NCBI GenBank assembly: GCA_964035545.1
Contig: OZ037765.1
Location: 25,791,504 to 25,855,503, forward strand
Direction: 5' to 3'
From: Bugula neritina
Taxonomy: Eukaryota > Animalia > Bryozoa
DNA: 64,000 nucleotides
Shown: piece by piece, positions 1-64,000 of the stretch
Layout of the letters: each line of letters begins with the position of its first letter
How positions within the stretch are numbered: position 1 is the stretch's first letter
Translations under genes and position numbers: made by a program
The notes under the pieces: model-generated
The model's database searches: none
What the model was told of the DNA's origin: nothing
The model's input: only the letters and a program-made list of their open reading frames with translations

Positions 1-748
1 TACATATACAATCGTTTAGTGTTTACACATGTGTGATATAAGGCTTTGCTACGTCTAAAGTTGAATTACTGCAGCCTACAAGTTCCTTGGTCTTGGGGAC
101 ATTGACAGGAATTACTGAGCTTAGAGCTGGGATATTACTAAGCTACTAGTAAGGGAACTCTATTATACTGGTTGAGGGTTTAAAACTTTAAGGATCAACA
201 ATTCAACAAGAATACCATTATATGTACTACCAACTATTATGACAAACTGTAACTACAACAAGAACTGAAATATAAGCTAGTTTGAAGCCGCTTACTTGTT
301 GTAGTTTTTAAATTTCTTTAGAGGTTTGTTTTATCCAGCCTGTCACAATGATAGATGAGTTTTGTGTGATTTGACCAAAGCAATAGCTCAGTTAGACCAA
401 ACTTGAATATATCATTTTGAATTAACTAAACACATCTAATTATGGATTCATAGTTCATGATGCCATAAATTGAAATTTGTTCAGAAACAGTAGTTTTCAA
501 ATTTCTTAAAAACACAATGTTATTGTTATAGCTTTTTACTCGTTTTCATAATTAAGAAGTTTACTAGAAACTACTAGAAACGAAAAAGAACCAACATCGC
601 TATCAATACTCCTGCAACAGTTTGACATCCGCCAATACTATTATCAATGTTCTCTTAATAAGCAATGTGTATGCAGGGATAGTTGTGGTAATAGTGCCTG
701 TCAGTAAACCGGTCTATGAAAGAGAGAAGAAAGAATTAGGACACACAC

Positions 749-1617
749 CTTGCTGAAGAACTGACTTTGACCAGCTACTAGCACCGTAGAGCCAGTGAGA
801 GACCTCTTTCTCTCTACAGTGTCATCAGTTCTGTTATTTACTTGATTCTAAAAAGTCATATAAATATTTATTCCTTATGAAAATTAATGTTGAAGTTAAT
901 TCTAAACACCACACTATGACAATGACCTACAACTTCAGCTTTCAGCTCTAGTGGGCAAGGTTCTCTTCATTACACAAAGTTAAATTTGAAAATTGATATT
1001 TATCATCATGTGATTGTAAAAGCACAAAGCCTTATGTTACAACTCACAACACATCAATTACAGATACTAGTTTTACAAAACTATGGTTGAAGGGAATATA
1101 ATGAATAGGGAGGTTACTGATTGCTATTTATCAAAGTGCCATGGCTACCACTGACTACATGCTAAGGTATGCAGTTGCTAAACAGCTCTAGTGACAACGT
1201 AGATATCTAACCTGTGCAAAGAAATTACTGTTACCAACACCTGTATACAATGTGCCCGTGTCAGTTAGTCTGCGGATTGGTGTGTCCTCCATATCCTATA
1301 CAATGGTAATCAGCAGGATATTTTACTAGCAATTCAGAACAGCAACAATTCATATAATTTTATATTTACTAGTTTGTAAATAACACAAATACAGCAAAGA
1401 ATATCCATATAATATATAATGAACAATAGGCTGTTCACAGAAAGGCACGTAGTATAACTATTATATAACAATGGACAACATTAGAAAGTATTAAAGTGAG
1501 CCAAGTGGAGTCAAATGAAAAGAAACTGCCCCAAAAGAATGAGATAAACATGACTTACCAGACTTGAGTGGAATGTGTTAAGACTTTGCCTGTTTTGAGT
1601 GCTCGCCATTCTGAATC
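749..1617 (-). other. Possible small exons of an unidentified minus-strand transcript
   Basis: Exon-like blocks with AG/GT borders (about 1560-1617, 1241-1295, 749-813) could join as MASTQNRQSLNTFHSSLDMEDTPIRRLTDTGTLYT...; no family recognised and other frames are stopped. Confidence 0.25.
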
Positions 1618-4600
1618 TAGATAAAACATGATGTGAAGTTGGTCAGTTTTTGAATGATAAGTTTCAGATAAAATCAACAGCAAATATTATAAATATTTAT
1701 TTAATACCTGACATTTACCTGTTTATACTAATAGGTATGTTTTGTTCACTGGTTAAAACAGGATGACTGAGTTACCTTTTCTAATTATAAATGCGTTGAA
1801 TATAATTTTATCCACACTAGTTGAATATAGTACTGCAGTATGATTATAGTAATAAATCACCCACTCCAAATATTTCTACTTCAAATGAGAATCAGTTTAG
1901 ATACTATTAGAATGAACCATTCAGGTAGGTATTATAATAGATTGCAAAATGTATTGAATGCTGGCGGATATCTTAGTCTATTCAAAACGATAATCTTTTA
2001 AAACTCCTAACAAGCATCATTCATGCGCCACATAATTGATAGGCTACGACTGATGATAATATTGTGATGATTTTACCAATAACTAAAAGAAATATTATTT
2101 AAGAATAAACAAAAGATAATTAGAAAGCATATAGTACTAATATACAGTCATCTTATATACTAGTAAGCAGGTATCTTGGAAAAAACTGTTGAAGGAACAA
2201 TATAAAGTAAGTTAGAGAGGTTTTTACCAACCATGTGCATTCAACTTAGGGAGAAGTTTGAGAAACAGAGTGTAGACCAACAATCAGGAAAACTAACTTA
2301 AAACTCATTGTAAAATATATGTTTCAAATTTAGGCCACAGGTGGCCACTGCCATATAAACCTTTGACTTAAATGTCTATGGTAGTGGAGAATTAGCCACT
2401 AAAACCTTACTTTTAAATATTATTTTTAAATATTAGTACAGTAAAGTAAAAATTATATAATAAATTTTAAACAAAGATTTTAAAACAATCTAAATTTGCT
2501 AAGCCTGATGTTGATTGAAGAGAAGTGTTCCGACATATTATAGAAATCAAATAGTTATCATAGGAAAAACAACACTATATTCACTTTGAAACTCCGATAG
2601 CAGAAAGATGCACAACTGTTAAGTGACTTTACATACATAGAAATAGATTTCAGACACCAAACCGAACATTTCATTTTTATCAACATGTTAATAGCCAATA
2701 TAATTTCATGATATTCAAAGCATGTGCATTTCAGTGACAAGAACAAGTGTTGTGCTATACTGTCTGCACTTCAGATCAAAGTTTTGTGCTATCAATGTTG
2801 ACTATTTAGTGGAATATTAGCATGCATCATAACTAATAGCCAATATTAACTAGATCTTGGCACAATTTTAATGTAAACTAAAACCATGCCCACAAGTGCA
2901 ACATCTTTATCTTGGTAACACACCCATCATTAGCTACTCCTACATTTCTCAAAGTAAATTCAACAGATTGGGACAGAGTTTTACACCAACTTTCAGCAAT
3001 CTAAGTCAATATTAGATAAATTGATTCAAGTTTGGCAATAATGTGAGTTGATGTGCAAGAAGATAATTATAATGTTTATTGCCATTTAGATATTTGCATA
3101 ATTTTAATGAATTTGGCAAGTAGTTCCAAACATTTAATAACCAGTTTATACATAACAAAAGAGAAAAACAATACCTCTACTTCTAGCTTTAGCCATTTTA
3201 AGTTTACAGCAATAGTATGAGTATATTAGCTAACAGTTGATAAATAATATTAAAATAACTACCAGCCTCATAATGTTGGTCATGATACTCGTACTCACTA
3301 CTGTGAAAAATGCAAGCTAATATTAATAGCAATACCAAATTTTCCAACAGACTGAGCCACTGAGTCAGACATGCACAAATATAAATGTAAAAACTGCTTG
3401 AAGTTGATAAAACTGAATACAATGTCAAAGTTGTAATGTATAATTTGTATTATAATTATTTATAATATTATTAACACTTGACTCACTTGAATATCAATTA
3501 ACAAATAATCAACAATTGTTATTACTCGTATTATCAATCATCATCATTATGATTATAATAACTATTAGTACTATAGTAGTACTGATACTGGTAGTCATAG
3601 TGATTTGGCTACATTCAAAATTTTATACTATAATCATTATTATTTATTTTTAATTTAATTTTATGCTCATACTTATACTTATAGTAATAGTTATACTTAT
3701 TAATATTACTATTAGTTACAACTTGTAAATAAAAAAATTAGTTTAAACTTGAAAATATAAATTGCTACTAATATTACATATTATAATTAAATTTAATACA
3801 GTATAATAATATTTATATTAATAATAAACCATTAGCATTATGATTACGGTTAGTGTTACCAATACCTGAGCCTGAGGCTGAAAGTGAACTTCACTGTGAA
3901 GTTGACGTTGTTGTAGTGAATATTGCAAAATGAAAAAGGTTATATACAGGAAGCGGATAAATTATAACTGAAGCATTTATAATCCTAGTATCAGGCTCAG
4001 TCGTTGCTAATTGCATTAGAATAAAACCATTACTGATTACTGATAAAAACAATTACAGAGCTTTACACATGACTAAAATAGGAAGTACTGTTTCACACAT
4101 TCCACAACAACCGAGTGTTTAAATATAGAACTGCAGAGTTGTCTCCCATATTACCAAGTACAGAGTACAAGTAAAATTACGCAATGCTAATTACCATGAG
4201 CAAATAACTACTAATCATGATGTTATTTTTATAAAAAATTTAAATAAAAAGCACCCATGCAACAATAACTCCAATGAAGCCTTTTAACCCGAAAAATATA
4301 AGTAAAAAGGTAAGTAAGGTAATAACTGATACAAATCAGAGTTGTCTTTCGCGTTGAGAGCGTTCCGTTTATACTTGATCTCCAGAGATAAATACAAATT
4401 ACGAAGTATTGAAATGTTAACATTAATATAGGTGAAAGGCTCACACATGTGGATAAATTGCTGATATCAGGTGTGCTGCTAATGCTTAGTACTAGTAGTA
4501 GTACTAAATGTACCAGTACTAATAAATGTAACTAATAGTTATAACTGAGTTATAACATAATCAACATAGTGATTGTTAATGTAGTTTACTTAAACCGTAA

Positions 4601-4669
4601 TGCTAATATTAACATTTAATGGTAATTCTAAAAGTGTGCAAGTGACTCTGGGTACTGTAAGTGTAGTAG

Positions 4670-4823
4670 ACGTAGTACTACTACTAGCCCTAGGGGCTAG
4701 GGGTAGTACTACTACTACTAGTACTACTAGTAGTAGTAGTAATACTAATAGTACTACTACTAGTAGTACTACTACTGCTACTACTACTAGTACTACTAAT
4801 ATTACTAGCCCTAGGGGCTAGGG
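4670..4823. repeat. (ACT/AGT)n tract bracketed by a 21-bp near-palindromic direct repeat
   Basis: TACTAGCCCTAGGGGCTAGGG at 4682-4702 and 4803-4823. Confidence 0.85.
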
Positions 4824-7501
4824 CATATCTAGTCTTTCAGTGACTATTCTGTATTCACAGTTAATGTTATTAACAATAACTTTAAGTCGGTGTGAGGGTA
4901 ACTAGTGGTATAACTATAACATTAAGTTTAACTATTGTCATTGTCTATTACTATTAGTATTACTATTAGTATTAGTGTATGTCAGTAAGTGTAAGACTGT
5001 GAGTACGATTTTTTACTATTTAGATTTAGTTTATAGTTATCACTTAAAATTTTAGTTTTACTTTGACTTTTACTTTTAGCAATGCTAATACTAATAAAGT
5101 TAGACCATAGTCATAATGATAGTGAATAGAATTAGAAGTACTGATAGTGATAGGGATACAGTTTGAGTATGTGACCTGGTGATAATATTAGTTGTATTAC
5201 TATTACTGTTACTGTTAGTATTACATATATTCATATTGTTAGTTGTTCATTAGATTTAGTTCTACTTAGTTGTTTTGTTATACTTATTTATTTATTATTA
5301 AGATTATAATTTAAATTATTTTTAATTTTATATTTTATTAAATTAGTTTTTAACTTAAATTTTATTATAATTATTTATTTATTTAAATATAAGTTTTAAC
5401 TATAAATAGAATCATAATGAATATGATAATGATGCTCATGAGTAACAATGATAATCATAATCATGATGATCATTGCTTATAGTTATTTCATTATATTTAT
5501 TAGTTATACTAATAGTAATAGCCTACTGTACTACTGATACTCAAAATTACTAATAGTAATAGTAAAACTATAAGTAAATGTAGTACTGTAAGTAAAACTA
5601 TTACTTATAATTATACTTGAACAATCGCGCTGATACTCACTCTCAGCCTCAGGCTAATATTTTTAAACATCAACAGAACCACATTGGTATTGTAATACTA
5701 AATGTTATCAGTCATGTCTACACTGAAAGTGGAAGATGTTTTACCACAGCTGAATAGCCTTAGGTTTTTTTCCATAGGCATATACAATACAAAATAGTTA
5801 CTTTAACTGAATAATTTACTGACCTAAGAACTGTCTAGATTTTAAATCAAATAGTTTAATAATTCTTTTTCTATGCTTGTCAAGTATGAAAAAAATCAAT
5901 AATGACAGTGATATTAATTATCTGCTTAATATATTGACTATTATATTTATAAAACTCCGTAACTGGCTGTTTGGTCATTCTAAAATTTTAGCACACCCTG
6001 AAAATATCAAATAATTATCATTTATCACCCAGTCAACTCACATAAAAAGCATATCTAATTAAGCAGTATGGTGTTGTTTCAGGTTTGCTACTGTGTCTGG
6101 ATCACTTAAAATGTGATTGACTTTATCTATCAGCCAACTTGGCAACAGGTTCATTTAGTTTATTAACTATCGAATGGTACTCTGGAAATATAATGGGAAA
6201 AATAGAAATTATATAAACTGCATTAGACCACAGGAAGGTTTTAGATAATATAAGTTACATCAAAATCAAAGTAGTTGAGCATCATCATTATAGGTAATGT
6301 ATAAATATACATAGTGACTCAAGCTATTGTAAGTAACAATGTAGATCAAAAGGTTAGAGAAGCATTATGAGAATAGTATAAATTTAAGCAAGATGACATT
6401 AGCAATTGTAGAATGTATATATAAACTGTAGGTAAAATGACATTATATTAATCCAAATGAGACTTACAAAATTGATGCACATGTAATATATCCTTTGTCA
6501 TCCAACATGCCAAACCAGTGGTCTAGATCCAGAGTATAAAATATTAGAGTATAAAGTTGTGTTTTTGTATACTATAGTAGCAGATGTAGTAAGCCTTCAG
6601 TTAAAAGAGGGAAGTTAAAAATGTTCTTTTGAGGCTGCTTGATCTGAACACATTGACCTGTGCTGTGCTAGGGACATTGAATTATCGTAACAGCACTGCT
6701 AGCTAAGAATAGCTTTTGATGTAATGTAGTAATAAAGCAAGAAATTAAGTTTGCTATGTATTAGTAAGTAGTATGATAATGAATTAGTATAGTGTACTTT
6801 AAAAAGCTACAACAATTGGTGGCATACCAATACAAGTATATTGCAGTAATATTCATTGTTTTTTTTATTATTTTTACACTATTTAATATAAGAAATATTT
6901 TCTAAAATTGTTTAATCTATTAAATACTGAACTCAATGACAGATATCCTAACATGATATTAAGCGAAAAAGTTTTTAATCTTATTATGTAAAGTTGCATG
7001 TTTTTTTCACTTTGTTGCACTTACTTTCTTTCTACAAACTTGAATAATTTTTGCATACAATCATATTATATATGATCCTATGTAAAAAAAACTAGAAAAT
7101 TAAAATTTTTACTCTGATATGGTGTTGCTACGATTTAGGCATGAAATAATTTCATCAGTTTAAACTCAATTTTTAGTTTCAAATACTTTGAATTAAAATA
7201 AAAAGCTGATGTTTTACTTATTTGTAATTAAGCTGCATTTCCAAATATATTTTTAATTTACTGGTGTGCAGTTGAATGTGTAAAAATTATATATATTAGT
7301 AATAGACCTCCTTACAAAAATTAAATTCATTACCAATTGTGAAAAATACTGATTCACAATTTCTTTTTGAATCCAATCTTTTGCAAACGAATAAGTTTTA
7401 CCTATTCTAGTTAATATTGTCAGCCAGTTTGAGCATGAGTTATTTCAATTTTTTAACGAAGTATGTGTTGAATTTATTATATGTATTTATGTTTTGAAAG
7501 C

Positions 7502-15738
<8,237 letters not shown>

Positions 15739-17345
15739 CAAAAAAAAACAATTAAAATAAGGAGATTTTAAAGGAAACATAAATCTGTTTATCTAAATAA
15801 AATACTAGAGAAAGTTTTGCTTCATTCTGGCACTTAATATAAAATAAACAGGTATACAAAATACAAGTGGAGAAAAGTGTTAAAACTTGGGTGTGAATGC
15901 ATATTTTGTAAAAAGTAAAATTAATTCTTTTTGTTTCACATTCAGTTTTATATTTAATTTGATACACAATATGCAGTATTGTTATATACTTTTTTTCTGA
16001 AAATATGATTTTTCTGAAATTATATTCTTGCTATTTGCTGCAAGTTGGCATTAAAAATGGAGCACTACTAGAGTGTAAGTATTTAATGTGGGGCCTTAAA
16101 TACTAATAGAGATCAGTTTCAACAAGATATTAATAATTTTATTTAGCTACCCAAGTGACACTTATTAAAATAAATTCTTTATCTGTTCACTTAGCTTCAT
16201 GGGACCCTTACAACCAATTTTTTCACAGGTTATTGCAAAGTGCTGTACATACAGTTTCTCAATGGTCAAAGCTGTAGGTGAATTGTGGCATTTAAGTTCT
16301 GCATGCCCTATTTTCATAAAACTCCTTTCAGATAGCTCCAACATTAGAGCACTGCATTGGTTTATGAAAAGGACTCTGCTTACTTGTATGTTGGATGCTA
16401 ATACTTGGGGTTTTCATTTCACAAAACCCAGATTTCTGATTAGTGCCTTGACTTTGCAAATCATTGATTTTATTTCAGGTATTCACTAATTCCTCAGTCT
16501 ACCTAAAACTAAACACTACTACTTGCTACTATGCAATCCTGCAAATATTACAATGCAGGCACATGAGCATATATAAAATTGGATATGATTGGTGGCACCT
16601 AGTTGACTCACGAATGCTATTGGTACATTCATCAAATATTAGATTTGCACTACTAGCTCCCATCTTAACTCTTCTAGCAATAATTATGCTTGGTATACAA
16701 GTATGCTGAGTTTTGTAGTTTCAACTTTGAAGATTTTGCTAATATTGCTTTTAGATAATACACAGTAGAGTTATTGGACATGCAACGTATGTATAGGGCA
16801 AGTTATGTAGCATGCAACTAAAGTATAGTTGTTCAACAAAGCAACACAAACATATAAAGTGCTTTTTTTGCTTTGTGGTTTCATATTTTCTAAATAATAA
16901 TATATCATAGAAAAATTTTAAATTGTATGATATCAATATTATATTGACTTAGTTTGCATAGCCTGACTCACAGTCAGATTATTTAGGTGTCAAAATTGTT
17001 TCAATAAGCTATTCCAAAAAAGTACAACCAACAAATAATAAATATTATACTGTAAGCCATGACTATATTGGTAAGCTGCAACAAATATGGCATTTCCCTT
17101 AGAACACGATCACAGATAATTTTACAAGACAAGCTTGCTTTTCTATCAAATAAACCATATGAAAACTATAAAATGAAATTTTCAAAATATATGTACCTAT
17201 AGATAAAGACATAAATAAATACAATGATTACAGACTTGCTAAATTGTCAAAAAATAACTGTTGTGGGACATAATATAAAACAGCAAGTGTATTATACAAG
17301 AAAACACACAAATGACTGTTCATTCCATCTGAACTGAACACATCT

Positions 17346-20300
17346 CTATAATACTGTAAGAGGTTTGGCTGACTTAGATTGACTGATACTCGTGTAAGCA
17401 GCATGTATCTTGAAATGCAGACGAGATTCCAGAGCGTAACCTTTATAGTTGCTTCTACAAGCAAAGTAGGATTTATTTTTTATGTTATATATTTAAAAAT
17501 TATACAGGGAATTGGGTTTGTTATTCAATGATATATAATCCAAATACATGTTAATTTGAATTATTAAATAAAAACGAGGACCTATAAGGTGGTTAAGTAT
17601 AAACATTACTAATACTTTAGAAATTCACTAAACTTTTTGTGACATACTTGGCACAGTCAAGGAGGTCAGAAGCTTCAGCATACTCCCCCATTTTCACTCT
17701 AAGCAGTGCCTGTTCCACAGTAGCCCATGGTGCAAGATAGGTATCAAATTTCAAGTCTTTAGCACTGCAAAAGCAGATATTTTTGTATAAATAAGTGCAA
17801 TAAGCTGGATGCCAATAACCTTTACCCTATAAACGTAAGCAATAAATCATAAACCTATTTGTAAACTTTTAATGGTTTGGTCTACCTGATAAAACTGTCA
17901 GAAAGCGCTAAGTGATTCAATCATCAAACCTATCAATATTATAATTTTGCAAAACTCAGGAAAAGTGATTTCGTTAATATATTTTAGAAATTATGGGGTA
18001 CCTATAGGTTCAAGACAATTATTTTTAGCAACTTCTAGCTCCAAATACATAACCACATAGAGTAGGTCAGCTAACTATAGAGTGCAGCTTTAGACTATTC
18101 TAATGATCAACTTTTCCTTCACTTTGGAAACATTTCAGTACATAAATATTGAGACTAACTGAGAAATGATTTCCTGATAGCACATGTCCGCCTGAAAGAG
18201 TTGTCCTTTCATTGCCAAACAAACGCCTTTGAGGAGGAGAGCGAGAGAGTAATTGTCAAAGTAGTACTTGAGCTGATCTACAACCATGGAATATGTCATA
18301 TTATAGCTGTCAAAGCTACTAGAGTAATACTTAGTATTATTATATTTAAAACAGCCCCATCATAGTTTATTAAAGGTAAATAAAGACGCAAGTGATACAA
18401 GTTTCACAATCAAAACTGCTACTCCTAGCAATACCTGCAGTTGGTAGGAAGTACGGTGAAACAAACCTTTTTTGGAGATTAGTTTGTTTATGGAGTCTTC
18501 AATAAGCTGGGATATTGGATCTAACAGCTCCATATTTTTACCTATTATAGAGAAGCCATTCCACACGTATATCATTTCCTAAAAGAAATATAGAGCTAAC
18601 TATACAGCCATACCAATAAAGTCTTATTTGGTTCGTTATTACCACCATTAAAATACCAATGCAATAAAGAAACGCTGATATTTATAAACACCTATGAGTA
18701 ATGTTCATGGAGAAATCTTGGAAATTAAAAAAAGACTAGAAGTAAAACTGAAATTTAAACACCAAAAAACTATAATAGCTACAGATATGCCAACCTTCCA
18801 AATGCTAACAGCTAGACTTATGCATGACCGTATTTTGACCTTTCCTCCTTTCAGATAATTTTTTTTAAAATAATAACTCTGATGACGCAACAAAAGTTTT
18901 GACAGAGCACTTTGCCAAGTATGTGATTATTCTATTCCCTCTTTGTATGGCATAATTTGAAAATTTTCAAATTTAACCAACTTCTTTTTAAAATAATTTT
19001 CTTCTTACTACAAAATGCATTACTTGTCGTTGTCCACTTACATTATATGATAAATTGCAATTAGATTTTGGAAGCATAAATTTATAGCACTTCAAATCTA
19101 ATCTAATGCCTACGACATAATGTAATTTTATGCAGCAAGTAAAATAAAATAAGTTTTCCTGTTTTGTTCAACAAAATATTAAGCAACCAAAACTAAAACT
19201 TTGATCACATGATTTACAATCAACATACTTTATTGAAAAAATTCAACAGAAATTGGGAGTAATTTGGCGCATTAACAATGACACCGTAAAAGCACTCGAT
19301 ATCTATGAAGGGGTTCCTGAAGTTAGAAAACTTGACTCACCAATGCTGCCAGATTGAGCTGACAATTCTGAGCCTTATACAGCTTCACCTTTTTCAATGC
19401 GAACTTCTCTATAGGTAAAGATTTACCTGCAAATCGTTGTATGAGTTCAGGTACTTGGCTAAAAACAAAACATGAAGAGATAATAATATGAGCTTTACGA
19501 CAGCTCACTGTGCAGAGATTAGGAAATCTGAATATATGGACAACAACTAATGCCCATCCACCTGTAATTAGCAGTTGTATTATTGTAAACTTCTTCAGTG
19601 TATTATAAGGCAATTAGTATTCCTGCTACTTTATACCAATAAGTGAGCAGTTGTTAAGTTATAAAGTCTGTCGCATGTTGAATGATTCAACAAAAACTGC
19701 ATGCGGTAACATATTACAGCAACACATTATCATGAATAATGTTTCCAACAAGTGAATTAAGTACACTTTAAAAACATATAATTACTTAACTAAAAGCAAG
19801 AACTAAAAACTATACCTGTAAAGATCTTTCACCAATGACTCAGTCTGCTCATCTTCACCACACAAAGAGAGAAAGGAACCCTTCAGATACGTGTATGTAG
19901 CTCTGCTCCATTTGTTCTCAGTGGCCAACTTTTCAGCATACTTCATGGCGAGAAGCCAGTCACACTTGTAAGCATAGCACCACATAAGTTCCCAGTAACA
20001 TATATGGTGAAACTGCCTCCATTCAGACTGACTTTCAACAGACCGCAAGAGGAGGGCCAGAGCTTTATCAATGTCTCCTTTGATTTGTTCAATTCTTCCA
20101 TGGAAAAACAGAAATAGTGCACTCTGAAACATACAAAGAGTAAATTATTTCAACAACTGGTGTGATGACTTATAAACTACACTTGAAAGCAAAATATACT
20201 ACTAGTTTATTTGTATATAGGTTTAGAGTTACGCTAGTTATACACTATTTTGATCGTTACAACAAATGAATGAAAAACAATAGTGAGAGTTTACATCTTT

Positions 20301-23300
20301 CAAAAGAATAGAGTAAGTTCAAAAGTATCAGCTAGACAGTCATTCTGCTTCAAATGACAACAATACAACATAACTACAACTAAAGAATACACACCATCAT
20401 TTTAAATGAATAGAGATTTTCTAATATCAAATATTAGGCTACCTGAGGGTAGAGCTGCAGACATGGTTGGATAACTTCCTCTGAAGCAGTTATATCCCCT
20501 TCCCCGGTACCTGCGTAGTAAGAGCAGATAAAATATACATGTATGTATGTATAACTTTCCAATGTCTTTTGTCTCCTCACAATTCAAAGAGTCAGCTTAC
20601 AATGCTATATATTTACACGACATTACAAAAGGAAAAAATCTCTACACAACCAATCTCATACGGGTATTTATGGCCTCTCCCTGTGTCAATACGATAAAAT
20701 ATTACTTATCAGTTTAGGGAGTGTTGGCTAGTAGTTGTTTTGCTAGTATCAACTTCTATCAAGTGATACACCATTTACACACTATTACAGAAACCCTCTA
20801 AACCCAGAGAACATATTATTGTTGATTGTTATTTTTGAAAAAGACTTTCCTAGTGAATTGTAAGGATATACCAAGGTTCATAGTTTATATTCATTGTTTT
20901 CTTGCCAGCCACTTTTGTTTTAGTAATGTGTTTGTAGATTACACAAACTACGTTAATAGTAAGTAGTCCATCAGAAAAATAGGAAAAGTAAAGGTTTCAA
21001 AATATTAAATAGCAAAATATTGAAACTATTTATTTCAATTCACAAAATTTACTTTTTTTATACAACTAAAAAAATTCTAATAAGATTTTTGAAGACACTT
21101 CTTTCACCACTAGTTTTTCATTATTAATTGCAGCAAATATTTGACTATGACTGTGAGCTTTTCAAAAAGTTGAGAATATATTCTCATCTCCACAAACTTG
21201 TTAAAATGATGAATATTTAAATTTCAACTTTGAGTGTTTATTTGAATAGTCAACCAATTTTAGAAACTTGAATAGAACTGTTGTGGTTAAAAGCACGGTT
21301 GTAAATGAATGCTATTTCAGTGTGGTTTACTATTTGTAGAAAATGGAACTTAGGACTGAAAGTCAACGAAAGGAGTTCAAGGCTAAGCTAACAAAACAAA
21401 TTATAGCTTCAGGTACTAAAATACAACTACAGCTTCATGAATATGACAAGAGTCAACCTTTACATGACATATTAAGTAGATGGAATAATCCACAGGGACG
21501 AAACTTCCTTATGTTGGCAATTATTCACGAGAAAAAAGAAGCAGTGTATGATATTCTCGATATTTTAAATCTTGGTGCTACTGATTATGGATTTTGGACG
21601 AAAGAAGACTTTGTAAAATTCCTATGTATGACAGACAATGACCGTAACAATGTGTTGCAGCTGGCGCTGCTTTATCAAATCAATAAACAAAGTGATGGAT
21701 TGCTTCAAACCCTGCTAGTTCATGTTGAAGATGGCAGGAGCAAATTGGCAGAGCTAGTCGATAATGAGAACAATGCTAGACAGAAGTCAATAGATATTGC
21801 TTTTAGAGGACGGTGGGATAAGGATGTAATCAATTCTTTATTAGATAAAAGTAATGACTATGACAGAAAAGGTATGATGAGAGCCATAATATTTTACAAT
21901 GATGTGTATGAGAACGAGAGAAATGCACGTTCCCTAGATGAAGCACTCTTTAGCAGAGGGTTTTATGTAGAACATTGGACGCATAAACAGTGGAATGCAG
22001 ATACCCTTCTTGACAAGTTGACAACAAAATGTAAAGAGGGTATGGATCAATTGTGGGTGGTGGGTCTTACTCATGGCGTATACAAGTATATCTTCGATTC
22101 ATCTAGTAAGAAAATCCTGATTGACGATATAGAACAAAAACTTATAAACACCTCTGATGGAGGAAAAGATGTAAGAACTTTTCACATTTACATTTTCATT
22201 AAAAAATCTATAAACTTGACACATCAGTGAAAGCACGGCAGAGAAATAATTTTATTTTAGATTATATTTTAGACACTATTTACTTAAAGTAAATTTAGCA
22301 ATAATTCAAGATGAAGTTTGAAAAAATACAATTTGATTTTCTTTATTCAATTATTCTTCAAAACAAAGCAGTCCAAATAACCAGCAGATTACACATAATT
22401 GCATGAGACCCATTGTCAATTTTTGTTAAAATAGATTTAGTTTTGACATCGTGGAACCCAGAAACTAAACTTTTTATTATTACAATATTGACAACTACAG
22501 TTGAATGTTGCAAATAAGAACAGAAAACTTCCAATGCTGATTCTCACAGTTAGAACTTAAATTATTTGCTATAACCCATTGCTTGTTAATTTCAATACTA
22601 TTTCAACCATTTTTTGAAAAGTTTCCACATCTTGATTACCAGTACATGTGTGCTGAGTCACCAGACGGCAAAGTTGGCCTTTTAAAGAGCATTAATGTTG
22701 TTTTGCACGAATAACAAAATGTTATTTTGCATAAATAACATTTTGTTATTTAACATGAATGTTAAAATCGAATAAGACGATTCTTGAAAACAGTAAAAAC
22801 AATGATTTGGGAGTTAGTCCTCTCAATCTGTAAACAAATTATTGCACAAAAAGCTGAGTTTTGAAGTTTCTTGATAAGCTCTACCAAACTAAAACATTCC
22901 TGACAACTTCATACAAAACAATTATTCTACTAGTTTACAGTGACATATTACTACATATTTCAGATAATCATCATTATTGATGCTTGTCAAGAGAATGAAG
23001 AAGAGGAAGGAGAGGAAGGAGAGAGAGGAGAGGAAGGAGAGAGAGGAGAGGAAAAAGAGAGAGGAGAGAGAGTAGAGGAAGGAGAGAGAGGACAGAGAGT
23101 AGAGGAAGGAGAGAGAGGAGAGGGAGGAGAGGAAAGAGAAAGAGGAGAGGAAAAAGAGGGAGGAGAGAGAGGAGAGGAAGGAGAGAGAGGACAGAGAGTA
23201 GAGGAAGGAGAGAGAGGACAGAGAGGAGAGGAAGGAGAGAGAGTAGAGGAAGGAGAGAGAGGACAGAGAGTAGAGGAAGGAGAGAGAGGACAGAGAGTAG

Positions 23301-26300
23301 AGGAAGGAGAGAGAGTAGAGGAAAGAGAGAGAGGACAGAGAGTAGAGGAAGGAGAGAGAGGACAGAGAGTAGAGGAAGGAGAGAGAGGACAGAGAGTAGA
23401 GGAAGGAGAGAGAGTAGAGGAAAGAGAGAGAGTAGAGGAAGGAGAGAGAGAACAGAGAGGAGAGAGAGGACAGAGAGGAGAGGAAGTTGAAAGAGAAAGA
23501 GAAGAGGAAAATGAGGAAGAAAGCCCAGAAAACCTTTCCATAACACCAAATAAAAAGCTAGCAACCCCTTCACAACCCCGAACAGTACATCTTCTCATTA
23601 CAAGTAGCAAAGGCGAACAAGCATGGGGAGAGAATTTCATTACACCTCTTGTTAAACACTTGAATGATGGTGAAACAGATGTATGGACAATTCTCAGAAG
23701 TGCATCAAATGACGCTCAAACATTATCTGCTTCAAAAAAACATGAAAAGAGCACACACACAATCCAGTTTCCAACATCTCTAGAGGAAGGAGACATAACA
23801 TTGCCACCACCAATAGCTCACACACAAAACTGATTTTCTGCCTTCCGTTTGACACAGTCAACTGAACTTATATATCTCAAGTATAAGTGCTACTTGTGCT
23901 TACACTATTGCTAGTTGAGCTAGTGCTAACAACATACTAAATTTATCTTGTGTTCTACTTGTGTTAGATTATAGCTAGCAATATGGTGAGTTTAGTGACT
24001 AAGTAACTGCAAGAGCTTTGAAAGACTCAACACATTCCCTTATCAAACACAGAGTTCTGCTGATCAACTTATTATAAATATGAAGAAAAACAGAAGTAAA
24101 TATGATTTGAAAAGCTGCTATTCCAGAGAACCTGAAGTACACATACAGAAATAAATTTTAAATAGATATAAGCTACACTGCATTGAAAGAATAAAAATTT
24201 TAATCTAAACATTGTTGATGAAGATACATCAAAACATAATGTTATGCTTATACAGGCATTTATTCAAGTTCCTGCTTTATATTAGACATTATGATGACTT
24301 TTAATTTAGTACTATTTATAATTTACTAAATTGTTTAATTATAGAAAAACATAGTATTTATATTGAAATATCATATTTGAAAATAAAAAAGTCTGTATTA
24401 TGACTAGTGAGTTGTGTATTCATTATACTCTTGGATAAAAGCAAAAGTATAAAGATGCAGTGAAAAGAAATTAAAAGTAAAGTCTTAAAAAAAGTAGAAG
24501 CATAATAATTTGATGGTATTTAAATTAAATTACTGTTTGCAATAAGATACAAGTTGATTGTAGATATTTAAACTGCTTAGATTTGATTTAAAAATAATAT
24601 ACTTTTTTTTCCAGCCGTAGAAGTAACAATGCCTGCTAGTTTTACTATAAACTATAGCTTTGTAAAAATTCCACAAGATATCAAACTGTTATTATTACTG
24701 CTTTTAGCACTCATAGTAGTTGAAAATCCCAGTGATGGCTGATTTTGTGATGGTTTATATCTTCCTATTTATTTTTAAGCAATCCCATGTACATCAACAT
24801 AACCAGTGGCATGACATAGGCATTGAACATGAATATGGGCTTGCAGCAAGTTGACACACTACAGTATTCACCTATCACTTGTCTAGTCATGTAGGACATA
24901 CTTGTTAATAAATATCAGTGTGTGGCACTGTTACAGGCAGCTGAATTATTAAAGTAACAACAGAGTTACACTAGCAGCAAATCTCACTGAACCAAAACTT
25001 ATCAAGTTGAGAAAATATGATCTGCTGAATTATTTTGCAAATTATAACATATTTTGTGTGAAAAATTTTTACTGAAAGATGCTTCAACCCAAGCAAAGGT
25101 TTAACCTCGTAACAAACCAAACTCCACATATTTAATTCAGCATTATACTGGTCAGGCTCACTGAGACACTCATGTTAATAGTTTAGCATACTAACTTACA
25201 TATAATGTTAGATTCTATCCTGGAGCATCGTGAGACTTGGATCTGTTTGATTTACTTATTCCGACACCATTTCACAACTTTTGTTCGAAGAAGTCAAATT
25301 CATTTATTCTAAAATTAACTTGCGGATGCTGAAATTCCAAAGACCACTCAGGACTTACCCAATATATAAGTTACCATCGTGTTGTATCCCAGGAGAATCA
25401 AGGAACAGAGCGGACCTCTTAGAGAATGAATTTTATCAGCACCTATTCTCAGCTCACTCAAACCTAAACTCTACAAGCAAACATGCTGTGACTAAATAAT
25501 TCTCATGTACAGTTCAGTTTTGGTCAGCATTTTGTTTAATTCCAATAACTGAAATATAAGTCCAGACAACTAAACACCATTCCACATTCTCTGATCACAT
25601 TTTATTTTAAAAACTACATGAATAATTTCATCAGTTTTTGAACACAGTCACGTCAACTGTTCATCACCCAATGCAGGACATTTAAAAGCAATTGGTGAAT
25701 AAGATTAACTTTTTATTATAAATATCAGGCAAGTATATAGTTGCCATGAGAAACCCCCTGATGGAAGGAGTTTCATTTAAAGCAGGCTAAGGAGCACATG
25801 AGCATTTATGACTGGATGCTTTTTCTACCATCACCAATGACCTTTACTGGGAATGGAACCCATGGCTATGGGCTTACCAAGCCAGCGCTCTAACCTCTAG
25901 ACCACAATTGCTCCCATTGACTTTCTAGTACTATACTGTCATGATAATCTAACTGTTCTGTATAACTATGACCATCAGTGGTAATTAATGGAATAAAACT
26001 CACTCTGTTTCCAGAAAATCCAACAAACTCGAGCAGTTTGAGTACTCTAGCCGGCAGCTGTGAGATCATCTACATAATGACAGCAATAATGAGTTTAGAT
26101 ATACAGCTCTTCACAATAACCAAATAATACAATAAATCAGTAGTAGGGTATACCTGAAACTCTACAGAAAAGAACCATCAGGAACAGTTTGGTGGCCATC
26201 GACGTTTGTAGGCAGACAACTGATACTTTTTTTTATCAATATAACAAACTTTAAACAGGCAACAAAAATGTTAACTAAATATACAATACAATATTATACA

Positions 26301-29300
26301 CTATGCTTTTAAAGAGATATTTAATTATTTTTTTCAATCATCAGCTTTAGTTTAGGAATAAAGAATAATGAATAAGTTTAAACAACAAATTAAAACTTGA
26401 TATAACAACTACCTTGTATATTACAGGCAATAAAACTATGGTACTTTATTCTTTAGCAAAATCAATTGCTTACCAGATTGAAAGCTCCTATTCCCATATT
26501 GACACCACTAGAAAAATGCTCATAATCACTAAGAGTTGCCTTATCTCTACTTTCCGCTATTTTACGGCATTCTCTGAAATACAGCAGAAAGTTACTAGTT
26601 ATTGAAATATTACAGATAGTTGTTTCACTTAAAACCTAGTAGAGCAGTAAAGAAGACAATCTGTACTATAGTACTATAGTACGCATTATATTACATACAA
26701 TAAGCATTATATTACATACAGTGAGCATTATATTACATACAGTGAGCACTATATTACATACAGTAAGCACTATATTACATACAATAAGCATTATATTACA
26801 TACAGTGAGCATTATATTACATACAGTAAGCGCTATATTACATACAATAAGCATTATATTACACACAGTGAACATTATATTGGACCAAGTAGAAAATATA
26901 TAGCTAATTAGTTAAATTGAATTGAAAATGTCAGGCAAGGGTGCACACAGCATATTACATACACATACAATGCAGTGTGCTACTGTTTATACATTAAATA
27001 GTGCTTTATGTGTGGAACTAAATATTATAATATTACAAAAATGGTAACCCATTATTCAGCAGCCAAAATCTTACTGTCACTGCCAATACAGGCATTCCAA
27101 TTCAAATCTTATATTTGCTGCTTTTTACTTCTGTTAATATTTAAAAATTACTATTATATCGCATTGTGTGCATTTCCAAAAAAGCATGCACGTCTGTTAA
27201 CTGGCAATGTAGAATTAGATAAACTGTACGGATGGTTATGTAACACACTAGATTAACTTATATACATTAAAGCTGTGACCAGTGCAAGAACACAACTCCT
27301 GGTGTCAGATCCACTCACTTGTACGACTGGTAACAATGCTTGATCTTGAGGGCTCCTTTGAGGAAACTCATCAGATTCTCATCCTGAACAAAACTCAGGA
27401 CAGCTCTGAGAAGGAGAGTCTCCGCAAACACCAGCTCAGCGTGCACTTCAACTGTTGTAAATAAAATATTTTACTAGCAGTTTACTATGCATTCCTCACC
27501 CAACCTTTCAAAATATTTTAGTTTAAATTCATTTGGAAATTACTGTTAAAAGGCAGATCAAATAAGTATTATATCTCTTGGTGACTAACCCTGTCCTGGA
27601 ACATTACTAAAACATTACAAACATGAGATTTCTATTTAATGTCTAACATGTGCTATAAATACACCTAGTACTCACTTTCAGTGTATGTAGAGTATATAAC
27701 TATGTACTCACTGTCAGTGTATGTAGAGTATATAACTATGTACTCACTGTCAGTGTATGTAGAGTATATAACTATGTACTCACTGTCAGTGTATGTAGAG
27801 TATATAACTATGTACTCACTGTCAGTGTATGTAGAGTATATAACTATGTACTCACTGTCAGTGTATGTACAGTATATAACTATGTACTCACTGTCAGTAT
27901 ACGTAGAGTATATAACTATGTACTCACTGTCAGTGTATGTAGAGTATAACTATGTACTCACTGTCAGTGTATGTAGAGTCTATAACTATGTACTCACTGT
28001 CAGTGTATGTAGAGTATATAACTATGTACTCACTGTCAGTGTACGTAGAGTATATAACTATGTACTCACTGTCAGTATACGTAGAGTATATAACTATGTA
28101 CTTTCAGTGTATGTAGAGTATATAACTATGTACTCACTGTCAGTGTATGTAGAGTATATAACTATGTACTCACTGTCAGTGTATGTAGAGTATATAACTA
28201 TGTACTCACTGTCAGTGTATGTAGAGTCTATAACTATGTACTCACTGTCAGTGTATGTACAGTATATAACTATGTACTCACTGTCAGTATACGTAGAGTA
28301 TATAACTATGTACTCACTGTCAGTGTATGTAGAGTATAACTATGTACTCACTGTCAGTGTATGTAGAGTATATAACTATGTACTCACTGTCAGTGTATGT
28401 AGAGTATATAACTATGTACTCACTGTCAGTGTACGTAGAGTATATAACTATGTACTCACTGTCAGTATACGTAGAGTATATAACTATGTACTTTCAGTAT
28501 ACGTAGAGTATATAACTATGTACTCACTGTCAGTGTATGTAGAGTATATAACTATGTACTCACTGTCAGTGTATGTAGAGTATATAACTATGTACTCACT
28601 GTCAGTGTATGTAGAGTCTATAACTATGTACTCACTGTCAGTGTATGTAGAGTATATAACTATGTACTCACTGTCAGTGTATGTAGAGTATATAACTATG
28701 TACTCACTGTCAGTGTATGTAGAGTATATAACTATGTACTCACTGTCAGTGTATGTAGAGTATATAACTATGTACTCACTGTCAGTATACGTAGAGTATA
28801 TAACTATGTACTCACTGTCAGTGTATGTAGAGTATATAACTATGTACTCACTGTCAGTGTATGTAGAGTATATAACTATGTACTCACTGTCAGTGTATGT
28901 AGAGTAGTCAATCTTGTGTGAGATCTGCTTTAGAGTATCATACATGGTGTGCTTCTTCCTCAGAGAATGAGCCAAGTTTATGGACCTCTTAGTAGACTGA
29001 ATAGCAGCTTCTATGTCCGGCTGTTGAATGTTGGATATATTATGAGATGAATGAGCAAAGATTTATAATAATGAAACACAAACATGTTTATAATATTATT
29101 ACAAAGAAATATGAGAAAATATGTTGATATAACAAGAAAATAAATAGCAAGTTTGAACATAAAATGGTTTACATTTACTAGATTTGTTCAGCTCAGCAAA
29201 GTTCAATTATTCTTCAAGCTAAAAGTATCTAAGCTTTTTCCATGTCCTCAAAAGACACACAATAAGGGTTTTCATATTAAAAGTAATGTATGATAAATCT

Positions 29301-31383
29301 GAATAGTGATAAAACAGCTAAAAACATCATGCTTAATTTCACTGTAAGTTTTAGGATAAATATAACATGAAACATTCTAAAAATATACTTGTGTTCATAC
29401 ACACTAGATCTTGTGCATACATAGTAAACCAATAAACCAATAAAATTTACCATTAATATAATTCTATAATTGAATACTATCAATGAAAACACACCAATGC
29501 TGCGCAGAACAGTAGAGTTTTTATTAGTAATCCAAAGTGAACTTTTAGTAAAAATTGTTCTATTCTAAGATATTATACCTTTTCAAAGCTAAGCATGGCT
29601 TGCATGTATAGCAGCGTGGTATGTGCAAGAGAGTGGTACATGCTGCTATCTATCCTATAATGAATAGAATGGAAATTAAGCAAAGCAACTTTAAGCAAGG
29701 GTACTAATATGAAATACATTTCCTGAGTAGAGATGGATTGTCATCTAAGCATGACAACAGAAGCTAACATATTATTATGATTGAATCCAACGAGAGAGGC
29801 ATAAGATATACACACTGCATACAGGCACATTACAAGCTTCGTTCATTTAAAATTTTAGTGTATAACAAGCAGAGAAAGTATATTAATACTAACCACGGCT
29901 CCATGCGTTTGATAGCCTCCTCAAACCTATTGTTGAGAAACAGATTGAGTGCAGCTTTAGCATCACAAATAGAGACAGCCAAGTCCATTTCACTCGCCCT
30001 TTAAAGTAAAACACACAAAAGATGACAGACTATCTGTTTCATACTTATAGCACTATGAGTACAGGCTTAGAGAGAAATACCATCTCTTACTGCTGTGAAT
30101 GAGCTGCCTCCCCATCATCTAAATCCGAGAGACACTCCACAGAAAGCAGAGAATCCATGTGACTGTGTAGTGTGTTCTTTCAACGAGCACAAACATTGAA
30201 TGACATAAATTTACTTAAGTACTAACCTTCATAGCAGAGTCTAGGCAGCTAGCTAATCAATACTATATATTCACAACACTGCCTACACAATATAGGGTGG
30301 CTATAATTAATCCATTTAGTAGAAGCTTTGTAATGCAATTTAATGCAACAATTCCCACAAGTAATTAAATTGACATAATATAACTAAGCATTTATAGAAA
30401 AATAAGCAGAGTGTAGCCTAACATCAAACAATCTACTGGCTATTGACCAAAGATTATACAACCGTGTAATTGCATAGAGATGCTAAAAGTATTACAATAT
30501 TATGCTGACAGTTTCAACAAAGGATAAGTTTCAAAGTCCTAACACTCAATGTCATAGTATAACTATATATTATATAAAAGTAGCAAGCGTAGTTGTTAAA
30601 TCTTTAATTCAGAAAACAAAACATTAGCAAAACAATTTTTTGACATTAGATTATAAAACTAAAGACCAAGTATTACAGAGAATGCAAATATTAAAAACAA
30701 GGCCAGTGTAAAAATTACATCTTCTGGCACTTAACAGAGCATTTAGCACGTTTACAACAGTAAAAATTGGAAACTGTGACTCTTAACAAAAAAATTTGTG
30801 TTGAACATAAAAATTTTTACATTTCAACTACAATATTTTTAGCTTACCGAACTGTATCTTCAGCATCTTCGAATATCTGAAAGTTAATAGTTCAAAGCAT
30901 TATAAGCAATTTGACTGCAAATTGAAATATTTTATATAACATAGCATAGTCCACAGTGTTATATTTGAGCTATGATAGTAAATACTGCAACATGGCCTTA
31001 ATCATGCACGATACCCTAAATTGCACCAACATGAATTGTATACTGGAAAACTAGTTTGTTTTAATGAGAGTCCAAAAAAGTTACAGGCACCTCAACTTTT
31101 TCTAATTTTTTATGGAAAAAAATGAACTGTGAATTTTACTGGCATAATTCTCAAATGAAATTTATGCTGAAAAAATTAAACATACCTTATATTTCAGATG
31201 AAATTAAACATGTATAAAATAAATGCAAATTATCAAAAACATATTTACACAGAGTTATGAGTTTTATAGTTTTATCTAGTAGGAATCGTATACAAGTAAG
31301 TAAATTTAAAATGGATGTAGTAGAGCACCTACTTCCTCATCGTCATCTGACAGTTCAGGATCAATATTAGAGGCACTGGCCAT
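17346..31383 (-). CDS. TTC39B: Tetratricopeptide repeat protein 39 family (TTC39B-like)
   Basis: Spliced translation gives MASASNIDPELSDDDEE...MDLAVSICDAKAALNLFLNNRFEEAIKRMEPW...SMYHSL...EVHAELVFAETLLLRAVLSFVQDENLMSFLKG...[36 protein letters not shown]...SEWRQFHHICYWELMWC...AGKSLPIEKFA...YVWNGF...NYKGYALESRLHFKIHAA, stop at 17346-17348. Paralog letter (A versus B) is not resolvable. Confidence 0.92.
21343..23833 (+). CDS. Nested two-exon gene: ankyrin-like repeats plus divergent caspase-fold (peptidase C14-like) domain with a Glu/Arg/Gly repeat linker, about 565 aa
   Basis: Exon 21343-22170 (ends GAT|gtaaga) joins in phase 0 to exon 22964-23833 (tttcag|ATA). Ankyrin-like GRNFLMLAI and DNDRNNVLQLAL; p20-like AIIFYN...ALFSRGFYV...LWVVGLTHG...KDIIIIIDACQ; p10-like HLLITSSKGEQAWGENFITPLVKHL...DVWTIL...IQFPTSL. 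Confidence 0.75.
22998..23520 (+). repeat. Coding polypurine minisatellite of mixed 18-bp and 27-bp units (VEEGER / GQRVEEGER)
   Basis: Almost entirely A/G on the + strand; all units are multiples of 9 nt, so the frame stays open. Confidence 0.95.
25747..25912 (-). mobile_element. tRNA-derived SINE copy
   Basis: Minus strand has an A-box-like TGGTCTAGAGG, a B-box-like GGTTCCATTCC and then CATTGGTGATGGTAGAAAAAGCATCCAGTCATAAATGCTC; homologous to 34820-34989. Confidence 0.65.
26683..26881. repeat. 21-bp minisatellite, ~9.5 copies (GCATTATATTACATACAGTGA)
   Basis: Units read directly; lies in a TTC39 intron. Confidence 0.95.
27668..28906. repeat. 36-bp minisatellite, ~34-35 copies, overlapping a TTC39 exon end and its 5' splice site
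   Basis: Unit GTGTATGTAGAGTATATAACTATGTACTCACTGTCA with 34-bp and 32-bp variants; minus strand reads TACTCTACATACACTGACA|GTGAGTACATAGTTATA. Confidence 0.97.
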
Positions 31384-32932
31384 CTAAAGAAACATATATA
31401 ATATTAAGCACTTTAAAATAATATTTGCAGTGTTATCAGGCTAAAAGTAATGAGCTATCATAAAATTGAGCTTATTATTATGATTACTTGAAAAAATCAA
31501 AAGCCCAATAAAAAGTTTCTGACTACATTAATATTATTGCTATTATTTTTATTATATTCTACATACTTTATATTATTGTTAGAATTTTAAAACATGGAAA
31601 ACATAGTAATTACAACAAGATATAAAACATAAAGATATTGAATAAAGTCACCTGAAGGTAACAAATAAAAGCCTCTAAACCTGATGAGTTGAAGAAAAAA
31701 AACTTTACATTGGATATAATCTTACAAAGGAAGAGGACTAGTTTCAATGGTAATCATTAGAATATTACAAACTGCTGAGAAAAAATATTTTTCAAATCAA
31801 ATCTAATGTAAAAATAAAATGACAATTATTGATTGAATCACTAACAAGCAGAAATCCAATCACAAGTAACAAAACCACAATGTCAACAAATATAAAGATG
31901 AACATGTACACTTCTGTCTTATAAAGTTTTATTTCGATATGGATCAGTGAAAACATATTCATGTTTATACTGCTACATCCTAAGATCAGTCTGCAGCTAC
32001 AGAAGCAAACAAATAAAGCAGTTAAGAGATTCAGTGCAACTTTTGCTACCTTAACCTTTCAGTTGGGAACACAACTCCAGTAAGTTGTATAGTCTACACT
32101 CTGTAGCTTCTTTAAATGTTTTATTGTAAGTGTATAAAATACTAACTACAAAATTTACATGTCTGTTTATAGCTAGAGAGATTCTGTCTGTAAATTAGAA
32201 GGGGAAATGTGATTTTTATGTAAGTTAGTATAAATGGCTAACAAGTGTACCCAACTACTGTTGGCGCTTAAAAACAATTGTGTGATAAAGGTAGCATGCA
32301 CATGCATTATTGCATAATAAACCATAAGTTACATTATAATGTGAGGAATTAATATTAAAAAACTAAACAGCTAAGTGAAAACCAGTAAGGTTATTTCATA
32401 ATATGATGATCACTATGTCAACTATAATTCTGGCTATCGTAACTTTCACTTATTATTGAAAATATATGATATCATTTTATTAAATTTGAAATCAATACAT
32501 TAAAAACAAATCTCAAAATGCCAATATGAACATCAATATGAATATGAGTATAATTAAAATTATTAAATTATTAATAGTCTCAATGAGTTGATAAATTCAT
32601 CATTATGATTTATGATGAACATTCAGTTTTACATAGAATGATTGATTAATGATATTTATATCAAATTCAATATCACAATAATAGTGATATTATGATTGAG
32701 TATTATATTTTTAATATATCATATATATTTATGAACATCAAATTCAGGATGAATGAATAAGTCAATCTTCTACGCGAACAGGACAAAGTGAAGGTAGGTG
32801 AGAAAAAAATGAATGAATAATTTAATATCAACATTTTTACGAGTATGATATTGATTATCAATTACATGAATGACCACCATCATCAGCAATATGGACAGTA
32901 TCAGTAGAACTAGTTAAGTGATAAGCTTAGCA

Positions 32933-32997
32933 GTACTACTACTAGCACTACTGCTACTACTACTACTGCTACTGCCACCGCTACTACCACTACTACC

Positions 32998-33038
<41 letters not shown>
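32933..33038. repeat. (ACT/ACC)n trinucleotide microsatellite
   Basis: Seen directly between the TTC39 and SLC38A9 start codons. Confidence 0.9.
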
Positions 33039-33039
<1 letters not shown>

Positions 33040-34819
33040 GTACAAGTACTAGCTATTACTCATTAGTCCTACTCCTAGGCAGTAAGATCCCAACTACTAC
33101 TAGACCGTAAAATTTACATTTTGGAAAAACTATAAGAATAAAAACGTTATCCGTTGTAGTCAACGTAATAATATTTGACATAATGATAAATATCAGTAAC
33201 TGCAACTGTAAGACTAACTGAGTATCATAATTGATAACATTAATATAAAAGTAAATAATAATCATAATGTCAATGATAACCAAATTTAAATTATCAATAT
33301 CAATATGAATAATAATATTATTAATTTATTAATATAAATATCATATATTTATATTTTTGATAAAGATAATCAGTATCACTATTCACCATTAAAAGCAAAA
33401 AACCTAATCTGTAATCATAATTGCAGTAGTGAATAAAAATCATATAATATGACTTCCACTCACAGCCCAAGAAAAAAATGATAATCAGAATATTGATTTT
33501 TAATTTAAATTTATGAAAATATCAATTACAAATGAACTAATTGCCAAAACAAGCCCAGGATTGTGGATCTGTTCTATAAACAGCTTCAAGTTGGGGGTAA
33601 ATAAAGCTAGTAGCTTAAAGTTTTCAAGTTTAAAGTTGGGGTCTACTAAGACCCTCAACTTCAAACTTGAGAATCCTAGACTACTATACTCATTCACTCC
33701 ATACCTGGAGATGCCTATAAAACTATTCATTTACGATATTGACCGAGACAAAAAACCTAACTATTATTAGAACGGTAGCTTGCGGGTTTCTCGAAATTTT
33801 TCAATAAAACTAATCTTAACAAGCCTTAGGGCTTAAACTTGAATAAATGCTTTGTATCTGACTCACTCAGATGCTAAAGTTCAATGTTATAGAACTTCAC
33901 ACTACAGTAGGATTTAATTTTAATACTTACCAGTTACACCCATTGAACTATAATTTCATTTCAGTGCTTACACCCTTCACCTGACCTTATTTCAATTTGT
34001 GATCTCTAGGCCTTTGTAGTTTATGTAAACAACTATATTGATATAAAGCGTTAGAATAACAGTCGGCAGCTCAATTAAAATTAAATTGTGTTTCAATTTG
34101 AATTTCAATTTGTAATCAACATCATTATGATTATGATAATGATTAGGATATTCAATTTCATATTCATATTGAAATTGTGATATTGATCATCATTGTTCAT
34201 TGGGATTATCATAAACGTAAAGTGATTATGATAAAGTGATTCTTATTGTCATTATGATCATGATGATCACAATGAAGAATGATAATTTACATTATCATTA
34301 TGATAAAGTGATTATGACTATGAGTATGACTCAATGAGTAGCCTACTCAGCAAGAGTCATGATGATAATGATCAAGTAATGATGATTATCGATTAGACTA
34401 TATCAATATGGTTTATTACGATATCTACTTATAGTCTCGTGCTAAGTCAGATAGTCATAGTGATACTGATCCTCATAGTCATACTGATACTGATAGTGAT
34501 ACTTATGAATTATGAGTGGTGACAAAAACTGCCACTGGTACAGTAATACTCTACTGATGCTTGTACCCATGCCATAGACCTTGGTGATAGTGTTACGCTC
34601 AATCTCTTAGCCATACTGCAGTGATACTGAGTCTGATCACCGAGTCATATTCAATGTGATAATTGTACTGATATCTATACTCATTACTCATACTGTCACT
34701 AAATCTGATGGTTAGTTATACTCGTACTTTAATTAACACGAATAATCATAGTGATCATCATTATGATAGTCATACTCACTTACACTCACACTCTCATGCA
34801 AGTTTATAATCACTATCCC

Positions 34820-34989
34820 TGTGAGAAAACCTCTGATGGAAAAGGGTTTTTGTTGATTTGAGCTAAGAACTCATTAAGATGAGGCACAAGAGCAATTATG
34901 ACTGGATGCTCTTCCTAACATCACCAATGGCATTTGTCCGGGCTCGAACTCATAACTTCGTGCTTACTACCTCTAGATCACGGCTGCTC
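34820..34989 (-). mobile_element. tRNA-derived SINE copy, same family as 25747-25912
   Basis: Minus strand AGCAGCCGTGATCTAGAGG...GAGTTCGAGCCCGG...CATTGGTGATGTTAGGAAGAGCATCCAGTCATAATTGCTC; pol III A/B-box-like head. Confidence 0.7.
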
Positions 34990-36224
34990 ACTGTGATAGT
35001 AATACTCATAAACAATAGTCAATCATAGTGATCTCATACTGATGATAATTGGTACTACTTATGCGATCACACAATTATTGGTTGTGATGATCATTATCGT
35101 AATGATCATGATGATACATTTTGGTATAATAATTTTGATTTGTTTTACAATTTACCTATACTTATGCTTTCAGTAATAGTTACACTTGACTTACAGTATA
35201 AGCTGAAATAACCTAAGACTTTAAGTTTAACACTAATATATAAGTTTACTTATAATTATAATTTTAAGTCACTGTGATTGTAGGTGTATCACGATCATCT
35301 TATAAGGTTAGGTGTCCTACTTTTTAATAATTAACATTAAAATTAAATGCAACAGTAATAAGTAAATGTCATTGCATTTGTATACTCGTGAAAGATATCA
35401 TTACAGAGCCAGTAGTGATGCTGATAACTTGAGTAAAACAAATGAAGCTGTTCATGTTGGTTGTTGTGTAATTTCAATTATATCTTAGCAATTTCTAAGT
35501 ATTAGATCTGCCCAACATAATTATTTAAGATTGCTGTAATAGTTATAATAATAACCTTAGAACTTAGAGCACTTACAGTTTATCAATACTAATTATTATT
35601 CTATTTATGGCTACTATATTTATTAACTGTAGTGAAACAATGAAATATCAAATGTGTTTATGCATATATACACATGCATATACATGCATATTTGTAGAAT
35701 ATTATACATACACGAACGCAGATACACACATTATTTATATATGTGTGTGCTTGCGTGCGTGTTTATATGATGGCACATAGAAATATGCATATATATTTAT
35801 GTATGCCTAGTTTCCTTGCAGTCGAATAAATATGTGAACTGTAAAAAGTTGAGACTCTTTGATGCTAGTAGAACAATAGCAAAAATTATCATCAATGCAT
35901 GGTGCATGTCATTCTCTCAATCATCAGTTGCAACAACATTTCTACAGCTGTTTGTTATAAAAGGGATTGTGTTCAATGGCATTTTCCCAATTTGAAAAGA
36001 GTAGCTTCAACTAGTAAAGACAGAAAAGTGAATTCAATTCCTTTGAGTGATATTACATCAAGAAGTTAATTTCTTTTTGGTCTGTCGAAACTTGTTTGAA
36101 TGTCTTTGCAACTATTAGAAAGTTATTTCCTGGTTCCTGACTTAGTTTAACTAATTAGTGATTGGAATTCTAACATTTTGTCTTAAACATTGTATAATAT
36201 CGTGTAAATAAATGAGTATTGCAG

Positions 36225-39200
36225 ATGAGCGTTGAAGATGATAATGAATCTAAAAAAGCCCCGCTACTACAAACTTCATCCTCTGCCTCAGTCAGGTTTG
36301 TCTATGCATAAATTTATATGTAGTTGTTGATTTTCAATAAGCATCATTTTATTTTAAAAATTGATATATAATTGGAAATTTGATTAATTAACAAAATTTG
36401 GAGGTTTCGGTTGATATTTTAAAATTAGTAGAATACTGAATAGCAGGAATTAAGTTCAGTCCAACCACCCAGCAGTGAATTAATGTCAGATGAAACATTT
36501 CGAACATGCAAAGTATTCTCTATACACTTCATTCTGTAAGCTAATTATGGCTCAACCCAACTCTGTCTATTGGTTATATTTCCTTTCTATATACAGTCGA
36601 CGGCCTCTAATCTATGGGTCAATAAACTCTGATCCAGATGATGTAGAAGCTGTAAGAAATTCTGCCATTATAAGTCGCTACAAGTACTACAGTCGACTGG
36701 CCCCTCATCCCAACAACCCTATGGTGAGTCATCCATCCTCGCTGATATAAAGTCGTGTTGATGTATCGTGAGATTTTAGACTTTATATGCTCTTCATAAA
36801 AAGAGTGTTTATGCTTTCAATTATTATTCGTTAGTTAGCAAATCAATTATTTTAGTTAGTGCTAATCATTTAGCTGTGTATAATAATTATATGGAATTAA
36901 AATTTACCAAAATATTTGTTTTCAGCAGTAGAGTTATATTTCATATCAATAAACATTTATCATGCTTTTAAAATTTTTATTTGTATTATTTTCTTTATTG
37001 TAAAGTTGATTATTGTAATAAATATAACCTACCTACTAAAAAGTTGTATAGTTGAGTGTTTACCACAATATATTAATATACAATAACTGAAATGATAATC
37101 AAGTTGGTAACTAAGTAGTAAAAACAATTTACATTACAACTTGCTCAATGAAAACTCATTAAACTCTAGTCTAATGATAGCAACTAAAATTATTAGTTTT
37201 AAACTGTAAATTTCAAAATGATATTTTAACATTATATCAGATAAATCATTTTGTGTGTTAGAATTGTTTGAACTTGCATGATTATGACTTTTCTTGACTG
37301 TGTAAGCACTAGCAGATACAATATTTCAATTTGATATCTGTATGTAACATACTATCTGATTATTGTTGTATTGAGACACCCATACGTTACATTACATTCC
37401 CAGGTAATACCAGATCATGTAGTGCCCTCTGAACTATGGACACATATTCCAGTAAAACCTGCTGGTAAACAAGGCAGCCTCATCACAATGTAAGTCAAAG
37501 TTGGTAATGGAGAATTAAGAAAATCCTGTGCTCTGCATGAGAAATGTAGTAGAAGTAATATTTTTGCCCCAACCATGAATTTTTTTTAAAAACTAGGAAC
37601 TTGATTATTAAAATTTCTCAGTTAATGCATGTAAATGAAAAAGTTTGTGTTGCATGGCAGTAGAATGTTAAATACATTCACTTATTATAATCACCATACA
37701 AACAGCTTAGCCATAGGTCAATATTTTAAGGTTTAAACTTTAAGAATTGAACATAAGTGATTTGCATTATTGATCGCAATAGGCTAAAATCCTAAAGAGC
37801 ATGATTTTGTAAGGAGTGCCGTTACTTATACTAGTACTGCATATTACTTCTATCATGTTTCTATGCACTTTTATATACATTTGTATACCAATCTTATACA
37901 TTCTTCAAATACATGCATTTTTGCTTGGTAATAAGTTATTGCACCACTATATTATAGTAAAACAATTGTTTGCTTAGAGATTGTTAAAGTTTAAATTATT
38001 TCACCAAAGGGCTGCTTGCAACTTCTCCTAGAAAGATACAGGCTGACGTAAAATGTTTCAGTTGTATTAAATTATAAAAAATGCCATCTTTTTATTCACC
38101 TGATCAGTGAGCATTAAGCAAATAGCAGAGTTGATTGTGAGTAGAGATAATCTATTGAGTCTAACATAAACAACTTGGATTGTTAAATGAATTCAATTGC
38201 AATCTAGTTTTGTAGTTAGGCATAACTTAGCTAAATGAAGATGCTTTGTGTGGATGTGTTAGAGTAGATGAGTGTTTTACTCATTTATGCACCTTGTGCA
38301 CATGTACTAAGTATAGTTCTGTGATCACCATGATGTGTTGTTGATACTGATTGGTCTCAAGACCTTTTGACAAATTATTTTTGGGCCAGATGTTTTTACA
38401 TATTATTTAGTTACTTTTCAGGAAGAAACATGGTTAATCCTTGTACTTTTATGCTGATGAAACGCACTGCACTGTGTGTTTCAGGTTTTGATCTAAACAG
38501 ACTCTGATAAACAATGTTGAATGCTCATATTTACGATTCTTCGGCTCTCTACAGTTGCATCTCCCTCTTATGTTTTACAAACTGACAAATTTTTAGTTCA
38601 TTCAATTGGTTTTGTAAAATAATGTCTGTAAGATGTGTACCAGGTTTGTTATTCTGTTACCATAAGTTCTCTGTCTTCAGATTCAGCATATGGAACACCA
38701 TGATGGGCACATCTCTGTTGAGCATGCCATGGGCTGTGGGACAAGCAGGGTTTGCTCTTGGATTAGCTTTGCTGATTTTTATGGCTTTTTTAACTTTATA
38801 CACAGCATACCTGGTGATGAAGTCAGTTGATACAATCGGTAAGTTCTTAAAACCTTCAATCTTGTGCATTTCTTAAAATAACAAGCTTCTTAAACATATT
38901 TTTGTGTTAAATGTGATTAAGCATACTACTTTCTAAGCTCGTTGCTTTTTAATAAAATTGCTAATCAGCCATGAGTTGTGTTTGGTTGGTTTTTATGTTC
39001 TTTATTCTTCGAAAGAAGTTGCTACTAGTATACAGGATATGATGTCATCATTTAGAGCTGTGTTCTGTTGGTTTCTGCAGAGTATAAAGGGGGCGATGTA
39101 CTGGAGTTTTCAGACGTCTGCAGGCATTACTTGGGGAAGGTTGGAGAGAGTTCAGCAGTGATATTCTCAGTCATAGGACTCCTGGGCGGGGCTATTGTTT

Positions 39201-42200
39201 ACTGGGTGCTCATGTCAAATTTTCTCTTCAACGCTGTTTCTTTTATATACAGTAAGTTGTGTGGTTTTCTCTTCACTTTTTTAATTATCACCTGACATAT
39301 TTGATGGTGAATAGGTTTGATGGTGTTTCACATGCCTGCTCAAATTCAGCTCAGCTTTAATTGAATTTTTTTCTAAATGTTTAGATTTCTATATAAATTA
39401 ACTTTATAGTTTACTTTTGGTTGGTTTGTACCTTCAGATGATGTTCACGATGGTGCTGGTGCTACTGCGGACTCTAATCTCTCCTCACTCTACAGTGATA
39501 GTAAGTGTCTATTCATTATACTCATTTATGCACTACACTCTATACTTCATGAACGACATGCTAATAATTTGGTTATTGAATACTTTTCATTAACATAAGT
39601 GTTTGCAAAGGTTCTTTTTGGTAATATTTTACTATACTATTGCTCAATTTTGTTTTATTCATAATTGTTTTATATATATATGATTATTTTTCTGTTTTTA
39701 GAGTATATAAACTGTTCCAACCCGGACATTAAAACAACAAAAGATTATTCAATGACTCATCAATTCTCACCTGCTATTGATTCTCATAATATGACGACTA
39801 TAACGCCAGCTCCAGCTACTCCTTCTGACAAGATGTTTCATGATATTTGGAATCTTCACAATGTTCCATTTTTCCTACTTCTCGTTTTAGTTCCACTTAT
39901 TAACTTCAAGTCACCAACATTTTTTACAAAATTCAATGCTTTAGGTAAGTTTAGCTTGATTTGCTCAAGCTGAATGTGTTATGAATTTGTATACTTACTA
40001 GAAAAGTACTTCCTACCTGTTAGTATTTTCTTTATGTGGAATTTGCTCTATGCTGAATTGTAAATGTTACTCGTAAATTTCAACTTATTTATATATAATT
40101 TATAAATTTAAATGGTATATCTAGTATATAGTGAATGCGTTTATTATATACATGCCAATAGCTTGAGTATGGTTAAAGCCACGTGAATTTTTTTGACTAC
40201 CAAAATCTTTAGGCATGTGTTTATATAAATGAATGCTGTATACGGTAGTGTAAAATTCATTGTATATCAGTTCCTGCAGTCATTATCATCATGTCTGTAA
40301 CCTTGTTTAATGGTTTTACAAACATCTATGATCTATTTCTTGTGAAGGTTAGTGATAGCTTTATGCTAAATGTCACTTCAAGTGTGCTGGTAACACCCCA
40401 AATTGTTTTTTACCAAATTTATTTTTGTGGACATGTACTTGAGTTGTACATAAGATTTAGATTACCAATGGAGGAGGTTTATAATTTTGATTGCTGTGTT
40501 GACTTATTGCAAAAATTGTTTTTAAGCCTGTAGGGTTTGTTGGCCTCAAAAATTTCAGTTGAATGATTTGAAAGCTTGAAAGTAGTGCAGGAGCAATTCA
40601 AACTAGATGCCCTTTCTAATAACTGATAAACCTTCATAGAGTTTAGATCAATAGCTTACCATAACTGTATTAGGGTAGATTGGTGTGTATATAGTATATT
40701 TTGTTATTGTATAAGTTCTGATAGTATATACTTACCTAATTTTGTAGGCACCATATCCGTTCTCTACCTGCTTTTCTTTGTTACCTACAAGGCATGCATA
40801 TGGGGCTTCCATATGGATTTTTCCAAGGTTCCTGGAACTTGTAAGTGATTACTACAGGCTCTAAGTTGGAACTGATGCGATTAAAATTGAACAGACTTGG
40901 GTTTATGTAATTTGACCTCTGAATAACTTAATCTTATTTCTACTAGCTTATCTAAGCAAGTTACCATGTTTTATCTAGCTTCAGTTGCCTGTTTTCTACT
41001 GATGTATGACAAGTCACTCATATATCATACAGGAGCCTATTTTTAAGTTCTGTTATTGTTCTTGTAGATGCTAAACTTTCCTTTCCTGCCTTAACTGGTG
41101 TGCTTTCTTTGGCCTACTTTATTCACTGCTGTGTATTATCAATAGTAAGAAATCAAGCTAAACCTCAAAACAATGTAAGCAATTCTATTGTTTTCACATG
41201 TCATTTGTTACTCATTTATTTACCAATGTTACTTTCATCATAACAAATAAGTTTTTAGTATAGGAGGGTGAAAGTGTTTAACTAATGTATTATTAAGACA
41301 CCATTTGCACTTATATTATAATGTATTCATTCAACAGTTTTGTTTTTTAGTGTCATAGAATATGTCTCTAAAATATACAAATTATTATGGTATGTTGTTT
41401 GAGTAAATTTCAAACTTTTTGATACCAGAAGTAATTTTAGACCATAATTGTATTGAGATTTACTTATAGATGACAGTTGGGTATATTTATTGTATGGAAT
41501 ACATCAAGTAAACCAGAAATATGTTATTGTATTGTACTTGCAGGGGAGAGACTTGAGCATAGCTTTCTTCTGTGTAGCTCTCACGTACTGCTATGTTGGA
41601 GCTATGTTCTATGCCGCTTGGCCAATGAAAACAAAAGAATGCATTGACCAAGTAAGTTTGGTTCACCATTAAAGTTTAATATTGAAAAGTTTTTTTTGTG
41701 AAATCAGATCAGTTTCACTTTATGATATTTTTAAACAGTCAATAACTTATGCATGCAATATCACTTTATCAAAAGTTGAGATCTGAAGGAATAGTAGGGA
41801 TCATCTGGTACATTTATACTATTTTTGTAGAACCTGTTGAACAATCTGCTGACTTCAGATCCACTAGCTTTTGTTGCCAGAATCTTCCTCTTTGTACAGA
41901 TGCTTACCGTTTTTCCTCTTTTACTTTACATAATGAGGGTGCAAGTCATGCATGCTGTTTTTGGCTCTATTTGGCCCAGGTATGTATTGCATTTATTTCA
42001 TTGATAGGATATTGGCAGTTTTGTATGTGCTAAATATGTATGATTTAGCTCATAAATATGTTAATGTATTAAATTTGGAAGTATAATATAATATGTATTA
42101 TATGTATTATATAGTTTTAACATTGATGGCATATTTTTTGACAATATTTTTCTTGTCATAGAAATATCAGTAAATTGTGGCTCTTTCAGTTTCAAGTATA

Positions 42201-43057
42201 AATTGGGTATCTAGCTAATGAAGGCTCTGCTTATTTCAACAGCTCTAACCAACAGCGTATAACAACTCATAAGTTTAGGCTATGAACTGTTGTACTTTAT
42301 CTCCTAAATTTTAATTTCATTTTTAGTAGATTTCAGTTTCAAGTTTTCAGTCATAATTTACATGTACCAGTCAGTACCACGGCCTAATTACATGATGATT
42401 TTGTATTAGGAATATACTCTCAATAATTAGGAATGGTGTTTATAAATATGCACTGCTTTCAGTACTGTCTAGCTAATGCTGATTATTATGTAGAAGTAAA
42501 AAGTTAACCATAGTATTGAAGATCCCCTTCATTTTAAAAAAAATATGCAAAAATTGTGCTATTAATGTTTTGTTTAAAGCAATTGCCAAGTAACACAATA
42601 CCTGCCGGTGACATGTATTCTATAATATTGATTGTATTGCAGTTGGAAGCATGTTGTGGCAATGAATTTGATAATAGTTGGAATTTGTGTTGTGTTCGCC
42701 AGATTTTATCCAAAGATTGGATCCATTATTCGGTAAGTCTACTTGAAAACTTGTATAAAGAATGTGGATTATAATCTTACATACTTACTCACTTTTTGTG
42801 GGGTGATAATTTCTTTACATACAGGCTATTGAATATTTCCCAAAACCATAAGTTGGCAAGATTAAAAGCTGCTGCATACACATGTTTACAGGTACACTGG
42901 AGCATTTGTTGGTCTAGTCTACTCATTTTTCTTACCTTGTGCAACATATATACTCTCAGAGAAAGGTGCTGGTAAACTTACTGCAGTGAAAACCATTGTA
43001 CATGTTACAATAGTTGTGCTGGGGTTGGTTAACTTTATTGCTCAGTTTCTAGTATGA
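36225..43057 (+). CDS. SLC38A9: Lysosomal amino-acid transporter and mTORC1 sensor SLC38A9
   Basis: Spliced peptides RRPLIY..., [114 protein letters not shown]-stop (43055-43057); ATG at 36225 follows gcag. Confidence 0.95.
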
Positions 43058-43651
43058 ATATTGGATTTCTCAAATGCTCAATTAAGCCTTCCTATTTATG
43101 TCCAACAATTCATATTTTGAGGTTTAAACCATCCAGTTCTTTTTCATGTTTAAAATTTTTTGTACTGTGTTTATTTTTGAAATTATTGTGCACTTCTAGT
43201 TATAAGTCTTACTGCAAAATTTTGCCTACAAATAAAATAAATATATATATGGTAATAATTTTTATAGAAGAAAAAAAATATATATAAAGGTATAAAATGC
43301 TTTCAAATGTGTACTCTGTAATATACATATATTGGTAATTTTTTAAATTTATTTTATAAATACAAATCCAAATATATATAATTTTATATAATAAACTAAA
43401 TTTGTAATATACAATAATAACAACATGTATTTTATCTACTATAAAAATAAAGCATTGGCATTATATGCAATTATTTTTAAAGAGTGTTTTGTAGCCTATA
43501 TTAGGATTTCGTGCAAAGAGAATACAACAGATAAAACATATTAGAAAGAAAGACTTTGTGTGCAACAGTTTGATCTTTTTGTTAAGGCAGCAACTGCACA
43601 CAGTAAAATGTAGAGAGAGTGCAGTACAGGTAGGCTTACCACTGGTTTTAA

Positions 43652-45559
<1,908 letters not shown>

Positions 45560-46052
45560 GATGGACTACATGTGGACCCTTATCTCCCAGTTAATGACTA
45601 TACTATAGATATTTTCTATTCTAAAAATAAAAAAAATACTTCAAATGAAACAAAAGATATTTTTGTTTAATATATCTTTCTACCATATTAAAATTTATAC
45701 TCATCACAGGTCTTGATGCTATTTAATTAGGTTTTATGCTGTTTTATATGATGTTACATAAACACAAAAATTTCAACACCATCCTATATTAGCCATGAAG
45801 TAGATCAAACACATAACAACAATACAACAAACTATTAGAAACAAAGCAACTAACAAATATAATGTTACTGCTCATTCAAAAGGTGATGGCTGGTAAAATA
45901 AATATTATTAATACTAATAGTTGATAGACAATAATTTTTAAATATTCATTTTTGATTATCATGTATTATAATAATAACAACATAATTAAAATTAATATGT
46001 AATATATAAATTATATAATAATCATATAATAAATATAATATAACTAATTATT

Positions 46053-46292
46053 GGTTGTATCACAGCTTTTTAGCAGGTGTAACCTTCTATTATCGGCCTA
46101 GTTCCTCTAGAATGGGATGAATAGAACTTTCCTCAAGATGTGAGCTGATCCTAGTAAGGCTGTCCGCTAAATCAGTGGGTATTTGTTTTCAGCTACTCCA
46201 AGTAGTGCCATCCAGTATACATTCTTGTCTGAAGCTCCAAGAGCTCCAATTCAAATGGGGATGACTTTTGTTAATGTTTTCCAAAGGTGGGT
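46053..46292 (-). mobile_element. 5'-truncated, decayed 3' fragment of an RLE-type non-LTR retrotransposon (R4/Dong-like)
   Basis: Minus-strand translation HLWKTLTKVIPI*IGALGA...WMALLG...LI*RTALLGSAHILRKVL resembles the R4/Dong C-terminus (VIPVVIGALG...ALLGTAHILRKVL); two in-frame stops; adjacent to TAA repeats. Confidence 0.7.
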
Positions 46293-49120
46293 TAACTCTT
46301 ATTTATATTATTATTATTAGATTCATAAATTGAAATAATAATAAAAAATAGGTATCAGTAAAACTAAAAGTAAATGTAATAACTTAAAACTTTAAAGTGA
46401 GTTTAACTTTAACTAAGTCTGATGAGTAATAAGTAACCTATTAGTTGTTACTAAGTAATAACTAATAAGTTAATTGAATTTACTATTATTATTATCAACT
46501 ATTAGTATTACTGTAACTTATACAATAACTTACATATAAAGTTATAGTTATACTGTATAACTATAAGTATAAGTAACAACATTAACTACCACTATTAGTA
46601 TTAGTATTACTCTTAGTGATAGTGACCAAGTCTAGTACTGATAGTACTATTGCAAGTAGTACTATAGTTTATAAGTAAAAGTATAACTACAACCACAAGT
46701 ATACTTATACTTAGTCTGATAGCTATAACTATAAGTTAAAGTAGTCATAAGGATAGACTAAATCTATTGACATGTAGTTATAGTGTAAGATTAAGTAGTC
46801 ATACTCATAGTGATACCAATAGTACTACTAATAGTTATAGTAATACTAATTTTATAGCATAAATATTGTCATTGGATTTACTTTTACTTTTAGTTTATGA
46901 CTACTGACAATGTACTAACTTAAAATTAATCATAATTTAAATCTGAAGGTGAATCATTATGATTATGATTATCATTATGATTATGATTATCATCATCATG
47001 ATCATGATGATTATTATTAAGATAATCATAATGATTAGATTCACTTTCAGATTAACATCAAATGTAAAGCTTATCATTTTTTTGAAAAAAAAAAGCTGTA
47101 AATGAAGTTTTTGATGCAATCATGTGGAACAAAAAAATTAGTTAAAAGTGAACTTATAGCAAAAGTTGGGGCAAACTGGTCACCAAGAGTGAGAACAGTA
47201 TCAGTGTGAGTGTTAGTTTCCTTTTCTCTTTGGTAGGGAAAATTTCTCGACAGAGTTCACTGTAACAAAGGAAGAAAACTCTAACGTAAAAATATACTCG
47301 ATACATGACGTGATTAACTGGGCGAATAACTCCGTCATTCTAAACAGCATAACAAGGCTGCTGCTATCTTTGGACATTATGCTGCCATGTTAGGGTTATA
47401 ATGATCTGAGCGGTTTTGGCTTATGATATTTGATCAAGATTCATCACTGGATTTGTCACAAACCGTTCATGTTTTATTTACCAATTTCACGTATAGATGT
47501 ATTGTTGAATGGGTCATTATGGTGAGGTCGCTGTTGAGCTTATGAGACCCCCAAAAGAAGTGGTGGGGGGTATGTGATATGTATACCACTTAGTTTAGAC
47601 CATTGATTATACTCTCTTATGGTTAGCACTACAACATTTACCAGCTGCTCAAAATCCATTCTACTAATAATACATTATAGATGCTTGAAATTATTACCGT
47701 AACTAAAAAAATTGCTATGCTACACGCAATTGCAGTAATACTACTTATTATGGTGAAATAAGCTGATTTTTACATTTAGTTCTTACGGGTACTTATTTTA
47801 TCGTATTTTCAATTACTCCTACCCCATGAAACTACACCTCACTTAAACGCCGTACAACTATAAACAACTAAAAAACACCTAATCCTGATAAACTTTTAAA
47901 AATAATTATAAACCTTTTGTGACAATTGAGCAATATAATAAATAATTTTATTCAACTTACTTATTTTGCTATTCAACAATACCTGTTCACTATCACATGC
48001 TTTTGCCAAGTGGCTGTATTTGAAATCAAGGAATAAGCTATAGGTGCAGCTTGTCTGTAAAAAGCTCTGGATATAGCTCAACGTAAAGGCTTTGCATAAA
48101 TTTCACTACACCTATTACATTAGATTCGCTATATTAATATAAACACTAAAGTAGCATTCAGAGCACTAAATTCCTGAACTGCTCTATCGTGCCGTGGGCA
48201 CTATCATATTAAATAAGTTTCATGATGACTTGGAGTTACAATGTCTCAGTTGTAGATCAATTGTGACTATAGTTTATAAATGCAATGTTTTCTTTCTATA
48301 TCATTAAACATACTGGTTTTCTCTCTCTAAAAAGGATTTTAGGTAGATTATTGAAATAAATGCTTTATGCTAGTTTGTGTTATAAAATTAAACTTACAGC
48401 ATATAATGTAATATCATTTATTACGCCATGTTGTTGTACTTTTTGTGTACCAATAGCTGAAACTCAGAGCTTACTGAAATTAGCCAGCCTAACCTGTAGT
48501 GAACTATGAAAGTGTACTTTTCAATATAAGAAAACCAACATGCTGAAAGAATGTCATACTCATATATTTACTTCCCATAAAATGGAATTTCTATTCCTGT
48601 TGCACATATTGGTATAAATTTAGTAAACTACAAACTGCCTAGCAATATGGAGACAATGAATTGTTGAAGACTAGTATTAAATAGGTTTATTTCATTAGTA
48701 GTTGAAGATTTATATTAAGGTTGAGTTCATTTAATTAGCTAAATTGTAAATCATGAAAGCTTACATCAAATATCAGAGTAAGAGATTTACATACATCAAG
48801 TATAAAAGCTTAAGAAATACAACTGGTAATATATATACGCATATATATAATTTATATACATAATTTATATATATACACATATATAAATTATTCAAACAGT
48901 TTGTAGCAAATGGAAACAATTTAACAAGAAATTTGATTAGCAATTGATGGATTTTCAGGTATAAAATAAAATTATAGGACACTGCTTGCTACCTTATTTA
49001 TAACATTAAAAGTAAATTTTCCATGGTATCAGCTAAGGAAATATGACTTTTGTTGTATTATAGCACCGAAATATCTGCATAAAGAGAACTAGAGATTGTC
49101 AGTATAAGCAGAAGTGACAA

Positions 49121-52100
49121 CTAATTAGCTTTAGAAGATGAACTTTGACCTTTGTAAACCCAACTGCTTATCTCTCCAGATCGTTGAAAGTACTACAACA
49201 GAAATATCCTTGAGTCAATTGCTAAACTGCACCACACAGCAACACTATTGCAATGTGCCTAGAGTTGTGTTACTGTTAAAATGTAGGCAATAAATATTAG
49301 ATAGGGAGGTTAAAATAATTAAACTTTCAGGGACTAGTTTTAAGAGTTGTCTTCTCAGCAGAAGAAGTAATTTCTACTAGCTTTAATCGGACTCGTCACC
49401 CGATAAGCTTTGCTACTAGCAGGGCCAGAAGCTAAAAATAGTCTAACCCAAAAAACCTGCTTCAAGTTCTCAATTCTATAATTAAAGTAGTCTTGAAATG
49501 TTTAATGCATACAGTAAAGTCCACTGACATTATAAGAAACTTGACTTACTTTTGTAGGAAAAGGAAGTCCTTTATCTTTCCTATGTTTTTCTTCTTCACG
49601 TTGTTTACTTTCCAACTAAAATTATAGAAAAACAATACAAAATCTATAAAGACAAATAAATTTAATGCAAAATAAAAAGCATTAATAATGATTACCTACA
49701 ATACTAATTTTATCAACAAGACTACATAAGTACCACCTATATTATAGTATATATGAATTATGTAAGCTTTTTCATGTATGAAAAATCAATGATTTAAAGC
49801 TAGATAACTACTATCTTTTAGGACAACAAAAGTTAATTGATAAACCAAAACTTACTAATTAATATTGATTAGCTACTTCCATATCAAAGTTTCATTGCAA
49901 TTTTACCAACAGTAACCATGCTTACTCAGGCACAATATGATTACAGCTAAGCTTAAGTTTTTACAAACCAGTGATTTGTGTTCGGTAGCTGTAGAAATAT
50001 CATTGAGACGCAATGCATTGGTCACATGGCGCCAGAGATTTCTAGACTCGTAATCCCCTTGTTTAGAGAGAGGCCTAACTTTCTTCTTGTGTACAGGAAG
50101 TGTCTGTGTGTCTATCACATACACGCCGGACTGCAAGTACAAACACACTGCATATATCACACTAATAAATGCATATATTATGTATATAACATACAGACAA
50201 TATCCTTTCTAATACATGGTATATAACCAATATTGTGTTTGTTGGCTTGGGCTACAAAGGGCAGTAGCAGAATTTAACCAAAATAAAAGAAAGCACTAAA
50301 ATATTGCAATTTATTTGAGAGGTCAGAATAATTTGAGTCTAAATGTTGAAGCTCATTAAAGGTGGATACGTATAAATCTGTTTTATGGAATAATTTTTTG
50401 CAAAAGGAGTTGCCCATAAAACAGCATCAACCCAAACTATACACCTAAAATACTTAGACTAACGAAGTCAAACAAAAAGCAGTATGTTGGCATGTAAAGT
50501 TGAAATACTCATTAGTGTGATATTAGATAATAAATGTACAAAACACACCTGAGAAGAAAACTCCATTGCACCGTTCCATGTGCCTGAAATCCTAGTATAT
50601 ATCGTACCATCAGGGCACTTGATGTCTCCACTCACCCGGTGCAATTTGCCGCCGTAAAAAGGCTAAAACATTAAACAGAGAATCAAACCCTGTGGTGATG
50701 TGAAGAGCTACTTCTCTCATTAAAGTTAACCGATAAAATTTAAAGCTGAGCTCCAGAATCTGTCTCCAGTAGGTTTAATGCTCACAACAACTGTTTACCT
50801 CTCAAACAACATAAATACTTATCAACTAAGTCAACTACAAAGTGGTTTTGGCTGAACAGGCAACATAATAGTGTAAAGCTATTCCCAACACACTTCTTGT
50901 AAAGTACAAGTTGTGTAGAGCTCATTGTAACACACTGCTTACCTTAGTGTGAAATATAATAGACGCAGAGTAGCCGGTTTGCTTGCAGGTTATACTGCAT
51001 TTGTCACCCAGTTCTACCCAAGGGTACGTGAGTATTGATCGCGCATAAGCACTGGGCAGAGTCAGGACATACTCCTATAAACACAGTAGCATCCATACAT
51101 ACAACCTTTCAAGTTGAATAAGTGACAATATCATTAATTTATAACATAAACCAAACAAATACTATCACTATGTGCAGTTTAATTGTCATCTGCATATAAC
51201 TTAACTTCTATATAACTTATATTACCAGTCTAGTAGATTTTTGTTTTGTTCATATAACAGAGAATAATGAGTACAGAGGAGAAGCTAAAAATACACACCT
51301 CCTTGTATTCTGGGAGGAACAGGCGAAGATTGCCGATAAGAGTCACTCCAATAGACATGCCCATAAATTTAGACTTTGTCCACAAAGAGCCTGTCATGTG
51401 TATTTGCTTCTCAGGACAGGTTATATGAAATGCTGATACTGAAACAATCAATATATTTTATAATCCAATTAATGTAAAATTTGTACAATTTATATAAATT
51501 CCTGAAGACAAAACTAGAGAAGTTCAAAGCCACCATATTATAGCTGTCAGTAAAATCCCACGGCTCTGCTGATAATGTTAGCCAATATCCGCAGTGACAA
51601 CCAAGCAGTAACATAAATATTTAATGACATTTTGAATAAAAATAAGAAATTATATACAGTAGCATTGATGCCTAATGTATTGTCTAATACTCAGCATTAG
51701 GGTAAAAGCACGATATGCGTACACACACGTGTCAAGGGAATTGAATACAGGTCATCAAGATGTATTATTAGCTCATTAATGTACGGGCATCAGCTACATG
51801 CGTGGAAATGGTGATAGGATGCCATTTGTTGTAAAGTACTTAATGTTGTGTTCTTGTTATTTGTTAAACAAGAGTAACAGTAAGATTAAGCATGTATAAG
51901 TAAGATTGGCTGTAGAGTAGAATGTATGACTGTATTGTATTGAAGCTAACAAGTAACTGACATAAAAATACATGTAGATAAACAGTGACAGAATAACAAC
52001 TGGCTTGTATATTGATATGGCAAAAACTGTATATAATGAGTTTAAACAAATAGACATTAGAATAAAAAAGTAACCGAGCACATAAAATGTGGTATGTCAT

Positions 52101-55100
52101 AATATGCATCTATGTGGTGTATTGACAAGGCTAGTTCAATACATAGCACTCCTCCCTCACAATTTAGACTTAAGAGTTATGGCTTGTACCAATCTGGCTG
52201 TCTGCGCTCTCTGGTTGGATAGCGCCTCTCATGAGGATGGACAATATTATTATCAGCTTGGGGTGTGTTGGGTACCACTGATTTGTTCATATTTGTAGAT
52301 GGAAGGCGAATTTGAAGCTGATTAGCATGCCTCTTCCAGTTGCCACTGTCTGTTTGTACTATGTAGATAGCATTTCCTTGTTTTGATATGATAGTTCCTG
52401 GGATCCACTTTGGACCAGTACTGTAGTTACGAGCGTACACTAGTGAGTCAATAGTGAACTGTGTTGTCTGTGGCTTGTCATGTTTAGGGTATTTGTGATT
52501 AGTAGGTTGGAGAAGGGATAGTAAGCCTCTGGGCTGGCGGCCATGCAGGACTTCTGCAGGTGTTTTCCATTCCAAAGCAGGATGTGGAATGGTTCTGTAT
52601 GATGCTAATGTAAGTCTGATACTCTCGTCTAGGGATGCTCCTCCCTCACAATTCTTGTCCACAGAGCTTTTAAAAGTTCTGACAAATCGTTCAGCTTCAC
52701 CATTTGAAGGTGGGTGGTATGGAGGTGACAAGACATGGTTGATGTGGAAACTGTTGCAGAAATTAGTAAATTCCTGGCTGGAAAACTGTGGGCCATTATC
52801 TGTAACTATAGTAGCAGGTACACCTTCTATAGCAAAAATATCCTTTAATACTTGTAATGTTTGGCGAGAAGTTGTCTGCCCTATTTCCATGCGTCCAATA
52901 TATGGAAATTTTGAACAAGCATCAATGCAGATAAGCCACATTTTTCCTCTAAAAGGTCCAGCAAAATCTAGATGTATGCGTTCGCATGGCTTGTCTGTCT
53001 TGGGCCAGCTTTGAAACTTCTGGTCTGGAGCAGCTGCTGACTCCTGGCATACTTCGCAAGATTTTATGGCCAGCTCAATATCCGTGTTGATGGTGCTCCA
53101 CCACACATAGCGGCGAGCTAGTTGCTTTACCTTGACTACACCCCAGTGTGAAGAATGAAGTGTGGCTAGTATTCTGCATTGAAGTGAACGAGGTATAACT
53201 ACACGACTTGTTTGTTCGCGTATCAACAACAATACACCTTGTTCAAGTTGCAGGGAGTCACGGTGAATCCAGAAAGTGCCCAGTTCTTTGTCATCTGGTT
53301 TTGTGACTGGCCAACCTTGCTGAATCCATTTTATGACACGTTGAAGGTGTTGATCTTTGACAGTTTCCTGTCTGACCTCATTGTATCCAGCAACAGGTGA
53401 TGTAAATATTTGCTCTTGTATTGGATGGGATATCTCCTTGTTGTCCTGCTGCTCGATCCGGTCAAAATTGCTATCAGGACCAAATGGTAACCTCGAAAGA
53501 CAATCAGCATTCCCATGTTGGGAGGTCTTCCTGTACCTGATAGTAAACTGGAAACCCATCAGAGTGAGAGCCCAGCGTTGTAAACGCTGTGCTGTTAAAG
53601 TTGGAATATTTTTGCCTGGTGCAAAAATAGTAGTGAGAGGCTCATGGTCTGTGACTAGCGTAAAATGTCGTCCATATAGGAATTGTCTGAACTTGGTCAC
53701 ACCATATATAATAGAGAGAGCTTCACGTTCAATCTGAGAGTAGTTCTTTTGAGTGTCAGTCAATGTTTTTGAAGCGTAAGCCACTGGAACTTCTCCCTGA
53801 TCAGTATCCTGCGAGAGAACAACTCCTAATCCATAGGATGACGCATCGGCTGCAAGAATTAGGGGTTTTGTCTCATCATAGTGTGTCAGGCTAGTAGCAT
53901 TGATAATGCTATTCTTTAGCTGGGTAAAGGCTTGTTCACATTCATTTGACCATGTGAATGTGGTATCATTCTTGAGGAGCTTGTACAGTGGAGCTGCTTT
54001 ATCCGCAAGATTAGAGATGAAGCGCCCATAGTAGTTAACCTTTCCTAGAAATGCTTGCAGTTGGTGCAAGTCCTGTGGTCGAGGTAATTGAGAGAGAGCT
54101 GCCATGGAAGCAGCTGTTGGTCGTTTGCCATCCTTGTCGATGGTGTGACCCAGATACTCAACAGAGTGCTTGAAGAATTCACACTTGTCTAATCGTATTC
54201 GAAAACCATGCTCTTGAAGTGTTGAAAGCAGGTTTGTCAGATTAGTCCAGTGTTCTTCCTCCGTTTTACCAGTAATGATTAAATCATCAAGGTATGCAGC
54301 AACTCCTGGTAATTTTTGAGTCAAGGTATCCATACACCGTTGAAACTGAGCTGGACCAGGGGCAATTCCAAAGCACATTCTATTATATTGGTATAATCCG
54401 AATGGAGTGTTTATCACACACAGCTGTTTGGCATCATCTTCTAGCTCAAGTTGTAGGTAAGCATCAGCCAAGTCAAGTTTGGTGAAGAATTTACCTCCTC
54501 TAAGCCTGTTCATTAAATCATCCAGTTTTGGTAGTGGATGCTGATCTATGGAGATGCACTGATTGAGTCGCTTGAAATCTCCACAGATGCGAACTTTGCC
54601 AGACGGCTTGGTAACCACTACTATAGGAGCGGCCCAGTTACTGAAGTTAATACGTTGTATGACACCTTCAGCTTCAAGCCTGTTTAATTCAGCCCTAGTG
54701 GCCTCATGTTGAGAATAGGGGATTTCTCTAGGTTTAGAAAAACAAGGTTTATGTTCTGATTTGAGGTAAATTGGTACTTTGAATGTTTTACAATGTCCTA
54801 TTCCAGGTTTGAAAACATCGGGATATTTTGTTGTGAGAACTTTGACCTTGGTATCAACATTGTGTACTGCGTTAGTAACCTCGGTGTCACTGTCTACAGC
54901 AGATAGACCCTGTTGTGATAGTCCAAAACTGTCACTCCAGTCTACACCCAGTAAGTTGACACCTTCATCTGAGTCTACTATTAATAATCGAAGATTGTTT
55001 TTTGTAGTCTGACCAATGGTTACTGTTACATAGCATTCACCACGTACCTGCATAGCGGTATTTCCATATGAATGAAGGGTCGTGTCTGTCTGTTGATATG

Positions 55101-58100
55101 GTGGAGAGCATAGGGCTTCGTAGCCTTTGTTCCCTACCATAGAACAAGTAGCGCCTGTGTCCCACTGAAATTGTGTTTGTTTGTTGTTCACAGTAGTGTT
55201 AATCCATATTTGTTTCCCCTTGCGTTCATATATATTGTAAACACTACTTGAAGATTCTTCTACGAAGTGAGAGTTGTTCCCACTTGATTTTGATGAAGTT
55301 TTGCAGACGCTAGAAATATGTCCTGTTTTGTTGCACAGCTTACATTGTTTGTTACGGTGAGGACATTGTTTACGATCGTGGCTAATGTAGCATTGTGGAC
55401 ACGATTTCAACTTGGAAGGCTGTGTTGGCATAGCAGTCTGGTTTTCAGACTTGTGAAATTGTGGTCTCTTGCCCTGACTACCTTTGTTTTGACGTTTGTA
55501 TGTTGAGGACATTTGATTTGTGGTAACAGGTGTAGAGGTCTCACCCTTCAAAACTTTATCAGTTTCTGCTGTTTGAATGTATGTAGCTGCCTTCTTTAAC
55601 ACATTTTCCAGTGTAGGATCTGGATCCAATAAGCATTGTCTACGTACATCAGCATGTGGAGTTTCTTTAATAATTATGTCACGGATTTGATCATCAACAT
55701 AACTTTCACCACAGTCTTCCTTTTTACAGGTAAAATTGCAGTTACGAGCTAAACCCCGTAAATCAGCTGCCCAATCTGAGTATGACTGGTTAGGTTTCAT
55801 TTTACAGTTATAAAACTGATATCTAGCTGCTTGCACATGTTTTGTTTCAATAAAATGTGTGCTAAGCTTACCTGCTAGATTATCGAACGACATGGTAGTT
55901 ATGTCCTCTGAGCCATACAGTTTTGTCAGCAATTCATAACATTCTGAGCCAATCCATGAAAGTAACCAAGCTCGTTTTTGTTCACTGTCATTTACTTTGT
56001 AAACGGTAAAGTGCTGATTGAGCCGCTGTAAATACTGAGTCCATGATTCCTTGTCTCTGTCATAAGAGTCGAATCTAGGCACAGTTACAGATTTATTTTG
56101 TGCAGGTTCACCAGGCTTTACAGCTGTAGTAAATTGTCCCAGTATTTGAGCGAATTGCTCCATCTGCTGCTGCTGTTGTTGCTGCATTGTTGTTACAAGT
56201 TGTTTTATAACTTCCTCCATTTCAAAATGATATGGTTGTATTTATCCTACTTCTGACACCAGTTGTTGTGTTCTTGTTATTTGTTAAACAAGAGTAACAG
56301 TAAGATTAAGCATGTATAAGTAAGATTGGCTGTAGAGTAGAATGTATGACTGTATTGTATTGAAGCTAACAAGTAACTGACATAAAAATACATGTAGATA
56401 AACAGTGACAGAATAACAACTGGCTTGTATATTGATATGGCAAAAACTGTATATAATGAGTTTAAACAAATAGACATTAGAATAAAAAAGTAACCGAGCA
56501 CATAAAATGTGGTATGTCATAATATGCATCTATGTGGTGTATTGACAAGGCTAGTTCAATACATAGCACTTAAAATAACTCGACAGCCAGACGTCTTCGG
56601 TCAAATTTGCCAACTGTTGTAACGTAGCTAAAAATTCTAATGCTTTTTACTACCAGTATTTTTTGCCAACAGAAAATTCGAGGTTTATGTGGTGCAATGG
56701 TGCTAAGAACAATTTATAAATACTAAATACCTAACGAGGCTTAGCCTGACATAATACATTCATAAGATATTTGTCATAAAATTAAATTTTCTGATACACA
56801 CATCTTCCTGCTATATAGATCTAATCAGTCTAGAATCTAGATATATCAATAAACAGTGCTGGGTGTCAGAAGACCCTAGAATATTCTATAAAACAACATT
56901 TTCTGCTGATAATCAACCTAATAAGTTCCTAATAGAGCAATGAGAAATGATTGTAAAAGCAGAAGAGAAAATAGTTAAACAGAAAAAGTACAACTATTTT
57001 AGTATAATGGAACATTTGAGTACTAATATTAGAATGAAAATTGAAATAACGTTTCTAATCACAATTATCAACAAAGTTTGGTTATTCCTGGGGTTGGCAC
57101 TGTTGATTTTCAATGTGACAGAAAACAGAGAGATAAAAGATTAATATTTGGTGAAAGAAGTTTGTGTTAAGAAGAGGCAATACCTGGCGGATGGTGAGAT
57201 ACTTGCTCAGCTACATACAACATCCTGCTAGCCTGATTTCCATTCTCACCACTGACATCCCACGAGCAGTGGAAGGTCTCCCCAATAATAGGATTATATG
57301 GCTTCTTGGCAAGACTACCCTGAATATCAACGAATATTAGATACACAATATTTTTCAACACAGCAAATCCAATGATAATGATGAACTATAAAATACAGGT
57401 ACAAAAGAATATAACAGCATGCAATATTCACTATCAATACTCTATAACATGTAAATGCTTATTGATTAACATCATATTACTGTTGAATAATAACCATTTT
57501 TCGTTTCAACATTAGTTCTCAGGCATGACAGTCAATATGCACTTGATTAATATTTTATATACAACAAACATGCTAGCTTATCAATAGCAGTTGGATAAAA
57601 TTGATTATTGCAACAGTTTAATGAGCATAAGCCAGTTCAGTGGAAGAGTTATGTTGTGTTGTTGTCTTGACCTTGCATAGTTGCTTCCTCTTACGCGAGC
57701 ACAATAGGTTGGGAAATTTGGCTAGGTATAGTGAGGTCACTTGTCTAAGTTGTCAAAGCTGTGTTTTTCACATGAAAACAAGTTTGCCGTTTTCATTGAG
57801 CCAAGTACTTATTCTTACACCTATGTTTTATATTTTGATTCAATAGCCTAGTATAACTTTATACATTGGAGCAACTTTAATCTAGTAATTAGAGTAGTCT
57901 AGTGGTGATGTTACGAAAATTCTGATGGCAACAGTCCTTGCATGTTAAAACACTATTACCATTAGGGTTTCTCATAAGGGTGGAGATTTTAAACAAATGT
58001 GATTGAATCTTTTAAATGTTTACAATTGACAATATATTGATACATCATTTCGTTCTTCTGGCAGTTGAGAATGATAATTTATTTACAGAAATACTGATTA

Positions 58101-61100
58101 CACTAGTAGAAACTAGTTTCATTAGCCATTAAAAGTATATTCTTGCACTTAGTAACTCAATGTAAGTTTTACGACCAGACTACTTATTTATCTTTTTGGT
58201 GTATGAGCTGATCATATCATAGATCTGACAGTATTTACAGATTAAACTAAGTTTCAGCTGAGCAGTCAACTAGCTCAGAGTGATGGAGATCAAACTTTGA
58301 CCTGTTTCTGTGTCTCAAATTGACTGCAGCCGGACTGATATCAACGCCGGAAAAAGCGATTCAGATGCAAGCAAATTTACATTTTAATAATAATTAAAAA
58401 AAAGAACACAAAGTTTTTTGTGAAATAAAAGATGAGAAATAGTAAATTTGTAATTTCAGTATTCTATTATAATTATGCTATACAAAACTAAACATAAGTC
58501 AACACTAACTACCTTTCTGCCTTCATGGAATGATGCCAAGTACCACTCAACAACCTGCGTCATTCTGGCTCTTGGGTCAGTCATATCGGCTATTCTGAAT
58601 TAATGTAAAGAAATGAATAAAAAAAAATCTTCCAGAAACTAAGAAACTCAAAGTTTTCGCCATGAGAACTTATATAACTTGAAAAACAGGAAAATAGTTT
58701 ACATTGAGGGGAATACTTATAAGCTAGTGGATGTCATCATGAACCTGTCTACCTCAACTTATTTACAGCACAGTATTGTGTAGTACTTAGACACTGTGTT
58801 GTACTATAGTCATCAGTCACAAGATTAAATCTTAGTCTGTGTGCATACAAGACACATCTAACAGTTGCAGTATATGTTTTTCTATATAATAATATAACTG
58901 TGCACACATAGGCATTGTGGTTTTTGAGTGAGCTGCTGACGAATGATAAAATCAACATCATTACATATAAAATGGCAGTAAAGGACAACTCACCTCAAAA
59001 AAGTGTCAGGATGAGCCATGCAGTCCGCAAACATCTCTAATAATGATCTTTTCTCTAAGATGAATGTAGGCAACACAACCTAAATAACCACATCAAACAT
59101 ATATGAAACAATCCAGAAACCTTACTAATATCTTTCACAATTACGACAAAGATTTAAATAAATGTATTCAATACTAATAATATTTTACCAACAGTTTAAA
59201 CTTATGAGCTAGCACTCATCTGTGTGTATAAACTACCAGCTAAACTGAGTCTCCAATAAACTGATGCTAGTCTTACCTTCGTCAAGTCCATGCCCAGTTT
59301 GAGTTGAGATAACAGATGAAGGATGATTGTTTTATGCTGCTCCATCTCACCAAGATCTTTCTCTTCAGTAGCATCCGAGTCGGCGACTTCATCTTCGTGA
59401 TTTATTGCCGGCACTGTAAGCAGCATTACTGGCTGTTGAATAATACTGTTACTATATAATACTGTTACTATATATAATACTGTTACTATATAATACTACT
59501 ATTAGCGAAGAACAGCAGCTGGATAGCACTGTCTCCTTAGAAGGACCTTCTGACTAAGTGAATGAAAATCTTTGCTAATGCAACGCTCTGCTTCACTCAC
59601 CCTTGAGTAATATTCAATTCACGTGATCAGAATCAATAAATTATAATATTACTCTAGTCACATAATGTAAACATTAAACTACCATTAACCCTTTGATATG
59701 ATGAAATATTTGAATCAATTATCTGCCCTAAAGAACGATGTGCTCTGACTGTGACATAAACTATGTGAACTTTCTTTATATAGTAACAACAAAGGTAATG
59801 AAACGTGACAGTTTAGCTCTATGCCCATAGAGTGTGTTCAACAAGAACAATACTAATACTAATGGACTGAGCTAGGTCAAACTGTATCAGTATTACATTA
59901 AAGTATAGCTGAAAAATGTACTTCATCTTACTATTTGTATACCAACTGCAAAGAAATGAAGAAAACTTAATTTCAAACTGGTATTGCAATACTATGATAA
60001 ATCATCCAATAGCGTAAGTTATGGGATGAGAATATAATTTCATCATAATTAATCATTAGTACTGCAATGTTTTCCACAACCAGTTTACACTACAATACTT
60101 TCCACCCTGCCAAAACCAAGTTATATATTCATATTGCATGATTTATTACATGCGAGGCCAAAAATTGCTTTCCATAAATAAAGAATTTGTTAACCAATAG
60201 AAGGTGGCAAAACTTCCTCATTTGTATGAAGCCAGCCGTGAAGATGGTGTGTATTGATGATCAAGTTTAGTCCACCATATCTTTATATGTTTAATATTGC
60301 AAGCAAGCACTTAGCTATAACAATACTATCATGCATTTATATAGTTTAAAAACTACTGGCATTGAGCAACTTTCAAATCTTTGAAAATCTAACTTTTTCA
60401 GATAGTAGGTACAGAAATTTTTTTCTAGACTTCATAAAAATAACATGTACAAGTCATAATACACATAATTATGATACAATGGAGTAGTATGCAGGGTAAG
60501 GACATGCTAGCTTTCTTCAAACTGAACATAGAATATAGTTCAGCTTTTAGTACATATCAGCAAAAAAATTGATTGCAAATTCCTTTGATCATTCACCAGA
60601 AGAGTGGGGAAAAAGGAACTTAACTAAAATCCTAGAGAATAAAATTCAACTTTTCACTGGTAAAGAAGTTAAAACGCTCACTTCAAAACAAAAATGCAAT
60701 AATTGAAAAAATTCTAGAAATTGTACAACTCCCACAGTTAATGTTGAGGTTGAAAACTTAGAAATATCTTGTTGTTTCTTGAGTGTCAATTAGTCGTTTA
60801 CTATGACACAAATACAAAAGAATGTAAATTGGTGATTGGTGAACCAGCATAACACACTAACTTGGTAAAGGTTGAGTAAATCCAATTTCACTTTGAGCTA
60901 CCAGTCTTGATGACTCATCTAAATGACTCATTTTATTGTCTCCGTTGAGCTTCACATCAGTCTCAGATTTATCTCTGGAAAAGTTTGTACAAGGAGATGT
61001 ACCAACAAAATGTTTATAATATTCTTGGCCTTCAATATGAATTATGTAATTATTATTCACAACAGATATTTCGCCAGATATAGTCTGATACATTTCATTA

Positions 61101-63585
61101 TATGTATAAATGTAAATCATTCTAAAAATAAACAAATTAAGTTTATGTAAAGTAGTTTTAGGAGTATTGAAAAAACGAAGCGTGGGCACAACTCCAACAA
61201 TTGAAACTTGTAAACCTGATACAACATAATTATGTCCAATATGAAAATCAGAATGGAGCGTTACTGAAACTTAATCCAGTCTAAACCAAAATCTGTTACA
61301 AACCACAACTTTGATTATCCGGACAAACCAACTTTCCATAAAACTCAATTTCCTATTGCTTTATTTTATTGATGGAGAGAAATCTACATTTTAAATATTA
61401 AACTCTGATGGCACCAAGCTAAGTAAAAACAAAGTCAAAGCTCCCATTTTCCTTACAATAAATTAAACTTACTTGTTATTTATAATCCACTCTACTTTAG
61501 CACCAGATTTTAGGTGATTTTTCTTAAAAGACTGCCGAGCAATAGCCGCCTGAAATATAATCTTAAAATCAAACTAAAAATATAATGCTCATTTAAAAAC
61601 AGTATTTAAAATGAGAGTTTTACCACCATAATATGCTTTTATTCAGAACTCAAGATGTAAAAAAACTGGCCATTATAAAAATAAAAACAGTGTGAGCATT
61701 TTGTTTGGTTTGCAATACTCAAAGTCCATTAAAATGTAGTACAAAAAATAATTCCCCACCAGGAAAATCAAACTCAGCCGAACAAGCACAACATTTTACT
61801 CTACTCAAACGTGCATGGTTGAAAAAACACAATATCTAATGTTTCCTCCCGATATCAGGATGACTATGACTAAAATAGAACTTGCTGCTTAATACAGATT
61901 TGTTTAACATAACAAGTGACTTATTATAATTTAGTGCGATTACAAGTTTCAAACAGGAAAGACATACATGTTGCTGATCCAATATAGACAAACAACTGTC
62001 CAGGCAACCGGCAGTAGCCTTTGAACAAGCCTTGAGTAGTAGCATGTCCTACAATGTTACAGCATAGCAAGTCTACATAAAATAATATATTTAGTGTAAT
62101 GAATACTCCTGTACTTTGATTTAGTAACCAATGGCGTTATAAAGGCATAAAACAATGCCAAAAAATGTTTCTATTATTAGTAATCAATTACATCACAATT
62201 TCGAAAATTGTTGAAGCGAACAAAACATCCATCAGATGAGCTATGAGCATATATAACATATCTTATTGTTGAGCCTTAAGTTTAACTACTTATCAGTCTA
62301 AATAAAAATTTGATTTGTCTGGGGTTTAAAATAAAATATATCATAGTGTATTACTATAATCAAGTTCTCTCATCAATAGAGAGTTCAATTAACCTGATCA
62401 AGGGAGTTGATGAGGTCTCCGTGAGATGGTAGACTTTCTATTTTGTCAGCCAACTTGACCTCTAGAGTACAAACTTCATTAACATACTCTTTAACCTCAG
62501 CTAGAGCCCGGTTCTCCTCTGTCACCACAGCAGAATGCACGGAAGAGCGCCTATAATAATGATATGAAAGACTACTCGAACCAATAACCAAACATGGAAA
62601 AAATCATCAGCGCATATTTCTACAAGCAGTGCAGTGATGTGGCTATATTATTATATTCAAAGTTGAATCTCACATGGAATTAAAAAAAACATCAAATCAC
62701 TTGCTGATGGCAACATGAACATAAAAGAGATGTCCATATATGATGCATACACAAGTTACTTTAGAAGTGAAATGAAGAATGTATTTGTAGAAATCTGCAT
62801 TAGCAGTTGCCTCTTGCCATAATCAGTTAAGTTTGCAGATAGGAAGATCAGAAACGTGAAATGAAAGATAAAGTTAATAACCGTAAGAAACAGCAGGTTA
62901 AAAGACCAAAGCTGAGCGTCCTACCTGTGCTTCTGTTTTAGAATGCTCATTTTCCTAAAACAGTGGGTTTCAAAGTTCTCACTCACTCAAATCAACACTG
63001 TTAGTAGTATTCTGATATACTATGTGAGTGAATCACTAGGAAAGTTGTATATATTAGAATAAACCCTTTATTGAATACTACACAAATCTGGGGGTAAACT
63101 AAGTGTACTAACCTGCTGTGACGCACTGCGGGGGCGTCACTCCAGGTGGTACTACCGGCAGACCCTTTCGTCTCTAAAGATACGGTACTGGCCTTCCTTG
63201 ATTCGCTGACTTGTGTGACATACATCAATCTTGAGACCCATAGCTGTCTTGTTTTCGTATTATCAGCTAAAATTACAGTTATGGTAGGTTATTCTGCCCT
63301 CAATACTAATAGACATCTCATCAGTAATGTGAGCTATAATGAAACTGATCACTACTAAAGGGCAATGAAAAAAGAAAGTATTGCACCAGAAGCAATGTGC
63401 AACTCTATCAGAAAAATATTTAAACCAAAATAAGTAAAAACTAAATTCACTCACCACGTAATTTATAGACTTCCCCATTGGCAGCATATATAGTGAAAGT
63501 GACAGAGTCCTCCTCTGATGGAGCTACACTAGCACAGTGTAGATTGATAGCACCACGGGGCTTTTGATTCACCAACTCTTCCCTC
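49121..63585 (-). CDS. OSBPL11: Oxysterol-binding protein-related protein, ORP10/ORP11 type (5' end beyond the window)
   Basis: PH-domain exons ([10 protein letters not shown]...[22 protein letters not shown]; TRQLWVSRL) and ORD exons ([113 protein letters not shown]); stop at 49121-49123. OSBPL10 versus OSBPL11 is not resolvable. Confidence 0.9.
51844..52148 (-). repeat. 3' LTR (305 bp)
   Basis: Identical by eye to 56264-56568; preceded on the minus strand by the PPT GAGGGAGGAG (52149-52158). Confidence 0.96.
52177..56220 (-). CDS. Gag-Pol polyprotein, 1347 aa
   Basis: Two CCHC knuckles ([27 protein letters not shown]), protease WDTGA, RT YLDD, RNase H ([16 protein letters not shown]), integrase HHCC and D-D-E ([21 protein letters not shown]); PR-RT-RH-IN order. 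Confidence 0.97.
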   Translation of the reverse strand: MEEVIKQLVTTMQQQQQQQMEQFAQILGQFTTAVKPGEPAQNKSVTVPRFDSYDRDKESWTQYLQRLNQHFTVYKVNDSEQKRAWLLSWIGSECYELLTKLYGSEDITTMSFDNLAGKLSTHFIETKHVQAARYQFYNCKMKPNQSYSDWAADLRGLARNCNFTCKKEDCGESYVDDQIRDIIIKETPHADVRRQCLLDPDPTLENVLKKAATYIQTAETDKVLKGETSTPVTTNQMSSTYKRQNKGSQGKRPQFHKSENQTAMPTQPSKLKSCPQCYISHDRKQCPHRNKQCKLCNKTGHISSVCKTSSKSSGNNSHFVEESSSSVYNIYERKGKQIWINTTVNNKQTQFQWDTGATCSMVGNKGYEALCSPPYQQTDTTLHSYGNTAMQVRGECYVTVTIGQTTKNNLRLLIVDSDEGVNLLGVDWSDSFGLSQQGLSAVDSDTEVTNAVHNVDTKVKVLTTKYPDVFKPGIGHCKTFKVPIYLKSEHKPCFSKPREIPYSQHEATRAELNRLEAEGVIQRINFSNWAAPIVVVTKPSGKVRICGDFKRLNQCISIDQHPLPKLDDLMNRLRGGKFFTKLDLADAYLQLELEDDAKQLCVINTPFGLYQYNRMCFGIAPGPAQFQRCMDTLTQKLPGVAAYLDDLIITGKTEEEHWTNLTNLLSTLQEHGFRIRLDKCEFFKHSVEYLGHTIDKDGKRPTAASMAALSQLPRPQDLHQLQAFLGKVNYYGRFISNLADKAAPLYKLLKNDTTFTWSNECEQAFTQLKNSIINATSLTHYDETKPLILAADASSYGLGVVLSQDTDQGEVPVAYASKTLTDTQKNYSQIEREALSIIYGVTKFRQFLYGRHFTLVTDHEPLTTIFAPGKNIPTLTAQRLQRWALTLMGFQFTIRYRKTSQHGNADCLSRLPFGPDSNFDRIEQQDNKEISHPIQEQIFTSPVAGYNEVRQETVKDQHLQRVIKWIQQGWPVTKPDDKELGTFWIHRDSLQLEQGVLLLIREQTSRVVIPRSLQCRILATLHSSHWGVVKVKQLARRYVWWSTINTDIELAIKSCEVCQESAAAPDQKFQSWPKTDKPCERIHLDFAGPFRGKMWLICIDACSKFPYIGRMEIGQTTSRQTLQVLKDIFAIEGVPATIVTDNGPQFSSQEFTNFCNSFHINHVLSPPYHPPSNGEAERFVRTFKSSVDKNCEGGASLDESIRLTLASYRTIPHPALEWKTPAEVLHGRQPRGLLSLLQPTNHKYPKHDKPQTTQFTIDSLVYARNYSTGPKWIPGTIISKQGNAIYIVQTDSGNWKRHANQLQIRLPSTNMNKSVVPNTPQADNNIVHPHERRYPTRERRQPDWYKP
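56244..56261 (-). promoter_or_regulatory. Primer-binding site, probably tRNA-Leu
   Basis: TGGTGTCAGAAGTAGGAT, 2 nt inside the 5' LTR; complementary to a tRNA-Leu-type 3' end (recalled as ATCCCACTTCTGACACCA, one mismatch). Confidence 0.8.
56264..56568 (-). repeat. 5' LTR (305 bp)
   Basis: TG...CA termini, followed on the minus strand by the PBS. Confidence 0.96.
59441..59497. repeat. 16-bp tandem repeat (TAATACTGTTACTATA), about 3.5 copies
   Basis: Seen directly next to an OSBPL exon acceptor. Confidence 0.8.
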
Positions 63586-64000
63586 TGCAAGGTTGAAAAT
63601 CTTGAATCACTTGAATAGTGCAAACACATTGAACTAATTTAAAAAATTAGGTTTGATTTAATCCCACCTATCACATTAGTTCATTTAGAAAAACAATACA
63701 ATATAAACTATGTAAAAAGTTTTTCAAGGTTTTGTAGACTATACACAAGAGAAAAAATTGGGAAGATGACTTTAGAAATGCAAAATAGGTGTTTATTTCA
63801 TTTTTATTATTTACTAGAACAAAAAAAATAGTAGACGCAGAAAAAAAATTCTGTGAAATTAATTGACACAACATAAGGAAATGCTGGGCCAGTATATTTG
63901 GTAGCATTACGACTTTATTGCACCCACCTCGTAATACTCTACAGTGCCTTGATCTGGATAAAGAACAAACCACCTGTACTGCCATCCTTTCACCACATTG

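Follow-up and report, generated by a model that had tools for sequence, protein, structure and literature searches.

Nested antisense in a TTC39 gene of a Bugula-type bryozoan lies a predicted two-exon gene which, as comparison of its versions showed, appears intact and selectively maintained. The best overall explanation, to which we give a probability of about 0.6, is that this ankyrin-caspase-fold gene encodes an active cysteine protease with a specificity other than aspartate, working as a one-chain sensor.

A two-exon gene nested in TTC39

The window (the whole stretch of 64,000 nucleotides that was analysed) contains two open reading frames on the plus strand, 21343-22230 (295 aa) and 22940-23833 (297 aa), which the first-pass annotation had joined by a canonical phase-0 intron. 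This gene model held. A donor GT is present at 22171-22172, directly after the codon GAT, as well as an acceptor AG at 22962-22963, preceded by a pyrimidine-rich tract; as exon 2 starts at 22964 in frame with the second reading frame, the intron is in phase 0, and the predicted product has 276 + 289 = 565 aa. The donor position is common to six related loci, the acceptor is shared with loci L004 and L005, and the annotated B. neritina protein P0004 (413 aa), which is the positional orthologue, has an identical exon junction. The gene (plus strand) sits between the TTC39 (PF10300) exons 19833-20228 and 25354-25467 on the minus strand, the weaker of which, 25354-25467, is in register with the stronger exons 25998-26081 and 27312-27461. 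This layout, repeated in the B. neritina contigs L004 and L020, bears out the nested antisense position initially proposed. The features are as follows.

19833..20228, minus strand: TTC39 exon, Iml2-TPR_39 model positions 226-359 (PF10300 match, E = 8e-30)
21343..22170, plus strand: exon 1, codons 1-276, from a conserved ATG (MEL...) to the donor (open reading frame; 54-65% identity to six bryozoan-type proteins, with the donor position kept in all)
21343..21873, plus strand: N-terminal ankyrin-repeat-like domain of about four helix pairs, aa 1-177 (AF2 model and structure matches)
21874..22170, plus strand: first part of the caspase large-subunit-like region, with the predicted catalytic His244 (profile alignment)
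22171..22963, plus strand: predicted phase-0 GT-AG intron, 793 nt (sequence; junction as in annotated P0004)
22964..23833, plus strand: exon 2 with the stop, opening with the strand that bears the predicted catalytic Cys284 in IIDACQ (open reading frame; alignment with IQACxG)
23002..23486, plus strand: GA-rich in-frame tandem repeat, coding for an E/G/R-rich linker between the large and small subunits (TRF periods 27 and 99 nt)
23525..23830, plus strand: small-subunit-like (p10-like) block ending ...GDITLPPPIAHTQN (53% identity to the P0004 C-terminus; profile alignment)
24150..24155, plus strand: first AATAAA 3' of the stop, candidate poly(A) signal (pattern only)
25354..25467, minus strand: TTC39 exon across the intron, model positions 203-239 (weak PF10300 match)

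A word search of protein databases found no transcript-derived proteins spanning the junction, and a search of sequencing runs returned one run containing nearly all of the words and one "metagenomic RNA-Seq" run with 9% of them.

We also considered whether the reading frames could have arisen by chance. When neutral substitution was simulated at the observed divergence, fewer than 4 of 10,000 runs kept the 276 codons open; wherever versions differ by an indel, its length is a multiple of three. A stop-free frame so improbable under neutrality, together with indels that are only in-frame, argues for a gene; chance open reading frames are ruled out by homology and by this simulation. Exon 1 is open in seven versions, each about 22-28% diverged in nucleotides and each with P < 0.0004 under neutrality.

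An ankyrin domain joined to a caspase-fold domain

AF2 modelling of residues 1-177 of the window protein gave a confident structure (pLDDT 84.6, pTM 0.82), and of its best 50 structure matches nearly all were ankyrin-repeat proteins or fusions with a DARPin, IkB-alpha coming first (Z 13.3, rmsd 2.7, 131 aligned). Foldseek likewise returned nearly only ankyrin proteins and DARPins, yet with an E of only about 6e-3. No above-threshold Pfam Ank match was given by the window sequence; among relatives, P0004 matched Ank_2 with E = 0.19, and P0002 reached 26.3 bits against a threshold of 27.3, by means of extra repeats. Modelling thus showed a predicted ankyrin-repeat fold of about four repeats for the N-terminal domain, replacing the CARD/DED prodomain, and the ankyrin-like prodomain of the first-pass annotation is recovered from the window's own residues.

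Concerning the C-terminal region, P0004 passed PF00656 (Peptidase_C14) with 46.1 bits against a cut-off of 21.4 (E = 6.5e-12, residues 193-386). A Pfam search that took each window exon alone, and did not include the joined protein, gave no C14 or Ank match; a Collagen match of a window exon was spurious, produced by the E/G/R repeat. The fold was modelled on P0004, which is 57% identical, and is carried to the window protein by 53-58% identity. In that AF2 model (caspase domain pLDDT 70-86, caspase-fold part at residues 188-406) the best match was caspase-8 (Z 18.6, 193 residues, rmsd 3.3), ahead of, among others, CED-3 (18.5), the c-FLIP-L protease-like domain (17.4), MALT1 (15.7) and metacaspase-4 (15.6), and Foldseek matched the caspase fold with E = 3e-8. 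Eight caspase or caspase-like structures scored Z 17.1-18.6, ahead of MALT1 and the metacaspases by about 2-3 Z. When the family profile was run against the PDB, every match with E < 0.02 was a caspase (caspase-6 at 9.5e-6, caspase-8 at 8.6e-5), and the p10-like block, which had been read as such after the repeat, aligned with the p10 helices and last strand of caspase-8; in the P0004 model this block belongs to the caspase-fold part. Results of the modelling showed that the window protein would end in a complete, very divergent caspase-fold (Peptidase C14) domain nearest to animal caspases, as its C-terminal region had been interpreted.

A conserved dyad and an apparently remodelled pocket

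In the family profile, His244 (22072-22074) in LTHG aligns with the SHG of caspase-6, -3 and -8, and Cys284 (22985-22987) in IIDACQ with the IQACxG of caspases. All nine versions of exon 1, the distant P0010 and P0012 among them, have the His-Gly pair, and IIDACQ is identical across six exon-2 versions. The two residues are 40 apart, compared with 42-48 in caspases, so that both the conserved dyad and its caspase-like spacing agree with what had been claimed. The glutamine before the cysteine is indeed replaced by aspartate: the QACxG pentapeptide is DACQE in the window and DACQV, DACQE or DACQG in relatives.

We also looked for the arginines of the S1 pocket, whose mapping comes from a profile alignment with weak ends and not from coordinates. 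The first one, Arg260 of caspase-8, aligns with Val188, where the alignment is weak, and Arg413 of caspase-8 falls opposite the Gly of SSKGEQ, in a loop that lacks about 7 residues relative to caspases; the beta1-alpha1 loop lacks about 15. Both S1 arginines (Arg179 and Arg341 in caspase-1 numbering) therefore appear absent at the level of alignment. Their absence had been proposed and stood, but the equation of AWG with the SWR of caspases did not, as AWG aligns with (D/E)G(S/T)W, the next motif along, and the SWR position lies in the SSKGEQ loop. In the P0004 model the shortened 341-loop has low pLDDT, and with such a loop the substrate groove could fail to form.

The linker of the window protein is 179 aa long, with 77 E, 37 G and 36 R, compared with about 14-55 aa in relatives, and contains a conserved PN[R/K] motif. 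The length of this acidic segment between the putative protease halves is apparently free to vary, from 14 to 179 aa.

A fast-evolving locus in a narrow lineage

The gene body from start to stop, intron included, is 74-76% identical to B. neritina, compared with 90-92% in the adjacent flanks (90% in the 3' flank 23834-24500). The change is abrupt on both sides: at the start codon identity drops from 96-98% to about 80%, and at the stop codon it climbs from 69% back to 92-96%. In a second pair, exons were 80% identical and the intron 86%. The dN/dS ratio was 0.6-1.4 for the gene; by region, the ankyrin part stood at about 1 and the p20 part at about 0.5-0.7. The gene is evolving very fast yet with its frame preserved, a combination which fits a sensor-protease of non-Asp specificity in immunity or cell death; a dN/dS near 1 would also be expected under relaxed constraint.

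The family profile found 8 matches among 1.84 billion representative proteins, all of them from bryozoan-type DNA and none from flatworms or annelids. In the genome of the window, no locus but this one was retrieved with exon 1, P0004, P0010, P0012 or the family profile as the query, and a local profile search of four other caspase or ankyrin-caspase loci of that genome gave one weak p20 exon match (E = 0.003); the same genome has at least 179 exon-level C14 matches. The family is by these searches apparently confined to Bugula-like bryozoans, which agrees with the lineage-specific character first suggested, and a literature search found no paper on it. A second B. neritina locus, L020, was found, whose copy carries several frameshifts, and P0011 lacks an internal segment. 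One metagenome sample contains four versions and one B. neritina assembly two, and the versions are mosaic.

The steps in identity at start and stop, the exons diverging more than the intron, and the mosaic and co-occurring versions raise a further reading of the locus, which we regard as tentative and on balance unlikely: it may be a hyper-polymorphic recognition gene, with ancient recombining allelic lineages under balancing or diversifying selection, combining an ankyrin sensor with a non-Asp (perhaps Arg/Lys) protease and so a candidate determinant of pathogen recognition or of colony self/non-self.

Proposed function and alternative explanations

The 565-aa product looks cytosolic, and we infer that it may be an active cysteine protease that has given up aspartate as its preferred P1 residue. 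This loss of preference is suggested by the aspartate two residues before the cysteine, the S1 arginines without a counterpart and the shortening of both loops; a basic P1 would be the most likely alternative specificity, and the PN[R/K] motif of the linker is a candidate self-processing site. The ankyrin domain, with its dN/dS of about 1, may be the part that binds a ligand or partner and thereby controls dimerisation or activation. The whole would be a one-chain sensor-protease for immunity, cell death or self/non-self recognition.

The apparently remodelled pocket could instead belong to a regulatory pseudo-protease, in which fold and dyad are kept while the groove no longer binds substrate, and which would pair with true caspases in the manner of c-FLIP and dock through its ankyrin repeats. 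With Z 17.4, the protease-like domain of c-FLIP-L is one of the best structural matches, the 341-loop is shorter by about 7 residues, with both S1 arginines missing, and the C14 matches of the genome, at least 179, provide potential partners. However, known pseudo-caspases usually lack the Cys or the His, while here His, Cys and the oxyanion Gly are invariant across versions only 50-60% identical, and the p20 part is the more constrained one; we thus consider a pseudo-protease rather unlikely. Alternatively, only the prodomain might be unusual and the caspase itself of the normal Asp-specific type, the S1 loss being an alignment artefact of a divergent sequence; this would suit the nearest folds and PDB sequences of the protein, which are all Asp-specific animal caspases, as well as the weak alignment at the first arginine position. 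In established caspase chemistry, however, an aspartate next to the S1 pocket would repel a P1 aspartate, and the change from Q to D, shared by all versions, stands in the motif that aligns best; moreover, both arginine-bearing loops are shortened, which goes beyond mere substitution, and this explanation appears improbable.

Membership of the metacaspase/paracaspase branch (C14B) would account for the DxC motif that replaces QAC, as in MALT1 and the metacaspases, both of which are good structural matches (Z 15.7 and, for metacaspase-4, 15.6). It is nevertheless highly improbable, and we rejected it on structural rank and sequence matches: the eight caspase-type structures score above (Z 17.1-18.6), the PDB profile matches with E < 0.02 are all caspases, and the protein has neither the Ig or death domains of paracaspases nor the p10 or Ca-binding features of metacaspases. 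There is also little chance that the locus is a relic, in decay or silent, whose two orphan reading frames drift neutrally and whose high dN/dS reflects loss of function. The dN/dS near 1 of the ankyrin part and the degenerate copies elsewhere (the deletion of P0011, the frameshifts of L020) could be taken in this sense, but the seven diverged versions with an open exon 1 (each P < 0.0004) and only in-frame indels argue for maintenance, as do the conserved start, stop, splice sites and catalytic motifs and the 96-98% conservation of the promoter-proximal 200 nt. An active protease of non-Asp specificity with an ankyrin sensor in one chain remains the preferred reading.

Relation to known systems

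Caspases are defined by cleavage after aspartate and by death-fold prodomains. The bryozoan protein resembles animal caspases (C14A: caspase-8, CED-3, caspase-3/6/7/9) in its fold, in the succession of its elements (His strand, Cys strand, linker, small-subunit helices), and in its His-Gly and Cys, but differs from them by DACQE, by having no CARD or DED and by a hyper-acidic linker of up to 179 aa. With MALT1 and the metacaspases (C14B) it shares the Asp two residues before the catalytic Cys, a residue that forms part of the wall of their acidic, Arg/Lys-accepting S1 pocket, and with type II metacaspases in particular a long or variable linker; their structural scores are lower, and they have no accessory domain in common with it and no sequence-level match. 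Like c-FLIP-L, it has a caspase fold in which the substrate site is altered, but while the catalytic cysteine is missing in c-FLIP, both catalytic residues are present in all versions of the bryozoan family.

The closest precedents in architecture are the ANK caspases, published from parasitic flatworms (first in Schistosoma) and from the annelid Alitta virens (PMC11463336, Genome Biol Evol 2024), in a study whose sampling did not include bryozoans and which proposed them, without tests, as initiator-like enzymes recruited via their repeats. As in those lophotrochozoan proteins (PMC11463336), the caspase domain is directly preceded by an ankyrin-repeat prodomain, here at the level of fold; the bryozoan array, in contrast, is short (about four repeats) and its caspase far more divergent, with DAC and no S1 arginines aligned. 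The architecture that the first-pass annotation had described is present, but less novel than thought, as ANK caspases had been published (PMC11463336).

In conclusion, the protein is probably a caspase-fold protein closest to the true animal caspases, with its specificity pocket apparently rebuilt and its prodomain swapped for a fast-evolving ankyrin module. If active, it would indicate that the animal caspase scaffold is able to leave Asp specificity, as para- and metacaspases do, and would provide a compact single-copy model (at most 565 aa) for the poorly understood ankyrin-caspase design. To our knowledge, the recognition genes of this colonial animal have not been identified; given the sharp island of divergence over its gene body, the present locus is a candidate, open to testing, for a role in immunity or allorecognition.

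A two-exon gene nested in a TTC39 intron

The window corresponds to C1:25791504-25855503 of a 216-Mb assembly, in a genome with a G+C content of about 31%. Inspection of the sequence where the two plus-strand ORFs found by ORF scan would be joined revealed a donor GT (22171-22172) adjoining the codon GAT and an acceptor AG (22962-22963) preceded by a pyrimidine-rich tract, and the next base, 22964, is in frame with the second ORF. This placement of GT and AG, together with the frame, therefore supports a two-exon, phase-0 model.

Features of the gene and its surroundings
19833-20228, minus strand: TTC39 exon (Iml2-TPR_39 match), on one side of the gene
21343-22230, plus strand: ORF 1 (ORF scan)
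21343-22170, plus strand: exon 1, 276 codons, predicted from sequence
between 22170 and 22964, plus strand: predicted GT-AG intron, phase-0, 793 nt
22940-23833, plus strand: ORF 2 (ORF scan)
22964-23830, then stop, plus strand: exon 2, 289 codons, predicted from sequence
23002-23486, plus strand: in-frame GA-rich tandem repeat, periods 27 and 99 nt, 3' of the Cys motif
25354-25467, 25998-26081 and 27312-27461, minus strand: TTC39 exons (Iml2-TPR_39 matches), on the other side

The predicted splice gives the 565-aa product (276 + 289 codons) that the first-pass annotation had proposed. In this protein, His244 (LTHG) and Cys284 (IIDACQ) are 40 residues apart, and the GA-rich repeat codes for a linker of 179 aa that consists of E, G, R, V and Q, followed by a unique 102-aa C-terminal block. 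As the TTC39 exons flank it on the minus strand, the gene is both nested and antisense, again as proposed.

Three further observations concern TTC39. A 72-codon ORF at 25281-25499 (+), conserved in the metagenome contig L005, appears to represent nothing more than the opposite strand of the conserved TTC39 exon 25354-25467. A small minisatellite at 26650-26900, in a TTC39 intron, has more copies in the B. neritina contig L004 (VXIV02000608.1, 7394-7915). Finally, a second TTC39-like gene lies about 4.6 Mb away (G000:C1:30380979-30385326, +), without a nested relative of the present gene.

Relatives share the splice and the position

We searched each exon separately, compared the window by blastn with low-complexity masking, and left the linker repeat stretch (22994-23497) out of the alignments. 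Exon 1 retrieved six proteins at 51-65% identity. One is P0004 (B. neritina EB796_004502, 413 aa, carrying an automatic UniRef name only), and its annotated splice brings together the two blocks found here (...EKE / VILIIDACQ). The others, ORF calls from metagenomes, run on past the same donor into the intron. In L004, pieces of TTC39 on the minus strand flank the gene on both sides, the same layout was found in a second B. neritina contig (L020; VXIV02002543.1), and one metagenome contig with the gene terminates in a TTC39 exon; given this common context, these are positional homologues. The two joined antisense ORFs are therefore confirmed by sequence, orthologue splice and TTC39 synteny.

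When 1.84 billion representative proteins were searched exhaustively with a profile of the family, 8 matches only were obtained: 6 are pieces of the same family and 2 are distant relatives (P0010 and P0012). In the latter two the repeat region is longer, the motif is THG or AHG, and the predicted protein reads through an intron at this same place. No second copy was found in the window's genome using exon 1, the relatives' proteins and the family profile.

Some relatives show peculiarities of their own. P0002 carries, between its ankyrin and caspase parts (residues ~170-330; L005 600-1100), about 12 in-frame copies of the 12-residue unit NNWNxDIINYLL, which makes two independent in-frame repeat expansions in the family. 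L004 741-13563 corresponds to window 19703-26881 and, after that, to window 15741-20618; either the unit of TTC39 and its nested gene is duplicated in tandem, or haplotigs have been joined in this draft assembly. The L020 copy (EB796_016950, 8900-11600, nested in TTC39) contains several frameshifts; because its 96%-identical metagenome counterpart in L005 is intact, the frameshifts reflect either decay to a pseudogene or errors in the assembly.

An ankyrin-like domain precedes a caspase fold

For Pfam, AlphaFold and fold searches, P0004 served as full-length proxy. It passes the Peptidase_C14 cut-off (46.1 bits against 21.4), while each window exon searched alone falls below it. Searched against the PDB, a profile built from the C-terminal half of the family matched only caspases, best of all ancestral caspase-6 (9.5e-6), caspase-8 (8.6e-5) and caspase-2. 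The AlphaFold model of P0004 has a mean pLDDT of 74 (repeat domain 85-94, protease domain 70-86, linker disordered), and its top Foldseek matches were caspase-11, CED-3 and caspases-3, -7, -8, -6 and -1 (E 3e-8 and weaker). In an exhaustive structural scan, the model was closer to animal caspases (caspase-8, Z 18.6; CED-3, 18.5; caspase-9, 18.1; c-FLIP, 17.4) than to MALT1 (15.7), metacaspases (15.6 and 14.2) or legumain (13.9). The suggested caspase fold is thus borne out on the orthologue.

Residues 1-177 of the window's own protein were modeled with a pLDDT of 84.6 and a pTM of 0.82. Nearly all of the best 50 structural matches were ankyrin-repeat proteins or DARPin fusions, with IkB-alpha first (Z 13.3, rmsd 2.7, 131 residues) and Yar1 at Z 13.2, but Foldseek gave the same kind of matches at just E ~6e-3, so that "ankyrin-like", the wording originally chosen for this prodomain, is the right term. 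Overall, the models support an ankyrin-like domain joined to a caspase fold.

The S1 pocket is predicted to be altered

Residue-level profile alignments with PDB caspases placed LTHG on SHG and IIDAC on IQAC, so the His/Cys dyad is kept, and the Q-to-D change two residues before the Cys is found in every version. Caspase-8 Arg260 (Arg179 in caspase-1 numbering) aligned with Val188; the beta1-alpha1 loop that holds it is shorter by about 15 residues. The Arg413 (Arg341) region fell on SSKGEQ, a loop shortened by about 7 residues and of low confidence in the P0004 model. The supposed loss of the S1 arginines therefore holds at both aligned positions, but AWG, previously equated with SWR, matches (D/E)G(S/T)W instead.

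In MALT1 and metacaspases, an Asp two residues before the catalytic Cys forms part of an acidic S1 pocket that takes Arg/Lys. By analogy, we infer an altered specificity, in which the protease would prefer a non-Asp, possibly basic, P1 residue. A basic residue in the linker is conserved (PNR or PNK) and the window's linker contains 36 arginines; these are candidate self-processing sites.

Comparison with known ankyrin caspases

Ankyrin-prodomain caspases have been described from parasitic flatworms and from a single annelid; the study in question (PMC11463336) included no bryozoan. A feature search of the ESM Atlas found the nearest look-alikes in Ank + Peptidase_C14 clusters from arthropods and bacteria; therefore, the architecture recurs. 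The window's genome itself has at least 179 exon-level Peptidase_C14 matches, many clustered (e.g., C1:32.8-35.5 Mb, C6:2.5-6.3 Mb and C7:7.58-7.71 Mb), pointing to a very large caspase expansion. Beyond one weak p20 match (E = 0.003), a profile search detected no sequence kinship with the four caspase and ankyrin-caspase loci sampled there. Compared with all of these, the present gene is distinct in being short, single-copy and nested, with an altered pocket motif.

Divergence is concentrated on the gene body

Window 20600-24500 was compared with L004 1950-5530.

Identity of the window to L004
Upstream, 20600-21342: 91.5%; 96-98% over the last 200 nt
Exon 1, ankyrin part / p20 part: 75.9% / 74.4%
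Intron: 75.6%
Exon 2 tail, 23498-23830: 75.3%
3' flank, 23834-24500: 90%; 92-96% right past the stop

Divergence is about threefold higher from start to stop, intron included, and identity changes in steps, from 96-98% right before the ATG to 69-80% within the gene and 92-96% right past the stop. Between L004 and L020, identity is 80% in exons, 86% in the intron and 91-93% in the outer flanks. Pairwise Nei-Gojobori estimates on exon 1 gave dS of ~0.2-0.4 and dN/dS of 0.6-1.4, the ankyrin part having a ratio of ~1 and the p20 part one of 0.5-0.7. When neutral substitution was simulated at the observed divergence, fewer than 4 of 10,000 trials kept the 276 codons stop-free, whichever pair was taken, and every indel between versions has a length divisible by three. 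The reading frame is protected despite these dN/dS values.

Four versions came from one metagenome sample, and versions are mosaic: identity between L005 and L007 (a contig with another version) is 94.5% in the first 640 nt and drops to 74.5% thereafter. The divergent versions may be old alleles under balancing selection, or they may be paralogues with gene conversion.

The putative role of sensor-protease initially suggested for this protein is plausible. The interest of the gene lies mainly in a predicted specificity change on a true caspase scaffold, together with a sharp island of divergence over the gene body.
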